DNA of 64,000 bases from an uncultured Candidatus Saccharibacteria bacterium. GTDB taxonomy: Bacteria > Patescibacteriota > Minisyncoccia > Phycocordibacterales > Phycocordibacteraceae. The DNA lies in NCBI GenBank assembly GCA_964398815.1, contig CAYNNZ010000004.1, positions 8,074 to 72,073 of the forward strand. The letters are read 5' to 3'. This document shows, piece after piece, positions 1 to 64,000 of this stretch. The position numbers were made by a program, and so were the translations under genes. The notes beneath the pieces were generated by a model. The model saw only the letters and a program-made list of their open reading frames with translations, did no database searches and was not told the origin of the DNA. Numbering within the stretch: position 1 is the first letter of the stretch; each line of letters starts with the position of its first letter.

Positions 1-636
1 AATCTTCGCAATGGTGAACACGCGCTCGAACGCACCTACCATTATCTGTTTGTAGAGCTGGGGCGAGGTGGCAAGGAATGCCGTCTGGTCGTTAAAGTAT
101 TCGACCCTAAAGACTGCGGCTCCACCTTCAGCGTCGCCACCGACGAGCGCAGGAGCCACGAACTCGAGAAGACCCTGGCGTCGGAGCGAATTACGGTATG
201 CGTTAAGGATGGTGGCCTGTACCGCGAAAATATCGCGGTCGCGCTGACTGCGCAGCGTGTAGGGACGATTATCGAGACGAGTTTCGAGAGTGAGCTCCGC
301 ATCCTTATCAAACGGAATCTCGTGAGCAGCTGACAGCACGGTCATTCCAGTAATCTCGAGCTCAATGTCGCCGTTCTGCTTATCCGTCTGGATGTTCTTC
401 TCCGGACGCTTGTTTACGATTCCTTCGACGGACACGACGTATTCCGTGCGCGACTCCTTCGACGTGTCGGTGGCTGGAGAGCCCGGTAAGACAACACCCT
501 GCACTTTTCCAGAGCGGTCCCGGAAATCGAAGAAGACCAGTTTACCCTGGTCACGTCGCACATCTACCCACCCACAGATGGTCACTGTCTCTCCCACGTG
601 AGCGGAAAGCTCACCAATAAGTACCCTGCCCTTCAT
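1..636 (-). CDS. aspS: Aspartyl-tRNA synthetase, N-terminal 212 aa; C-terminal part lies beyond the window start
   Basis: Own translation from ATG at 636..634: MKGRVLIGELSAHVGETVTICGWVDVRRDQGKLVFFDFRDRSGKVQ...FLATSPQLYKQIMVGAFERVFTIAKI. This shows the OB-fold anticodon-binding N-domain and class II motif 1 region (QSPQLFKQ-like) typical of AspRS/AsnRS. The frame is open to position 1. It is not in the ORF track because there is no in-window stop. Confidence 0.85.
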   Translation of the reverse strand, partial: MKGRVLIGELSAHVGETVTICGWVDVRRDQGKLVFFDFRDRSGKVQGVVLPGSPATDTSKESRTEYVVSVEGIVNKRPEKNIQTDKQNGDIELEITGMTVLSAAHEIPFDKDAELTLETRLDNRPYTLRSQRDRDIFAVQATILNAYRNSLRRQGLLEFVAPALVGGDAEGGAAVFRVEYFNDQTAFLATSPQLYKQIMVGAFERVFTIAKI

Positions 637-658
637 ATAGGACTAAAATAGCACGTTA

Positions 659-1612
659 TTACGCGACGCCAATTGCCTTTCGAATCTGGGTCAGCTTCTT
701 GTCCGCCCGAGCGCGTGCGGACTCAGCACCCTGCCGTAGAACGCTCTCTACCATGGCGGAGTCGGTATCAAGGCGCTCGTACTCCTCGCGCATTGGGGCG
801 ATGAAGGTGTCGAGGTCTTCCACAAGGGCGTCCTTGAGCGCCTTGTACTTCCCTGCATGCTCGGCATACAGCGGTGCGAGCTCACGTTCTGATTTGAGGA
901 GCCGATGAATGGCGTAGACGTTCTCGGGACGTTCCCCAGACGAGTCTGTCACGATGCTCATTACCGCTTTGGTGATTTCCTCGCGCGTAGCGAAAAGTGG
1001 GATGGTGTTTCCGTATGACTTACTCATCTTTCTTCCATCGATACCTGGCACCACGGCTACTTCGGGCATGATGTAGGGCTCAGGGAGCGCGAATGTCTCA
1101 CCGAATATACGATTGAACTTCTCAGCAGTATCGCGTGCGTATTCGATATGCTGCTTTTGGTCCTGACCGACCGGCACTGCCGCTGCGTCGTAGAGCAGAA
1201 TGTCGGCTGCCATAAGCATCGGGTAATTGAAGGTCCCGACGTTGATTTCCTTGTCTTTAGCCTCAGCATCCTTGAACGCATGTGCGCGCATGAGGTACGG
1301 CATGGTGGTGATGGTGTCGAATATCCACGCCACCTCCGTATGTGCGGGTACATCTGACTGCTTGAAGATGGTTACGCGCTCTGGGTCGAGGCCGATAGCG
1401 AGTAGGGTACGCGCAAGCTCGCGCGTGAGTGCATGCATTTGTCCGGCGTCCTGGATGAAATTCAGAGCGTGGTAGTCCGCGAGCATGAAGTAGCAGTCGA
1501 ATTCACCTGCATTCTGGAGGTCCACCCACTGCTTGAGCGCGCCGAAATAATTCCCGATGTGGGCAATGCCGGTTGGCTTCATGCCGGAGAGCAGTATGGC
1601 GCGGTCTGACAT
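659..1612 (-). CDS. trpS: Tryptophanyl-tRNA synthetase
   Basis: Listed as ORF 659..1894, but the real start is the internal ATG at 1612 (MSDRAILLSGMKPTGIAHIGNYFGA...). A KMSKS motif (KMSKSYGN) is present. Length is 318 aa, typical for TrpRS. Confidence 0.9.
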   Translation of the reverse strand: MSDRAILLSGMKPTGIAHIGNYFGALKQWVDLQNAGEFDCYFMLADYHALNFIQDAGQMHALTRELARTLLAIGLDPERVTIFKQSDVPAHTEVAWIFDTITTMPYLMRAHAFKDAEAKDKEINVGTFNYPMLMAADILLYDAAAVPVGQDQKQHIEYARDTAEKFNRIFGETFALPEPYIMPEVAVVPGIDGRKMSKSYGNTIPLFATREEITKAVMSIVTDSSGERPENVYAIHRLLKSERELAPLYAEHAGKYKALKDALVEDLDTFIAPMREEYERLDTDSAMVESVLRQGAESARARADKKLTQIRKAIGVA

Positions 1613-1692
1613 ATGGCTACGATACCACGGGCCACAAACATAGAAGCCGCACCCTCGGGAGGATGCGGCTTTGTGCCTTGCGGCAGATGGTG

Positions 1693-2046
1693 TCAGGCGA
1701 GGGCCTGGCGCCGCTGCTGACGCAACGGGTGGTCGGGGTGCCAGTAGCCCACGCTCTTGGTCGGGGTGATGAGCACCGCGTCTTCTTCCGGCGGAAGCTT
1801 GATGGCGGTGATGGTGTGTTCCGCCACGTTGCATTCCGGCATAGAAAGTTCGGCTTTGGCGCCGACACCCTGGCCCATGAGCGGACCGAGCCAATCCGCG
1901 GCGACAGTGGGCGGGACCGTTTTGGAGTCCGCACCCCGTTCACCGACACGAAACGTGTCTTCGCGATCAGTGCCATCGCAGGCTTTCCAGGCAAGCTGGA
2001 CCAGATGACCGGGCTCGAGCCGGTCGGTTTGAATCGGACGGGTCAT
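1693..2046 (-). CDS. Hypothetical protein (117 aa)
   Basis: ORF with a good RBS (AGGGAGA about 7 nt upstream of the ATG). It shares orientation with, and fills the gap between, the GreA-like gene and trpS. No family recognised. Confidence 0.5.
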   Translation of the reverse strand: MTRPIQTDRLEPGHLVQLAWKACDGTDREDTFRVGERGADSKTVPPTVAADWLGPLMGQGVGAKAELSMPECNVAEHTITAIKLPPEEDAVLITPTKSVGYWHPDHPLRQQRRQALA

Positions 2047-2194
2047 AACCCAATCTCCCTGTTTGTACGTTGCCCGGTGCCGTGTCGGGATAGATGCTAG
2101 AACTTATCAGCTTACGCAAAAGTTGCCAAGAAAAGAGCAGGCGCCGAACGGAGAGGTTCCGTCCGGCGCCCTTGTTCTTAGTTATGCACGAAGA

Positions 2195-2794
2195 TCAGTG
2201 TGCGGCTGGTTGTGCGGCCTTCTTGCCGACAGCGGTCGCGGGTTGCGCCGAGATTTCCGTCGTCGGGTTGAAGATTTTGCGGATTTCCACCGCATAGGGC
2301 TTGCCGGACGGCGGGGTGATGGTGATTTCCTCGCCCACCTCCTTGCCGAGCAGGGCCTTGGCGAGCGGGCCGAGGCAGCTGAGCGTATGCGGCTCCGACG
2401 TGGAGTCGTTCTCGCCGGGACCCCCGACGATGATGCGCTCAATGGCGCCCATGTCGAGTCTGGAGTTGTCGTCCAGATGTTCCAGTTCGACGCCAGCTCC
2501 GGATTGGACCCGGACCAGATTCGCCGGCAGCTTGACCGGCCGCAAACGGGCGACCAGATTGTGAGCCGCCGCCCATTCACCGCGTTTCAGCTCACATTCG
2601 TCCTTGTGAGCCGTCAGGTCTTGCGCACGCGCATCCGTAGGCGAGCCGGTGTGGCATTCACCATCACCGTGCTGCCTCATGCACGCGTCGTACACAGCCT
2701 TTTTCCTCGCGAGGTCTTGCTTCGCGCGGTCGATGCCTTGCTGGGTCCAAGGAAGCGGCCCAGTCGTGTTATCAGTTGCCACTAGCGTTTGCAC
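2195..2794 (-). CDS. GreA/GreB-family C-terminal (FKBP-like) domain protein with atypical Cys/His-rich N-terminal region
   Basis: C-terminal VELEHLDDNSRLDMGAIERIIVGGPGENDSTSEPHTLSCLGPLAKALLGKEVGEEITITPPSGKPYAVEIRKI matches the GreA/GreB C-terminal domain (S.SP.G.ALLGK.VGD). The N-terminal 100 aa (CMRQHGDGECH...HKDECELKRGEW) is not a canonical Gre coiled coil. GTG start with a GGGGGA RBS. Confidence 0.7.
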   Translation of the reverse strand: MQTLVATDNTTGPLPWTQQGIDRAKQDLARKKAVYDACMRQHGDGECHTGSPTDARAQDLTAHKDECELKRGEWAAAHNLVARLRPVKLPANLVRVQSGAGVELEHLDDNSRLDMGAIERIIVGGPGENDSTSEPHTLSCLGPLAKALLGKEVGEEITITPPSGKPYAVEIRKIFNPTTEISAQPATAVGKKAAQPAAH

Positions 2795-2969
2795 TAGGTA
2801 TTCCCCCTAACAGAGCTATCCCTGGGTACACCCCCAGAGCTTCGGACAACCACTGCCCGAAGCCCTTACCATACGCCTGCTTTGGCCAAATTTCAAAGCC
2901 TTCCTGGGGACGCGGAAAAGCGTCTAGCGAATCGGCCGTCTAATTGCTATAGTGCCCAAGTTAGCAATT

Positions 2970-3055
2970 GCGTCGGTGGTAGAGTGGTCAATTACAACAG
3001 GCTGTAAACCTGTCGGCTTCGGCCTACGAAGGTTCGAATCCTTCCCGGCGCACCA
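2970..3055 (+). tRNA. tRNA-Tyr (anticodon GTA), long variable arm, CCA encoded
   Basis: Hand-folded cloverleaf: acceptor GCGTCGG/CCGGCGC (one G-U pair), D-arm GTAG/TTAC, anticodon stem ACAGG/CCTGT with loop CTGTAAA, long variable arm GGCTTCGGCC, T-arm GAAGG-TTCGAAT-CCTTC, discriminator A, then CCA. Confidence 0.9.
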
Positions 3056-3086
3056 AGAAAAGAACTCCCGTTCGGGAGTTTTTTCT
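3056..3086. terminator. Bidirectional rho-independent terminator shared by tRNA-Tyr (+) and tyrS (-)
   Basis: AGAAAAG-AACTCCCG-TTC-GGGAGTT-TTTTTCT: GC stem flanked by an A-run and a T-run. Confidence 0.65.
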
Positions 3087-4317
3087 ATTTGAAGCGGACG
3101 AGCAGCTTCTCGGACTTCCCTTTCTGCAGGACCGCGAGGCCGTCATTCAGGTCCGCCTCCCGGAGCGGTCGGTCCTCGGTAATCTGCTCACCATTCAAGC
3201 GAATGCCTTTGCCCTCGATAAGCCGGCGCGCCTCAGACTTTGATGCGACGAAGCCAGCGCCAGTGAGCGCATCGATAATGGACGTCTCAGCGACCACACT
3301 CGCAGAAGGTACGGAGGCGAACAGTGAGTCTCGCTCAGATGCTGAAAGCGAAGTGAAGGGAGCGGCGCCGAAGAGGACATCCGTGAATTTCTCGGCACGC
3401 GATGCCTCTGCCGCACCATGGACGAGCGCCGTGACCTCATCAGCGAGTTTTCGCTGCGCCGTGCGACGTTCAGGATTGCGGCCATGGAGTTCCATGAGCG
3501 CATCTATCTCAAACGGCGGGAGAAAGGTGAAATACTTCAGGTATTTGCCGACGATATCGTCAGGCTGATTTACCCAAAACTGGTAGAACGCAAACGGCGA
3601 GGTCTTCTTGGGGTCGAGCCAGACTGCATTCCCTTCTGACTTACCGAATTTTTTACCAGTTGAGTCCGTTACGAGCGGCGTTGTAAATGCGAATGCCTCC
3701 TTACCTGCCTTGCGTCGAATGAGCTCGACTCCTGAGAGGATATTGGTCCACTGGTCGGACGCACCTATTTGCACGTCACACCCGTATTTCTGATTGAGCA
3801 CGAGATAGTCGTATCCCTGGAGCAGTGAGTAGGCGAATTCAGTGTATGAAATGCTCTCATCGGGTGTTTCAAGGCGACGGCGGATGATATCGCGCTTCAC
3901 GAGCTCGTTCACCGTGAAGTGCTTGCCGATATCACGCAGGAAATCTACCAATTTAATCTTGAGAAGCCAGTCTGCGTTATTCACGAGGGTGACTTTTGCG
4001 CCGATAATGCGCTGCATTTGCTCGCGAAGCGCCTTTGCGTTCTTCGCTATGACACGCGCGTCTGCCAGTTGTCGTTCACCGCTCTCACGAGGATCGCCAA
4101 TCATGCCGGTACCGCCACCAACCAGCAGGATGATGCGATGACCCGCATCCGCAAGGCGCTTCATAGTAAGCACCACCATGAGATGTCCCGCATGCATGGA
4201 GTCCGCAGACGGGTCTACACCCAGATAGACCGTGCGCTTCGTCTCGAAAATCTTTGCAGGCTCTGCCGAGTGATGCTCGACGAGACCTCGGGCTTCCAAG
4301 TCTTTAAGTAAATCCAT
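3085..4317 (-). CDS. tyrS: Tyrosyl-tRNA synthetase (with C-terminal S4 domain)
   Basis: Motifs VYLGVDPSADSMHAGHL (HIGH-type) and KFGKSEGN (KMSKS-type). 410 aa with a C-terminal S4-like region. Confidence 0.95.
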   Translation of the reverse strand: MDLLKDLEARGLVEHHSAEPAKIFETKRTVYLGVDPSADSMHAGHLMVVLTMKRLADAGHRIILLVGGGTGMIGDPRESGERQLADARVIAKNAKALREQMQRIIGAKVTLVNNADWLLKIKLVDFLRDIGKHFTVNELVKRDIIRRRLETPDESISYTEFAYSLLQGYDYLVLNQKYGCDVQIGASDQWTNILSGVELIRRKAGKEAFAFTTPLVTDSTGKKFGKSEGNAVWLDPKKTSPFAFYQFWVNQPDDIVGKYLKYFTFLPPFEIDALMELHGRNPERRTAQRKLADEVTALVHGAAEASRAEKFTDVLFGAAPFTSLSASERDSLFASVPSASVVAETSIIDALTGAGFVASKSEARRLIEGKGIRLNGEQITEDRPLREADLNDGLAVLQKGKSEKLLVRFK

Positions 4318-4335
4318 AGCGCGAGTATAGCAGAC

Positions 4336-5079
4336 CTACTCGGTCGCTTCCTTGAGCACATTCCGCACATGGCGCTCTGAAGTCTCGAATCGCTCGATAG
4401 TTTCGGCGCAGTACGGATTGAATCGATACACATCCTCGAACAGTGCGCGGTCATGCTTCACGCTGTCGACTGCGTCCATAAGGAATCCGAAGGACACCGT
4501 ATCAATCTCCGTGCGCTCAAAGCCTGATGCGTGAACGATTTGGCCAATGTAGTGGGTGAGAAAGAGTGTGTCTGCAAGATGCTTATCATGCTGGTCAGAG
4601 GACATGGTAACGACATCGAACCCAATGCCGCGCAGACGATCGAGAAAGGCATCGACCTCATCTTGCGTGAGTGTATGCTCAGTAACCACAATGCGCATGC
4701 CAGCCACGTTTTCTTTACGCTTTGCGTAACTCTCCGGGCCGAACATCGGGTGCGTGGCAATGTAGCGGCGAGCGCCCAGAATCTCTTTCAGGAGACCTGC
4801 TGTGTAGGACTTTACGGTCGATACATCGACAACGATGGTGTCAGCCCCAAGCAAGGGAGCCGCCTTCCGGAGCGTGTCTCCGAACGCATGGATGGGCACA
4901 GCCAGAATGACCGCATCTGCCTTGCAGACATCTTCAAATGAATGGAAGAGTTCGCCAGCAGGAGCCTGGCGCGAAGAGTGCACGAGAATGCGCACTTCTG
5001 GCGCAAAGCGCTTAATGAGGACTGCCAGAAAGGCGCCGAAGGCGCCGTATCCGATTATGCCGATGCTGCCCAATTTCAT
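4336..5079 (-). CDS. tyrA: Prephenate/arogenate dehydrogenase family protein
   Basis: N-terminal Rossmann motif IGIIGYGAFGAF; overall TyrA/PDH-family architecture (247 aa). Lies immediately upstream of tyrS. Confidence 0.75.
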   Translation of the reverse strand: MKLGSIGIIGYGAFGAFLAVLIKRFAPEVRILVHSSRQAPAGELFHSFEDVCKADAVILAVPIHAFGDTLRKAAPLLGADTIVVDVSTVKSYTAGLLKEILGARRYIATHPMFGPESYAKRKENVAGMRIVVTEHTLTQDEVDAFLDRLRGIGFDVVTMSSDQHDKHLADTLFLTHYIGQIVHASGFERTEIDTVSFGFLMDAVDSVKHDRALFEDVYRFNPYCAETIERFETSERHVRNVLKEATE

Positions 5080-5104
5080 GGGCGCATCCTAGCACAAGCT
5101 GCCG

Positions 5105-6568
5105 CTATGCGGCTGGGAGTTCAACAATGAAGTGAGAACCCTTTCCGCTTCCTGCGGATTCAATCCATGTCTTACCGCCATTACCCTCTACTAGCTGCTT
5201 CACCACGTAGAGACCAAGGCCTGTACCGGTCGTATTGACCTTGTTGGCATCGCGAGCACGAGTGAATTTAGAGAATAGCTTAGGGATATCTTCCTTCGAG
5301 ATACCCACGCCCGTATCCGCGACTGTGACGCGTACTCCGGTAGGTGCCTTAGCAACAGAGACCGTAACACTACCCTGCTTTGTGTACTTAATTGCGTTAT
5401 CAATAAGGTTTGTGAGGACCTGCTTTATCTTGCCGATGTCGGCATTTACCATTGCCGCCTCGCCTCCTCCGTACACGAACGCAATGCTTTTTTGCTTAGC
5501 AACAGCTTGGAATTCGTTCACCACTTTCTGAGAAAGTTCCGCAAGGTCAAACTTGCTCTTCTCATACTTCATGCGGCCCTGCTCAATGCGTGAGATGTTC
5601 AGGTAATCCTCGATAGAATTGACCATGAGACGAGACGACTCCTGAATAACCGACAACGGGTCAACAAGATATGGTGGAATCGCACCATACGTGCCATCAA
5701 TCATGTTTGCTGCGTAGCCGCGGATTGCCGTAATAGGCGCACGCAGCTGGTGGGTAGCCACCGACAAGAATTCGCTCTTAAGGCGATCAAGTTCCGCAAG
5801 ATTCTCAGCACGACGCTCCCAGATGTAAATGAGTGTAAGTGCGAGAAGTGAAATAACTACGACGAGGAAAGCAATGAACAAGAGGAACGGATAGAGCGTT
5901 GCCTGGGTAATGGTAAAGAAGTCGTCGGCCTTAATGTCAGTAGCGAGAATAGCGACAACCGTTCCGCTCGCGTTTCGGATAGGTGCATAACCAGTGAGCA
6001 CCGTCCCATAATCATCCGTATAGAGGTCCTTCACCGTAAGCGGGCCGTCGTAAGCCTGAAAAGCCTCTGGGATATCTACCGCCTCAGGATATGGCTGACC
6101 TGGCCACTGCAACTTGTCCGGCCCGTCAGGTTCTATCTTCCCATCGCGATTCACATCAACATCGTTGTTTGGATTTGCATCCGTATTTGCATACGGGTCA
6201 ATGGAGTCCGCATCAGCGATGTATTCCATCTCATTCGGGTTGTTCGCCATCTTGCGGAACATGTACATGTACACGATGCCGCTATTGGCATACTTGGACC
6301 GATTAAGTTCGTTGACGACGCGTGCCCATTCAGGCTTCTTGGCATCTGCTTCAGTATGGAGCGCCTCTAGATCAACGGGCGATATCGCTGTTGCGGTCGT
6401 TATGGAAACCGTGAGGAGCCGCTCACGAAGGTTCTCCGTGAGCAGCTTGATGGTCTGCTGATACAGGAGCCAGGAGGCTGCCGCAGCAATAAGAATAATG
6501 ACAATGGAGAAGGCGCTCCCGAACCATACGAGGCGCCGCAGTTTCTGTGCTTGAGTTTGAGTATTCAT
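5105..6568 (-). CDS. Sensor histidine kinase (two TM segments, periplasmic Cache/PDC-like domain)
   Basis: H-box SVATHQLRAPITAIRGY; N/G boxes NLIDNAIKYT...VADTGVGI...GTGLGLYVV. N-terminal TM, about 200-aa extracytoplasmic region, then a second TM. No cognate response regulator in the window. Confidence 0.85.
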   Translation of the reverse strand: MNTQTQAQKLRRLVWFGSAFSIVIILIAAAASWLLYQQTIKLLTENLRERLLTVSITTATAISPVDLEALHTEADAKKPEWARVVNELNRSKYANSGIVYMYMFRKMANNPNEMEYIADADSIDPYANTDANPNNDVDVNRDGKIEPDGPDKLQWPGQPYPEAVDIPEAFQAYDGPLTVKDLYTDDYGTVLTGYAPIRNASGTVVAILATDIKADDFFTITQATLYPFLLFIAFLVVVISLLALTLIYIWERRAENLAELDRLKSEFLSVATHQLRAPITAIRGYAANMIDGTYGAIPPYLVDPLSVIQESSRLMVNSIEDYLNISRIEQGRMKYEKSKFDLAELSQKVVNEFQAVAKQKSIAFVYGGGEAAMVNADIGKIKQVLTNLIDNAIKYTKQGSVTVSVAKAPTGVRVTVADTGVGISKEDIPKLFSKFTRARDANKVNTTGTGLGLYVVKQLVEGNGGKTWIESAGSGKGSHFIVELPAA

Positions 6569-6617
6569 CTCCGCAAGCCGTTGCCGGTACCCTTACAGCC
6601 TAGCACGCGGCTAGAGG

Positions 6618-8480
6618 CTATACGTCAAGCAGGTGGGATATTTCCCGAGAGTCAATTTCTGAAAGGAATTCAGCCAGGCGAGGACCTGAGCGCGCAGCAA
6701 ACAGAAGCTGGTACACGTGCTGGAAGAAACGTAGCTGCATTTCCTTCTTCTCGCCGGCAGACACCCCGCGCGCCACCGGTATTGCATATAGTTTCGTTTT
6801 GAATGCTTCGAACTCCATCGCATCACGATTCTCGAGAAGCGTGCGGAGTCCCTGTATCCAAGCGAGTTCATACGGCTGCATCTGCGCGATGTAGTCTGCG
6901 TTCGGCTCCGCGAGCAGATTGTACGCATGCTCCTTGTCGAGGCGCACATAGCGACTGCCACCGGTAATGACGCGGGTATCGAGATAGGTCGTAGTGGTTT
7001 CCTTACCCGCATCTTCTGCCTGATTCGCATCAGACTTAATGCGTAAAAGCTTTGCGATATTCTTGCGGCTAATCTGCGTGCATGCTGCTGCTTTCTTCCG
7101 CAATCCGGCAAGAGACTTCACGCGCTCGAGCGGGCGTGCGACCCATTCATATATATCTCGCTGCGGAAGAGTGGCCTTCGCGATAAGGCGTCCGTTTATG
7201 GAAAGGCTCGATGCGCCGTAACCCAAGCCACCGTAGGGCTCAGTACCGCGCTCATTACCGGCTGCGTGCAGGTGGGTGTTATGCAGGAATGAGCGGCGAT
7301 CATGCAGTACCACGCCATTGATTTTGCGACCAATAAGCTTCTTAACGTATGCACTACCGCCATACAGCGTGACGTACATAGCGTTCGTCGCGTATTTAGG
7401 GTCTTCAAAGTAGTTCTTCAGGTCTTCATCGCGCATGTAGGTCTGCAGGAATATGACGGGGGCAAATATTTCATTGAAATTGCCTCCCTCAGAAAGAGGT
7501 TTTGCGATGATGGTCGGCTGCAGCGTCGCATCCTGTGCACGCATTACGCCCGGGGTCGTTGAGTCGAGCCAACGGCGATTATCTATGAGGAAATCTTGGA
7601 TGCGCACGAGGTCATGCGGGTCGCTGATAGGACCCACGCGGCAAGTACGGTCGCGGTAATCGCCGACTCCAACCGCACGGATACCATCACGTAGTTTGTG
7701 AAGGAAGAGCGGGAGGACGTCGTTGTGCACGAGCACTGCATTTGGAGCGGCACAGTCCTGTCCCTGGTTGTAGAGTTGGAGCGTAAGCACCGCATCTACG
7801 GCCTTATCGATGTTTGCGTCTTTGCCGACGACGACCGGGTTGTGGCCAGAGCCGTTACCGATGAAAAGAGTACGCTGGTCGAACACGAATCGCAGCTGGT
7901 CGGCATGCACCGGAGTACCGGTGAAGATGACCGCCTCAGTGACCGGCATGCTTTCCTTCGTCTTCGGATTAATACGCAACGCGGTGCGCTCACGGAGAAA
8001 GTCCGCACGCGTCGCGTGGGAAACGACGATATTCGGAAAGCGCTCGAACACCTCGAGAAGCGCGAGCATCTTTGGGAAGAAGTGGCGCATGCTGTGCGGG
8101 ATGCGGAAATGCACCGAGCTTCCCATGAAGGACGGGATGATGACGAAGCAGGCAAATGCGTAGAGCGGCTGATTACGTGGAAGGAATGCAGCAACTTGGC
8201 CGATGCGTGTTTTGAAATATTCTTTGTTCTCGTCGAGACTACGCAGGAGGTCGAGTGTGCGCGAGACTTCGTCTACGACTACTTCGTAGCTTTCGTACTC
8301 AAGGAGGATATGTGCGAGCGCTTCAAAGTTCGATTCGATGTGCTCAGCAAGCGCTTCGCTCTGGCTTTTGATTTTCTTGTAGTTAAGCGGGGTGTAGGCA
8401 GCGTAGGACGCTTTCGACACTGCTTTTTTTGCCGCTGCCGGACGCGTGCGCTTCCGTGCGGTTTTTTTCTTCGCAGCCAT
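6618..8480 (-). CDS. Fusion protein: lysine-rich N-terminal tail, aldehyde-dehydrogenase-superfamily (reductase-like, Glu-less) domain, and LysRS-class-I C-terminal-domain paralog
   Basis: ATG at 8480 (MAAKKKTARKRTRPAAAKKAVSK...). ALDH motifs: GQVAAFLPRNQPLYAFACFVIIPSFMGSSVHFRIP (substrate-entry/NAD region), IFTGTPVHADQL (FTGST.VG), LFIGNGSGHNPVVVGKDANIDKAV (ELGGKSP position with Glu replaced), YNQGQDCAAPNAVLV (catalytic Cys), NEIFAPVIFL (EEIFGPV). The C-terminal 130 aa align with the C-terminus of LysK at 10878..12443 (LYAIPVARG...LRFFQHVYQLLFAARSGPRLAEFL...ISHLLDV vs LVYDIPKEAG...QRAFFKDVYMLLIGRDTGPRLGTFL...ILKLLSV). Confidence 0.8.
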   Translation of the reverse strand: MAAKKKTARKRTRPAAAKKAVSKASYAAYTPLNYKKIKSQSEALAEHIESNFEALAHILLEYESYEVVVDEVSRTLDLLRSLDENKEYFKTRIGQVAAFLPRNQPLYAFACFVIIPSFMGSSVHFRIPHSMRHFFPKMLALLEVFERFPNIVVSHATRADFLRERTALRINPKTKESMPVTEAVIFTGTPVHADQLRFVFDQRTLFIGNGSGHNPVVVGKDANIDKAVDAVLTLQLYNQGQDCAAPNAVLVHNDVLPLFLHKLRDGIRAVGVGDYRDRTCRVGPISDPHDLVRIQDFLIDNRRWLDSTTPGVMRAQDATLQPTIIAKPLSEGGNFNEIFAPVIFLQTYMRDEDLKNYFEDPKYATNAMYVTLYGGSAYVKKLIGRKINGVVLHDRRSFLHNTHLHAAGNERGTEPYGGLGYGASSLSINGRLIAKATLPQRDIYEWVARPLERVKSLAGLRKKAAACTQISRKNIAKLLRIKSDANQAEDAGKETTTTYLDTRVITGGSRYVRLDKEHAYNLLAEPNADYIAQMQPYELAWIQGLRTLLENRDAMEFEAFKTKLYAIPVARGVSAGEKKEMQLRFFQHVYQLLFAARSGPRLAEFLSEIDSREISHLLDV

Positions 8481-8608
8481 AAGTGGTGTCCGCAGAATAC
8501 CTGATTTTATCGAAAACGTCAATAGCAAGCCCTCGGGTGTGTATAAAAGAAGACCGCGCCGTGTTACGGGCGCGGTCAGGTAGTTGCTCTACCGAGGGAG
8601 GCAGAGCG

Positions 8609-8998
8609 TTAGGCGGGGGTCGGTTTGCCGAACTGGGTCATCAGGATGCCGATGACCACCGCGGCGACACCGACCTTCTGGGCGAGGGACATGGTGTTCC
8701 ACTCATTCCGGAAGATGATGGCGACGCCGATAGTCGCGACCGTCAGCAGGGCGTCCACGTTGGCGGAGCCGAGCGCGAGGCCCAGTCGGTCAGCCGTGGC
8801 CCCGAAGGTGATGAACACCAGCGGGGCGATGATGAGCATCGGCGCAAGCCAGATGTTCGCCCACTGGGAGCTCCAGTTCCCCGAAGCTGTTTCGGCCCAG
8901 CGGGTCGCGATGACGTTGGCCGCCAGCGCGATGCCGACAGTGACCGCGACATAGAGCCAGGACAGCATAAGGTCCTGGGAGATTCCGAATATACGCAT
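8609..8998 (-). CDS. Small 4-TM membrane protein, SMR/DMT-like
   Basis: Start at ATG 8998 with a strong RBS (GAGGAGG). 129 aa, four hydrophobic helices, SMR-like size and topology. Confidence 0.5.
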   Translation of the reverse strand: MRIFGISQDLMLSWLYVAVTVGIALAANVIATRWAETASGNWSSQWANIWLAPMLIIAPLVFITFGATADRLGLALGSANVDALLTVATIGVAIIFRNEWNTMSLAQKVGVAAVVIGILMTQFGKPTPA

Positions 8999-9095
8999 GT
9001 GTGCCTCCTCGGCAGCTAGAGCATGTAGCACCTATCGGCTACTATGATATTACTATAGCACACTATGTACTAAAAATCAAGCCCTCGGAAACGGC

Positions 9096-9272
9096 CTAGT
9101 TGAACGATACGTCGCCGGACTCTTCGAGACTCCACCCAATGATGCCGATAACCGTGAACGCATAGCCGAGGCCTGACACGATGCCGGAGATGATGGCTAC
9201 GTGATGGAAGAAAAAGGAGAAAAATCCCGCAATCATGAGGAAGATTCCGAACCGCATGATGGTAAGTGGCAT
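9096..9272 (-). CDS. Possible small hydrophobic protein (58 aa)
   Basis: Own translation: MPLTIMRFGIFLMIAGFFSFFFHHVAIISGIVSGLGYAFTVIGIIGWSLEESGDVSFN. It lies directly downstream of the ABC-F gene and is below the ORF-track size cutoff. Confidence 0.3.
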   Translation of the reverse strand: MPLTIMRFGIFLMIAGFFSFFFHHVAIISGIVSGLGYAFTVIGIIGWSLEESGDVSFN

Positions 9273-9294
9273 ATGTCTAGTATATACCGGCCCA

Positions 9295-10851
9295 CTACTC
9301 TTCCGTCAGGTACTGTCGATAATGGTCCTCGGGCTCGATGTCAGACGTGTACGGGTGTAGATATTCGGAGAGTGTTCCAAGCGCAACGCGTATCTTCTTA
9401 TCCTCGAGTACCCATAACTTCCCTGCTATCGCATCGATGAATGCGCGGTCATGCGTGATAGCGAGCACCGTGCCGTCGTATCCCTGTATTGCTTCGACAA
9501 TTGCCTCCCACGTGGGTGGGTCTACATGATTGGTCGGCTCGTCGAGGATGAGGAACTCGGGAGCGAGCGCGAACGTGAGCGCGAGCTTGAATCTCGCCTG
9601 CTGTCCGCCAGAGAGCTGCCAGAGCGGGCGGTCCATAACTGACGGAGCAAGACCATAGCGGCGCAGTGCGCTTCTGCATCTGACTTCGTCCCAGTCGAGC
9701 GTCGACCGCATAACCTCGAGCGCGCTTTGCGTTTCATCAATTCCCTTCAGATGGTCCTGCGTCATTACCTGCCATCGGATATCGTTGCCGATTCGAACCG
9801 TTCCAGAAGAGGGAGTAAGCATTCCCGTGATGAGGGAGAGGAGTGTGGACTTTCCTGAGCCATTCCTGCCAAACACTACTACTTTCTCTCCGAAGCGCAG
9901 TTCGGCATTTGCGTTCTTGAATACTTCTTTCGTTCCATAGGCGAACGAAAGGTCCTTAATTTCGACAAGCAACTTTCCTCCCTTCTGCACGACTGTCGAG
10001 AGCCTGATTTTAGGTTTGTCCGGTTCGGTTCGCGGTGGAGCGTCTGCATGACTCTCTTTCAGTTCCTCGTAGCGACGCTTGGTCTGGCGATAGGTGGCGA
10101 CGCCGCTATCGCTCACCCGAGTTTTCATCTTGAGCATCTCGACGGTCTTCTTTAGGCGTTCCAGTGTTTTGCGTTCCATCTCCCAGTCGCGTCCTGCACC
10201 GGTGAGCACACGGACTTTCTCATCGAGATATTCCTCGTACGTCATGGAGTAGACCGTCAGGTGACCGTTCGCCAGTTCGATGATGGAGTCTGCGAGCGCA
10301 TCAATGAGGTACTGGTCATGTGAAATAAATACGAGACCGCCTCGGTATGCCGAGAGCGCGCGTACGAGCCATTCGATGGTCTGGTAGTCGAGATGGTTTT
10401 CAGGCTCATCGAGCGCAAGAAATGCGGAACCCGTGGCAAGTCCGGCGGCCATTTCTAGTTTCTTAAGTTCCCCGCCAGAGAGGTCTCCGCAGCGCGCACC
10501 TTTGAGACGTTCCTGTGATGCTCCGAGTTCGAATGCGCAGTCAGCCAAAAGCGAAATCGCCTTGCTCACACCGCTCGCAGGCATCCGCGACGCGAGAAAG
10601 TCGTAGGGCGATTGCTCTTCGTCGCCCGAGAAGTCCTGCGGAATATAGACGCATCCAGCATCGAGTCCGAACAATTCCCCCTCATCTGGTTCGAGTTTTC
10701 CGCACAGAATCTTGAGGAGCGTCGATTTGCCTGCACCGTTCTCGCCAACGATTGCCATCTTGGCACCCATGGCAAGCGTGAAAGAAACCCCGGAAAGCGC
10801 CGGAGTCGGTCCGTAGGACTTATGAATATTTTTGAGCGTGATAGTACGCAT
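9295..10851 (-). CDS. ABC-F family ATPase (two tandem ABC domains, no TM domain)
   Basis: Two Walker A motifs (GENGAGKSTLL, GRNGSGKSTLL) and two signature motifs (LSGGELKK, LSGGQQARF) joined by a linker. Typical of ABC-F translation factors. Confidence 0.85.
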   Translation of the reverse strand: MRTITLKNIHKSYGPTPALSGVSFTLAMGAKMAIVGENGAGKSTLLKILCGKLEPDEGELFGLDAGCVYIPQDFSGDEEQSPYDFLASRMPASGVSKAISLLADCAFELGASQERLKGARCGDLSGGELKKLEMAAGLATGSAFLALDEPENHLDYQTIEWLVRALSAYRGGLVFISHDQYLIDALADSIIELANGHLTVYSMTYEEYLDEKVRVLTGAGRDWEMERKTLERLKKTVEMLKMKTRVSDSGVATYRQTKRRYEELKESHADAPPRTEPDKPKIRLSTVVQKGGKLLVEIKDLSFAYGTKEVFKNANAELRFGEKVVVFGRNGSGKSTLLSLITGMLTPSSGTVRIGNDIRWQVMTQDHLKGIDETQSALEVMRSTLDWDEVRCRSALRRYGLAPSVMDRPLWQLSGGQQARFKLALTFALAPEFLILDEPTNHVDPPTWEAIVEAIQGYDGTVLAITHDRAFIDAIAGKLWVLEDKKIRVALGTLSEYLHPYTSDIEPEDHYRQYLTEE

Positions 10852-10877
10852 GGGTGCGCTGCCGAATGTGCAGCCGA

Positions 10878-12443
10878 CTAGACGGAAAGAAGTTTCAGAA
10901 TCTGCTTGCGGTCGCTTGCCCAGAGGAACGTGCCGAGGCGCGGTCCGGTATCACGACCGATGAGCAACATGTAGACATCCTTGAAGAATGCGCGTTGAAC
11001 TCGCTTCAACTCCGCCTCCTCGATTCCAGCTTCCTTCGGTATGTCATAGACGAGCGTTTCGAGTTCCCCGACCGTATCGCCTGCAGTCTCGAGTGCGCTT
11101 CGTAGTCGCTCGATACGCGCTTTCTGTTCGCTACCGAGCGAGTTCGCATACTGTGTGTCTGCCTGTGTTCGTAGTGCAATAACCTCGTCTGGGTTGTACT
11201 TCACGAGCCAGTTGCGCGCGAGTGGCAGTCTCCGCTCAATACTTTCCGTTGAATAGGAAAGTGACAGTGCTTCGAGTATCGCACCGAGTTTGTCTGCCTG
11301 CCATCCCACAATCTGACCAAACGAGACTGCCTGACGGAATGGAATGGCGTCAGTTGCGCCGCGCTCCGTATCAAACTCATCATATTGGCGATAGATTTCG
11401 GTATTGAATGCTAGTTCGAAAGATTGGTCAGGACTCTTGCGGAAATAGAGCCACTTGAGCAGTTCCGGCTCATAGATATCGAGAAGTTCGAGCGGAGAGA
11501 CTGCATTCCCCTTTGAGCCTGACATTTTTGCGCCGAGCCCCTGGATACCCACGAACTTATACTCGACGAATATCGGTGCGGCGTACTCGTAGATGTCGTG
11601 TGCGACAGTCGAGGCGACATCGTAACTGCCTCCTGGCGACGCGTGGTCATGCCCACCCGGCTCGAAGTGAACTTTCTCGTGGCGCCAACGCATCGGCCAG
11701 TCGATTTTCCACGCGAGCTTTGCGATATGTTCCTCGGCTATGTCGACCGTCTCAGTCTGTTTGGTGTCGACACAGAGATAGGTAACGTTCGTACCATCCA
11801 CCTTCTGGACCTTCGTGATGTCCGTTCCCGTAAAGCGGGAATAAACCGCTATCGGGTAGTACGTCTCGCGATATGCCGCCGGATCGATGCCTTTTTCGCC
11901 CTTCGCCTTATCAGTCATGAACGAGAGCAGGATGTCTGCAATCTCAAGTCTTCGGTCGAGTGCTTCACGTATCGCCGCATCATATGCACCACTCTCATGG
12001 AGCTCGGTCTGATTACGGTATTCGATGTCTATGCCGAGCTTTGCCATCGCTTCCACGAACGGTGCCTGGAAGTGTTCCGCGTAGGAGGCATGCTCACCGC
12101 AGAAGTCCGGAATCTTTGAAAGCGGCTTGCCGATATGTTCGACATAGGATTCCGGAACGCCCGCAGGGACTTTGCGGAAGCGGTCAAAGTTGTCCCAAGA
12201 GAATATGAGGCGTGCGTTTTTACCCTTCTCTACAAGCGCATTGCGTACGAGGTGCGCGGTCACTATGTCGCGGAAGTTACCGAAGTGCACGACGCCCGAT
12301 GGACTGATGCCGGCCGCGCAGGTATAGAGCGACTCGTCGGGATGCTGGCGGATTACCTCATCAGCAACATCGCTCGCCCAATTACTGGTCGATTTCAGCT
12401 TTCCGAGGTCAAATCTATTGGTATAGCCTGCGCTTTCTGCCAT
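10878..12443 (-). CDS. lysK: Lysyl-tRNA synthetase, class I
   Basis: Motifs ISPSGVVHFGNFRD (HIGH-like) and KMSGSKGN (KMSKS). 521 aa with the typical class-I LysRS architecture. Confidence 0.9.
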   Translation of the reverse strand: MAESAGYTNRFDLGKLKSTSNWASDVADEVIRQHPDESLYTCAAGISPSGVVHFGNFRDIVTAHLVRNALVEKGKNARLIFSWDNFDRFRKVPAGVPESYVEHIGKPLSKIPDFCGEHASYAEHFQAPFVEAMAKLGIDIEYRNQTELHESGAYDAAIREALDRRLEIADILLSFMTDKAKGEKGIDPAAYRETYYPIAVYSRFTGTDITKVQKVDGTNVTYLCVDTKQTETVDIAEEHIAKLAWKIDWPMRWRHEKVHFEPGGHDHASPGGSYDVASTVAHDIYEYAAPIFVEYKFVGIQGLGAKMSGSKGNAVSPLELLDIYEPELLKWLYFRKSPDQSFELAFNTEIYRQYDEFDTERGATDAIPFRQAVSFGQIVGWQADKLGAILEALSLSYSTESIERRLPLARNWLVKYNPDEVIALRTQADTQYANSLGSEQKARIERLRSALETAGDTVGELETLVYDIPKEAGIEEAELKRVQRAFFKDVYMLLIGRDTGPRLGTFLWASDRKQILKLLSV

Positions 12444-12592
12444 AAAAAGCAGTATGCCACAGGCACGGGCTGCCTAAAACTCCATCTCCTTTGTTACTTC
12501 CTTCTCTCAAACACTCACCGTGCTCAGAGTACGGCTCGTATTTTCGCTCTGTCGCGTCGCGGATATGAAATTTTTGACAGCCCGTGATGTAG

Positions 12593-13117
12593 TTAGTGAA
12601 CAAAAAGGAGAAGGCCGATAAGTGGTGCAGCAAACCACCAGAAGAAGTACTGGTCGGGAGCGAAGAGCGTATTCATCGGCTCCGGGAACGTATAGATATT
12701 CGTGACATGAAAGACATGGTACGCAAGCGCCATCAGGAACGCAGCCGAAAGGAAGGAAAGCACGATACGAGGAAAGATAGATATCATGCCGATACCTCCT
12801 CCAACAAGCCGCTCGCAAAAGATGAACGCAGGAATACAGCCGATACCGAATATGGCGACACTTATGACTGCCTTTATCATCGGCTCACCACCTGCAGCGA
12901 CAATGTCCTTGGTATACGGGAAGACCAGAAAGAGTCCGTACCCGACATAGAAGGACAGCAGGAGCGAAATGATACTCATTCCCGAACGGGAACGGTAGGT
13001 GACGATAATGAAAAGAAGCGTGAGTCCTGCCAGAATGATGAAATTGCTGGCAATGCTCCAGGAATTGTTCACCACCATGAGGGTGACGTCCGAGACCTGC
13101 TGGGCTATTTGGTCCAT
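12593..13117 (-). CDS. Hypothetical polytopic membrane protein
   Basis: 174 aa with 5-6 hydrophobic helices. The antisense + ORF is highly charged, the usual artefact of reading a TM gene backwards. Confidence 0.6.
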   Translation of the reverse strand: MDQIAQQVSDVTLMVVNNSWSIASNFIILAGLTLLFIIVTYRSRSGMSIISLLLSFYVGYGLFLVFPYTKDIVAAGGEPMIKAVISVAIFGIGCIPAFIFCERLVGGGIGMISIFPRIVLSFLSAAFLMALAYHVFHVTNIYTFPEPMNTLFAPDQYFFWWFAAPLIGLLLFVH

Positions 13118-13134
13118 ACGGGACAGTATAGCCC

Positions 13135-14967
13135 CTACACTTCTACCGTATCGTTATTGTCCTCCGTCTCGTTTCTTTCCTCTTCTCCACCAAGGAACCC
13201 GCCCGCCTGGATGCTCCACAGTTTGTGATAGAGCCCACGCTGCGCCAGCAGCTCGTCGTGCGTACCCTTAGCGACAATGGCGCCATCTTCCATCACAACA
13301 ATCCGGTCCATTTTCATGATGGTTGAGAGGCGGTGCGCGATGACAATGACCGTCTTGCCCTGCATGAGAGTATCGAGCGCTTCCTGGATGTAGTGCTCGC
13401 TCTCGGAATCGAGCGATGAGGTCGCCTCATCCAAGATAAGGATTGGTGCATTCTTCAGGATTGCGCGCGCAATAGCGACACGCTGACGCTCGCCACCGGA
13501 CAACTTCACTCCGCGCTCACCGACGTAGGTCTGGTACCCATCTTTGAAGGAAGAGATGAATTCATGCGCATGGGCCTGTTTCGCCGCTGCGATAACTTCC
13601 TCGTCAGTCGCATCACGTCTGCCATAGCGAATGTTCTCCATGAGCGTGCGATGGAAAAGTATTGGCTCTTGTGGGACGTAGCCAATTGCCGCACGCAAAC
13701 TTTCCTGCGTCACAGTGCGGATGTTCTGGTCGTCTATCTCGACCGCTCCTGCGTTCACGTCATAGAAACGCAGAAGCAGCTTTGTAACAGTGGACTTACC
13801 CGCACCTGACGGTCCGACAAGCGCGACCTTAAGCCCACCTGGTATCACCATCGAGTAATCACGCATAACCGGACTACCATCATGGAATCCGAAATCAACT
13901 TGGCGGAATGCCACTTCTCCACGAATGACATTGAGCGGCTTCGCGTCAGGCAAATCCTTCACGCCATGCGGCTCTTCGAGAATTTCCACCATCTCGCTTG
14001 CGTCTGCGAGCGCAGAGAAGAACCGGCGCAGGTTCATGTTGATGAACACGAGTCGATCGAAGGTGGTGATGAGATACGCCTGAATGAGAATGAAGTCACC
14101 CACGGTAAGACCTCCCTGCTGCCAGAGGTGTATCGCGAGCCAGAGCACGCTGATTTCCGTCAGCATGAATACGATGCCAAGCGCTGACCATATGACCTCG
14201 TCTGCCGTCCAGGACCGGTTCGTAACCTTTCGCCATTGCTCGACCGCTTTGCGGAACAGCTCGTGCTCATGATGCTGGCCCGAGAAGAGCGTGACGGTTG
14301 TCTGGTTGCTTATCGCGTCAGCAAGCGCGCCAGAGACCTTACTTTCCTCTTCGGACGCAGCAACGCGTAGCGGCTGGCGCCAGCGTGCCAGCTGCACCTG
14401 CAGAATGGTGATGATGACTGCCCATACGAGAAGCGCCATACCCAGCATCGCGTTCCTTTGCCAGAGCACCCATATGGCACCGACAATGAACGTAACTGCA
14501 GGTAAAAACTGAAGGAATACATTGTCTGTAATGGTCTCGAAGGCATCTGCGAGCTTGCGCACGCGCCTCGTAAGCGTCCCCGTGAACTGGTTCGCAAAGA
14601 ACTGCTGCGAGTGCGCCATCAGGTATTCGAATGCCTGAGTGGAGAGGTCCGCCATGATGCGGGTCTCCATCATCATGATTGCGAAATTTCCTATGCGGCG
14701 TGCCACCCACTCGAGCACGTACATGAGTGCGAGGAATCCAAGCACATGGATGAGTCCCGAGACGATTTCAGGTGAGGGAGTTGCCTGCGCAATCGTGTTG
14801 AAGAGCTGACGCAGGAAGAGCGGTGCTGCAAGTTGGGTGAGCTGCAGGCCGATACTTGCGAGAACGACAATGGCAACAAGCCCCAGGTGCTTCCTGAGTG
14901 CTTTTGTATACACCGTCATTACGGAGCGAAAACTCGCCCCCTTCTTTTTGGGAGCCGACATGGCCAT
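13135..14967 (-). CDS. ABC transporter, fused permease/ATPase (type I exporter, MsbA-like)
   Basis: N-terminal 6-TM domain; C-terminal GPSGAGKST, LSGGERQRVAIARA, ILILDEATSSLD. Confidence 0.85.
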   Translation of the reverse strand: MAMSAPKKKGASFRSVMTVYTKALRKHLGLVAIVVLASIGLQLTQLAAPLFLRQLFNTIAQATPSPEIVSGLIHVLGFLALMYVLEWVARRIGNFAIMMMETRIMADLSTQAFEYLMAHSQQFFANQFTGTLTRRVRKLADAFETITDNVFLQFLPAVTFIVGAIWVLWQRNAMLGMALLVWAVIITILQVQLARWRQPLRVAASEEESKVSGALADAISNQTTVTLFSGQHHEHELFRKAVEQWRKVTNRSWTADEVIWSALGIVFMLTEISVLWLAIHLWQQGGLTVGDFILIQAYLITTFDRLVFINMNLRRFFSALADASEMVEILEEPHGVKDLPDAKPLNVIRGEVAFRQVDFGFHDGSPVMRDYSMVIPGGLKVALVGPSGAGKSTVTKLLLRFYDVNAGAVEIDDQNIRTVTQESLRAAIGYVPQEPILFHRTLMENIRYGRRDATDEEVIAAAKQAHAHEFISSFKDGYQTYVGERGVKLSGGERQRVAIARAILKNAPILILDEATSSLDSESEHYIQEALDTLMQGKTVIVIAHRLSTIMKMDRIVVMEDGAIVAKGTHDELLAQRGLYHKLWSIQAGGFLGGEEERNETEDNNDTVEV

Positions 14968-15004
14968 AAAGTATTTATGTTAGCACGCGCACGTGTTTGG
15001 ATTT

Positions 15005-16078
15005 TTATAATCCCTCAGATTTCAGGTCTTCAATTGCTTTTTTTGCTTTGCCGGAAAGTTTCTTCGGCAGTGTTGTCGTAACACGGATGAGCAGGTCTCC
15101 TGTACCGTGCTCGTAGTGCACTCCCTTGCCGCGTATGCGCAGAATCTCTTCAGTCTTTGACATGGGTGGAACCTTCACTTCAAGTACCTTGTCATCAATA
15201 GTCGTGACCGATACGGAGGTGCCGAGAAGCGCATCGGTAAGCTTCACCGGAAGATCCATAGTGAGATGCGCGCCTTCCTTTCGGAACACGGCATGCGGCT
15301 TCACGTGCACCTTTACATAGAGGTCGCCCGAGACGCCGCCCTTTACCGCCTCTCCCATTCCTGGCATGCGAATCATCTCGCCGCCATCGATTCCGCGCGG
15401 AATGTCGATATTGAGCTCGACTTCGCGTTTAAGGACTCCATGACCTTTGCAGTTCTCACAGACTTCCTTCGGTACCTTGCCGGAGCCTTCGCAGGCAGGA
15501 CAGACCGTCTGCATCTGTATCGCGCCCATGATGGTCTGACGCGTCTCGTGGATGCGGCCGGCACCATTACAGGTCTTGCAAGTCTCGAGCTCGGTGTTCG
15601 GCTTCGCACCGGTGCCCGTACAGACTTCGCACTTGTCTACCTTGCTAATCAGGATAGAACGCTTACCGCCCAATATGGATTCCTTGAACGTCACCTCGAT
15701 GTCTACGGAGATATCACGCCCTCGCTTCATACGCGTTCCGCGGGAGCCGCCAAAGATGTCGCCGAAGCCTTCGAAGATATCACCGAAGTCGAACTCCACT
15801 CCGCCGTTATTGAATCCACTGAACTGTGAAGGATCGAATCCGAACCCGCCAGCAGGACCACCTCCTCCCCCATTGAATGTCTGGCCGTAGGAGTCGTACT
15901 CACGACGCTTCTTCTCGTCGGAAAGCACGGAGTAGGCCTCCGTGATTTCCTTGAAGCGCGCCTCATCGCCACCTTTGTCCGGGTGGTGCTTCTGGGCGAG
16001 TTTGCGGAACGCCTTCTTTATGTCGTCCTGAGTCGCTTTCTTTTCGACTCCGAGCGTTTCGTAGTAGTTCTTAGCCAT
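15005..16078 (-). CDS. dnaJ: Chaperone DnaJ
   Basis: J-domain [11 protein letters not shown]...HPDK, G/F-rich region, four CxxCxGxG zinc-finger repeats. Start taken at the MAKNYY ATG. Confidence 0.9.
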
Positions 16079-16174
16079 GAGGTGGTCAGTATACCCCAAG
16101 CGATTTTTTGTATCAAAAGAGACGCCGCCCGGATATTCTCCGGGCGGCAGGCCGAACAGGTCGGCGATTGTTGT

Positions 16175-16453
16175 TCAGGCGGTGTGTTCGTAGCCAGCGA
16201 TGGTCCCACGGGCGCCGCGGCGATGCCGCTTCAGGTCGGGGTGCTGCTTTTGCAGGCGACGAGTCGCCTCGTTCACCTCGTCGAGAGTCGGTGCACGAAT
16301 CTCAAAGAGCGTCCTCGGAAACCAGATGCCCCAGAACGAGAGGTTCTGCCGACGATGCCGGATTTTCCGGACCTCCTTGCACACGTCCTGCTGTGAGATG
16401 GTGCCATCCTTGGCGCGGATGACCTCCCACACATCCTCATCGAGCTGCCTCAT
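16175..16453 (-). CDS. Hypothetical protein (92 aa)
   Basis: ORF between dnaK and dnaJ. Its start overlaps the upstream gene's stop (ATGA). Confidence 0.45.
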   Translation of the reverse strand: MRQLDEDVWEVIRAKDGTISQQDVCKEVRKIRHRRQNLSFWGIWFPRTLFEIRAPTLDEVNEATRRLQKQHPDLKRHRRGARGTIAGYEHTA

Positions 16454-16773
16454 TGGTCGTCCTCCCTTTTCTTACGGAACCATGAGCGGTTCAGCTTTGC
16501 GGGTTTCTCACCCTCTTGGCTCATGGTTGCGCCCATGAGCACGCGTCCGTCCGCATGCAGAAGTGTCAGCATGAACGGAGTCTGGCAATGTCTGCGGGAT
16601 TGTCCCTCGACCAGCTCGATGGTCTCAACAAAGAACGGCCCGTTCGACTGGTACTTGCGCTTCATGCTTTCGAGAAGTCCCGTATCCTCCTTGCGGGCGG
16701 GCGGGTCCTCGAAGTAGAGCGGTTCGCCGACGACGACGTCGGGAACCGGGTCTGGTTCGATGTCATCGCTCAT
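16450..16773 (-). CDS. Hypothetical protein (107 aa)
   Basis: ORF translationally coupled (ATGA overlap) to the downstream 92-aa gene. No recognised domain. Confidence 0.45.
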   Translation of the reverse strand: MSDDIEPDPVPDVVVGEPLYFEDPPARKEDTGLLESMKRKYQSNGPFFVETIELVEGQSRRHCQTPFMLTLLHADGRVLMGATMSQEGEKPAKLNRSWFRKKREDDQ

Positions 16774-16791
16774 AGCGAGTTCCTTTCAGGG

Positions 16792-17154
16792 TTATGCCGG
16801 GACAAAAATCGGCGGGATGAAAACGCGACGACGCTTCTTGGGCGGCATTCGCGGCGCATCAGGCGAAATTCTCCACTCGAGCGCGCTGTGGCTTTCGTCG
16901 GAATATTGGGACTCTGCACGTCCGAGACGACGAAGTCCCTCAAGGGCGCTGTGCACGCGACCGAGCGATACACGGTGCCCACAGTTCCAGAGAACCCCAC
17001 GGATGCGAGGCTCGCTCCACCAGCTGCTGCCGGTGTAGCCGACGGCCGTCTGGATGAAGAATGCAGTCTGGTTGATACGCGCATTCAAGATGCGAGGCAC
17101 CGCAAGCGCGACGGTGATGAGCCCAATGAGGGCCAACAGAGGCAAAATGTTCAT
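16792..17154 (-). CDS. Hypothetical protein with N-terminal TM/signal segment (120 aa)
   Basis: ORF directly downstream of dnaK with a hydrophobic N-terminus. The competing + ORF 16516..17229 is Arg-rich junk. Confidence 0.4.
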   Translation of the reverse strand: MNILPLLALIGLITVALAVPRILNARINQTAFFIQTAVGYTGSSWWSEPRIRGVLWNCGHRVSLGRVHSALEGLRRLGRAESQYSDESHSALEWRISPDAPRMPPKKRRRVFIPPIFVPA

Positions 17155-17229
17155 GGCTTGTGCCCTCCTGCCCGTGTTATAGCACAGCAGAAAGCAAAAG
17201 CGACCTGGTTTCCCAGGTCGCTTTTGTAG

Positions 17230-19137
17230 TTACCCTGCCTTCGGCTCTTCCGGCGGTTTCTCCGTGAATTCCGCGTCCGTTGCGCCTCCTTCTGGCTGAG
17301 CACCGGCGTCAGGCGCTGCTCCCTGTGCCTGCTGGTCCTTCATCATCGCCTCGCCAATCTTGCTGAGCGATGCACCAAGCGCATCAGATGCCGACTTGAT
17401 AGCATCGAGGTCTTCGCCTTCATGTGCAGTACGAAGCGTTGCGACCTTCTCGTTCACCTCGGTCTTCACGTCATCAGCGACCTTGTCGCCCGCATCCTTG
17501 ACTGCCTTCTCTGCGGTGTAGATAAGCTGCTCAGCGATGTTCTTCGCTTCGACGATATCTTTACGCTTTGCGTCGTCGGATGCATGCGCCTCAGCATCTG
17601 CCTTCATCTTGTCGATGTCAGCCTGCGAGAGTCCGGTCGAGCCCTCGATGCGAATGCTCTGCTCCTTTCCGGTCGTCTTCTCCTTTGCCTTCACGGTGAG
17701 GATGCCGTTAGAGTCCACGTCGAAGGTCACCTCAACCTGCGGCATGCCACGCGGTGCTGGCGGGATGCCATCGAGCATGAAGTTGCCGAGCGACTTGTTG
17801 TCGGCAGACATCGCGCGCTCTCCCTGCGTGACGTGGATTTCCACGCTCGTCTGGTTATCGCTTGCAGTCGAGAACGTCTGCGAGCGCGAGGTAGGAATGG
17901 CAGTGTTACGCTCGATGAGCTTGGTGGCGACACCTCCCATGGTCTCGATAGAAAGAGAAAGAGGAATCACGTCGACGAGGAGAATGTCCTTCACATCACC
18001 TTGGAGGATGCCGGCCTGGATAGCGGCACCGATAGCGACCACTTCGTCCGGATTCACACCCATGTGCGGCTCCTTGCCGAAAAGTTCCTTCACGCGCTGC
18101 TGAATGAGCGGCATGCGCGTCTGACCGCCCACCATGACGATTTCATTGATATCACCCGGCTTCATGCCAGCGGCCTCGAGCGCGCGCTTGGTGATTTCCA
18201 TCGAGCGGTCGATGTATTCGCCTGCGAGGCTCTCGAGCGTCGCGCGGCTGAGCTTAATCAGAAGATGCTGCGGCGTACCGTCCTGACCAACCGTGATGAA
18301 CGGAATGTTCACCTCGGTCTCGCTTGCGGACGAAAGCTCGTGCTTTGCCTTTTCTGCCGCCTCATCCATGCGCTGAAGCGCGAGTGGGTCCTTTGCAATA
18401 TCGAGTCCAGACTCTTTCTTGAACTCATCTGCAATCCACCGGACAATTTTCTGGTCGATGTCGCGACCACCCATGTGGCTGTCACCGTCAGTGGATTTCA
18501 CTTCAATGACGTCGTCGCCCACTTCAAGAATCGAGACGTCGAAGGTACCGCCCCCGAAGTCGTAGACGGCGATTTTCTCATCCTTCTTCTTATTGAATCC
18601 GTATGCGAGCGCTGCGGCCGTCGGCTCGTTGATGATGCGCTTCACATTGAGGCCAGCGACCTCACCTGCTGCCTTGGTCGCTGCGCGCTGCGCATCGTCA
18701 AAGTATGCCGGTACCGTAATGACTGCTTCGGTGATTTTCTCACCGAGCTTTGCTTCCGCGTCGGCCTTCAGCTTGCCGAGAATCATTGCGGACACTTCCT
18801 CAGGACGATAGTCCTTATCACCCAAGTGCACCTGCACGCCACCATCAGCTCCTGCCTTTATCTCGTACGGGACAATGTCCTTGTCCTTCGTAACGACGTC
18901 ATCGCCGAAGCGATGGCCCATGAAGCGCTTGATGCCGTAGATGGTGTTCTTCGGATTCGTTACGGCCTGACGCTTCGCGAGTGTGCCGACAAGACGCTCG
19001 CCGTTCTTCGCGATAGCAACAATGGATGGAGTAGTGCGCTGACCCTCAGCATTCTCGAGAACGCGTGGCTCACCACCCTCCATGATTGCCATGGCGGAAT
19101 TAGTCGTGCCCAAATCGATACCAAGTATCTTTGCCAT
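17230..19137 (-). CDS. dnaK: Chaperone DnaK (Hsp70)
   Basis: [26 protein letters not shown] and other Hsp70 signatures; 635 aa. Confidence 0.97.
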
Positions 19138-19227
19138 ATCAAATGCTTCTTAGCGGTTAGTAATCGGGCTGCCCAAATGTGCCCTGTTGTCTCTTATTTT
19201 ACGCCTGTTGAATGAAGGCTTCAAGTT

Positions 19228-19758
19228 CTAGCCCTCGAAGTGTCCAACGCGGACTTTAGCTGGCCGAACCACGACGCCACCGGCGCGCCAGCCATGCTCG
19301 AGTACCGCGGTTACCGTATCGTCCTCACGTGCTGAGGACACTGGGTCCTGTCCCAGTGCCTCATGCATCGTCGGGTCAAACTGTTCACCCGTCGTACCGA
19401 ATTGCTCAAGCCCAAGACTCTTCGCACCCTCGTGGAGCTGTCGCGCAATGCCCGCGAATGCCTCAGGAATTTCTCCCGCAGCTTCTGCGCGAGCCAGCGA
19501 GTCCATCGCTGGTAAGAATGCGCGAGCGGAGCGGACGACACCCATACCGACGGCGGCGCCCTTTTCCTCATCGAAGCGCTTAAGCGCGTTTACATAGTCT
19601 GCCTTTGCGCGCTGCCAGCCATCGAGGTACTCCTGCTTTTCTTTACGCGCGCGCTCGAGGTCTTCTTTCATTTTGCCGAGCTTGTCCTTCACACCCTTGC
19701 CCTCGGCACCGAGCTCCTCAGAACCGTCGGCTTCAATAGTGAGTTCGTCGTCCTGCAT
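19228..19758 (-). CDS. grpE: Nucleotide exchange factor GrpE
   Basis: C-terminal FDPTMHEAL...V.R.GW...G.V.RPA.V.V GrpE signature; 176 aa, upstream of dnaK. Confidence 0.9.
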   Translation of the reverse strand: MQDDELTIEADGSEELGAEGKGVKDKLGKMKEDLERARKEKQEYLDGWQRAKADYVNALKRFDEEKGAAVGMGVVRSARAFLPAMDSLARAEAAGEIPEAFAGIARQLHEGAKSLGLEQFGTTGEQFDPTMHEALGQDPVSSAREDDTVTAVLEHGWRAGGVVVRPAKVRVGHFEG

Positions 19759-19810
19759 ATATAGAGAATATGCCTGAATGCTTGAGGCGCGTCAAAGTTA
19801 TGTAAAAAGG

Positions 19811-19846
19811 AAAAGACCTACTGGCGCGGCTGCGTTTTCGGTCTTC
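19811..19846 (-). terminator. Rho-independent terminator downstream of the small gene at 19927..20111
   Basis: Minus-strand reading: AAGACC...GGTCTT hairpin followed by TTTTCCTTTTT. Confidence 0.45.
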
Positions 19847-19926
19847 TTGCTTGGTATGCCTTCTTTTCCAAGCGTGTGTGGGTCGTCCGGTGCCATTTAG
19901 TTCAGGCAGCACTCGGTCGCGTGGGC

Positions 19927-20111
19927 TCATCCGCAGTAACGCTGGAGGAGCAGGTCGGCCTCTTCGGCTCGACCGTGGTTTTCCAGATACAGCATGTGCC
20001 GCATCCAGTCTTCCTCGGTCTTGAGCGTCGGAATCGGACATACCCGGAACCCTTCGGTCCACGAGTAGATCACGAGCCTCCCCTTTACACGCTTAATCTT
20101 GCGATCAGCCA
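19927..20111 (-). CDS. Hypothetical small protein (61 aa from the only ATG)
   Basis: MADRKIKRVKGRLVIYSWTEGFRVCPIPTLKTEEDWMRHMLYLENHGRAEEADLLLQRYCG; followed by a terminator. The ORF-track start at 20169 is TTG. Confidence 0.35.
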
Positions 20112-20340
20112 TGGCGTTTGCTTCGTGTGTCTCAGGCGATGTGCCTAGGACAGTGCATACAAGCTCCAATGCTTGCTGCTAAGCGCCTGCGTACTTGCAG
20201 GCCTCCATGTGTGCCATTGCTTCTAACTGATCAAGAACTCGACCCGAGCGGACATTAACACATCATTTTGAGGTGTCAATGGAACGAATCTGGGCCCCGC
20301 CGAAGCGGGGCCCATGGGTCTGTTGCGCGGTGCAGGTCGG

Positions 20341-20898
20341 CTAAGCCGCCATGTCCTCCACGATTTCTTTGATGCGGTGCATCTGTTCACCCCGCATACT
20401 CGCAGGAAGGTCAGTGACCGGGTAGAACGTACCCGGACCCTCGAACTTTCCCGCCGTGAAGCAGATGTACGGCAGCGCCACCGACGGTGCGTCAGGCGAC
20501 GCTTCGCGACTCACATCAGCAGCGTTGCAGGCGCGAGCCGGCGTGACGCTGTCGAAGATGCCGAGGTCCGAAAGGAGCGCGTTAACCGCGTCCTTGGGCG
20601 TCTCATCCGCGAGGATGATGCGCTCCGGCAATTGCCAGACCGGCTGCTCGCCGACCGCCGCTGCGTTCAGCAGGAGGACATGCATGTTCGATTGGCCTCC
20701 CTGGAAGAGGACAACCTCGACGTGCACGGTCTTGATGCGCCGCATGATGGCCTTGCGGACAGCCGGCGACGCACGCGCAAGGTCGAAACGTTCGAGATAG
20801 AGCAGCAGATGCCGCTCGGTTTCAGGTGTGTAGAGCGGATCGCCCATCGAGTAGTCCTTGTGCAGAGATGAGAACGAAAAGAATCGGTTCTTCTGCAC
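20341..20898 (-). CDS. Hypothetical protein (185 aa; possible internal start MGDPLYT)
   Basis: ORF with protein-like composition. The antisense + ORF of equal length is Arg-rich. A strong GC hairpin (GGGCCCCGC-CGAA-GCGGGGCCC) lies just downstream at about 20293..20315. Confidence 0.5.
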   Translation of the reverse strand: MQKNRFFSFSSLHKDYSMGDPLYTPETERHLLLYLERFDLARASPAVRKAIMRRIKTVHVEVVLFQGGQSNMHVLLLNAAAVGEQPVWQLPERIILADETPKDAVNALLSDLGIFDSVTPARACNAADVSREASPDAPSVALPYICFTAGKFEGPGTFYPVTDLPASMRGEQMHRIKEIVEDMAA

Positions 20899-20931
20899 AA
20901 TCGCACGATTTCAGGCTTTGGTCAATTACGA

Positions 20932-21411
20932 CTAAAGTTTTTCGTATGCAGTTATCTGCCAGCCATCGAGTCCCTTCGAGAGGGTGAATTTCACCGGCAC
21001 GGTGCCAACGACTTCCTGTCCGTTTGCGCCATTGGCCATTTCTACTATGTTCGCAGTTGCCACATACGTGCCATTCTTCCCTTTCGTCACCTGGGTGACG
21101 TCGATGCGGTCCGGCCACGGACTCGATACCTGTCGTCCAGGCGCCTCAGACGGATTCGCCTTCCACTTATTCAGGAGGTCCGGATGCACATAGAGCGCGT
21201 AGTACTGGTCCATCGCAAACGCGACAATGTTAGGAGGAGCGATGAGCGGCACCTTCTGGAGTTGGTCGCCGAGACCCGCTACCGTGATGCGCACCTGCGC
21301 CGTATCGGAATTAGAGGATTGCGAGAACGTGTACGTGTAATACCCATAAGCCGCCCCCGTGGCGACTACTGCCGCGAGCGCGACAACTGCATAGCGTTTC
21401 CAAATAGTCAT
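20932..21411 (-). CDS. Hypothetical secreted/membrane-anchored protein (159 aa)
   Basis: N-terminal hydrophobic segment (AVVALAAVVATGAAYGYY) followed by a soluble domain. Confidence 0.5.
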   Translation of the reverse strand: MTIWKRYAVVALAAVVATGAAYGYYTYTFSQSSNSDTAQVRITVAGLGDQLQKVPLIAPPNIVAFAMDQYYALYVHPDLLNKWKANPSEAPGRQVSSPWPDRIDVTQVTKGKNGTYVATANIVEMANGANGQEVVGTVPVKFTLSKGLDGWQITAYEKL

Positions 21412-21434
21412 ATCGTTACAGTATACGACGTGTT

Positions 21435-22094
21435 TTATGAAGGACTCTTACAAAAAAGAGAGTTGCTTCCATTTACGCTACGGAGCGCCATCGTATTAGT
21501 TATTACATTGAGTGAGCATCCAAATTTAAACATGTTCCACTCGACTGACGGTAAAGAAACGAAGTCGCCATATTCCTCTTTGTTCAAGGAGAGAATTCTA
21601 TCATTTAGAACTAGCACTATCTGCTTTTCATCCTCATAGGCCACACATAACTGTTCGGTTTGGATTGGACTTGCGGATTTGATGGCAAAATTGTTCAAAT
21701 ATTCTATTTGCGCGGGTGTTCCAACAATGGCAAATGCTCGAGGCGCTCCACCTCCGAAAGCACCAGGAATGAATGGAAACAACAATAATGAGTACAGAAA
21801 AAGAAGTAACAGACTACATATGGTTGCGGCTTTTGGATGTGGCTTCTTAAGCAGTTTGCTCCACGTAGCTGCACAAGCCGTATAAACAATAGCGAAAGCA
21901 AGGCCACTATAAATAAACACTGGTTGGAAAAGATCCTTTGTAAGGAATCCAAGACTTTGTAGATAAATACTCCACACGACAAATCCAAGGGCAAAACTGA
22001 GGATGCCCACGCATGTCAACAGAGTAAATATCGACTCGAAAGTTGATTTACCCTGTCTTACAAATGCAAAGAAGCTTTGGAACGCGCTCATCAT
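21435..22094 (-). CDS. Hypothetical polytopic membrane protein encoded in a low-GC island
   Basis: 219-aa ORF with 5-6 TM helices. Local GC is about 42% against about 57% for the flanks. Confidence 0.5.
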   Translation of the reverse strand: MMSAFQSFFAFVRQGKSTFESIFTLLTCVGILSFALGFVVWSIYLQSLGFLTKDLFQPVFIYSGLAFAIVYTACAATWSKLLKKPHPKAATICSLLLLFLYSLLLFPFIPGAFGGGAPRAFAIVGTPAQIEYLNNFAIKSASPIQTEQLCVAYEDEKQIVLVLNDRILSLNKEEYGDFVSLPSVEWNMFKFGCSLNVITNTMALRSVNGSNSLFCKSPS

Positions 22095-22103
22095 ATTAAG
22101 TAC

Positions 22104-22125
22104 AAAACGCCCTTTCGGGCGTTTT
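22104..22125 (-). terminator. Rho-independent terminator after rpsI
   Basis: AAAACGCCC-TTTC-GGGCGTTTT, palindromic with a T-run on the minus strand. Confidence 0.6.
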
Positions 22126-22135
22126 GTAAAGTGCT

Positions 22136-22543
22136 CTAACGCTTCGACCAGGATGGTCGCTTGCGGGCCTTCAGGAGACCCGGCTTCTTGCGCTCCACAG
22201 CACGTGGGTCGCGCTTCAGGTAGCCTGCTGACTTGAGTGCGCCGCGGGCAGTTGGGCCCTCTGCATCTACTGAAAGAAGTGCGCGAGAGATGGCGTGGCG
22301 GACTGCCTCTGCCTGTGCGGACTTGCCGCCACCCTGTACTCGAGCCTCTACGGTGTAGTTCTGCTTGGTCTCGAGCGCCTTGAAGGCATCCATGGTGATG
22401 GAGTCGCGCTCTGCAGTCGCGAAGTACTCGCGAGCAGGCTTGCCGTTGACCGTGACGGTGTTCTTGTCCGCGGGCGTAAGCTTTACGCGTGCGCTTGCGG
22501 TCTTGCGGCGACCTACTGCAGTGGTGTATCGGATATCAGCCAT
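22136..22543 (-). CDS. rpsI: 30S ribosomal protein S9
   Basis: MADIRYTTAVGRRKTASARV...C-terminal GLLKARKRPSWSKR; canonical S9. Confidence 0.95.
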   Translation of the reverse strand: MADIRYTTAVGRRKTASARVKLTPADKNTVTVNGKPAREYFATAERDSITMDAFKALETKQNYTVEARVQGGGKSAQAEAVRHAISRALLSVDAEGPTARGALKSAGYLKRDPRAVERKKPGLLKARKRPSWSKR

Positions 22544-22551
22544 AGTAATTA

Positions 22552-22953
22552 TTATGCGACTACCGTGAGGCGCTTCATGCGTTCCTTGCGAAGCTTGTTG
22601 CGGGGAATCATGCCATCCACCGTCTTGCGGAAGACTTCCTCAATGCCCTTCTTCTCAATCATCATCTGCATGGAGGTGGTGATGAGACCGCCCGGGTAGC
22701 CGGTGTAGCGGACATAGTTCTTGTTTGCGATGCGCTTTTCGCCCATCTTCAGCTTGCTCACGTTCTCGACGCGGACCTCGATAGGAAGCACCTCGTTCTG
22801 GACGTAGGTAACGGACTTCTTGCCGAGCAAGATAGAAGCCGCTTCGCTTGCCACGCGGCCGAGCGACTTGTCTGCGGCGTCGATAGTGAAGAGCTTGCGG
22901 TCACCCGACTGCACGTATCCGCCCTTATTCGTCTTTTTTGGAGTTTCAGCCAT
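22552..22953 (-). CDS. rplM: 50S ribosomal protein L13
   Basis: L13 family sequence (…VTYVQNEVLPIEVRVENVS…RMKRLTV), 133 aa, immediately upstream of rpsI. Confidence 0.95.
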   Translation of the reverse strand: MAETPKKTNKGGYVQSGDRKLFTIDAADKSLGRVASEAASILLGKKSVTYVQNEVLPIEVRVENVSKLKMGEKRIANKNYVRYTGYPGGLITTSMQMMIEKKGIEEVFRKTVDGMIPRNKLRKERMKRLTVVA

Positions 22954-22959
22954 ACCGGT

Positions 22960-23313
22960 TTATACGAAGGAAATATACGCGTTGCGGCGTGCAGTAGTCG
23001 CATCCGGAGCTCGCTTGGTGATGCGGGTGTATCCGCCTGGGCGCTCTGCGTAGCGAGGAGCGATAGACGAGAAGAGCTTCTTCACAATCTCATCGTCGTT
23101 ACCGACGCGTGCTGCGACGAGGCGGCGAGCCGCTACCGTGTCCTTACGAGCTGCCGTGACAAGCTTCTCGATGATTGGGCGGAGTTCCTTGGCCTTTGCC
23201 TCGGTGGTGGAGATGCGCTCGTGAATCACGAGGGACTTCACAAGGCCACGGAAAAGAGCCTCGCGCTGGTCGTGCGAGCGATTGAAGCTTCGTCCTTTGT
23301 GGCTATGTCGCAT
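22960..23313 (-). CDS. rplQ: 50S ribosomal protein L17
   Basis: MRHSHKGRSFNRSHDQREALFRGLV...; canonical L17 N-terminus, 117 aa. Confidence 0.95.
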   Translation of the reverse strand: MRHSHKGRSFNRSHDQREALFRGLVKSLVIHERISTTEAKAKELRPIIEKLVTAARKDTVAARRLVAARVGNDDEIVKKLFSSIAPRYAERPGGYTRITKRAPDATTARRNAYISFV

Positions 23314-23366
23314 ATCTTTTGTGTCAGTACCCTATCACGAGTCGCTTATTTCCTCAATTTTCCAGC

Positions 23367-24323
23367 TTATTCGCCCTTCAAGACGTGACCGAGCTTGGCA
23401 AGAGCCTCCTCGATTTCCTCGATAGCCTTGTCTCCGACGCCATCAAGCTCCTTGAGGGCGCTTGCGGTCTTCTTGGAGAGGCCAGCGACGGTCTTAATGC
23501 CGCCCTCGGTAAGTGCCGATGCGATGCGTGCGGAAAGGCCGAGGTCGTCGATTTTCATCTTGGACGCATCCTTTGCAGCCGGCATGCCCATCATGTCGCT
23601 CGCGGAACCAGCAGACGAAGACGACTGCTCTGCCTCCTCCTGGAAGCCGACAATGGCCTTGAGCTGGTGAATCATAATCTCAATCGACTTCTCGAGCGCC
23701 TCACGTGAGGTGAGGGTGCCGTTGGTCTCGATGAGGATGCGCAGGCGGTTGAAGTCTGTGCGGTCTCCAACGCGCATGTTCTCTACTTCGTAGTTCACGC
23801 GGCGAATCGGGGTAAAGGTCGCATCAAGCGCAATCGTGCCGATGTCTACCTTCTCCTTCGTGAGTACCTCGCGCGGCACGTAGCCGAGACCGCGCTCGAT
23901 GGTTGCCTCGAGTTCGAGCGTAATCTTGCCGGACACATCGCAGATGTGCTGGTCCGGGTTCGTAATGGAAACCTGGCTCGGGAGGGTGAGGTCAGCTGCA
24001 GTAACCACCTTCGGACCCTTCACCGTGAGGCGGATAACCTGCGGCTCATCGCCCTGGAGGGCGAAGTGCACGCGCTTCAGGTTGAGGAGAATCTCCATGA
24101 CGGACTCATGGACGCCCTCGATGGTAGCGAACTCGTGCTGAATACCCTCGATTTTCACCGAAGTAATAGCCGCGCCAGAAAGCGAGGAAAGGATAATGCG
24201 GCGAAGCGAGTTGCCGAGGGTGTGGCCGTAGCCCGGATAGAGCGAATCTATCTCGTAAACGCCCTGAAGACCTTCTTCAGATACAACGCGAGGCTTGCTG
24301 GGTAGTGTGATGTGATATTCCAT
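23367..24323 (-). CDS. rpoA: DNA-directed RNA polymerase subunit alpha
   Basis: N-terminal dimerisation domain and C-terminal CTD (…LSARIASALTEGGIKTVAGL…); 318 aa, in the alpha-operon position. Confidence 0.95.
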   Translation of the reverse strand: MEYHITLPSKPRVVSEEGLQGVYEIDSLYPGYGHTLGNSLRRIILSSLSGAAITSVKIEGIQHEFATIEGVHESVMEILLNLKRVHFALQGDEPQVIRLTVKGPKVVTAADLTLPSQVSITNPDQHICDVSGKITLELEATIERGLGYVPREVLTKEKVDIGTIALDATFTPIRRVNYEVENMRVGDRTDFNRLRILIETNGTLTSREALEKSIEIMIHQLKAIVGFQEEAEQSSSSAGSASDMMGMPAAKDASKMKIDDLGLSARIASALTEGGIKTVAGLSKKTASALKELDGVGDKAIEEIEEALAKLGHVLKGE

Positions 24324-24369
24324 AACTCAATCGTCTTTATCGTTTAGTAAAAATTCGGCGCGTGAGGCT

Positions 24370-24407
24370 CCGTATGGAGGACACGATTGCTCGCATCCTC
24401 CATACGG
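24370..24407 (-). promoter_or_regulatory. Perfect 12-bp stem hairpin between rpsD and rpoA
   Basis: CCGTATGGAGGA-(14 nt)-TCCTCCATACGG. No adjacent U-tract, so a possible processing site or attenuator. Confidence 0.35.
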
Positions 24408-24420
24408 AACCCCAATGCGA

Positions 24421-25035
24421 CTAGCGGCTGTAGAACGAGAGCACCATCGGGTAGTCGCCAGCGACATCTGCCGACTCCGGAGTCGGGAGCTCAATCATGC
24501 CACCGGTCATCTCCTTCGGATTCCAGGTGAGCCACGACGGAAGCGGACGCTCCATGAACTTCTCGCTGAAGTTATCGAAGTATGCGCGGTTCTTAGAACC
24601 CTCGCGTACTGCGATGCGATCACCAATCTTGATTGCCTGAGAAGGAATCGTGGACTTCTTGCCGTTCACGGTGATGTGGCCGTGGGAGACCATCTGGCGA
24701 GCAGCACGGCGAGTAGGCGCGAGGCCGAGGCGGTAGACGATATTGTCGAGGCGCATCTCGAGCTGACGATGGAGGACTTCAGACGGATTCACACCGTGAG
24801 CACCCATGGCGTTCTCGACATAGCCGTAGAACTGCTTCTCAGAAAGACCGTAGGTAACGCGTACCTTCTGCTTTTCGAGGAGCTGCTTGCCGAACTCAGT
24901 CTGGTTGCTGCGGCGGCCGCTCTTCTTATTCATGGCAGCACGCTCCGCTGAGACAGCGAACTTCTGGCTCATCGTCTTCTCGAAGATGGTTGCTCCGAGG
25001 CGCTTGGCGAGTTTGTATTTAGGTCCGAGTTTCAT
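24421..25035 (-). CDS. rpsD: 30S ribosomal protein S4
   Basis: MKLGPKYKLAKRLG...S4 domain; 204 aa. Confidence 0.95.
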   Translation of the reverse strand: MKLGPKYKLAKRLGATIFEKTMSQKFAVSAERAAMNKKSGRRSNQTEFGKQLLEKQKVRVTYGLSEKQFYGYVENAMGAHGVNPSEVLHRQLEMRLDNIVYRLGLAPTRRAARQMVSHGHITVNGKKSTIPSQAIKIGDRIAVREGSKNRAYFDNFSEKFMERPLPSWLTWNPKEMTGGMIELPTPESADVAGDYPMVLSFYSR

Positions 25036-25043
25036 ACAGAAGA

Positions 25044-25478
25044 TTAGACGCGACGAGGCTTAGGGGCGCGCGGTCCGTTGTGCGGAACCGGGGTCGCGTC
25101 CTTGATAGCGCGGATAGCGATGCCCTTGCCTGCGAATGCGCGAAGTGCAGACTCGCGGCCGGCACCGACGCCGCGGATGATAACGGATGCCTCCTTTACG
25201 CCGATAGCGAGAGCGCGATCGCCGAGAAGCTCGCCGACCTTAGCGGCAGCATACGGAGTGGACTTGCGAGCGCCGGAGAAACCGAGTGCGCCTGCAGAGG
25301 ATGCCATGACAGCATTTCCCTTCTCGTCCGTGAGAACGGCCTTGGTGTTGTTGAACGTAGCCTCCACGTGGAGTACGCCGCGCTCGAGGCGCTTCTTGAC
25401 GGCCTTGCCGAGGGCACGCTCCTTGCGTCCCTGGTCCATGCCGCGCCCGCTCTTCTTGATGATTCGTTTCTTTCCCAT
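25044..25478 (-). CDS. rpsK: 30S ribosomal protein S11
   Basis: GVLHVEATFNNTKAVLTDEKGNAVMASSAG...; canonical S11. Confidence 0.95.
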   Translation of the reverse strand: MGKKRIIKKSGRGMDQGRKERALGKAVKKRLERGVLHVEATFNNTKAVLTDEKGNAVMASSAGALGFSGARKSTPYAAAKVGELLGDRALAIGVKEASVIIRGVGAGRESALRAFAGKGIAIRAIKDATPVPHNGPRAPKPRRV

Positions 25479-25501
25479 AGGTAGTTAAAAGCAGTGCAGA
25501 A

Positions 25502-25882
25502 TTATGTCTTCTCGAGTGTGCGGCGACCAGAGCCCATCGTCTTACGCGTGTTACCACGGACGGTGCGGGAATTGGTCTTGGTGCGCTGATTGCGGACCGG
25601 GAGGCGGCGCTCATGGCGCATGCCACGAAGCGAACGGATGTCCTTCAGGCGCTTGATGTTGTTACCGACTTCGCGCTTGAGCTCACCCTCGATGGTGTAT
25701 GCCTCTGCAAGCGTGCGGATTTTCTGCTCCTCGTCTGCCGTGAGGTCCTTGCCCTTGGTGGTCTCCTTCACCTTTGCTTCTGCGAGAATCTGCTTCGCGC
25801 GAGTAAAGCCGATGCCATAGATAAGAGGCAGCGCGAATACGAGCTGCTTGTCATCGGGAAGTGTTACTCCGGCGATACGCAT
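25502..25882 (-). CDS. rpsM: 30S ribosomal protein S13
   Basis: MRIAGVTLPDDKQLVFALPLIYGIG...; canonical S13. Confidence 0.95.
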   Translation of the reverse strand: MRIAGVTLPDDKQLVFALPLIYGIGFTRAKQILAEAKVKETTKGKDLTADEEQKIRTLAEAYTIEGELKREVGNNIKRLKDIRSLRGMRHERRLPVRNQRTKTNSRTVRGNTRKTMGSGRRTLEKT

Positions 25883-25918
25883 GTTGTACTTAAATAGTGT
25901 TAGGTGATGAGCACGTGA

Positions 25919-26035
25919 TTAGCCCTGACGCGCTTTGCGGCGCGGATTGCGCTTGTTGATGCGGTAGAGACGGCCGCGTCGGCGGACAATAATGTCGCCT
26001 GGCTGCTGCTTCTTGATTGATGCGCGGACTTTCAT
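25919..26035 (-). CDS. rpmJ: 50S ribosomal protein L36, cysteine-free (zinc-independent) variant
   Basis: Own translation: [38 protein letters not shown] (38 aa). Same length and termini as L36 (MKVRASVKK...RQG), but all four zinc-ligand positions are non-Cys/His. Located between infA and rpsM, as expected. Confidence 0.8.
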
Positions 26036-26054
26036 TTAGGTAAATTGCTTACAC

Positions 26055-26270
26055 TTAGGATAGGCGTCGAACGATGCGAGCACGTCCGCCGTATGGATCG
26101 AGGACCAGTTCAACTGTGTCCCCTACCAATACACGGATGCGGTGCAAGCGCATTTTTCCGGCTAGGTAGCTGAGTATCAACTCCCCAGTCGGCATTCGAA
26201 CGCGAAACAACGAATTGGGAAGCACCTCTTCTACGGTGCCTGTTACCGCATCGTTTGCCTTATCCTCCAT
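26055..26270 (-). CDS. infA: Translation initiation factor IF-1
   Basis: S1-like fold sequence [57 protein letters not shown]; 71 aa. Confidence 0.9.
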
Positions 26271-26317
26271 GTGAAGCTTGTCTATAGTATATCACTGACT
26301 AAAAACCCGCAAGCAGG

Positions 26318-27634
26318 CTATTTCCCTGCCGGCTGGTCGGTCACGCTGACCTTGATTTTTGCTGGGTCCCCAGGGAAATGCTGGGCCCAGAACGGGCGCA
26401 GGACGAGGGTCGCCTTACCCACCTCTGGGAAGGATTCAAGGGCAATTTTGGCGGAATTACGGTCTTTCCCGGCGACTGCTGAGGAAATCTTCCCGGAATC
26501 CACTATCCAGACGATGGTCGTGGAGCCTGACAGATTAAAGGCAAATTCCGTCGCGTCTGGAGCGATGGTCGGCTGAACCGGCTTCACCGTAAGGCCCTCG
26601 ACCGACTTGAGCGTCACGGGCTGGCCACCATAGGTACCGACCGACTTGAATGCGATGTTACGCGCGAGCGCCTCTGCTGGGAATACGACTGCGATAACCT
26701 TGCCAGTCTCGGAGAGCGCCACAGTGCCTGACGCACCCGCAGCATCCGTGCCCGGGGTGAAGGTCGTGAATGACGAGCCCGGAAGCATGATGTAGCCCTC
26801 CGGCACCTTTGTCGCGAGCTCCTTTGCGAGTTCAGCGGAAAGCTTGCCCTGCATGTCGGCATACTGTTTGTCCTTGGTCGCCTGAGCGACTGACGGGCGC
26901 GTACCGGAGAATCCGCCAGTCATAGGGGCATCAGACTTGGCCGTCACCTGATCAAATGCTGCAGAACCCTTCAGGCCCGGCACTGTGAACGACGTAGGGC
27001 CAATATTGTACTTATCGCCTGCTTCGTCCGCATAGACGGTAGTGGTGATGCTGCCGCCGGCCGGAATGGAGACGGTGTCGCGCACACGGAATACCAGCCC
27101 GTCAGCCGTCTGGAAGCGGGTGTTCTTGATGAGGCCCTGAGCCTTCGTCTGGCGGTTCGTAATGGTTATCTTCCCGGATGCTGGGTCTGACGCAGTGACT
27201 GTGCTCTCAGCCGGGACGTTTGCGCTCGCAGTTTTCTCAACTGTAACGAGCTGGAACGGCAAATCGCCAGTGCCGAGCGTGGCCGTCAGGTCAGTTGCCA
27301 CGGTCGCCGAGTTCATAACTGGCGTGATAGTGACCTTTGCGCCCTGGAAGGCGTAGAGGACCACACCGCAGGCGACTATAACGAGGACCGCGATAAGGGC
27401 AGTGCCGATCGGGAATCCACGACCACCACCGAATGAGAAGCGCTTCCTTCTCGGCATCTTCGGCATCGGTGCAGCCGCCTGCATAGGCTCGAGTGGTGCA
27501 GACTCGCGCATCGGCGCGGGAGCAGCAGGACGCATGTCCATGGTGGGGCCGGACGGAGCCGCCGACTGAGCCGGTCCCATGTCCATAGCCTTGCGGCGTG
27601 AGGGCGGAATGATGTCGTTAAGGTCGCGATGCAT
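26318..27634 (-). CDS. Hypothetical single-pass membrane protein (Pro/Ala/Met-rich cytoplasmic N-terminus, one TM, large Thr/Ser/Gly-rich extracytoplasmic domain)
   Basis: 438-aa ORF with TM segment IGTALIAVLVIVACGVVLYAF around residue 85. No recognised catalytic motif. Confidence 0.6.
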   Translation of the reverse strand: MHRDLNDIIPPSRRKAMDMGPAQSAAPSGPTMDMRPAAPAPMRESAPLEPMQAAAPMPKMPRRKRFSFGGGRGFPIGTALIAVLVIVACGVVLYAFQGAKVTITPVMNSATVATDLTATLGTGDLPFQLVTVEKTASANVPAESTVTASDPASGKITITNRQTKAQGLIKNTRFQTADGLVFRVRDTVSIPAGGSITTTVYADEAGDKYNIGPTSFTVPGLKGSAAFDQVTAKSDAPMTGGFSGTRPSVAQATKDKQYADMQGKLSAELAKELATKVPEGYIMLPGSSFTTFTPGTDAAGASGTVALSETGKVIAVVFPAEALARNIAFKSVGTYGGQPVTLKSVEGLTVKPVQPTIAPDATEFAFNLSGSTTIVWIVDSGKISSAVAGKDRNSAKIALESFPEVGKATLVLRPFWAQHFPGDPAKIKVSVTDQPAGK

Positions 27635-27688
27635 AGATATTCAGCCAGCGAATAATGACGGAACTAATATGAAGACAGTATACCAGCC

Positions 27689-28825
27689 CTACGGATGAGA
27701 TTTGGCTGCAAGGGCGAGTATCGCCAGCGCGGAGTCTCCGGGGCTCGCACTGCCTTCCGCGAGGAAGGTCGCGAACTGACCCGGTAGAATTGGCAGGATT
27801 GAGAGCGCCTCATCAGAAAGCCAGAGGCTGCGGAGCTGCGGAGCGTCCACCAGATGCTTTAGGAAGTCCCTGACATTGTCCTCTGCCATGAGGAACACCG
27901 TGCGCGGGAGTGGTTCCTGCTTTGCGAGCGAGCCGAGCGATGAGCTCATTTCTGTGAGCCACGCGGTCTCCGTCGCATCCATATGCTCGGCAAAATTGCC
28001 GCCACGACTCATGTCGACTGCGGGACCTTCTGGACGCAGCGTAGGCACGGATGCAGACGACACACCCCCGCCGCGCGCTGCGCGCGTAATTTCTCCAACG
28101 CCATGCGGCATGCAGGTCGCGGAGATAAGGAGGCCATGCTTCACGAGAAGAACGTCCGTCGCTTCGTTTCCGACATCCATGATGAGGAAGTCTCTCTGAT
28201 GCGGATACAGATTGCGGAAGACGAGATATGCCTCAGGCATGAAGGCATTCCAGGAGATGTGGTGCTGATGCAGTGACTTCCGGACCGCTTTCTCGACGAT
28301 TTCGCGCGTGGCGTCCTCCACGCTCGACGAGAGCATGATGAGTTCAGCACGACTGGCCTTCTTCCCGAATGGATTCTGTACCTCGTATCCGTTCAGGAGG
28401 GTCGCAATAATCATCTCACTTACCTGCGTATAGCCTTCTACCCCCTTTGGAGCCTCCTTTTCCGTCTCGTGCAGCACTTCCTTGCTGAATATGAACGGCT
28501 TTTCCTTCTCTATGGTCTTGCTATAGACCACTGAATACTGCCAGGGCGCGGTGATAGTGACCAGAACGCGGTCAGTCTTAGCGTTTCCGGCAATTTTACG
28601 GAGTACGGGTGCGCCTTCGGTGACGAGTGTATGGAGTGTGCGCTCGAGCGTCCGCGGGAATGCTTCTGCAATGGGCTCAGTTGCATGTGGGTCTATAGGA
28701 GTGCGCGTGACGTACGCGAGCGTCGGTGCGCCGTCTTTCGGACACACCACGAAACCGGCGCCGATAGACGACGAACGAATATCGAGAACTGCGACAGTCT
28801 CGCTTCCCTTACCGAACAATGCCAT
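27689..28825 (-). CDS. Actin-fold (ASKHA) ATPase-like protein; PilM/FtsA/Ppx-GppA-like
   Basis: Start at ATG 28825 (MALFGKGSETVAVLDIRSSSIGAGFVV is a phosphate-1-like motif). Second motif FLIMDVGNEATDVLLV is DxGxxxTD-like. The canonical GGG adenosine motif is absent. Confidence 0.55.
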   Translation of the reverse strand: MALFGKGSETVAVLDIRSSSIGAGFVVCPKDGAPTLAYVTRTPIDPHATEPIAEAFPRTLERTLHTLVTEGAPVLRKIAGNAKTDRVLVTITAPWQYSVVYSKTIEKEKPFIFSKEVLHETEKEAPKGVEGYTQVSEMIIATLLNGYEVQNPFGKKASRAELIMLSSSVEDATREIVEKAVRKSLHQHHISWNAFMPEAYLVFRNLYPHQRDFLIMDVGNEATDVLLVKHGLLISATCMPHGVGEITRAARGGGVSSASVPTLRPEGPAVDMSRGGNFAEHMDATETAWLTEMSSSLGSLAKQEPLPRTVFLMAEDNVRDFLKHLVDAPQLRSLWLSDEALSILPILPGQFATFLAEGSASPGDSALAILALAAKSHP

Positions 28826-28904
28826 TACCTCTAGTATACCGTTTCGCTTTCTTATTTTGCAGGAATTGTGTACTCTCTGGGCTGGACTGCAACCAAGGGG
28901 AAGT

Positions 28905-29165
28905 ATGTACATGCCATTTCCAGGCAATCGTCAGAGCATCGGCGCGCGCGTCAAAATCGTCGAACAGCGCGCGGCAGAAAAGAAGGAGAACAGCGAAATC
29001 GCCATCCGCATGTTTGCACTCGGCTGCCGCCACTCGAATCCGAGGACCGGCACCCGCTGCTGCGAGGCGACCGAGCCGGGTGAATCCCGGTGCGTGAGGC
29101 ACAAGGGCAGCAGCCCAGCCGTCATCCATGGCCTCGGCAGCACCCTCGCTCTGCTCCACGGCTAA
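28905..29165 (+). CDS. Small Cys/His-rich hypothetical protein (86 aa)
   Basis: MYMPFPGNRQSIGARVKIVEQRAAEKKENSEIAIRMFALGCRHSNPRTGTRCCEATEPGESRCVRHKGS...; GGGGA RBS 4 nt upstream. Plus-strand gene between two minus-strand genes. Confidence 0.35.
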   Translation: MYMPFPGNRQSIGARVKIVEQRAAEKKENSEIAIRMFALGCRHSNPRTGTRCCEATEPGESRCVRHKGSSPAVIHGLGSTLALLHG

Positions 29166-29283
29166 CAGCCGCCGGCTTCTGACAACGACGAAACGGGCCC
29201 CGCAATGCGGGGCCCGAATCTGTTTGACACATTGGCTAAATATGTCATGCTCACGTCAGCAATTTTCTTGGAAGGAAATGTTC

Positions 29284-29523
29284 ATGGCCGCACACATTGT
29301 TCATCTGCTCGCCCAAAAGGGCCCTGTCATCCGCCTGGTCGCCATCGATTCCGCCATCGCTCCGGCGGTGGGCCAGGAGTTCGACGCCGTCTACGAAAGT
29401 GTGGAGGGTATGTGGACCGTTCTCAAGCGGTACAACGAGCACGAGCAGAAGACTCTTAACGCCCTGGAGGAACTGCTTCCGGACTACACGTTCTATGGCC
29501 TGTTCAAGGTCACTGGAAGGTAG
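29284..29523 (+). CDS. Hypothetical small protein (79 aa)
   Basis: MAAHIVHLLAQKGPVIRLVAIDSAIAPAVGQEFDAVYESVEGMWTVLKRYNEHEQKTLNALEELLPDYTFYGLFKVTGR; GGAAGGA RBS upstream. Confidence 0.4.
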   Translation: MAAHIVHLLAQKGPVIRLVAIDSAIAPAVGQEFDAVYESVEGMWTVLKRYNEHEQKTLNALEELLPDYTFYGLFKVTGR

Positions 29524-29577
29524 CCGCACAAAACGGGGCGGACGGGTAAAGGGTCGGATACCATCCGGCCCTTTTGC

Positions 29578-31497
29578 TTATTCAAGCACTGCTTTGATGC
29601 GCCGGATGCCGGCTGCGACCGCTTCCTCTTTCTGGATTTTGAATCGCTTCCCTCCCTCGTGAATCTGGGAGGTATTGGTCACATGAGGACCACCACAGAA
29701 TTCGAGCGAGAATGCATTTGGAATATCAGGAGCATCTTCGGTCGCATGAGCAGGACCGACTGAGTAGACCGACACCATATCCGGATACTTCACGCCGAAT
29801 TCCATCTGCGCACCCAACTTCTCCGCCTCCTCGCGCGGCATGACCGTCCGTGTTACCGGCAAATCCTGATACACGACTTCGTTTACGATATTTTCCACTT
29901 CTTCTTTCTGCTCAGGAGTCATTTTGCCCGGAGCATTGAAATCGATGCGCAGGCGTTCGCTCGTAATATTCGAGCCGCGCTGCTTCACTTCAGTGCCGAG
30001 AACTTTCTGCAACGCTGCAAGCAGAATATGGTGCGTCGTGTGGTAGCGGACGGTCTGCTCGCTGTGGTCCGCGAGACCTCCTGCGAATTTCTGTGCCGCA
30101 CCTGCACGGCTCTCGTCCTGATGCTTCTTCATAGCATCGAGGAAGTCCTGCTCGTCTATTGAAATACCCAACTCTCCTGCACGCTCAGCCGTGAGCTCAA
30201 ACGGGAAGCCGTAGGTGGTAAAGAGAATGAATGCTTCCTCCCCTGACATGCGGCCAGCCTTCTGGAACTTATCGAATTCGCGAAGTCCCTTCTCGAGTGT
30301 CTTTCTGAATTGCTCCTCCTCCTTTGCGAGTTCATCGCGAATCTTATCTGCGTGCTCAAGTACATGCGGATACTGGTCTTTGTACATCTCGCCGTACCCG
30401 CGTGCGATGTCCGGAAGCACCGCATCCTTGATACCGAGGCGGTCTGCTTCGCGAATGGCACGGCGAATGAGGCGACGCAGGACATACCCTGCCTCCGTAT
30501 TCGAAGGAATGATGTCTTCCGCGAGCATGAATGACGCTGCGCGCATATGGTCGAGGATGATGCGCATTGCCTTGGTAGTTGCCTCATCTTCGCCATACTT
30601 CTTGCCGGTACGTGCTTCGAGTACGCCGCGTGCAGCGTCAAAGACGTCTATATAGAACGCATCCGGACTACCGATGGTCGCCATCGTGAGACGCTCGAGT
30701 CCGCCACCGAAGTCCACGTTCTGTTTCGGCAGATTGGAGAAGGTGCCATCCTCGTTTTTCACGAACTGCATGAAGACGGAGTTACCAATCTCGACAAAGC
30801 GTCCGCAATCGCAGTTCGGGTGGCAGTTCGCTCCCCACTTCGTGTCGTGCGGCAGTCCGAAGTCATAGAACACCTCGCTGTCCGGTCCGCCTGGCTCACC
30901 TGTCGGCATCTGCGCCGGCGTGCCCGAGCGACTCCACCAGTTCTTCTTCGACTCGTAAGCAAAGATGCGATCGTTTCCGTTCATTCCTTTCTCGTAGCCC
31001 TGTGCTTCGCTACCGATATTCGCAAACTCTGCATCGATTCCTTTTGATTTAAAGAGTTCCTTCCAGATTTCGACTGCCTCCATGTCTGCCTCCATGCCAG
31101 CGCCCTCGTCACCTGCGAATACGGTCACGTAGAGTTTCGACGGATCGAGGCCGAGACCTTCTGACTCGCTCGTAAGAAATTCGAAGAACCACGGAAGCTG
31201 TTCCTTCTTGAAGTAGTCACCGAGCGACCAGTTGCCAAGCATCTCGAAGAATGTCGTGTGGCGGTTATCACCCACTTCCTCGATGTCGCCCGCACGGAAG
31301 GAGAGCTGTGAGTCTGTAACGCGATTACCCTCTGGGTGATCCTTGCCGAGGAGGTACGGAATCAGCGGCTGCATGCCTGAGGAGGTAAAGAGAGTGGTCG
31401 GGTCATTACCCGGCACGATAGGCGCGGACGGGATAATCACGTGGCCGCGGGCCTTGAAGAATTCGAGATATCGCTTGCGTACGTCGCTGACAGTCAT
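29578..31497 (-). CDS. alaS: Alanyl-tRNA synthetase, short form (catalytic, tRNA-recognition and editing domains; no C-Ala domain)
   Basis: N-terminal FKARGHVIIPSAPIVPGNDPTTLFTSSGMQ; editing-domain motifs HTTHHILLAAL and CGGPHV. Only 639 aa against about 870 for full-length AlaRS. Confidence 0.9.
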   Translation of the reverse strand: MTVSDVRKRYLEFFKARGHVIIPSAPIVPGNDPTTLFTSSGMQPLIPYLLGKDHPEGNRVTDSQLSFRAGDIEEVGDNRHTTFFEMLGNWSLGDYFKKEQLPWFFEFLTSESEGLGLDPSKLYVTVFAGDEGAGMEADMEAVEIWKELFKSKGIDAEFANIGSEAQGYEKGMNGNDRIFAYESKKNWWSRSGTPAQMPTGEPGGPDSEVFYDFGLPHDTKWGANCHPNCDCGRFVEIGNSVFMQFVKNEDGTFSNLPKQNVDFGGGLERLTMATIGSPDAFYIDVFDAARGVLEARTGKKYGEDEATTKAMRIILDHMRAASFMLAEDIIPSNTEAGYVLRRLIRRAIREADRLGIKDAVLPDIARGYGEMYKDQYPHVLEHADKIRDELAKEEEQFRKTLEKGLREFDKFQKAGRMSGEEAFILFTTYGFPFELTAERAGELGISIDEQDFLDAMKKHQDESRAGAAQKFAGGLADHSEQTVRYHTTHHILLAALQKVLGTEVKQRGSNITSERLRIDFNAPGKMTPEQKEEVENIVNEVVYQDLPVTRTVMPREEAEKLGAQMEFGVKYPDMVSVYSVGPAHATEDAPDIPNAFSLEFCGGPHVTNTSQIHEGGKRFKIQKEEAVAAGIRRIKAVLE

Positions 31498-31585
31498 GAT
31501 TTAGAGACGATATCACGTCTTTATATAAATAATGAAGCCTCCGATCAATTTCGGAGGCTTCCGTGCCCATGCCCTGCATCGGGCT

Positions 31586-31735
31586 CTAGTCGTCCTTCAT
31601 AACATGAAGGGTCAGCAGGATGCAGATGGTGGCCAAGCCCACACTCAGACTTGCCCAGGCGTTGTGAGAAAGCTGGAAGGTGGCGACACCCACCACAAGC
31701 CCACTCAGAAAACTCATCCCTAAAACTGGCCACAT
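31586..31735 (-). CDS. Possible small membrane protein (49 aa)
   Basis: Own translation: MWPVLGMSFLSGLVVGVATFQLSHNAWASLSVGLATICILLTLHVMKDD. It overlaps an alternative-frame 62-aa ORF in the track, and no SD is present. Confidence 0.25.
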   Translation of the reverse strand: MWPVLGMSFLSGLVVGVATFQLSHNAWASLSVGLATICILLTLHVMKDD

Positions 31736-31820
31736 GTTCCTAATCAATCGGTAGTGCACGATGCACTCATCAATCCGATTGTCCTTTCATTTATACTTAT
31801 ACACCATTTAAATGCAAAAG

Positions 31821-33089
31821 TCAAGTATTAGGAAACGTTCCCGCCGCTGCTAGAGACAGCTTCTGAAGTGGGATGAGGTCTGCTGCATCCTGCAAATCCT
31901 TTACCGTAATCGCATTCAAAAGGGTGATGTAGTCATCTATATAGGAGAGGTCGCGATGGCGACGACCAATCTGATGGAGTGCTGCCGCGAGCCCGCGCGT
32001 GGTCGAAAGCCCGACCACGTAAAGCCCAGACATTTCTTCTTTCCGCTCTTCTAGTTTCTTCTTGGTGATGCCGCCCTTAAAGAATATATCTATCTCGCGG
32101 CGGAGCGCAGCAACGCTTTCGTCGTAGCGTGCCGGCGAGAACGTCGCCCAGACTTTGAAGGCGCCATCACCGCCGCCCGTAAACCCGGACGGGCGGGCGT
32201 ATACGCCGTAGGTGAGTCCATCACGCTCACGAATGGTGGACATGAGGTGACTGGTGAATCCCCTACCGCCGAGCATCTCGGTCGTAACTATGAACGGCAG
32301 GAAGAGTGGGTCGTTATAGGTGAGCGGTACGGCAGCTCCGAGGAACACGTCCACATTTGCCTTATCGGCAATTGAAACATGCTGGGTTAATACTTCCGGC
32401 TGCTTTGTATTCATCTCCTTTGCCGGGGCTTCCGGTGTTCCGGCAGGAAGCCGTGCGAAAGCCGTCTCAACCGCCTGAGCGACCTTTGCGGTGTCGATAT
32501 CGCCTACTACCGCGATAACGAGTCCGCCACGGCCAATCATCTTCTTGAATGACATCAGGTCAGCTCGCTCAACCTTCGCGAGGTCACGAATGCGCTCCTC
32601 GGTAGTCTCGTCATAGTTCACATGCGACGGGTCATACACGAGACGCGAGAAGGCGATGCCTGCCTGCACGCGTGTATCCGACTTCTCCTCGACGAGTTCA
32701 CCGCGGATACGCTCCATGGCAGACTTCACCTCGCTCGCTGGAAATGCTGCTTCGCCGAGACACTCAACGAGCACTGAAAGGAGGTGGGAAACATCTTCCG
32801 GAAGGCATGAACCGCGGAAATAGGTACGCTCATCGCCTGACGAGAATGAGAGCGTAGCGCCACGAGACGCGAGCGCTTCGCGTATTGCATCCTTCCCCTT
32901 CTTCTTCGTGCCAGCATCAAACAATTCTGCTGCGAGCACCGACACTTCACCCTTCCTGCGCGGGAGCATGTTCCAGCCACCGAGCACGCTACCCTCCAAA
33001 TAGACCAAATCCTTCACTCCGGTACGCGCGAGGAATAGACGCCCTCCGGCGACACTCTTCTCTATGATGCTTTCGGACATGCGTTCCAT
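31821..33089 (-). CDS. M16-family peptidase, non-catalytic (HxxEH-less) subunit
   Basis: Peptidase_M16 / M16_C fold sequence without the zinc-binding HxxEH motif. Start at ATG 33089, 1 nt after the stop of the upstream M16 gene. Confidence 0.8.
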   Translation of the reverse strand: MERMSESIIEKSVAGGRLFLARTGVKDLVYLEGSVLGGWNMLPRRKGEVSVLAAELFDAGTKKKGKDAIREALASRGATLSFSSGDERTYFRGSCLPEDVSHLLSVLVECLGEAAFPASEVKSAMERIRGELVEEKSDTRVQAGIAFSRLVYDPSHVNYDETTEERIRDLAKVERADLMSFKKMIGRGGLVIAVVGDIDTAKVAQAVETAFARLPAGTPEAPAKEMNTKQPEVLTQHVSIADKANVDVFLGAAVPLTYNDPLFLPFIVTTEMLGGRGFTSHLMSTIRERDGLTYGVYARPSGFTGGGDGAFKVWATFSPARYDESVAALRREIDIFFKGGITKKKLEERKEEMSGLYVVGLSTTRGLAAALHQIGRRHRDLSYIDDYITLLNAITVKDLQDAADLIPLQKLSLAAAGTFPNT

Positions 33090-33090
33090 G

Positions 33091-34419
33091 CTATTTTGCA
33101 GAATTATGGAAATACCCGATCGTCGCCTGGTCGTCCTTGAAGTACTTCTGCGCGACTGCACGGATGTCGGAAGCGGTGACCTTCATAATCGCTTCGCCAG
33201 CCTTAAAGAAGTACGTCCAATCGCCGGTAGCGATACTCTCATTAATCACTGAGAGGAACTGATACGGGCCATCGCGTCGTTGCGCGAGCGCAGTACGCAG
33301 AAGACGACGCGCACGAGACAGCTCGGCCGTCGTGACGTTCGTCTTCATAAGCTTCGCGTACTCTGCCCGGATTATTTTCTCCACCTCCTCATGCTTCACA
33401 CTCGGCGTGAGCGATGCGTAGGTCATGAAGAGACCAGGGTCATGGAGTTCGTAGCAATAGACCGACACATCAGTCGCAAGCGCCTTATCGACGAGTGCAC
33501 GATAGAGTCGGCTCGTCTTTCCATTATCAAGAATGGCCGACAGCATAAGCAGTGCTGGCATATCCGCATGGAGCGCATTCGGAATCTTGTGCGCAATACC
33601 GACCATATCGTTACCCGCACGACGGACTTTGACACGGCGCTCACCTTCCTGTGGCGGTTCCTCCGTATACATCTGCGGATACCCCGCAGGATTTTTTGAA
33701 TGCGTACTGAATTCCTTTGCAATGAGCGTCAACGCCTCTCCCTCATTGAAATCACCCACGACCGTCACCGTCGCGTTATCCGGCCAGTAGAACTCGTTAT
33801 AGAACTGATTGAGTCGCTCGATGGAGACACCTTCAATGTCGCTCTTCCAACCAATAGTGGAGTGATGGTACGGATGCGCCTGGTATGCGAGCGCCCATAT
33901 CTGCTTATCGAGCGCCTCGATAGGCAAATTCTCTCCACGCTCAAACTCATTGCGTACGATAGGCATCTCATCTGACCGGTCCTTCTCCGTCATGATGGCG
34001 GTGCGCATGCGGTCTGCCTCCCACGCCACTGCCTGCGGCAACAAATGCGAAGGCATCACCTCGAAATAATTCGTGCGATCAAACCACGTCGTCGCGTTGA
34101 TGTAGGCACCCTTGGCTTCAAGAAAATCCTTCGGATTCTTGAAATTCTTCGACTTCTTGAACATCAGGTGCTCAAGCAAGTGTGTTGCACCTGTGTACCC
34201 AATTGCTTCATTACGCGAACCGACATGGTAGGTAACCATGAAGCCGACGACCGGTACTGAACGGTCCGATGCGAGGAGAATTCGCAGGCCGTTTTTATCA
34301 AGGCAATACTCGCGCACCCCACCGACTTCTCGTACGAACGATGCGCCGCTCTGCGGGGCTTTTTTGTTCGGCGATTTCTTCACCGTCTTCTTCACTGCCG
34401 TACGAGCCATATCCTTCAA
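33091..34419 (-). CDS. M16-family zinc metallopeptidase (pitrilysin-like), catalytic subunit
   Basis: HLLEHLMF inverted zinc-binding motif (HxxEH) with a downstream Glu-rich region; 442 aa. Confidence 0.85.
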   Translation of the reverse strand: MKDMARTAVKKTVKKSPNKKAPQSGASFVREVGGVREYCLDKNGLRILLASDRSVPVVGFMVTYHVGSRNEAIGYTGATHLLEHLMFKKSKNFKNPKDFLEAKGAYINATTWFDRTNYFEVMPSHLLPQAVAWEADRMRTAIMTEKDRSDEMPIVRNEFERGENLPIEALDKQIWALAYQAHPYHHSTIGWKSDIEGVSIERLNQFYNEFYWPDNATVTVVGDFNEGEALTLIAKEFSTHSKNPAGYPQMYTEEPPQEGERRVKVRRAGNDMVGIAHKIPNALHADMPALLMLSAILDNGKTSRLYRALVDKALATDVSVYCYELHDPGLFMTYASLTPSVKHEEVEKIIRAEYAKLMKTNVTTAELSRARRLLRTALAQRRDGPYQFLSVINESIATGDWTYFFKAGEAIMKVTASDIRAVAQKYFKDDQATIGYFHNSAK

Positions 34420-34467
34420 AGATACCAGCCGCCCTCCCGCATATCAAAGCGCCGCCTTTGCGCGACT

Positions 34468-34497
34468 CCGACTCCCCAAAAAGGTGCCAGCCACCTT
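34468..34497. terminator. Bidirectional terminator-like hairpin
   Basis: AAAAAGGTG-CCAGC-CACCTTTTATTT between the 173-aa gene and the M16 operon. Confidence 0.45.
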
Positions 34498-34501
34498 TTA
34501 T

Positions 34502-35023
34502 TTAGTTTCGTTCGATATACTCTCGCGCCATCTGCGCATATAGGTCTGCCTGCTCCTCGGCAGCACTAATGGTCGCCTGCCACTGTTGGCGATATGGTTC
34601 CGGATTGAGCGGCTTCGCTGCGTTTGGATCATCGAGCGAGTCCATGTTCCTTTTTGCCTCTGCGTACTGCGAATTGCGCGCGAGTGTCCGCTCGCGTACC
34701 GCTTGAAGCGCGACTTCCTGTATGAGCTCTGGATTGCCGGCGAGGAATCCATGCTGTCCCAGTTCCTGCTTTAGTTCCGTCGCCATACGTTCAAGACCGT
34801 TGCGATCATTCGGCAGCCCAGCAATGCCACGATCGACAGCCGCGTCGATTGCTCCTTTGCGTGTAATTCGTTCAAGAATCGTTTCTGGGTCGGTTAGACC
34901 CTTCTCTGCATCCTCGATTTCCTCAGGAGCGAGAGTTCGTTCCTGACCCTCTTCTACAACGTGCACCTTGCGAAACGGCTGTTCTATTCCCATGGAGAGA
35001 GTATAGCAATCGATTACTGCCAA
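34502..35023 (-). CDS. Hypothetical protein (173 aa; TTG start, or ATG at 34993)
   Basis: Charged, helical-looking ORF immediately downstream of ung on the same strand. No recognised domain. Confidence 0.45.
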
Positions 35024-35679
35024 TCTATCGGGGTTTGGCCGCTCTCTGTTAGATAGGCGTTTGCCTTGCTGAAGGGTTTGCTCCCGAAAAAGCCGTTATA
35101 CGCGGAAAATGGGGACGGGTGCGGAGATTCAATGACGAGGTGTTTGCTGGTATCGATGAGTGATTTCTTTCCACGTGCGTAGTTCCCCCAGAGGATAAAC
35201 ACGAGATGCTCGCGCTCATCTGAGAGTTTCTTGATTACCGCATCGGTAAATCGCTCCCATCCCTGTCCCTGATGCGAGCCTGCGGCGCCTGCGCGCACCG
35301 TAAGCGTCGCGTTTAGTAGAAGCACTCCCTGCTTGGCCCAGCGCGACAAATCCCCTGATTCGTTCGCTGGCTTTCCGGTGTCTGTCGCAATCTCTTTAAA
35401 TATATTCTGGAGCGATGGCGGATTTCGCACACCTTCTGTAACGGAAAACGAAAGACCATGCGCCTGCTTAGGTCCGTGATAGGGGTCCTGGCCCAGTATG
35501 ACGACTTTCACGGCATCGAACGGCGTTAAGTCGAATGCAGCAAAGAGATTTTTCGGGTGCGGATAGACAGTCGCTGTTTCATATTCCTTCTTAACGAATG
35601 CGGCGAGTTCCTTGAAATACGACTCCTCAAATTCGTTTGCAAGATGTTCCCGCCACGAGGTTTCTATTTTCACTTCCAT
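35014..35679 (-). CDS. ung: Uracil-DNA glycosylase, family 1
   Basis: [22 protein letters not shown] (water-activating loop), [18 protein letters not shown] (Leu-intercalation loop region). Confidence 0.9.
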
Positions 35680-35787
35680 ACAGGAACTATACCAACCACC
35701 AATTAGAGAGACAGGAGTGTTAACCTTGCGATATATCGCAAGGTTAACACTCCGGTTGCGTGAGGTATCTCAATGTCTCAATGAGAG

Positions 35788-36579
35788 TTACTTCTTTACG
35801 ACCTTCATGCCGGCACCATGAAGCAATTTTTTTGCGGCTGTTTCGCGGTAGGGACAGAACTCACATTTCGGACCAGAGGGGGGAATGTCCGAAGAGTCGA
35901 GCGTCTCTTTAATTTTTGGCAGTACGTCATCTATCCAGTCAGCTTTCCCGGTGCTCGGCACCACCGTGACTTCGAACTCCAGCTGCCCGTCGAATGCTTT
36001 CTTATCGGTCGTTGCATTCGCATAGACGAAATATCCGGTATCAGAGACCTTGAATCCGTTATTCCGTAGGAGCCACTGATACACGCCCATCTGGCGCTGA
36101 TACTGCTCATTCCACGATGAGTCCTCGAGCGTGGTGATGGTTCCTGCCTTTGAGGTCGACTTGTAGTCCACGACCATGAGTTCCCCTGCCGGGTTCACCC
36201 AGATGTCGTCCACAGCACCCGAGATAGTGAATCCAGTCGGCTCATGGAAATATTCAACGCCCTCGAAATTTTCCCGCCACGTGTCGATATCCTTATGCTG
36301 ATACGGAACCGCATCGATGCCGTACTGAGTCATGAGTGGATGCGGCGTGCCTGCAGCTCGATGCACATCGAACTCCTTCTTAAAGAGGGCATCTACAGCG
36401 ATGTTGAGAGTGAATGCAGGTCCGCGCGGGCGCCCGGTACCGAGTTTGTTGTCCAAGTAGAAGCAACGCGGACATTCGTTGAATAGCTCGATCTTTGAGC
36501 GCGAGAGGCGCCACTTTGCTCCGCCGTAATTCCAGTCGCTGCTTCTATTTGGGTTGTACTTCTTTACGAAATCGCTCAT
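35788..36579 (-). CDS. PD-(D/E)xK nuclease, Cas4/RecB-like (DUF83) with four-Cys Fe-S cluster
   Basis: N-terminal C-x2-C (ECPRCFYLD), nuclease core VVDYKST (D-x-K) and QMGVYQWLL (QxxxY), C-terminal CEFCPY. No CRISPR array or cas genes nearby. Confidence 0.75.
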   Translation of the reverse strand: MSDFVKKYNPNRSSDWNYGGAKWRLSRSKIELFNECPRCFYLDNKLGTGRPRGPAFTLNIAVDALFKKEFDVHRAAGTPHPLMTQYGIDAVPYQHKDIDTWRENFEGVEYFHEPTGFTISGAVDDIWVNPAGELMVVDYKSTSKAGTITTLEDSSWNEQYQRQMGVYQWLLRNNGFKVSDTGYFVYANATTDKKAFDGQLEFEVTVVPSTGKADWIDDVLPKIKETLDSSDIPPSGPKCEFCPYRETAAKKLLHGAGMKVVKK

Positions 36580-36582
36580 GCC

Positions 36583-37419
36583 TTAGGCGTAACTATTACA
36601 CAAGGAATTCGCCTCGGCCAATATGCCCCCGATGCGCTCCGGAGATATGGAAATAGCGCGCAACAGGTCGCGATTCTGGCGAACCTGCTCGCAGGTAACT
36701 ACGCCCTGATCTATGAGTAGTCGCTTTTCCGCCTTCTTCAACATAGTGAGCGCAGTAATGGGATAGAGACCGGTCGCTACAATACGGTCATACAGACTTC
36801 CCTCTGACGGATAACTCCAGCCGAGGAGTTGGATACCGGAGCACTTGGCGAATTGGACCGCATCACGCGTGAATTTCGTATTGGTGATGAGGAATCCATG
36901 GTCCACCTTACAGGTCTTGTCCTCTTTCGGGTCGCACTGCCAGATATCGTCGAATCGCGCCTTCACATAGAGTGCGACTTTTACGTCGGTCTTGTAGCCG
37001 GGGTCGTTGTGGTATTTCAGTTCTGCTGCGAGATATTCTCCCTCGCGGTGCGCGTACACGTCCACTTCATGGGTAACGCACTTTCCGGGAATCATGCGCC
37101 GATACTCGACTTCCCATCCCTCTGCTTTGAATAATTCAGAAATGTAATTCTCGAATGGGTGGCCGGAAGGACCGAATTCAAAAAGCGCACGGCGTAGGCT
37201 GTAGCGCGCCGCTGCAGGACGTGCATCATGGCGCAGCATCTGGAATGCGCGCTTGTATATTTCTTGCGTCATCGCGCCGGCTGCAATGGAGCCCTCGATG
37301 GTATGTCGGATGCGCTCTGCAGTGTGCGTTGTCGCGCCCGCGCGGCGTAGCGACCATTCGAGCTTCATCCCGTCGAATGGCTCGACGCTTCCATCGGTCT
37401 TAACAATCTCAACGGACAT
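36583..37419 (-). CDS. ATP-cone domain fused to Mrr-like restriction-endonuclease-fold domain
   Basis: N-terminus MSVEIVKTDGSVEPFDGMKLEWSLRRAG is ATP-cone-like. Core GHPFENYISELFKAEGWEVEY...HEVDVYAHREGEYLAAELKYH is Mrr_cat/PD-(D/E)xK-like. TAATG overlap with the mnmA stop. Confidence 0.7.
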   Translation of the reverse strand: MSVEIVKTDGSVEPFDGMKLEWSLRRAGATTHTAERIRHTIEGSIAAGAMTQEIYKRAFQMLRHDARPAAARYSLRRALFEFGPSGHPFENYISELFKAEGWEVEYRRMIPGKCVTHEVDVYAHREGEYLAAELKYHNDPGYKTDVKVALYVKARFDDIWQCDPKEDKTCKVDHGFLITNTKFTRDAVQFAKCSGIQLLGWSYPSEGSLYDRIVATGLYPITALTMLKKAEKRLLIDQGVVTCEQVRQNRDLLRAISISPERIGGILAEANSLCNSYA

Positions 37420-38441
37420 TACTCGATGATACCACCGCCAACTACGGTATCTCCGTTGTATATGACGAGTGACTGGCCCGAAGCAGCTGGCTCAGGGAGT
37501 AACGTATCCGGCGTGAACGTCTGTTCGGTATAGGTGCCTGACACTAAAGGACCATGGTAGCGATATTGCGCCTCTACTTTCTGTCCAGGAGTTTGGAACC
37601 AATTTGCTTCGGTAAGTCTGATTGCGAACGCTGGTGCCTGTGAGGCGCGTTCATTCGAGACGACGAGCGTGTTTGTCTGGATGTCCTTCGCGATTACGTA
37701 CCATGGGCCTGCTGTAGCATCCTGTAGCGGCGCGCGTTCACCAAGTGTGTAGAGAAGCGCTCCGTCATGCGTTCCTACCTTCTTCCCCATTGAGTCCACG
37801 GCCTCGCCGGGCGTAACGGGAAATTCCGCACGCAGAAAATCATCCATCGAGACAGGTCCGAGGAAGCATATGCCCTGGCTGTCGCGCTTTTCGGCATTCG
37901 GAAGCCCCAGACTCTTTGCTTCGGTTCGTACTGCGGATTTATGCATTCCGCCGAGCGGAAAAAGGGTGTGAACGAGCGCTTCCTTGCCTATCGCCCAGAG
38001 GAAATAGCTCTGGTCCTTTTCTGGATCTACGCCTCGTAGAAGGCGACCGTCTTCTTGCCGCGCATAATGGCCAGTGGCGATGAAATCTGCACCATGTTCC
38101 ATCGCAAATCGATAGAACACGCCGAATTTCACGTCGCGATTGCACATAATGTCGGGGTTAGGCGTTCGGCCAGCACCATATTCCCGTATGAGGTAGTCGA
38201 TGACCGACTGTTTATATTCCTTCGATGCATCAAGCGTGTGGAATGGTATGCGCAGGTGCGCCGCAACGCGCATGGCGTCCTTTCTATCCGCTGCCCAGGT
38301 GCACGGCAGACCTTCCGGGTACCACCCCTTAATGAATACGCCTACGACTTCTGCGCCTGACTTCTGCAGTAGTGCAGCAGTGACCGCAGAGTCTACTCCG
38401 CCTGAGAGTCCGACGAATATTTTCTTACCCGCGACGTTCAT
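37419..38441 (-). CDS. mnmA: tRNA-specific 2-thiouridylase MnmA
   Basis: PP-loop KIFVGLSGGVDSAV and the rest of the MnmA fold (…IATGHYAR…). Start at ATG 38441 with an AGGGA RBS. Confidence 0.9.
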   Translation of the reverse strand: MNVAGKKIFVGLSGGVDSAVTAALLQKSGAEVVGVFIKGWYPEGLPCTWAADRKDAMRVAAHLRIPFHTLDASKEYKQSVIDYLIREYGAGRTPNPDIMCNRDVKFGVFYRFAMEHGADFIATGHYARQEDGRLLRGVDPEKDQSYFLWAIGKEALVHTLFPLGGMHKSAVRTEAKSLGLPNAEKRDSQGICFLGPVSMDDFLRAEFPVTPGEAVDSMGKKVGTHDGALLYTLGERAPLQDATAGPWYVIAKDIQTNTLVVSNERASQAPAFAIRLTEANWFQTPGQKVEAQYRYHGPLVSGTYTEQTFTPDTLLPEPAASGQSLVIYNGDTVVGGGIIE

Positions 38442-38530
38442 GTTCCCTGTATAGCATCCTTGACAGACGGTAGGAAGTTGTAATGATTTAGGTATCAGAA
38501 CGACATTCAAAGTCTGAACCCTGAAAGGAG

Positions 38531-38890
38531 GTGAGTTCTTTGAAACAAGGCTCTATTGAACGACAGAAATTGGAAGTCTTCGTCAATCCTGGCAAGGACT
38601 TGCAGTTGCGCAAGCCGGAACAGGCGAGCGACAAGTCCGTCGTGCGCGGCCCCTGCACACTGCGTGGCGAGGTAATCCTCTACGGCGAGGAGGAGTGGAT
38701 GATGGTCCCCAGCATGCCTGGGTACGGCATCCCACTCTATGAACGGAAACTCGGCGCCCTACCTAAAGGGAAAGACCGACAAGCGCGTCCAAGCACCATC
38801 ACCCAGCGCTCACTCCACGAAGACTGGGGAGAAGAGCGGATAGAGGTGAGCTGTCTCAATGATGACGGCACCACGGAGGAATTCTTCTGA
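38531..38890 (+). CDS. Hypothetical protein (about 117 aa; likely TTG start at 38540 after an AAGGAGG RBS)
   Basis: Plus-strand ORF with a strong SD. No recognised domain. Confidence 0.45.
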   Translation: MSSLKQGSIERQKLEVFVNPGKDLQLRKPEQASDKSVVRGPCTLRGEVILYGEEEWMMVPSMPGYGIPLYERKLGALPKGKDRQARPSTITQRSLHEDWGEERIEVSCLNDDGTTEEFF

Positions 38891-38952
38891 TGTCTAGGAA
38901 GGGCCACACGGGTCGCGAGCCGCTGCCACCTGGCATGCTCGCGACTTTTCTT

Positions 38953-39951
38953 TTATTTGAAATACTTTTTTTGGTTCGAGATATGCTCCGCGAACGTCTT
39001 TGCGTAATGCATTTGTCCGTCGTCTCCGGTGAGGTAGTAGAGATAGTCCGTTTTTGCAGGCGTCAGCGCCGCCAGAAGTGACTCTCGACCCGGATTGTTT
39101 ATAGGCGTCGGTGGAAGTCCCTTGTATCGATAGGTGTTATAGGCGGAGTTCGATTTGAGATCTGCCTGGGTGGGCGCATAGCCGGTCCTGCCATAGATAT
39201 ACCCAAATGCCGCGTCCACCTGAAGCGGCATACCGATTGCCATGCGCTTCCAGAGTATTCCAGCGATGACGCGCCTATCCTCAAGCGTCTTCCCTTCTGC
39301 CTCAAGCAGCGAGGCCATGATTACCACATCACGCTCAGGGTGTGGTGATGCACGGAATTCTGCTTCGAGGCCCTGATTCGCATACGCAGCCTTCATGATG
39401 CTGATGACCTGCGTGGTGGTTGCGTCAGCGCGGAAGAAATATGTATCCGGGAACAGATACCCTTCTTCTGGAATTGCGACACTATCGAATTTCTGCTCAT
39501 CAATTTTCGGTAGATGTTGTGCGAGTGTCGCACCCATCTGGCGAACGGTCGTTCCCTCAGGGAATGTAATGCGCACCTGCGGGACTTCCGATGTTCCGTA
39601 TGCGAGAGCGCGTGCAAGCGCGAGTTCGCCCACTGGCTGCGGGAATACATAGTATCCGCTCCGTACACCATGCTGCCCCGGCAAGACTCGATAGAGCACA
39701 CGAAACAGGAGAGTTGAACGAATCAGCCCTGCGTTCTTAAGCACAGCTGCTTCGTGACGAACACTAACACCCTCATCCACGCCGATAGTCGTATTGGGAT
39801 GGAAAGTTACAGGCGACACAAAGAGATACCAAAACACGACAGCCGCCGGAACGACGAGTACGAGCAATGCACCTAGATACATCGTCCGCAGACGGCGAAA
39901 ATGGATGGAGAGGACAAGCGAAGCAACACGCAAAAAAGAAACAGGACTCAT
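38953..39951 (-). CDS. mltG: Endolytic murein transglycosylase MltG (YceG-like)
   Basis: N-terminal TM and C-terminal signature YNTYRYKGLPPTPINNPGRESLLAALTP; catalytic-region LLEAEG. 332 aa. Confidence 0.85.
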   Translation of the reverse strand: MSPVSFLRVASLVLSIHFRRLRTMYLGALLVLVVPAAVVFWYLFVSPVTFHPNTTIGVDEGVSVRHEAAVLKNAGLIRSTLLFRVLYRVLPGQHGVRSGYYVFPQPVGELALARALAYGTSEVPQVRITFPEGTTVRQMGATLAQHLPKIDEQKFDSVAIPEEGYLFPDTYFFRADATTTQVISIMKAAYANQGLEAEFRASPHPERDVVIMASLLEAEGKTLEDRRVIAGILWKRMAIGMPLQVDAAFGYIYGRTGYAPTQADLKSNSAYNTYRYKGLPPTPINNPGRESLLAALTPAKTDYLYYLTGDDGQMHYAKTFAEHISNQKKYFK

Positions 39952-39958
39952 ACCACTA

Positions 39959-41320
39959 CTACGTCGGCAGGTTAGACGGCGCTTCGGAGGTCGAGGATTG
40001 TATACGCGGTAGCGACGGCGTTGTGACGCCCGATGATGGGATATGGAATATCGTCGCGAGCTCTTCAGTGTTCATGACCTGCCATGGCATCTTGTACGGC
40101 TCATTGAAGTAGGAACGGCGGCGGTATGAGTCCACCAGTCCATGCGCGGAATGGTGATGATGATGGCCCTTCGGGTCCTCCCATGGCCAGTCATCGAAAT
40201 TGGCAAACCAGCGCGTAATACCGAATGAATTACCCTGCGCGGACGCGATTGGATTCCAAAGTCCGATAAGGTGCGAGACGACGATACCCTGATAGGCATC
40301 CTTCGGTGCGGTGTAAATAGAGCGAATGCCCACATCGAAGAGCGGCTTACTGAGTTTGCGCTCGAGCGCCTCCATCTGATTCATCTGGCCCTTTGTGGGG
40401 TTCGGGAAGCTTTCCGTCTCGAATGTCTTGCCGGTCGCTGGGTCCACATGGGTCTGCTTACGCGTAATTGACTTGCGGATTGCCTCAAGCTCTTCGTTCT
40501 TCTCGTCGAATATCGTGTACTGCTTACCGGAAGAATTCTTCTTGCCGATGTATTTATCATCCTTGGTCACGCGTACGAGGATTTGAATCCAGAATTGCTC
40601 TTTAGGCGAAAGCGAGCCAAGCATTTCGAATATCTGAGCAAGCGGATCGACCTGCTCTTCAGGCTTCGCGAGTGGCGAATCCGGCTTCATGAACTCAGCG
40701 TAGGTGCGAATTGGATAGACATCCTTCGCCGTGAATTTATACTCGCAGCCCCACAAATCCCAATCATGTGCGGTGGGGTCTACCTTGAGGCTGTAGTCTT
40801 CCGCTTCAATGATTTCAACGCCAGGGTACTGCGCATAGATATAGCTCTCGAGACCACGACGGAAGCCGACGCGCGTACGAACGAATAGATGCACGCGTCC
40901 ACCGAGCGAGACGATTTCATAGGACCACGATGGGCGTACCGCACCTATCACGAGACGCTTCCACCACGTGGATTCTCCCGGACGAAGGTGCATGGACGAG
41001 AACACAGCCTCCATCGCGAGTGGCGTCTTGCGGACGTCGCGCGGAATGCGGATTTCGAGCAGGACGTACTCCTGGCGAGCAATGAACGCGAGGCGGTTCG
41101 CAGTCACCCAACGTAGGAATGCGAATTTTCCGAGGACAATCGGGAGCCAGAGCGGCGAGATGACCGCAAGAAATTCAATGTTCCGCCACGTCTGGAGCGG
41201 GTCGAGCGTGAGGAATGCAATATTCGCCGCAATGAAGCAGATAATGAACGGCTGCGCAGAGACGAATATGCCTCGCTGGTGCGCAGCATGCAGGATGTCG
41301 AACCCGCCTCCGGAACTCAT
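39959..41320 (-). CDS. Hypothetical membrane protein (N-terminal TM helices plus large soluble domain; internal His5 run)
   Basis: 453-aa ORF. No confidently recognised family. Confidence 0.55.
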   Translation of the reverse strand: MSSGGGFDILHAAHQRGIFVSAQPFIICFIAANIAFLTLDPLQTWRNIEFLAVISPLWLPIVLGKFAFLRWVTANRLAFIARQEYVLLEIRIPRDVRKTPLAMEAVFSSMHLRPGESTWWKRLVIGAVRPSWSYEIVSLGGRVHLFVRTRVGFRRGLESYIYAQYPGVEIIEAEDYSLKVDPTAHDWDLWGCEYKFTAKDVYPIRTYAEFMKPDSPLAKPEEQVDPLAQIFEMLGSLSPKEQFWIQILVRVTKDDKYIGKKNSSGKQYTIFDEKNEELEAIRKSITRKQTHVDPATGKTFETESFPNPTKGQMNQMEALERKLSKPLFDVGIRSIYTAPKDAYQGIVVSHLIGLWNPIASAQGNSFGITRWFANFDDWPWEDPKGHHHHHSAHGLVDSYRRRSYFNEPYKMPWQVMNTEELATIFHIPSSGVTTPSLPRIQSSTSEAPSNLPT

Positions 41321-41377
41321 GAGGAAAAGTATAACAAACGAAAAGCCGCCCTTTCGGGCGGCTTTTCGTTTGGCTGA

Positions 41378-42445
41378 TTAAACAGCGGAGTAGGTGCCGT
41401 CTTTCGCCTTCTTGAAATAGCGCGTGTCGTTGAGGTTCACGAGGATGGTGTTGTCCTTCACATAGCGAACTTTCTTCACTGCTTCGATGACCTCGTCGCG
41501 CGTAAGTGCCTTGCCTGCGAGCACCTTCTTGATGACATCGCGCACGACACCTGGCTGGTAGCCCCACTCAGCGAGCGCGTAGAGACCGCGACCGACAAGC
41601 ACGAAACGAGAGTCCTTGATGAGCTCATTGTGCGTCGTTGCAACATGCGCCTTCTTGGAGAAGGTCTCGCTGATAGCCTTCGCCACATCAGAGAAGTGCA
41701 TCGGGGAGCCCTCCTTCTTAATGACGAGGTAGGCATAATCGCGAATACCCTTGGTGCGGATAGCAGGCGCGTGCGCCTTACCCCACTCAGCAAGCGGGTT
41801 CTTCGCGATGTTCTTTGAGATAGAAAGCCAACGCTTGAGGATTTCCTCATTGCGGTATGCAGCGTTCACCTCCTTGAGCTCCTCGAGGAACTTGTTGATG
41901 ATTTCACCTTCCGGAAGAACCTCAGCATCATCGAGCTGCGCGTAGAGACGCGTAAGCGCTGCATGGACCATGTCCGCAGTGCGGGAGTCGACATGCCAAC
42001 GTGCATAGAAATCATCGGTCTCGCGCTCGCGGAAGAACGCAGAACCGACTACGAGGAGAAAACGAAAACGGTTGCGGCTCTTCTCGTCAGACGCGAGGCC
42101 TGCGAGAAGCGCATCCTCAGGGACGATGGCGCCCTGCGCGTCGATGTAGGCGCGAAGCTCCTCAAAGGAACCCTCTACCTCACGGAACGCACGGGAGTGG
42201 CGGATGGCCTCAATGCCGGATGCCTCAATCTGGCGGACGCGCTCGCGCGTGATGCCCCAGCGCTCGCCAATGGCCTCGAGAGTCTCGCGCTCAGAGGAAG
42301 TGCCCAGTCCAAAGCGATAGACCAGGACCTCGCGGGCACGCTCAGGCACCTCCGCGAGGAGCTTCTTCACGAGGGCAGCGCTGTCGAACGAGAGCGAGCT
42401 CTTCGCCTTGCTGACCGCCTTTGATTTAGCCACTTTTTTCGCCAT
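41378..42445 (-). CDS. DNA-binding protein with sigma-70 region-4-like HTH (N-terminal) and HARE-HTH-like winged helix (C-terminal)
   Basis: ERAREVLVYRFGLGTSSERETLEAIGERWGITRERVRQIEASGIEAIRH is sigma70_r4-like. C-terminal FSDVAKAISE...ELIKDSRFVLVGRGLYALAEWGY is HARE-HTH-like. Confidence 0.6.
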   Translation of the reverse strand: MAKKVAKSKAVSKAKSSLSFDSAALVKKLLAEVPERAREVLVYRFGLGTSSERETLEAIGERWGITRERVRQIEASGIEAIRHSRAFREVEGSFEELRAYIDAQGAIVPEDALLAGLASDEKSRNRFRFLLVVGSAFFRERETDDFYARWHVDSRTADMVHAALTRLYAQLDDAEVLPEGEIINKFLEELKEVNAAYRNEEILKRWLSISKNIAKNPLAEWGKAHAPAIRTKGIRDYAYLVIKKEGSPMHFSDVAKAISETFSKKAHVATTHNELIKDSRFVLVGRGLYALAEWGYQPGVVRDVIKKVLAGKALTRDEVIEAVKKVRYVKDNTILVNLNDTRYFKKAKDGTYSAV

Positions 42446-42508
42446 ATTTCGTAATTAGTTGTGTGTTGTAGTTATATCAAATGTATTGCAAATCGTCAAA
42501 TACCCGCA

Positions 42509-45346
42509 TTAGACCACAAGATTGAGGATTCGGCCGGGCACGTAAATGACACGTGAAGGCCTCACTTTACCAAGTGAAGTCTTCACACTGGCAATCTGGA
42601 TGGCCATATCCACTGCATCTGCCTCGGATGCATCCGGAGCGATGGTTATTTCCCCACGTTTCTTGCCGTTTACCTGCACGGTAAGCACCACCTCATCTGC
42701 GACGAGAAGCGACTCATCCGCTGTCGGCCATGCCGCAGCGTGGACACTTCCCTCTTCTCCCAGAGTGCCCCAGAGATGCTCTGTGAGATGCGGAGCAAAC
42801 GGTGCGAGCAAAACCAGAAGGGTACGAACTGCCTGTCGCGGTACCGCTGGCAGTGCTTCGAGGTCGCGCACGAGCACCATGAGCGCAGAGAGGGCGGTAT
42901 TGAATTTAAAGCGGTCGATTTCGCCAGTTACTTTACTCGTCGCCAGTGCGAGTGCGCGTAGTGTTGCTTCGTTCGGCTCGCTGTCGTCTGCCTTACTGGC
43001 GAGTGCATACACGCGATCGAGGAATTTGCGCATCGACAGCGTTCCGTCCAGATTCCATGGGTAGTGACCTGGCTCGTTATATGGACCGATGAATGCGAGG
43101 TACATGCGCACCGCGTCAGCGCCGAATTTCGCCACTACTTCGTCCGGGTTCACGACATTCCCCTTCGACTTACTCATCTTCGCGCCGTCCGTGCCGAGCA
43201 CGATGCCGCGATTGAATCGTTCGGAGAATGGTTCCGACACCGGTGAGAGTGCGAGGTCGTAGAGCACCTTCGTAAAGAACCGTGCATACAGGAGATGCAT
43301 CGTTGTGTGCTCGCTGCCGCCTGAGTAGCGGTCTATCGGCATCCACTTCTTCATGAGCGCAGCGTCGGAGAAATCATGCTCATCCTTCGGGTCGAGATAG
43401 CGGAAGAAATACCAGGATGAGTCTACGAAGGTATCGAGCGTGTCGTATTCCGGTGTCCAGCCTTCGCCGAATATGCGCGTAACGCGCTCCTGGAGTTCTT
43501 TAGAAGACGCGAGCGGGGACTTTCCTTCGCCTGCAGCACCCGGCGTCATGTCGACATCTTCCGGAAGCAACCACGGGAGATGCTCAGATGGGATAGGGTG
43601 CGGATTACCTTCTGGGTCATAGACGACCGGTATCGGACAGCCCCAGTATCGCTGTCGACCAACTGACCAATCGCGTATACGGAACTGCTTCACCCGCTCG
43701 CCTCCGGCGGCCTCAGCGATATCCCAGATGGCTTCGCGGTTTGGCTTTCCGGTAAAGTCTCCGGAATTCGTGAGCAGACCATCGCCAGTGTAATGACCCT
43801 TTCCGAGGAATCGGGCGAGTGCGTACTGATGCTGGTCATCATGTATCTCCTTCACCGCAACCTCCGGCGTTACCCACTCCACGGTGAATTTACCCTTCTC
43901 ATCTTCTTCGAGCTCCTGCTCGCTCTGTGTATCGGATGCGAGCTTGAAATGCAGAATGGTCGTATGCGCGAGCGTTGCTTGATTCTTCGAGAATGCAAAA
44001 TAGGAATGATGGACCTTTTCGTCCGCACGTTCGATGAGCTCTAATTCCTTGTAGCCGGTCTCTTCGCCTATTTCTCGGCTCGCGGTAATTGCTGGGTCTT
44101 CACCCTCATTTACTGTCCCGCCCACGAGCAGGCGCCCACCGAGCTCTTTCGGCCAGTTGATGGTGAGCACTTTACCGTTGTGCTCGACAACGGCGACGAT
44201 TTTCTCCTTATGTTTCGGGTCGACTTGCTCTTCACCGGTAATCGGGTCGATGACGTAGCGAATTGGTAGGTTGTACTTCTTCGCGAACTCATAATCGCGC
44301 TCGTCGTGCGCAGGCACCGCCATAACAGCGCCTGTACCGTATGAGGCAAGTACGTAATCAGCGACATAGACCGGAATGGATTCCTTGGTCGCAGGGTTTG
44401 TTGCAGTGAGGCCATCGAGCACCACACCAGTCTTCTCTTTGTTCTCACTGCGCTCGCGCTCGGTCTTCTTCCCGGTCGCCTTCTGATATGCGCGAACCGC
44501 ATCGACATTGGTCGCGTGCGCAAGAAGCGATTCGAGTGCCGGGTGCTCCGGAGCGAGTACGAGGTAGGTGGCGCCATAGAGGGTGTCAGGACGGGTAGTG
44601 AACACCTGGATATCCGTAGTCTCCGATCCAGTCGCAACCGGGAATGTAATTTTCGCGCCGTCTGACTGCCCTATCCACGCGCGCTGCGCTTCTTTTATCT
44701 CATTCGGCCAGGCGAGCCCGTCGAGGTCAGCAAGGAGACGCTCCGCGTACGCGGTGATTTTGAGGAACCACTGCGTGAGCATCTTGTCTTCGACTTCATG
44801 TCCGCAGCGTTCGCATTTTCCATCCACTACCTGCTCGTTGGCGAGCACCGTCTTATCATTCGGGCACCACTTCACCGATGCGAGCCTGCGCTCTGCGAGT
44901 CCGTGCTCGAGGAACTTCGTGAAGAGCCACTGCGTCCACTTGTAGTAGGAAGGGTCGCAGGTGATGACTTCCTTCGACCAATCCATGGATGCGCCCATCG
45001 TCTCCAGCTGGCGACGCATGTTCGCCATGTTGTCGTAGGTCCATTTCTTCGGGTCGAGACCACGCTTTATCGCCGCATTCTCAGCCGGCAGCCCGAACGC
45101 GTCGAATCCCATCGGGAAGAGTACGTTCTTCCCTGCCATGCGCAGTTTGCGGGCGTAGATGTCCGTAAGTGCGAACGCATACCAGTGCCCGATATGCAGA
45201 TCTCCTGATGGATACGGAAATTCAAAGAGGAGGTAGTACTTCTCTTTGGTCTCATCCGTGAGGTCGGTCTCGTACAGATTGAGGCCTGCCCACTTTTGGC
45301 GGGCTGCCTGTTCTATCTCTACGTGATTGAACGACTCTCGCGCCAT
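42509..45346 (-). CDS. leuS: Leucyl-tRNA synthetase with a NUDIX hydrolase domain inserted in the CP1/editing region
   Basis: HIGH (PSGDLHIGHWYAF), TTRPDT editing motif, AVMAVPAHDERD, KMSKS (GAKMSKSKGNVV) and C-terminal VIYVPGRILNLVV. 945 aa, with a roughly 150-aa insertion between PIRYVIDPITGEE and GDGLLTNSGDFTG. Confidence 0.9.
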   Translation of the reverse strand: MARESFNHVEIEQAARQKWAGLNLYETDLTDETKEKYYLLFEFPYPSGDLHIGHWYAFALTDIYARKLRMAGKNVLFPMGFDAFGLPAENAAIKRGLDPKKWTYDNMANMRRQLETMGASMDWSKEVITCDPSYYKWTQWLFTKFLEHGLAERRLASVKWCPNDKTVLANEQVVDGKCERCGHEVEDKMLTQWFLKITAYAERLLADLDGLAWPNEIKEAQRAWIGQSDGAKITFPVATGSETTDIQVFTTRPDTLYGATYLVLAPEHPALESLLAHATNVDAVRAYQKATGKKTERERSENKEKTGVVLDGLTATNPATKESIPVYVADYVLASYGTGAVMAVPAHDERDYEFAKKYNLPIRYVIDPITGEEQVDPKHKEKIVAVVEHNGKVLTINWPKELGGRLLVGGTVNEGEDPAITASREIGEETGYKELELIERADEKVHHSYFAFSKNQATLAHTTILHFKLASDTQSEQELEEDEKGKFTVEWVTPEVAVKEIHDDQHQYALARFLGKGHYTGDGLLTNSGDFTGKPNREAIWDIAEAAGGERVKQFRIRDWSVGRQRYWGCPIPVVYDPEGNPHPIPSEHLPWLLPEDVDMTPGAAGEGKSPLASSKELQERVTRIFGEGWTPEYDTLDTFVDSSWYFFRYLDPKDEHDFSDAALMKKWMPIDRYSGGSEHTTMHLLYARFFTKVLYDLALSPVSEPFSERFNRGIVLGTDGAKMSKSKGNVVNPDEVVAKFGADAVRMYLAFIGPYNEPGHYPWNLDGTLSMRKFLDRVYALASKADDSEPNEATLRALALATSKVTGEIDRFKFNTALSALMVLVRDLEALPAVPRQAVRTLLVLLAPFAPHLTEHLWGTLGEEGSVHAAAWPTADESLLVADEVVLTVQVNGKKRGEITIAPDASEADAVDMAIQIASVKTSLGKVRPSRVIYVPGRILNLVV
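43787..44254 (-). other. NUDIX hydrolase domain inserted within leuS (Nudix box at 44051..44122)
   Basis: Own translation of the minus strand gives GGTVNEGEDPAITASREIGEETGY, a perfect match to the Nudix box Gx5Ex7REUxEExGU. It is flanked by beta-strand-like segments (KIVAVVEHNGKVLTINWPK ... FTVEWVTPEVAV). Confidence 0.85.
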
Positions 45347-45352
45347 GACTCT

Positions 45353-46369
45353 CTAGAGCGGCTTTGCGGCTGGAATGGGCGGGAATTTATCCGGGTCGAT
45401 AGTACGTGTGAAGCACGCAGTTCCTGCTTCGTGCTGCCAGTTGTCATCCATTCCGCCAAAGCTTGGAGAGGTTGGGTAGGCGATGTCGCGTCCCATACCT
45501 ACAGAACCACGTCCCTTCATGTCAGCTGCAGCCGTCTTGAAGTCGGCGCAGAGCTTGAACGTAAGCGGAGCAGTGCGTTCATACGTGTAGTTTGCACCTG
45601 TCTGCGGGTCGACCGGCACAATGAAATTCGAGAGCGGGTCATTGAGCAAATCAAGCGACTCAGGAAGCTTCTGCTTCTGCTGATAGTAGTACGTCAGCTG
45701 GTACTGAATGCTGGTGAGATCTGACACACGCTGGCTATCGAGGCGCAGGTCGCGCACATGGCCCGGAGTTCCAATGATGAAGAATCCAGCGACCACAGTT
45801 GCGAGTGCGGCAATACCGACAATGATGCCGACGAGATTTCCCTTCTTTGCGTTGCGTACCCAGTAGCCCTTCAGGTCAAGATAGAAGTAACCGAAGGTAA
45901 GGAGTGCGACTACGAGCACGGCGAGGACCTTCAGACCAAAGCGAATGGTTATCTCACCGCCAAGGAATGTATTGATAAGCGTAGCGAGGTCGATGAGCGC
46001 AGCGACGACTGCAATGAAGAGCGTGAGCACGAGCGCCCAGCGACGCACCCAGATGTTTGCCTTACCAGACTCTGCGATTATCGAGCCGCGAATGAGACGG
46101 AAAAGCACGAGCATCGTAGGGACGAGCACTATGAGTGCTGCCATAGAGGTGCGCACGGCGCCACCATATGGGTCTCCATATCCAGCGAGCGCATCCGGGA
46201 AAAGATAGTTAATGTACTCAAACTTAAGCGCGAGAACGGAAGTAACAGAGCCGTAGAGCGCGATGATGGCACCAAGCCAGAGGAAGAAATCGCGCGGGGT
46301 TGTTTTTGAGGAATTGCTTGCAGGAGCTGGAGCGGGTGTGTTTTCCATAGTGCGCGGATTATACCACAA
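45353..46369 (-). CDS. Hypothetical polytopic membrane protein
   Basis: 338 aa with at least 6 TM helices; periplasmic-loop region with Tyr/Gln-rich segment. Confidence 0.6.
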   Translation of the reverse strand: MWYNPRTMENTPAPAPASNSSKTTPRDFFLWLGAIIALYGSVTSVLALKFEYINYLFPDALAGYGDPYGGAVRTSMAALIVLVPTMLVLFRLIRGSIIAESGKANIWVRRWALVLTLFIAVVAALIDLATLINTFLGGEITIRFGLKVLAVLVVALLTFGYFYLDLKGYWVRNAKKGNLVGIIVGIAALATVVAGFFIIGTPGHVRDLRLDSQRVSDLTSIQYQLTYYYQQKQKLPESLDLLNDPLSNFIVPVDPQTGANYTYERTAPLTFKLCADFKTAAADMKGRGSVGMGRDIAYPTSPSFGGMDDNWQHEAGTACFTRTIDPDKFPPIPAAKPL

Positions 46370-46388
46370 AAAAGTTTCGCCCGCCGTC

Positions 46389-47078
46389 TCATGAAGAGTC
46401 GGCGGGCGTCTCGCGTGCGGCGAATAGTTCAGCTATGAGATCACTGACCAGTGGATAAAGTTCCTGGTCAAAGAGCGAAATGGGCGCACTTTTATCCTTA
46501 CCAAAGACCGATGTTTGGAGTTCATTGTACTCGGCCTCACTGAACGCAATGCCGAGGTAGCGGTTCCATTCGCAGCCGATATACATGCTCCAGTCGATGG
46601 CCCTGTCGTCTGTCAGACTGTACGTATTCCACGCATGGAGCATAGGGTTGGCCAGGTAACCGCAGACCATACCCTCCACGTAGCACAGACGGTTAGTGTC
46701 CTTATGCCGTCTTGCACCTTTATTGACGTTTCGCATCCACACCTGCGAATTGCCGAAGCATTCGCCGGCGAGAGGCTGACGGGGGAAGGTTCGGAATTTT
46801 GGTGATAATTCTGGAGTGGAGCGGTAATGGCGTCCTTGTTTCAGCAAGAGTTCAAGAGCATCCGGATGAAAGACGCACTTTCCAGGCATCGATGGTTGCA
46901 GCGCGAAGCCACTCCTCATGTGGGCGAGTTCAACGAGGGCGATATGCCCGATGAGACTATCGTGGCCGTCCGGAAAGTTCTGACTGAACCACTCATCAGC
47001 CTTGAACTTAAATTCTGGGTCCTCGTAGACGTAGTTCCATGCCTCCTCGTAGGAGGTGAAGGGTTCTTGGTCGGACAT
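46389..47078 (-). CDS. Hypothetical protein; weak transglutaminase-like/papain-fold Cys-His-Asp pattern
   Basis: Start at MSDQEPF. Segment C-x3-G...CYVEGMVCGY...HAWN...DDRAIDW is loosely reminiscent of a transglutaminase-like core. Assignment is tentative. Confidence 0.45.
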   Translation of the reverse strand: MSDQEPFTSYEEAWNYVYEDPEFKFKADEWFSQNFPDGHDSLIGHIALVELAHMRSGFALQPSMPGKCVFHPDALELLLKQGRHYRSTPELSPKFRTFPRQPLAGECFGNSQVWMRNVNKGARRHKDTNRLCYVEGMVCGYLANPMLHAWNTYSLTDDRAIDWSMYIGCEWNRYLGIAFSEAEYNELQTSVFGKDKSAPISLFDQELYPLVSDLIAELFAARETPADSS

Positions 47079-47165
47079 GTTCACCTCCTTGGCTGTCCGC
47101 CTGCAATAGAACACGAACGGGATGGAAAGTAAATCGACGCCAGGGTAACCGTATATACTTTAGGA

Positions 47166-47369
47166 ATGGAACCCACTGAACAGAAACTCGCTGCCCTTGA
47201 GCAGAAGATTGATGCAATTTATGTATCGGTAGAGAAAACGCGGAAGTATTTCCTCTGGACGATGGTTGTAACTATCGTCCTGTTTGTCCTTCCGCTGATC
47301 GGACTCGTATTCGCCATTCCGGCCTTCATGACCAATTACCTCGGTCAAATAAACAGCCTGGGTCTGTAG
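47166..47369 (+). CDS. Possible small membrane protein (67 aa)
   Basis: MEPTEQKLAALEQKIDAIYVSVEKTRKYFLWTMVVTIVLFVLPLIGLVFAIPAFM...; TATATACT -10-like box directly upstream, suggesting a leaderless transcript. Confidence 0.35.
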   Translation: MEPTEQKLAALEQKIDAIYVSVEKTRKYFLWTMVVTIVLFVLPLIGLVFAIPAFMTNYLGQINSLGL

Positions 47370-47382
47370 TTCGGTTTTTGGA

Positions 47383-48480
47383 CTAGCTGTGCAGAAACAC
47401 CATCACGTCACCGTCTTTGACCTCGTAGGTCTTCCCTTCGGTGCGTATATCCCCCTTATCGCGCGCAGCGCTCCATGAGCCGTCAGCAAGCAGCTTGTCC
47501 CACGCGACCACCTCGGCGCGAATAAACTTGTCGCGGAAGTCCTCATGGATAGCAGCACCCGCGTCAGGCGCGAGCGCGCCCTGCTTCACGGTCCACGCGC
47601 GACTTTCCTTCGGTCCGGTCGTGAAGAACGTGAGGAGACCGAGCGTCTCGTATGCGCCGCGGATGAGGTCTTTAATACCGTCATCCTGTACTCCGAGCTC
47701 TGAGCGGAACATATCCTTGTCGCTGTCTGCGACATCATTCAGTTCATGCTCGGTGCGTGCGTCTATAAGAACGTAGCTTCCGCCGAGGGACTTCACATAG
47801 TCATATGCCTTTTGCGCGCGGCCATCATTCATTTCCGCGAGGTTGTGTCCACCGGACTTACCATTGAATGCGTAGAGGATCGGCTTCAACGTGAGGAGAT
47901 TGAGGGATTTTATGAGCTTCGCTTCCTCAGATGTTAGTCCCGCCGTTATGGCGAGCTTTCCGGACTCCAGTTCAGTAGCAACCTTAACCAAAGCTGCTTT
48001 CTCCTCCAGTGCTTCCTTCTTGTTCATTGCGACGTCGCGCACGAGTTTCTCGAGGCGGCGATCCACACTATCCTTGTCCGCAAGAATCAGTTCGAGATTA
48101 ATCACCTCGATATCCTGCATCGGGTCAATTTCGCCATGCACGTGCGTAATATCCGGATCCTCAAAGAAACGGACCATGTGGAGGATTGCGTCCGTCTCAC
48201 GGATGTTCGAGAGGAATTGGTTACCGAGGCCTTCGCCCTCGCTTGCTCCCTTCACCAAGCCTGCAATATCGACGAATTCAATGACTGCAGGAACGGTCTT
48301 CTCGGATTTCGAAAGCTCCGCGAGCTTATCCAGGCGATCGTCCGGCACCGTAACGACACCCACGGAGGGGTCTATGGTTGCGAATGGATAGTTCGCCACG
48401 AGTGCGTTCGCTCGTGTGAGCGCATTGAAAAGGGTCGACTTCCCGACATTGGGAAGTCCTACGATTCCTATCTTAAGCAT
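47383..48480 (-). CDS. ychF: Ribosome-binding ATPase YchF (Obg family)
   Basis: Start at ATG 48480 (MLKIGIVGLPNVGKSTLFNALT). G-motifs and the TGS domain are present; 365 aa. Confidence 0.9.
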   Translation of the reverse strand: MLKIGIVGLPNVGKSTLFNALTRANALVANYPFATIDPSVGVVTVPDDRLDKLAELSKSEKTVPAVIEFVDIAGLVKGASEGEGLGNQFLSNIRETDAILHMVRFFEDPDITHVHGEIDPMQDIEVINLELILADKDSVDRRLEKLVRDVAMNKKEALEEKAALVKVATELESGKLAITAGLTSEEAKLIKSLNLLTLKPILYAFNGKSGGHNLAEMNDGRAQKAYDYVKSLGGSYVLIDARTEHELNDVADSDKDMFRSELGVQDDGIKDLIRGAYETLGLLTFFTTGPKESRAWTVKQGALAPDAGAAIHEDFRDKFIRAEVVAWDKLLADGSWSAARDKGDIRTEGKTYEVKDGDVMVFLHS

Positions 48481-48850
48481 TATCCCTACCTTACGGTGTT
48501 CGTCAGAAAAGGAAAAGGGCCGGCGCTTGCGCGTCCGGCCCAATCCAACCCTTCGTCTGGGAGAGCATAGGGTTGAGTGGCTCGGTGCTGTAGTGCGCAT
48601 GTCTCCGAGGTGCCTAGGCCTCGATGGGCACCACAGCGACAAGCCAGAGGCATCCTATACCAGCATCCTTCATGGGTCTACCTATTCAGTACCTAAACCG
48701 CACCAACTAGGTGCTTACTCACTAACGCTACACATATGACGACAGAAGAAATGAAGAAGAAGGAGGCTGATGAGGCAAAGAAGAAAGAGGAGGAAGTGGC
48801 GAAGAATTCTTCAGATAAGAAGTAAGCTCGCTCGGGCAAGCTCGCACAGA

Positions 48851-48909
48851 AAAGCCGCCTATGGCGGCCTTTGTGTATATAAAAAGAAAAGGCCCTACGT
48901 GAGGGCCTT
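48851..48909. terminator. Two tandem terminator-like hairpins
   Basis: AAAAGCCGCC-TAT-GGCGGCCTTTGTGTAT, then AAAAGGCCCT-ACGTG-AGGGCC. Each has an A-run on one side and a T-run on the other. Confidence 0.5.
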
Positions 48910-49109
48910 GGGGGGTTGGGAGGTGGGATGGGGTGGTCGTGGGGTGACCGCGCCGTTGTCGGGGGGGCGTCAGCTGGCGCTCCCACCTCCCAGAATGGTT
49001 ATAACATCTCCTTGCTGATTATGCAAGTATGTTTCCGGACCGAGGCGTATATTGACTTTTCCCGCATTTTATGCTATTAAATACCCAACGTCATTCTGGG
49101 AGATAGACA

Positions 49110-49508
49110 ATGACTAAGAACATTCCGTTCAAATTCACCGTTGCGTTCACCTTCCTCTTGGGCTTCGGCTTGCTTGCCTTCGCCTGCTTCCTGCAGTGGG
49201 ACATCACGGACTACCCGAATAGGGTCTATATGTCCGAGATGATCGCCCGCGGCTGGTCCGCCACTGCCGGCGCCCTGCCGGCCTCGACGACTGCCCGCTT
49301 CCCCATGCTCGGCGACGGGTATCTGGGCGTCTGCGCCCCGATCGTCTTCGCCATCATGGGCTTCGCCATGCTGGTGCTCGGCTGGCATCTCCTCGATGCC
49401 GTCCATAAGGACGACGAGGAAGAGCCGGAAGAGCCGGCGCGTGAGCCCGTGGCGACGGACGACAACGTCCGCCACATGGGTGAAGGCGCCCGCGACATCG
49501 CGGCCTAG
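49110..49508 (+). CDS. Hypothetical membrane protein (132 aa)
   Basis: MTKNIPFKFTVAFTFLLGFGLLAFACFLQW...; GGGAGA RBS. Upstream promoter-like TTGACT-17-TATTAA. Followed by a terminator at 49533..49570. Confidence 0.5.
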   Translation: MTKNIPFKFTVAFTFLLGFGLLAFACFLQWDITDYPNRVYMSEMIARGWSATAGALPASTTARFPMLGDGYLGVCAPIVFAIMGFAMLVLGWHLLDAVHKDDEEEPEEPAREPVATDDNVRHMGEGARDIAA

Positions 49509-49571
49509 CAACACCAACAGCGCATCATGCGCGAGCCCCTGCCATCACGGCGGGGGCTCTTAGTTTTATAT

Positions 49572-49609
49572 AAAAAGGAAAAGGGGTCGACGCCAAAGAC
49601 GTCGACCCC
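49572..49609 (-). terminator. Rho-independent terminator after the flavodoxin-like reductase gene
   Basis: GGGGTCGACG-CCAAAGA-CGTCGACCCC with a T-run on the minus strand. Confidence 0.55.
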
Positions 49610-49687
49610 CGCTCCGAGGCCATAGAGGCTGGGAAGTGCCAGCCCCGGAGTTCGTCAGCTGGGAGGCTGAACAAGCACAGAATTGCA

Positions 49688-50269
49688 CTACTTAGCTGCG
49701 CGCGCAAGCGACGCAATGGCCTTCAGATAGCGTGCTTTGCGTGCTGGGGTGCAACTCTCTGAATTTCCAAACTGCGTAAGGCTCACCTTATAGCCAGACA
49801 TACCAAGAGTGGCGTAGGAGATTTCGTTCGTGAAGTCACCGAATACGAGACGTATGAAAATTGGCGGCATCTTGGAAAGCGTAATGACTCGCGCCGTCTT
49901 CCCCGTCATCATGCGGTCCCATCCCATACCGTTCTTCCAGAAATGGAACGCAAAGCTGGGAAGCCAGATACGGTCAAAGAATCCCTTGAGTAGCGCAGGC
50001 ATTGCCGACCACCAGACTGGATACAGGAGCACGAAGTGGTCCGCCCACTTCATATCCTCCTGCACTTTCTTCAGGTCCGGCTCGAGTTCTTGAATTACCT
50101 TGTAGCCCTTGTGGAGAATGGGGTCGAACGAAAGGTCCCCGATATTCGCACGTCGCACGTAGTGGCCAGCATCGGCGGCCGCCTTTTCGTATGCATCGGC
50201 AAGTTCGTTCGTAAGTGTACCGTCCTTATCGGGATTACCCATCAGGATATAGATGTTCTTCTGCTTCAT
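49688..50269 (-). CDS. NAD(P)H-dependent FMN reductase / flavodoxin-like fold oxidoreductase
   Basis: MKQKNIYILMGNPDKDGTLTNELADAY...HFVLLYPVWWSAMPALLKGFFDR; Flavodoxin_2 / NAD(P)H-quinone-reductase-like. 193 aa. Confidence 0.7.
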   Translation of the reverse strand: MKQKNIYILMGNPDKDGTLTNELADAYEKAAADAGHYVRRANIGDLSFDPILHKGYKVIQELEPDLKKVQEDMKWADHFVLLYPVWWSAMPALLKGFFDRIWLPSFAFHFWKNGMGWDRMMTGKTARVITLSKMPPIFIRLVFGDFTNEISYATLGMSGYKVSLTQFGNSESCTPARKARYLKAIASLARAAK

Positions 50270-50327
50270 GCCGTAACTTTATCATGCGACCACCCCCATC
50301 TCCGTGTCGACTTTAGGGCGACTGGAA

Positions 50328-50361
50328 AAGTTAATAGTGCGATATATCGCACTATTAACTT
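50328..50361. promoter_or_regulatory. Perfect 34-bp palindrome (17-bp inverted repeat, no spacer)
   Basis: AAGTTAATAGTGCGATA|TATCGCACTATTAACTT. I checked that the sequence equals its own reverse complement. It lies between the 77-aa gene and the reductase gene. Confidence 0.6.
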
Positions 50362-50403
50362 TCTGTGTTGGTGGTGCCATCTATCGCAAGCCGTAGCGAA
50401 GAC

Positions 50404-50637
50404 CTATTTCTGCATTAAAGCCGCGAGTTCACTGCGGTATTTTTTCATTACTTCCATCGTCGCCTTCATCTGTGGCTCGCCTCCCTTTTTGACGCGGCGA
50501 TCCACCTCTTCGCCAATCTTCTTAAACAGTTCCGGGTCCTTCGTCACAAGCGCCATAATCTGCTCGCGCTGCGCCTCCGGCACGTCTTTCATTTTCGCCT
50601 TCATCATCTGGCGCAGGAAAAAATCTTGTACTCCCAT
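50404..50637 (-). CDS. Hypothetical small protein (77 aa)
   Basis: Lys/Glu-rich helical ORF downstream of the 135-aa gene. Confidence 0.45.
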   Translation of the reverse strand: MGVQDFFLRQMMKAKMKDVPEAQREQIMALVTKDPELFKKIGEEVDRRVKKGGEPQMKATMEVMKKYRSELAALMQK

Positions 50638-50671
50638 AGTCGGTTCAGTATAGCAAAAAGGGTTGGGCCCG

Positions 50672-51079
50672 CTACCAGCGGGCCCATTCCTCTTCCTTTC
50701 GTTCCTGCAGAATTGCTTTTTTGCGGAGCCGTTCCAGCCGATGAGAGATGCGCTGCATCGTCATGTTCTGAATTTCAGCCGGGGTATCGGTCTCGTAGAC
50801 GGTAATCATGACCGCATCGCTGTTCGGCCTTGCGGCCACATGCTTGTCGACGCAGTCACGAGACGAGGTCACTTGGAGCGGGATACGCCCGTATTCCGTA
50901 TAGACCCACCCATCGATGCCGAGAAATAAGTCCTCGTATACGGTGCCGCGTTCGACGCGGTAGACGTCGTCGAGCAGTTCGACAGGAAATTTGTAGAAGG
51001 CGTCGAAGAACTGCTGTTCGCGCGCCTGACCGATTTGGACCCGCTCAAGGCCGGTGAATCGGGAAGTGATGTAGTTCAT
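50672..51079 (-). CDS. Hypothetical protein (135 aa)
   Basis: Start at ATG 51079 (MNYITSRFTG...) with an AGGAGC RBS. Immediately downstream of atpC. Confidence 0.5.
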   Translation of the reverse strand: MNYITSRFTGLERVQIGQAREQQFFDAFYKFPVELLDDVYRVERGTVYEDLFLGIDGWVYTEYGRIPLQVTSSRDCVDKHVAARPNSDAVMITVYETDTPAEIQNMTMQRISHRLERLRKKAILQERKEEEWARW

Positions 51080-51145
51080 CGCTTGCTCCTTCCGCGCGCG
51101 TTGCTGTCCACACAATACAACCCGCGCCCGGGATGACAAGGCGGA

Positions 51146-51388
51146 CTACAGCAGGACTGTGGCTTGGTTGCTCGAGACCTCCGCAATCCCTTTCTCAATT
51201 GAGAAGGTCTGCTTCTCTCCGTTCTCGGTCTCGACGACAGCATCACCTGCCTTAAGCGGCGTCACGAACGCCTCGTGGTTGGCCATCACGGTGAACACAC
51301 CTTCCTCGCCCGGAAGCGTAACGGCCACCGCTTCTCCGTCAAAGAGGTTCTCTCCGACTTTCGCGATAGTGAGATGAAAGGTTTTCAT
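51146..51388 (-). CDS. atpC: F1Fo ATP synthase epsilon subunit (beta-sandwich domain only)
   Basis: MKTFHLTIAKVGENLFDGEAVAVTLPGEEGVFTVMANHEAFVTPLKAGDAVV; only 80 aa, so it lacks the C-terminal helical hairpin. Confidence 0.85.
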   Translation of the reverse strand: MKTFHLTIAKVGENLFDGEAVAVTLPGEEGVFTVMANHEAFVTPLKAGDAVVETENGEKQTFSIEKGIAEVSSNQATVLL

Positions 51389-51395
51389 AAATTAA

Positions 51396-51617
51396 TTAGA
51401 TTACGTGCCAATACACGAGACCCCACGCAAGAATAAGAAAAAACAATAAGAATGGTATTGCATTCGGATACCATAGCGGTGACGCCTCTCGGGCACTTTT
51501 TGTTCCGAAATACGATTCCCATTTCTGTCCTTTGTATTTCGTCTGGAACAGCCAGAACATCACTGCAAGACACAATGTCGGTATCACTAGACCAAGAAGA
51601 GTTACGACTATTTCCAT
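51396..51617 (-). CDS. Small two-TM membrane protein inserted between atpD and atpC
   Basis: MEIVVTLLGLVIPTLCLAVMFWLFQTKYKGQKWESYFGTKSAREASPLWYPNAIPFLLFFLILAWGLVYWHVI; tightly packed (22-nt and 8-nt gaps) within the atp operon. Confidence 0.5.
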   Translation of the reverse strand: MEIVVTLLGLVIPTLCLAVMFWLFQTKYKGQKWESYFGTKSAREASPLWYPNAIPFLLFFLILAWGLVYWHVI

Positions 51618-51639
51618 GAGTAGTACCCTTTCGTTGCGA

Positions 51640-53945
<2,306 letters not shown>

Positions 53946-53969
53946 AGATGGGAGATAGGTAGAGAGTGA

Positions 53970-55520
53970 TTACTCGCCAGTGCGCTCGACGAACTGGTCG
54001 AGCTTCGCGCGAAGGTCCTTCTCGATGGTCTCGTTGATTTCGCGCGTGGTGCGGATTGCCGCGAGCACGTCATTCGCTTCGCGCGAAAGATACTCCTGCA
54101 GGCGCTCCTCTGCCTGACTTGTCTTCTCCGGCGGGAATCCATCGAAGTAGCCGTTCACTGCAGCGAAGATGACTGCTGCTTCCATCTCAAACGGAAGCGG
54201 CTTGCCGTTTGGCTGCTTGAGCATCTCCGTCATGCGGCGGCCAGAGTCAATCTGCTTCTTCGTGTTCTCATCGAGGTCGGATGCGAACTGCATGAACGCC
54301 TCAAGTTCGCGGAACTGTGCGAGCTCGAGCTTAATCTTTCCGGACACCTTCTTCATAGCCTTCGTCTGTGCAGCAGAACCCACGCGAGACACGGAGTTAC
54401 CAACGTCGATAGCCGGACGGAGTCCTTGGTTGAAGAGGTTGGTGAGCACGAATATCTGTCCGTCCGTGATGGAAATCACGTTCGTCGGAATGTAGGTCGA
54501 GATGTCGCCTTCCTGCGTCTCGATGATAGGAAGTGCGGTGAGCGAACCACCACCCTTTTCCTTAGAGAGCTTTGCGGCGCGCTCGAGGAGGCGGGAGTGG
54601 AGGTAGAAGATGTCTCCCGGGTATGCCTCGCGGCCCGGCGGGCGACGAAGAAGGAGCGACATCTGGCGGTATGCCACGGCCTGCTTGGAGAGGTCGTCGT
54701 AGATGACGAGTGCGTCCTTGCCCTGCTCCATGAAGTGCTCGCCGATAGCAGCACCTGCGAACGGTGCGAGGTACTGGAAGGCAGCCGGAGAGGATGCCGG
54801 TGCAGTGACGACGATGGTGTACTCCATTGCGCCCTTGTCTGCGAGCTCTGCAACGAGCTTCGCGGTCTTCGACTCCTTCTGGCCGATAGCAACGTACACA
54901 CAGATAGGACGATTCTCAGCCGGCTCAGACTTCTGGTTGATGATGGTGTCTATCGCGATGGTGGTCTTACCCGTTCCGCGGTCACCAATGATGAGCTCGC
55001 GCTGGCCGCGACCAATTGGCACCATGGCGTCGATAGCCTTAATGCCCGTGTGAAGCGGCGTGTTCACCGGAGAGCGGTCCATAACGCCGTATGCTTCGGA
55101 CTCGATAGGACGAATCTTGTCGGCACCCGTCGGGCCCTTGCCGTCTACCGGCTCGCCGAGCGGATTCACCACGCGACCGACGAGCGAGTCACCTACTGGG
55201 ATGGAGAGTAGGCGGCCGACGCGACGCACGAGCATGCCCTCATAGACGCGAGCATTGTCTCCGAGCACGACGGCACGCACGCCGTCTTCCTCGAGGTTGA
55301 GCACGAGGCCGTAGATGGGGTCAGCATCTTTGAGCGCAGCCTCGAGAGTGCGGTCGAACGTAGGATCAAAGAGCACCATCTCGTTCATGATGGCTCCCTC
55401 CAGTCCGTCTATCTCCGCGATACCGTCTCCAGTAGCGCGCACAATACCTGTCTCCTGCACGTCGCCTTTCGGGGCGAAGCCTGCGATTTCACTCTCGATG
55501 CGCTTGATAATGCTCTCCAT
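53970..55520 (-). CDS. atpA: F1Fo ATP synthase alpha subunit
   Basis: GDRGTGKT Walker A; alpha-family C-terminus; 516 aa. Confidence 0.97.
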   Translation of the reverse strand: MESIIKRIESEIAGFAPKGDVQETGIVRATGDGIAEIDGLEGAIMNEMVLFDPTFDRTLEAALKDADPIYGLVLNLEEDGVRAVVLGDNARVYEGMLVRRVGRLLSIPVGDSLVGRVVNPLGEPVDGKGPTGADKIRPIESEAYGVMDRSPVNTPLHTGIKAIDAMVPIGRGQRELIIGDRGTGKTTIAIDTIINQKSEPAENRPICVYVAIGQKESKTAKLVAELADKGAMEYTIVVTAPASSPAAFQYLAPFAGAAIGEHFMEQGKDALVIYDDLSKQAVAYRQMSLLLRRPPGREAYPGDIFYLHSRLLERAAKLSKEKGGGSLTALPIIETQEGDISTYIPTNVISITDGQIFVLTNLFNQGLRPAIDVGNSVSRVGSAAQTKAMKKVSGKIKLELAQFRELEAFMQFASDLDENTKKQIDSGRRMTEMLKQPNGKPLPFEMEAAVIFAAVNGYFDGFPPEKTSQAEERLQEYLSREANDVLAAIRTTREINETIEKDLRAKLDQFVERTGE

Positions 55521-55534
55521 AATGTGCGTGGTTA

Positions 55535-55900
55535 TTAAGTAGTTACCTTTCGATAGAGCTCAATGAGCCCCTGCTTGGCGCTCCTATCTATGAGCGTCCC
55601 TCCTGTGCGTGCGCGCCATCCGCGGATGAGCGCCGGGTTCACGGTCGCGTGCGCGACCTCGATACCCTCTGCCTTTGCAGCCTTTACGGCGGCTGCCGCC
55701 TCCTTCTCGCTCGCTGCTTCTACAGACGGGGCGAGTTTTGCCTTGCGGGCTTCCAGGACGCGCAGATGGCGCAGGATTCCGGGGAGTAGCTTTACGCGTC
55801 CGGTCTCGGTGAGGTGCTTCGTCAATTCAGCGACAAGCTTCTTCTCGTCGCTTCCTTGTGCGAGCAGGTTCTCGATTGCCTTTGCGTAGAGCTTCTCCAT
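55535..55900 (-). CDS. atpH: F1Fo ATP synthase delta subunit (minimal, 121 aa)
   Basis: N-terminal YAKA motif and C-terminal ...LIRGWRARTGGTLIDRSAKQGL resemble the OSCP/delta termini. Position between atpF and atpA. Confidence 0.65.
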   Translation of the reverse strand: MEKLYAKAIENLLAQGSDEKKLVAELTKHLTETGRVKLLPGILRHLRVLEARKAKLAPSVEAASEKEAAAAVKAAKAEGIEVAHATVNPALIRGWRARTGGTLIDRSAKQGLIELYRKVTT

Positions 55901-55902
55901 GA

Positions 55903-56346
55903 CTATTTATCGCGGAGCACCTTCTCTGCGGCGAGCACGGCCATGCGCGCGATTTCCTTTTCGCTTTCGCGAAGCGTGCGAGCCGCCTCTTCCTTTGCGC
56001 GAGCCTCAGCATCCTTCTCGACGCTTGCTGCACGCGCTTCTGCCTCCTTCACGATGCGAGTGCGCTCCTGCTGCGCGCTTTCGCGTGCGGTAGCAACGAT
56101 GCCCTCTGCTTCGCTTTCTGCACCCTGCACGACCTTCGCCGCCTCGTCGTCTGCCTTTGCAGCCTTCGCCTCAGCCTCTTCGGCTGCACGAACACCCGCT
56201 GCAATCTTTTCTTTGCGCGCCTCGAGCGTAGCCATCACTGGCTTATAGAGGAGGTACCAGAGCACCGTCATCAGCACGCCGAAGTTCACCAGCTGCGCGA
56301 TGAGGAGCGGTACTTGGAGACCGAATGCTGCGAAGAGGTCAGACAT
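55903..56346 (-). CDS. atpF: F1Fo ATP synthase subunit b
   Basis: Single N-terminal TM followed by a long Ala/Glu/Lys-rich helix; 147 aa. Confidence 0.8.
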   Translation of the reverse strand: MSDLFAAFGLQVPLLIAQLVNFGVLMTVLWYLLYKPVMATLEARKEKIAAGVRAAEEAEAKAAKADDEAAKVVQGAESEAEGIVATARESAQQERTRIVKEAEARAASVEKDAEARAKEEAARTLRESEKEIARMAVLAAEKVLRDK

Positions 56347-56495
56347 AGAATTGGTAAGTGAGGTTTAGTTAGAGAGTGCGATTACAAAGTTTCTTATGCA
56401 AGGCATGGGTGAACGATGAGCGGAGACGTATGTGCTATACGGCGAAGCGAAGCGTTGGGACCCATAACGTAGCAGAAGGAACTTTTAATCGTGCT

Positions 56496-56732
<237 letters not shown>

Positions 56733-56789
56733 TTACTTTTTAATTTTCGAACTCCATCCCGGAGCCGCATGAAGGCACTAGCCAAATGG

Positions 56790-57596
56790 CTAATGCGCCT
56801 CGTGCGGGTCAGTGACAGACAGCTTGATGAAGAACATGGTGAGCATAGCGAACACCAAGGCCTGAATCGCGCCGATGAACATCTCGAAGCCCATGAGCGG
56901 CACCGGAAGCAGATACGGCAGGAAGTAGCCGGCGACCAGAATCATCACCTCGCCGGCAAAGATGTTGCCGAAGAGACGGAACGAGAACGAGACGAGGCGG
57001 GAGAGATTCGAGACAACTTCGATGAGGCCCACGACGAAATTGACCGGTGAAGTAACGTTAACAAACCGGCCGACATACTTCCACCATCCGAGTACCGCGA
57101 TGCCGGTGATTTCGATGACGAAGAAGGAGATGAATGCGAGTGCGAGCGTGAAGTTCAGGTCTGCCGCAGGCGCGCGGAAGAGCGGCTCGAACTCCGTTCC
57201 GTGGAAAAGACCGATGGAGCCGATACCCGGAAGGAACGCGAGCTCATTCCCTACGAGGATAAAGAGGAAGATGGTCGCGATGAGCGGGAAGAAGCGCTTC
57301 GCGAGTGCTTCGCTCTCGAAGGTCTCCATGACATAGCCGTAAGCACCTTCGAATACCCATTCCACCGCTGCCTGCAGCTTGCCCGGAATCATTTTGAGCG
57401 TTCCGCGGAACCAGATAGCGAAAATGATGAGCACCGCCATGACGAGCCAGGTCATGAGGAGCGAGTTCGTAATTGGGAAGCCGAACAGGTGCCCAAGCAC
57501 TTCGGCTTTGAGCGATACGTGGATAGGGCTTTCGTGCACCGCCTCGGTGGCGGTTGCGATAGCGGTCGTCGAAGCTGCGACTAGCTCAACGTCCAT
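56790..57596 (-). CDS. atpB: F1Fo ATP synthase subunit a
   Basis: Polytopic protein with the conserved Arg region (…NLSRLVSFSFRLFGNIFAG…). Start taken at ATG 57596; the track start at 57668 is TTG. Confidence 0.85.
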   Translation of the reverse strand: MDVELVAASTTAIATATEAVHESPIHVSLKAEVLGHLFGFPITNSLLMTWLVMAVLIIFAIWFRGTLKMIPGKLQAAVEWVFEGAYGYVMETFESEALAKRFFPLIATIFLFILVGNELAFLPGIGSIGLFHGTEFEPLFRAPAADLNFTLALAFISFFVIEITGIAVLGWWKYVGRFVNVTSPVNFVVGLIEVVSNLSRLVSFSFRLFGNIFAGEVMILVAGYFLPYLLPVPLMGFEMFIGAIQALVFAMLTMFFIKLSVTDPHEAH

Positions 57597-57704
57597 ACGA
57601 AAAAGAGACCCGTCTGGGCCGATACCCCTGTCATAGGGCCATTCTAGCAAAGGAGTCGCTATCCACAAAGAACATCAGGCCCGTAGGCGGCATGTGTCCT
57701 AATT

Positions 57705-57733
57705 TTGACGCGGGAAATAAAACATGGTAGATT
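57705..57733 (+). promoter_or_regulatory. Putative sigma-70-type promoter for cspA (TTGACG-17-TAGATT), very short leader
   Basis: Sequence inspection; the ATG is about 9 nt downstream of the -10 box. Confidence 0.35.
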
Positions 57734-57742
57734 CATTACATT

Positions 57743-57946
57743 ATGCAGCGCGGCAAGATTTCCCAGCTGGGCGACCGCGAATCCGGCTTCATCAAGCGGG
57801 ATGGCGCGAAGGAGGACCTCTTCTTCCATTCTGATGCGCTTCAGGGCATCACCTTCCGCGAGCTCAAGAAGGGGGACAAAGTGGTCTACACCGAAATCAA
57901 GAGCATGAAGGGTCCCTACGCGACTAAGGTCCTCAAGGACAAATAA
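57743..57946 (+). CDS. cspA: Cold-shock protein (CspA family)
   Basis: GKISQLGDRESGFIKRDGAKEDLFFHSDAL...GDKVVY: RNP1/RNP2 motifs of the cold-shock domain; 67 aa. Confidence 0.9.
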   Translation: MQRGKISQLGDRESGFIKRDGAKEDLFFHSDALQGITFRELKKGDKVVYTEIKSMKGPYATKVLKDK

Positions 57947-57949
57947 CAA

Positions 57950-57976
57950 AACAGCCCCTCGGGGCTGTTTTGCTTT
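57950..57976. terminator. Bidirectional rho-independent terminator (cspA and the convergent membrane-protein gene)
   Basis: AACAGCCCC-TC-GGGGCTGTTTTGCTTTT. Confidence 0.65.
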
Positions 57977-57979
57977 TGG

Positions 57980-58519
57980 CTACTGCTTTGGCTTTTTGAG
58001 CGCTTCGAGATCAGCGAGGAGTTTCTGCACATCGCTTGAGAGCTGCTCGAGAAGTGCCGCCTCATCGAGTGCGGCTTTCTCCCGTTTCTCTTTCCGCTGC
58101 TTCTGCTGCGTCACTTTCTGTTCCGCCTTCTCCTCTTCGCTCATTTCCTCGACATCTTCCTGAATCTCGTCGATGTCCTCACTGATTTCCTCGATGTCTT
58201 CCTGAATGTCCTCGACATCCTCCCCGAGCTCTTCGACATCTTCCTGAATTTCGTCGATGTCCTCCTCGACTTCGCGCAGCTGCTCGGTGTTACGGTTGAC
58301 CGCAATCTGGATGAAAATAGCCATATATATCGCCTCGAGCGAGACGACGGTGGTGAGGACCAGCAGCATCATCTGCCACTCCACGATGCCGAGCAGGGAG
58401 AGCAGGAAACACGCCACGAAAAAAATCGAGTGCAAAATCAAGGACGCTACCGATCCGATGGATGCGATAGCGGCCTCGATGAATGGAGTTTTCGGGCGCT
58501 CCTTTCTCATCAATCGCAC
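57980..58519 (-). CDS. Membrane protein with C-terminal acidic coiled-coil tandem repeats
   Basis: Two TM helices followed by (E/D)DI(D/E)EIQEDVEE repeats (DNA 58150..58273), then a Lys-rich tail. Confidence 0.6.
   Translation of the reverse strand: MRLMRKERPKTPFIEAAIASIGSVASLILHSIFFVACFLLSLLGIVEWQMMLLVLTTVVSLEAIYMAIFIQIAVNRNTEQLREVEEDIDEIQEDVEELGEDVEDIQEDIEEISEDIDEIQEDVEEMSEEEKAEQKVTQQKQRKEKREKAALDEAALLEQLSSDVQKLLADLEALKKPKQ
58150..58273. repeat. Imperfect 36-nt tandem repeat (about 3.5 copies) within the coding sequence
   Basis: CTCGACATCTTCCTGAAT(C/G/T)TCGTCGATGTCCTC... repeated; encodes EDIDEIQEDVEE units. Confidence 0.6.
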
Positions 58520-58734
58520 CGTATCTCTGTAACGCGTGTTTGTCTACCACTTCACTGATTGCGACAGTGCATAACATCAAACAAGTCGACCATGAGCGCG
58601 CATTCTGGAAAGTTTGAGTGCGAGGCGCGGGCAATCGAAGAGCGTAGGCGTATTCATATACGACGGAGCGAGGAGATGGGCGTCCGCAACGACGCAATCG
58701 AGCTTTGCAGTTGCGTGCGCTTTACTGTTAAAAT

Positions 58735-59802
58735 TTGCACATGCCGGGCCCCCAAAGGACCTTAATGCCCCATACGTTTGGGCCTCAAAAGAAAAAACCG
58801 AGCTCGCAAGTTCGGAAAGCTTTGGTGTCTACCGGACCGGTTGTACTCTCCACGCTCGTGATGGCAATCGCGCTCTTCTCGCTTCCTTCTATTCTTTCGT
58901 TCGACCTACGCGCCGATGAGTTATCGCAGCGTGCGAAGGCGCCATTCCCCGTATCGGTCGACCCTGCACGCAAAGTCATTGTCGAGAGTCCTACTGCTGA
59001 CGCACTGCTGCGCGAGGGTACAAACCCCGCCCTTTCTGCAGCTGCTACACAGGCGAGTACCTTCATCGCATGGCTCGCCTCGAAGATTGCTGACTTCCCT
59101 GTCTATCGCCTGCTTGCAGGTGCGGACGTGAATTTCGTGACCATCCAGCCAGGGTACCGACAGGAACAGGTTGCTTCTGCGTTCGCGAGCAGTCTCGGCT
59201 GGAGTGTGAAGGAGCGCCAGGCATTCCTTGCAAACGTAAAATCGACGCCACCAACGCTTTCCGAAGGAGAGTTCGTGCCGGGCACGTATGAGGTGCATGG
59301 AGCAATGACGCCTACGGAGGTGCAGAACATGCTGAACGACCGCTTTACCGCGGAAATATTGAATCGCTACAGCACCACGACTTCAGAACAGGTTCCGCTC
59401 ATGGATGCGCTCACCATCGCTTCGCTCATCGAGCGCGAGACTGGCGGCACCGACGATATGCGTATGATTTCCGGAATTATCTGGAATCGTCTCTTTGTGA
59501 ATATGAACCTGCAGATTGATGCGACGCTGCAGTATGCGAAGTCCGCAAATACCAAATCATGGTGGCCACCCGTGAAGCCAGCCGATAAATACATAAAGTC
59601 CGCATATAACACCTATGCGCATCCGGGCCTCCCGCCAGGACCTATTGCGAGCCCTTCAGTTGCTGCGGTTATCGCTGCACTCAATCCGAAGCCGACGGAC
59701 TGCATCTTCTATTTCCATGACAAGTATGGAAACTTCCACTGCTCCGAGAATTACTCCGAGCACGTGAAGTCACTTAAAAAGTATTACGGTCAGGGGAAAT
59801 AA
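58735..59802 (+). CDS. MltG/YceG-family endolytic transglycosylase, second divergent paralog
   Basis: TM segment near the N-terminus; C-terminal YNTYAHPGLPPGPIASPSVAAVIAALNP and catalytic-region ASLIERETG. 355 aa. Confidence 0.8.
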   Translation: MHMPGPQRTLMPHTFGPQKKKPSSQVRKALVSTGPVVLSTLVMAIALFSLPSILSFDLRADELSQRAKAPFPVSVDPARKVIVESPTADALLREGTNPALSAAATQASTFIAWLASKIADFPVYRLLAGADVNFVTIQPGYRQEQVASAFASSLGWSVKERQAFLANVKSTPPTLSEGEFVPGTYEVHGAMTPTEVQNMLNDRFTAEILNRYSTTTSEQVPLMDALTIASLIERETGGTDDMRMISGIIWNRLFVNMNLQIDATLQYAKSANTKSWWPPVKPADKYIKSAYNTYAHPGLPPGPIASPSVAAVIAALNPKPTDCIFYFHDKYGNFHCSENYSEHVKSLKKYYGQGK

Positions 59803-59805
59803 GTA

Positions 59806-59831
59806 GAAGCGGTCACCCGGATGACCGCTTC
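59806..59831. terminator. Terminator-like hairpin (10-bp perfect stem) after the MltG paralog
   Basis: GAAGCGGTCA-CCCGGA-TGACCGCTTC. Confidence 0.5.
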
Positions 59832-60052
59832 ACCACTTTGACTTCGCGTCTGCGGATGAACTTATCCATACCCGCAACGTGATAGCTCGGGATGCCCTCG
59901 GGATCATCTTCTTGATTGCGTCCCTTCACGCGCACCTGCGTTCCGATAAGTTCGCAGACACACCCCGGATTGTCGCCGTGGACCTGAGCTTCGCAGCTGT
60001 GAATGACCACGTCCTCGCCGATGATCTTGTCATCGTATGTCCAGCACAGCAT
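59813..60052 (-). CDS. Possible small protein (79 aa from ATG)
   Basis: MLCWTYDDKIIGEDVVIHSCEAQVHGDNPGCVCELIGTQVRVKGRNQEDDPEGIPSYHVAGMDKFIRRREVKVVKRSSG. Its stop lies inside the terminator hairpin. Confidence 0.3.
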   Translation of the reverse strand: MLCWTYDDKIIGEDVVIHSCEAQVHGDNPGCVCELIGTQVRVKGRNQEDDPEGIPSYHVAGMDKFIRRREVKVVKRSSG

Positions 60053-60097
60053 GGCCTTCCCCTTCAATTATCACAACGTGCCTGTTGTGATAATCTC

Positions 60098-60290
60098 ACA
60101 CCATTCGGATGTAAGCATACTTACCTCTGACATTCGGGCCGTATCCATTGCTTGCATGGATACGTTCCCTCGTTCCGGAGAAACCGTACAAGCATACTTG
60201 TCCGATTCTCCTACTCTCGGGCCGTATGTAGGCATACGACCTTTCATTCCGCTCGAATATCAAAAGCTTTTTTGATATTCTCGCTACATT
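60098..60290 (+). repeat. Tandem degenerate tRNA-like units (two decayed copies, about 77-83 nt period) preceding tRNA-Pro(GGG)
   Basis: TCGGGCCGTAT (acceptor plus start of D-arm) recurs at 60134, 60217 and 60290 (the intact tRNA). AAGCATACTT hairpins at 60113 and 60190. D-arm-like palindromes TATCCAT-TGCTTGC-ATGGATA and GTATG-TAGG-CATAC. T-arm remnant GTCCGATTCTCC. Confidence 0.5.
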
Positions 60291-60361
60291 CGGGCCGTAG
60301 TATACCGGTAGTACGCGTCCATGGGGTGGATGTAGACCGAGTTCGATTCTCGGCGGCCCGA
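60291..60361 (+). tRNA. tRNA-Pro (anticodon GGG)
   Basis: Hand-folded: acceptor CGGGCCG/CGGCCCG, D-arm GTAT/GTAC, anticodon stem CGTCC/GGATG with loop ATGGGGT, T-arm CCGAG-TTCGATT-CTCGG, discriminator A; no encoded CCA. Confidence 0.85.
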
Positions 60362-60365
60362 CAAA

Positions 60366-60773
60366 TCACATTTTGAAAACTTTGGTCGCAACGATGTAGG
60401 TGAGCCCTGAAGTGACGGCAGTCATAATTGTTCCCCACGCAATATCGATAAGCGCACCATAGAGCGGCCAGCCAGTGAGCGTCGCAATATTCGTGAGGTC
60501 ATACGTCATGTATGCAGTCGCGCCGAGAACGGCACCCCATATAACGGCTGTGGATAACGAACGGAGGGCGAGTGCGGGTTTGAGCACGAAGAAAATGAGC
60601 GAGAGCGAGTAGACGACGTAAAAGATTCCAGCAGCCCACAGGACCGGGTCAGGACGGAAGAACGCACCGAACTGCGCATGATAGAACCCGCTTGCGATGA
60701 CGCCTATCCAGCTCGCGTCGAGCGCGACCGAAATAGGAAGTGCGAGACAAAAAAGTTTGAGATACGTTCTCAT
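60366..60773 (-). CDS. Hypothetical 4-TM membrane protein (135 aa)
   Basis: Hydrophobic ORF directly downstream of the TspO gene. Confidence 0.55.
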   Translation of the reverse strand: MRTYLKLFCLALPISVALDASWIGVIASGFYHAQFGAFFRPDPVLWAAGIFYVVYSLSLIFFVLKPALALRSLSTAVIWGAVLGATAYMTYDLTNIATLTGWPLYGALIDIAWGTIMTAVTSGLTYIVATKVFKM

Positions 60774-60775
60774 AG

Positions 60776-61246
60776 CTACGGGTTAAGAAGAATAATACCG
60801 AGATTGAGGCTGGACGCGTACGTAACCCACAGTAAGTACGGAATAAGTAGATAGGTCGCGCGATGTGAGAATCGCCAGAAGAAAATCATCATCGCGACGA
60901 TGAGGAGCCAAAGCGACTTGATGATTACTAGAGCCGATACGACATCCTCGAGACCGAAGAACACGACTGACCACGCGATATTAACGCCTAAATGCAGCAC
61001 AAATAGCGCAATAGCCCACTCACGACCCTTGCTACCAGAATTCCACACGAATCCGGCCGAGAGACCCATAAGGATGTAGAGCGTGTTCCAGACCGGACCG
61101 AAGACCCAGTTCGGCGGAGTCCACGAAGGATGTACCAACCCTGCGTACCATGAGCCTATTGCTGGAAAGGTGAATAACGATCCGATGCCTCCTGCTGCGA
61201 GCGAAAGTGCCACAAAAAAAGCGAATGGTTTCCAGGCAGTTTTCAT
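60776..61246 (-). CDS. tspO: TspO/MBR family (tryptophan-rich sensory protein / translocator protein)
   Basis: Trp-rich 5-TM protein with PSWTPPNWVFGPVWNTLYILMG motif. Start taken at ATG 61246, with a TATAAT-like box just upstream. Confidence 0.8.
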   Translation of the reverse strand: MKTAWKPFAFFVALSLAAGGIGSLFTFPAIGSWYAGLVHPSWTPPNWVFGPVWNTLYILMGLSAGFVWNSGSKGREWAIALFVLHLGVNIAWSVVFFGLEDVVSALVIIKSLWLLIVAMMIFFWRFSHRATYLLIPYLLWVTYASSLNLGIILLNP

Positions 61247-61295
61247 ATATGCATTATAGCCATTTGAGGCTCCATTTGTTATCGTGCGCAATACT

Positions 61296-61368
61296 GGACG
61301 ATTAGCTCAGTTGGTAGAGCGTTCGCTTCACACGCGAAAGGTCACAGGTCCGAGCCCTGTATCGTCCA
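61296..61368 (+). tRNA. tRNA-Val (anticodon CAC); unusual T-loop TCCGAGC with C at position 55
   Basis: Hand-folded: acceptor GGACGAT/ATCGTCC, D-arm GCTC-AGTTGGTA-GAGC, anticodon stem TTCGC/GCGAA with loop TTCACAC, T-stem ACAGG/CCTGT; no encoded CCA. Confidence 0.8.
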
Positions 61369-61404
61369 CCCGGGTTAACCCGAATAGCCCGGCCCAACAA
61401 CTAA

Positions 61405-61478
61405 CGGGGCGTAGTATACCGGTAGTACGCACGCTTCGGGTGCGTGAAGACCGAGTTCGATTCTCGGCGTCCCGACCA
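61405..61478 (+). tRNA. tRNA-Pro (anticodon CGG), CCA encoded
   Basis: Near-identical backbone to the GGG isoacceptor: acceptor CGGGGCG/CGTCCCG (G-U), anticodon stem CACGC/GCGTG with loop TTCGGGT, T-arm CCGAG-TTCGATT-CTCGG, then ACCA. Confidence 0.85.
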
Positions 61479-61531
61479 GTGCTTTATACTAATGAGAGTT
61501 ACTTTACCGCTTGCAACTAAACAACATTCAT

Positions 61532-61780
61532 ATGGCACCAAACGCAGGATTCGCAAAACCAATGACCCTCTCGCCTGAGCTTGAGGCAGTTATCGGCGCA
61601 GGACCCCTTCCGCGCTCTGAAGTTACCAAGAAGATCTGGGAGTACATCAAGAAACATGACCTCCAGAACCCAGCCAACAAGCGCAACATCCTCGCAGATG
61701 ACAAGCTGAAGGCAATCTTCGGAAAGGATGAGGTCACCATGTTCGAGATGACGAAGCTCGTCTCCGGACACCTCTCGTAA
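61532..61780 (+). CDS. SWIB/MDM2 domain protein
   Basis: LSPELEAVIGAGPLPRSEVTKKIWEYIKKHDLQNPANKRNILADDKLKAIFGKDEVTMFEMTKLVSGHL matches the SWIB-domain consensus. Followed by a terminator at 61801..61825. Confidence 0.8.
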   Translation: MAPNAGFAKPMTLSPELEAVIGAGPLPRSEVTKKIWEYIKKHDLQNPANKRNILADDKLKAIFGKDEVTMFEMTKLVSGHLS

Positions 61781-61800
61781 TCTGAATCCGTTCGAATGCA

Positions 61801-61825
61801 AAAGACCGCCCGAGGGCGGTCTTTT
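61801..61825. terminator. Bidirectional rho-independent terminator
   Basis: AAAGACCGCCC-GAG-GGCGGTCTTTTGCTATTT. Confidence 0.65.
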
Positions 61826-61826
61826 G

Positions 61827-62384
61827 CTATTTGAACTTCACCGAATCGAGAACATCGCTCACCTCCTTTACGACGACATCGTCTGCCGAGAGCCAGGTGT
61901 AGCTGAATACGTATATATGGTCCCCGAAGGAGACAATGCTGCTATTGCCTTCATAGAGGCCAGACCAGTCGAACGAGACTGCCGGAAGGCCGCCAATCAC
62001 GATTCCGTCACGAACTATCGATTGCTTGGTCCAGTTCGTATCCTGCCGCATCCATTCCTCTGGCGTGAGGTGCTGCGGGTTCTTATAGATATCGATGGTA
62101 ATGCTCGGAGGTCCTTCTCCCGCTACCGGCGCAGTGCTGTTTAGGATTGCGCGATTACTTTCCGAATTTTCCACAAGAACGACTGAGCGTTCCAGCTTTG
62201 CTTCGTTCGCGACGCGCTCCTTCATGTAGAGCGTGGGTCGATAGGTGAACGTAAGGCCCGCATTCGAGTATGTGAGCGTCCCTACCGTAGGCGGATTAGC
62301 CGTCTGGCGTGACTGGTAATGCCAGTATGCGAGTCCGACAAACACAAGAACGATTACTAGCAGGACAGCAAGTTTCTTCTTCAT
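61827..62384 (-). CDS. Hypothetical secreted protein (signal peptide/N-terminal anchor)
   Basis: MKKKLAVLLVIVLVFVGLAYW... followed by a soluble domain; 185 aa. Confidence 0.55.
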   Translation of the reverse strand: MKKKLAVLLVIVLVFVGLAYWHYQSRQTANPPTVGTLTYSNAGLTFTYRPTLYMKERVANEAKLERSVVLVENSESNRAILNSTAPVAGEGPPSITIDIYKNPQHLTPEEWMRQDTNWTKQSIVRDGIVIGGLPAVSFDWSGLYEGNSSIVSFGDHIYVFSYTWLSADDVVVKEVSDVLDSVKFK

Positions 62385-62386
62385 AC

Positions 62387-62746
62387 TTACTCAACAATCG
62401 TCTTGAATCCGCCGTAGCTGAAGTGCCTCGTGTCTACCGGCATCTTCTCGTGCTTATATTTGTCGTTGAAGTACTTCATCACCTGCTTATTCACCTTGTC
62501 GCGATGCGCGCGCGACTTGTAGACGATGTAGGAGAAGACGACAACTTCATTTGGTTTTGCGTTTGTCATCTTCCGGAACGGGTTCGGTACATACTTCCCG
62601 CCCGCTAAGTCATCTCCGATGCACTCCTTGTAATCGAGCGCGCCATATTTCATCCACATTTTCTTCCCTTCCGTCGCCATTTTCTTGTATGCAGCGAGCT
62701 GGGTCTTCGGGAAGGTAATTACGAATCCATCAACGTAGGTAGCCAT
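62387..62746 (-). CDS. DUF1428-family protein
   Basis: MATYVDGFVITFPKTQLAAYKKMATEGKKMWMKYGALDYKECIGDDL matches the conserved DUF1428 N-terminal pattern; 119 aa. Confidence 0.65.
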   Translation of the reverse strand: MATYVDGFVITFPKTQLAAYKKMATEGKKMWMKYGALDYKECIGDDLAGGKYVPNPFRKMTNAKPNEVVVFSYIVYKSRAHRDKVNKQVMKYFNDKYKHEKMPVDTRHFSYGGFKTIVE

Positions 62747-62757
62747 AGGTATGTAGG

Positions 62758-62979
62758 TTAGCGAAGCGGACCATCCAGGAGCGAGTCTATCTCGCGCACA
62801 GCGCGACGCAGATACTCTCGCATGCCCGTGCGCTTTTCGCGTGCATTCTCCTCGGATGTAGGGTCGTTGTAGTAGTAATCGATGACTTCGCGGGTAAGCG
62901 AGTCGCGGATGCCCGTCACGCGATTAATAAGGTCGCGATGCTCGCTTGCCGCACGGGAAAGGTCGAATTCGTCTGCCAT
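62758..62979 (-). CDS. Hypothetical small protein (73 aa)
   Basis: Charged ORF co-directional with, and 11 nt upstream of, the DUF1428 gene. Confidence 0.4.
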   Translation of the reverse strand: MADEFDLSRAASEHRDLINRVTGIRDSLTREVIDYYYNDPTSEENAREKRTGMREYLRRAVREIDSLLDGPLR

Positions 62980-63012
62980 AGGGAAATGGTACCACTCGCC
63001 TCATACGAAAAT

Positions 63013-63041
63013 TTGTCTCTCGTAAATTGCTTTTTTATAAA
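63013..63041 (+). promoter_or_regulatory. Putative sigma-70-type promoter (TTGTCT-17-TATAAA) for the gene at 63115
   Basis: Sequence inspection of the divergent intergenic region. Confidence 0.35.
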
Positions 63042-63114
63042 ATCGTGGTATTTTCTGCTCGTCATGTCTTCCGTTGTGGCGGACCTCTGACCTGGGTTAT
63101 GAAAGGACCTTGTT

Positions 63115-63729
63115 ATGCACTCAGCTCTCTGCCAAGCAGGCGGACTCCTGAAACACCTCATCGACAACCTCGATGGGAAGAACGGCGAAGAATGGTTGGA
63201 GATCTTGCGGCGAGCGCTTCGCCGCCAGAACCCATTCGAACTTCCGCAGCCCGATTTCGACACGGCGTTTGTGCTGGAGATGAGGAGCCGGAATTTCGAT
63301 GAGGTCTTCGCCCAGCTCAGGACGCACCTCTTCGGTATCTCCGACCGATACCTTCGTGCGAGTGGCGGCGAGGGAATCTTCTTCGGCGGCATACCCTTCG
63401 ACCAGCACATCGTCCTGGTCACTCCGGCGCAGCTGGGTGTGCGCACCCTGATGGGGAACGCTTCGGATCTTGCTCACCTGTGGGTGCGAGCCGAGGAGTT
63501 TGGTCTCAAGCCCTGCTTGCCGGCGACCGCACCCCTCGCGGTGCTCCAGCATCCGGATTGGTTCGCTTCACGAGAGTACGTGTACTTCGCGAGTCGGCCG
63601 TTCGAAGACGAGAAGGTCTGGTACACCCACAAGCACAACGGGAAGGTGACGCTCGACACCTGTCCCGCGGCATTGGACACCGAGGTCTTCCCGGACGAGC
63701 AGTGGGCCTTCTGGCTCCCTAACGGATAG
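63115..63729 (+). CDS. Hypothetical protein (204 aa)
   Basis: ORF with an AAAGGA RBS. Followed by a terminator GCCCCGC-GTAGTAT-GCGGGGCTCGATTTTTT at 63758..63789. Confidence 0.55.
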   Translation: MHSALCQAGGLLKHLIDNLDGKNGEEWLEILRRALRRQNPFELPQPDFDTAFVLEMRSRNFDEVFAQLRTHLFGISDRYLRASGGEGIFFGGIPFDQHIVLVTPAQLGVRTLMGNASDLAHLWVRAEEFGLKPCLPATAPLAVLQHPDWFASREYVYFASRPFEDEKVWYTHKHNGKVTLDTCPAALDTEVFPDEQWAFWLPNG

Positions 63730-63757
63730 CCAGCAGCACATCAGGGCAAAAGCCCAG

Positions 63758-63789
63758 AGCCCCGCGTAGTATGCGGGGCTCGATTTTTT
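63758..63789 (+). terminator. Rho-independent terminator
   Basis: GC-rich 7-bp stem followed by T6. Confidence 0.6.
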
Positions 63790-64000
63790 ATAGGTTAATG
63801 GTGACTGTCCCTATTTTCTCTATTTCCTGTGAGGACGTCCCCGACGTCGCCTAGGTCCTGAGGTGACTTAATCCGATAGGCCGTGATCGCGGAGACAGCT
63901 TCGGTAATTCAAGTCGATGTCAGATGTCTGCAGAACACTCTGATAGCAGGTGCGCCGTATATTCATAATTTGCTCGTTACTCGAGTAGCTCATCCATGCC

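Follow-up and report, generated by a model that had tools for sequence, protein, structure and literature searches.

The window (the whole 64-kb stretch of DNA that was analysed) contains an intact tRNA-Pro(GGG) gene in a neighbourhood that includes genes for YceG, ORF79, DUF2177, TspO, SWIB and DUF1428 and ATP synthase genes, with Pterin_4a and Ddl following past the window end. The tRNA gene does not encode CCA and ends 3 nt short of the stop codon of DUF2177, which converges on it. The gap ahead of it (60056–60290), between ORF79 on the minus strand and the tRNA on the plus strand, is occupied by an array in which copies of the 5' end of the tRNA gene, here called heads, alternate with hairpins. 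The features are listed below in window coordinates; related loci carry L numbers.

59813–60052, minus strand: ORF79, a gene for a small Cys/His protein, with transcription directed away from the array
60067–60094, no strand assigned: spacer hairpin of the H type, an inverted repeat forming a perfect 11-bp palindrome with a 6-nt loop
60102–60113, plus strand: degenerate head copy 0, CATTCGGATGTA, made up of the leader end, a decayed acceptor strand and TA
60111–60124, plus strand: small hairpin GTAAGCATACTTAC, containing the first AAGCATACTT (from direct repeats and folding)
60125–60144, plus strand: head copy A, leader-like CTCTGACAT followed by TCGGGCCGTAT (core 60134–60144), an exact 10-mer match
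60140–60164, plus strand: unit A hairpin 1, CGTATCCAT pairing with ATGGATACG, an inverted repeat with 9/9 bp perfect
60165–60176, plus strand: unit A linker TTCCCTCGTTCC, with a motif, CCTCGTT, common to the A units of L017 and L053
60177–60211, plus strand: unit A hairpin 2, GGAGAA...TTCTCC (from direct repeats)
60208–60227, plus strand: head copy B, CTCCTACTC followed by TCGGGCCGTAT (core 60217–60227), an exact 10-mer match
60220–60241, plus strand: unit B hairpin 1, GGCCGTATG pairing with CATACGACC, an inverted repeat with 8/9 pairs
60242–60254, plus strand: unit B linker TTTCATTCCGCTC, from orthology to unit B of L017
60255–60280, plus strand: unit B hairpin 2 of the spacer H type, GAATATCAAAA pairing with TTTTGATATTC, an inverted repeat with 11 bp perfect
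60281–60290, plus strand: proximal 5' leader TCGCTACATT, part of the third copy of the 20-nt repeat
60291–60362, plus strand: tRNA-Pro(GGG), intact, found by ARAGORN and by the Rfam tRNA model (49.1 bits)

The 10-mer TCGGGCCGTA, made up of the final base of the leader, the 7-nt 5' strand of the acceptor stem, U8 and A9, has exact copies at 60134, 60217 and 60290 and at no other site of the 64-kb window (other matches are mismatched and lie elsewhere), and the third of these copies is the start of the intact tRNA-Pro(GGG). Together with about ten leader bases it makes up a 20-nt repeat family, CTCnnACnTTCGGGCCGTAt, which a repeat search placed at 60125, 60208 and 60281. The original prediction had named the same three head sites, and these stand; its spacing of 77–83 nt does not, as the measured distances are 83 and 73 nt. 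Counting the degenerate copy, three exact heads and one decayed head lie within 190 nt, with none elsewhere in the 64 kb. None of the other three tRNAs of the window comes with head copies, and the leader occurs in the window just once. The observation of repeated tRNA-Pro heads is confirmed as real and highly non-random. Behind each of the two perfect upstream heads comes a hairpin whose 5' arm begins within CGTA of tRNA origin, and then a pyrimidine-rich linker, another hairpin and a leader-like tail. Tandem Repeats Finder reported no repeat for the region because the units share just about 20 nt and this architecture.

In unit A, the arms of hairpin 1 (60140–60148 with 60156–60164) begin on the 5' side within the tRNA-derived CGTA, and the stretch TCCAT...GGAT aligns with the tRNA anticodon arm. 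Hairpin 2 of the same unit (predicted fold energy −13.5 kcal/mol) includes the second AAGCATACTT (60190–60199) and a T-loop-like GTCCGATTCTC (60200–60210). In unit B, the arms of hairpin 1 (60220–60228 with 60233–60241) contain one C.A mismatch, with a 3' arm that is a perfect complement of the L017-type head GGTCG. Perfect hairpins had been reported after both upstream heads, and this holds for A but not for B. Likewise, a AAGCATACTT hairpin was said to precede each unit; it does so at 60113 and 60190, ahead of heads A and B, but the tRNA itself is preceded by another hairpin, at 60255–60280. That hairpin is paralogous to the one at 60067–60094 (predicted fold energy −12.6 kcal/mol) by a direct repeat (60082–60108 versus 60267–60293, 78% over 27 nt), and the degenerate head CATTCGGATGTA forms the 3' end of the 27-nt repeat linking the two. 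The region folds far more stably than shuffled sequence on both strands (z −6.65 and −6.29), which bears out its description as a highly structured repeat region.

ARAGORN detected only the gene at 60291–60362 in the region and no tRNA in 60056–60290, where the Rfam tRNA model also gave no match even at E <= 10. An inverted-repeat search found no 3' acceptor strand for any unit, the sole CGGCCCGA in the region being the tRNA's own at 60354–60361. Functional tRNA genes in the upstream units were rejected on these grounds, with no cloverleaf detected and no 3' acceptor strand. The proposal of decayed tRNA-like units left by tandem duplication is right in substance, in that tRNA-derived partial copies precede an intact gene. 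The units are not recognizable pseudo-tRNAs, given that both tRNA searches were blank and the tRNA similarity of the unit A body is not significant (p > 0.1).

Judged by their sequence, the upstream units are nevertheless tRNA-derived, their heads being identical to the gene. For the B type, the case extends to the body: unit B of L017 is colinear with tRNA-Pro through GACC-AGTTC---TCTCGGCG, the variable region and the T arm (z 3.9, p 0.002), and the window's unit B is homologous to it throughout the body (z 5.1). In addition, nhmmer matched the window leader to the L017 array (E 1.7e-5). The linker of the window's unit B, whose tRNA alignment is not significant by itself, is likely a relic of the T loop, the T stem and the start of the 3' acceptor strand (TTCGATTCTCGGCG). 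For A-type bodies, resemblance to the tRNA does not reach significance (p > 0.1), and the same applies to the window's unit B taken alone, so colinearity with the gene beyond short motifs covers 10–20 nt in the heads and, through the L017 orthologue, the B-type units, but not the A-type bodies. The T-arm-like GTCCGATTCTC reported for unit A does match the T loop at 10/11 positions, but this is not significant alone (p 0.11–0.15), and the element is absent from the orthologous units of other genomes. A decayed tRNA-Pro(CGG) was considered as a source of the A-type units, as the L017 linker CTCGTTCGGGCGAG resembles a CGG anticodon arm (loop TTCGGGT); the alignments were not significant, which makes this source a tentative candidate at most.

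A MAFFT alignment of all units from three genomes with tRNA-Pro shows one shared junction, A9 joined to T28. Positions 1–9 run directly onto TCCAT, a stretch covering the 3' end of the 5' anticodon-stem strand and the first bases of the loop, and the D arm (positions 10–27) is missing. This single junction suggests that all units may stem from one founder copy. On the same alignment, hairpin 1 appears to be an anticodon-arm relic, extended and perfected by CGTA pairing, and not a D-arm relic. The D-arm-like character first ascribed to these hairpins is therefore the poorer fit overall, but for unit B of L017 a D-arm alignment is about as good as the anticodon-arm alignment.

A search pattern built on the D arm and T arm of the tRNA picked up 15 loci in genomes and 17 in metagenomes, and every record that names an organism assigns it to Patescibacteria. 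Homologous arrays before tRNA-Pro(GGG) were found in two other Patescibacteria lineages. First, L017 (with L030, L051 and L052 from the same species) carries at least four units in the order A'B'A'B' upstream of tRNA-Pro(GGG), including a nearly perfect 194-nt duplication, and all its units bear their own genome's head, CGGGTCG. Second, L053 and L054 carry one A-type unit followed by a tRNA-Pro(GGG) 5' half, which in L053 keeps the GGG anticodon loop, and L053 also has a 3' part. The A-type unit is present in three lineages whose flanking-gene proteins are just 61–64% identical. A covariance model of the unit head, run over 369 kb of related loci, found only the training arrays and L030, and Rfam matched only tRNAs in six related loci.

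Looser remains are more widespread. In L011, two 5' halves are each interrupted by an insert after position 9 and retain a GGG anticodon loop, and two 3' fragments lie downstream of tRNA-Pro. Single decayed 5' copies occur in L024, L032 and L033 (mini pseudo-tRNAs in the latter two), and L022 and L036 have 3' fragments downstream of tRNA-Pro. In L010, units of about 79 nt, comprising the leader and 5' half of tRNA-Leu(CAA), are present in 3–4 copies; in a mini-survey of 116 tRNAs, similar debris flanked this tRNA-Leu(CAA) in L010 and tRNA-Ala in L046, L044 and L045. Of about 23 tRNA-Pro(GGG) lineages sampled, 6 showed clear 5' relics upstream. Across loci, 5' pieces lie upstream and 3' pieces downstream of tRNA genes, a pattern that random short duplications would produce if one intact gene must survive.

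The array varies in copy number, with 2–3 copies in the window, at least 4 in L017, 1 in L053 and 0 in L042 and L044. Even within one species, 2 of the 3 differences between L017 and L030 in 2190 nt sit in 164 nt of array (p ~0.016), one of them being a 1-nt deletion in an L030 head, and the contigs of this species break at the array. Contigs encoding an identical DUF2177 protein all came from the same strain with identical leaders and gave no comparative signal for that reason; strain SNPs were too few and too clustered for measuring constraint on the leader.

Relatives share the surrounding gene order, in which YceG is followed by DUF2177 and TspO in convergent orientation. Within it, ORF79, the array and the tRNA together form a lineage-specific insertion. 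Just 2 nt separate YceG from DUF2177 in the closest relative (YceG 77% identity), which has no tRNA, ORF79 or array between them. L042 and L044 have tRNA-Pro(GGG) at the locus on the opposite strand and without head copies, and L046 retains only a short remnant resembling the tRNA 3' end. The nearest relatives, which lack the array, have atpB identities of 67–86%, compared with 61% for the more distant, array-bearing L017. This makes the distribution patchy, requiring either several losses or transfer of an array-plus-tRNA cassette.

ORF79 starts with an ATG at 60052, preceded by a Shine-Dalgarno-like AAGGGGAAGG. A word-index protein search returned only the protein itself, and an exhaustive search yielded 38 homologues, in which C20, H25, C31 and C33 are invariant (best match 61% identity, E 3e-22). 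It had no family match in Pfam, PHROG, NCBIfam or PDB and is absent from all related loci. We considered whether ORF79 could be a recombinase or excisionase; with no family match, and with a predicted structure (pLDDT 85) that weakly resembles an SH3-like barrel instead, this assignment was rejected.

We favor, with a probability of roughly 0.55, the explanation that serial tandem duplications of part of the gene, spanning the tRNA 5' boundary, left the array behind as relics, in the manner of plastid trnF arrays. The 235 bp before tRNA-Pro(GGG) are best explained as stacked partial copies of the gene together with the short spacer upstream of it, all dead and with internal deletions. Each upstream copy retains the last leader bases and tRNA positions 1–9 and then skips to the hairpin alignable with the anticodon arm; unit B goes on with the T-arm relic and the spacer hairpin, in that order. 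Such duplications could have arisen by slipped-strand or template-switch events, or by unequal exchange between the repeats of about 20 nt that comprise leader and head. They would have spanned the 5' gene boundary repeatedly, with the survivors being the outcomes with one intact gene. As only those outcomes survive, 5' pieces accumulate upstream, and 3' pieces downstream of other tRNA genes. The array would have no function of its own; its transcript would probably form a long leader, rich in hairpins, and be cut off by RNase P. The 20-nt homology block may allow short-patch exchange that keeps the heads identical to the gene, and the local hairpins may persist by tying up heads that might otherwise mispair with the 3' acceptor strand of the tRNA. 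Three points sit uneasily with an origin as relics: neutral relics should decay, yet the heads are perfect and the hairpins are kept, which is not well explained; the A-type unit has persisted in three lineages despite the low identity of their flanking-gene proteins; and the body of unit A is not demonstrably tRNA-derived on its sequence.

Among known systems, the closest analogue of the window's array is the plastid trnF pseudogene array. In Brassicaceae, Solanaceae and Asteraceae, 1–7 copies of 32–73 bp lie directly 5' of the functional trnF(GAA) gene, with the anticodon, D and T domains conserved and the acceptor strands rarely kept (PMC3786074 and references therein). Their origin is ascribed to duplication and recombination, and they have no known function (PMC3786074). 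Both systems have partial copies of a few tens of bp in tandem directly 5' of a single functional gene (in the window, a degenerate copy at 60102 and copies at 60134 and 60217, before the gene at 60291), with some tRNA domains kept, others lost, and copy number varying between related lineages. Unlike the plastid arrays, the window's array best keeps the 5' acceptor strand with U8 and A9, belongs to a free bacterial genome (Patescibacteria), and has long perfect hairpins that are maintained between genera. We found no bacterial report of such upstream tRNA arrays in the literature searched, and by this analogy we regard them as a bacterial parallel to the plastid trnF pseudogene arrays. L011 and L053 also recall archaeal split or intron-containing tRNAs, as they have a 5' half and a 3' part with an insert closed by a long leader-trailer helix. 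In contrast to the archaeal cases, their insert is a complete tRNA gene itself, and the window has nothing similar; the split tRNAs of L011 and L053 look like disrupted pseudogenes.

The preservation of heads and hairpins raises the possibility of a functional, structured 5' leader, in which the heads act as cis-acting decoys for the tRNA 3' acceptor strand and the hairpins set decoy availability. Such a leader would gate folding of tRNA-Pro(GGG), and hence RNase P processing, and would be inherited with the tRNA in several Patescibacteria lineages. All four hairpin positions are kept between genera while their sequences differ, and across three lineages the hairpins hold their place through compensatory changes. 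For hairpin 1, standard pairs fill 100% of cells in 6 homologous units, with 2 pairs changed on both sides; in a control that is weak given the few related sequences, 13/500 shuffles reached the observed score. The spacer hairpin of unit B is also kept in its L017 orthologue CACAGAACGAAAAAGTTTTTTCGCTCTGTG, with about five both-sided changes. This covariation evidence is weak because there are 2–3 independent sequences per unit type. The original prediction had named a conserved functional RNA in relatives as the finding that would speak against decayed tRNAs, and the comparison goes part of the way, with homologous units in two other lineages and compensatory hairpin changes.

The heads also track the gene. 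Position 5 is C in the window and T in L017, in the tRNA and all its upstream copies alike (heads CGGGCCG and CGGGTCG, respectively). Both genomes have an identical 3' arm, CATACGACC, in the unit B hairpin, and it fits the T5 form alone; the window's heads therefore changed together with the gene. In this way heads co-vary with the acceptor stem of their own genome. The heads of L011 and L053 differ from their genes, but the difference still permits G.U pairing. Nearest-neighbour folding of the window predicts that the 3' acceptor strand pairs with a decoy head (P 0.79–0.90) and hardly with the true 5' strand (~0.01), with a similar decoy preference modelled for L017; the competing folds are 1–4 kcal/mol apart, a difference that the model's error can cover, and neither tertiary structure nor co-transcriptional folding is taken into account. 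The stability of the leader relative to shuffles (z −6.65) fits the same picture. Direct repeats flanking hairpins are expected to delete easily, and the persistence of the repeats hints at selection.

Against a decoy function are the patchy distribution, with the nearest relatives managing without an array, and the looseness of the array itself (1 to at least 4 copies, the 1-nt deletion in an L030 head, enriched polymorphism). Rfam 15 has no family match in the leader (60056–60290) at E <= 10. No sigma-70-like promoter was detected upstream of tRNA-Pro(GGG), making co-transcription of the leader with the tRNA only putative. We consider a decoy leader unlikely overall, but give it some weight because perfect heads and maintained hairpins are poorly explained by neutral decay.

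A miniature non-autonomous transposable element that inserts at the tRNA start, leaving the heads as 9–10 bp target-site duplications, is quite improbable. It would account for the perfect direct-repeat heads that flank otherwise dissimilar bodies, for the divergence from the tRNA exactly after position 9 in every upstream copy, and for the patchy distribution among genomes. It also draws on L046, where tRNA-Ala is preceded by a unit with this architecture and with motifs in common (CCCTCGYTC, CCTCACTC) that is flanked by GGGCCTATA and whose body resembles the window's unit A (z 3.9). However, the unit ends have no terminal inverted repeats as read from the sequence, no further copies exist in the 64-kb window or, beyond the arrays, in about 369 kb of related loci, and no transposase gene is nearby. 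The colinear tRNA relics in unit B also count against insertion, as does the 3' arm of hairpin 1, which complements target-specific sequence (ATACG for Pro, TATAG for Ala) and so is not explained by a mobile element of fixed sequence.

More doubtful still are att-site scars, that is, repeated att cores from tandem integrations that carried the tRNA 5' part and whose element interiors were later deleted; this predicts an attP that includes the leader and TCGGGNCGTA and adjoins an integrase gene. Genes for tRNAs are classic integration targets, the locus is a hypervariable, lineage-specific insertion with the tRNA absent or inverted in relatives, and the 3' fragments downstream of tRNA-Pro in L011, L022 and L036 are attR-like, if at short range. 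On the other hand, tRNA-targeting integrases are said, by a rule that goes back to Williams in 2002, to duplicate the 3' part of the gene, and here it is the 5' part that is duplicated. The spacing is 73–83 bp and not kilobases, and the unit bodies hold further colinear tRNA relics, which are unexpected in an att scar. The flanks hold no gene for an integrase, transposase or other recombinase out to about 6 kb in each direction, with several of the ORFs there lacking a family match. ORF79 weakly resembles an SH3-like small protein and not a recombinase or excisionase, and the check for integrase or phage genes beyond the window end that the original prediction proposed gave Pterin_4a, Ddl and no recombinase. 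The D-arm 20-mer of the tRNA was absent from viral contigs, the unit-motif pattern gave 48 matches in them (about chance level by our estimate) with none above 18 bits by the unit model, and the stretch 59813–60290 had no match in phage or plasmid collections. With no link to an integrase, transposase, phage or plasmid, the att-scar alternative of the original prediction is unlikely. Fragments of tRNA genes from mobile-element integration are common in prokaryotes, and in examples from PMC9897764 about 9–23 kb of element DNA lies between the fragment and the gene (PMC9897764). Such fragments share with our locus partial tRNA direct repeats beside an intact copy and variability between relatives; they differ in that the window has 5' heads 73–83 bp apart and no element genes, which sets the array apart from the usual prokaryotic tRNA fragments of this origin. 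Finally, a TIGR-Tas guide RNA array, defined by a neighbouring tas gene that encodes a Nop domain and by units of about 36 nt bearing box C/D motifs (10.64898/2026.09.09.750476), was rejected because no Nop-domain protein is nearby and the units are 73–83 nt long and start with a tRNA head copy.

If the leader does act as a decoy, it would be a self-derived regulatory leader for a tRNA, testable by RNase P assays, and a new kind of tRNA cis-regulation made from the tRNA's own pieces. If, as we favor, the array consists of duplication relics, tRNA genes in reduced genomes would shed partial copies on both sides at a high rate; these relics would break assemblies and would mark a rearrangement hot spot, at which the tRNA is inverted or absent in close relatives.

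Partial tRNA copies similar to those in front of tRNA-Pro(GGG) in the window also adjoin tRNA genes at loci from other Patescibacteria (L-numbers), in the following arrangements:

L046, 3211-3310, minus strand: single unit before tRNA-Ala(GGC), with the architecture of window unit A
L044, 560-815, minus strand, and L045, 7790-8027, minus strand: region downstream of tRNA-Ala
L010, 2270-2585 and 2835-2860: tandem units and a 3' fragment at tRNA-Leu(CAA)
L053, 3640-3960, minus strand, and L011, 2690-3170, plus strand: tRNA nested within a tRNA

In the L046 unit, one hairpin separates the head GGGCCTATA from the motif CCCTCGCTCGG that comes after it, and a second lies between that motif and the following CCTCACTC; the unit's Ala-specific head is complementary to TATAG, the 3' arm of the first hairpin, and a 3'-end fragment (AGGTCCAC) immediately precedes it. 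In L044 and L045, the terminator palindrome 3' of tRNA-Ala reaches into the tRNA 3' end. Next comes a conserved element resembling tRNA-Ala, in which a hairpin lies between GGACCGTAAGCA and GCGTCAGGATTCGAA, and a variable hairpin insert between GCGTCAGGATTCGAA and CTTGTACGGTCCAC; this element matches no Rfam family and has its acceptor stem closed by an A3-U70 pair. Before tRNA-Leu(CAA) of L010 lie 3-4 tandem units of ~79 nt, each made up of the leader and a decayed 5' half, in a stretch that is partly N-masked, and a 3' fragment with CCA lies ~175-185 nt 3' of the tRNA. At the nested loci, an intact tRNA-Pro, whose acceptor stem is lengthened by inverted repeats of 11-14 bp on both sides, lies between two pieces of another tRNA-Pro copy, a 3' part and a 5' half that includes the GGG anticodon loop. 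No further tRNA-Pro(GGG) was found within the 6.6 kb of L053 examined. The gap between YceG and DUF2177, the genes bounding ORF79, the array and the tRNA in the window, is hypervariable in relatives: that of L046 (5042-5224) holds a tRNA-Pro 3'-end-like remnant (GTCGGAGCATCCCGACAG), and that of L045 (5048-5633; 586 nt) contains an orphan 138-aa ORF.

Across 55017-60011 of the window, strain differences in a set of 10 conspecific contigs are tightly clustered (55017-55110, 57120-57754, 58070-58394 and 59839-60011), the pattern expected from recombination tracts. Contigs of another species (that of L017) stop at the 5' end of tRNA-Pro(GGG) or at most ~20 nt upstream (L051, 3053-3126; L052, 1954-2046), which is consistent with short-read assembly breakage at the repeat array.

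The tRNA-Pro(GGG) of the window does not encode CCA (60291-60368), and tRNA-Pro(CGG) at 61405 does. The former has no terminator, and 3 nt separate its end from the stop codon of DUF2177, which is transcribed convergently, so that any read-through would run antisense to that gene. Whole-sequence Rfam runs at the gathering threshold missed tRNA-Pro(GGG) in the window (60291-60362), L017 (530-601) and L011 (2953-3024); it scored 49 bits once a short stretch was searched. The miss is presumably a speed-filter effect.

Two further features lie in or next to the array:

Window, 59813-60052, minus strand: ORF79, a small protein gene
Window, 60067-60094: perfect 11-bp palindrome, ATTATCACAAC-N6-GTTGTGATAAT

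ORF79 is a genuine small protein of an undescribed family. An exhaustive search yielded 38 homologues, in which a C-H-C-C pattern (CEAxxHGDNxGCVC) is invariant, and the predicted structure (pLDDT 85) bears only a weak resemblance to an SH3-like barrel. It had no match in Pfam, PHROG, NCBIfam or the PDB, and it is missing at every related locus examined. One of the strain-SNP clusters falls wholly inside the gene (5 SNPs, 3 amino-acid changes). The palindrome lies 15 nt 5' of the ORF79 start, adjoining its Shine-Dalgarno sequence, and could, besides belonging to the array, act as an operator or 5'-UTR hairpin for ORF79.
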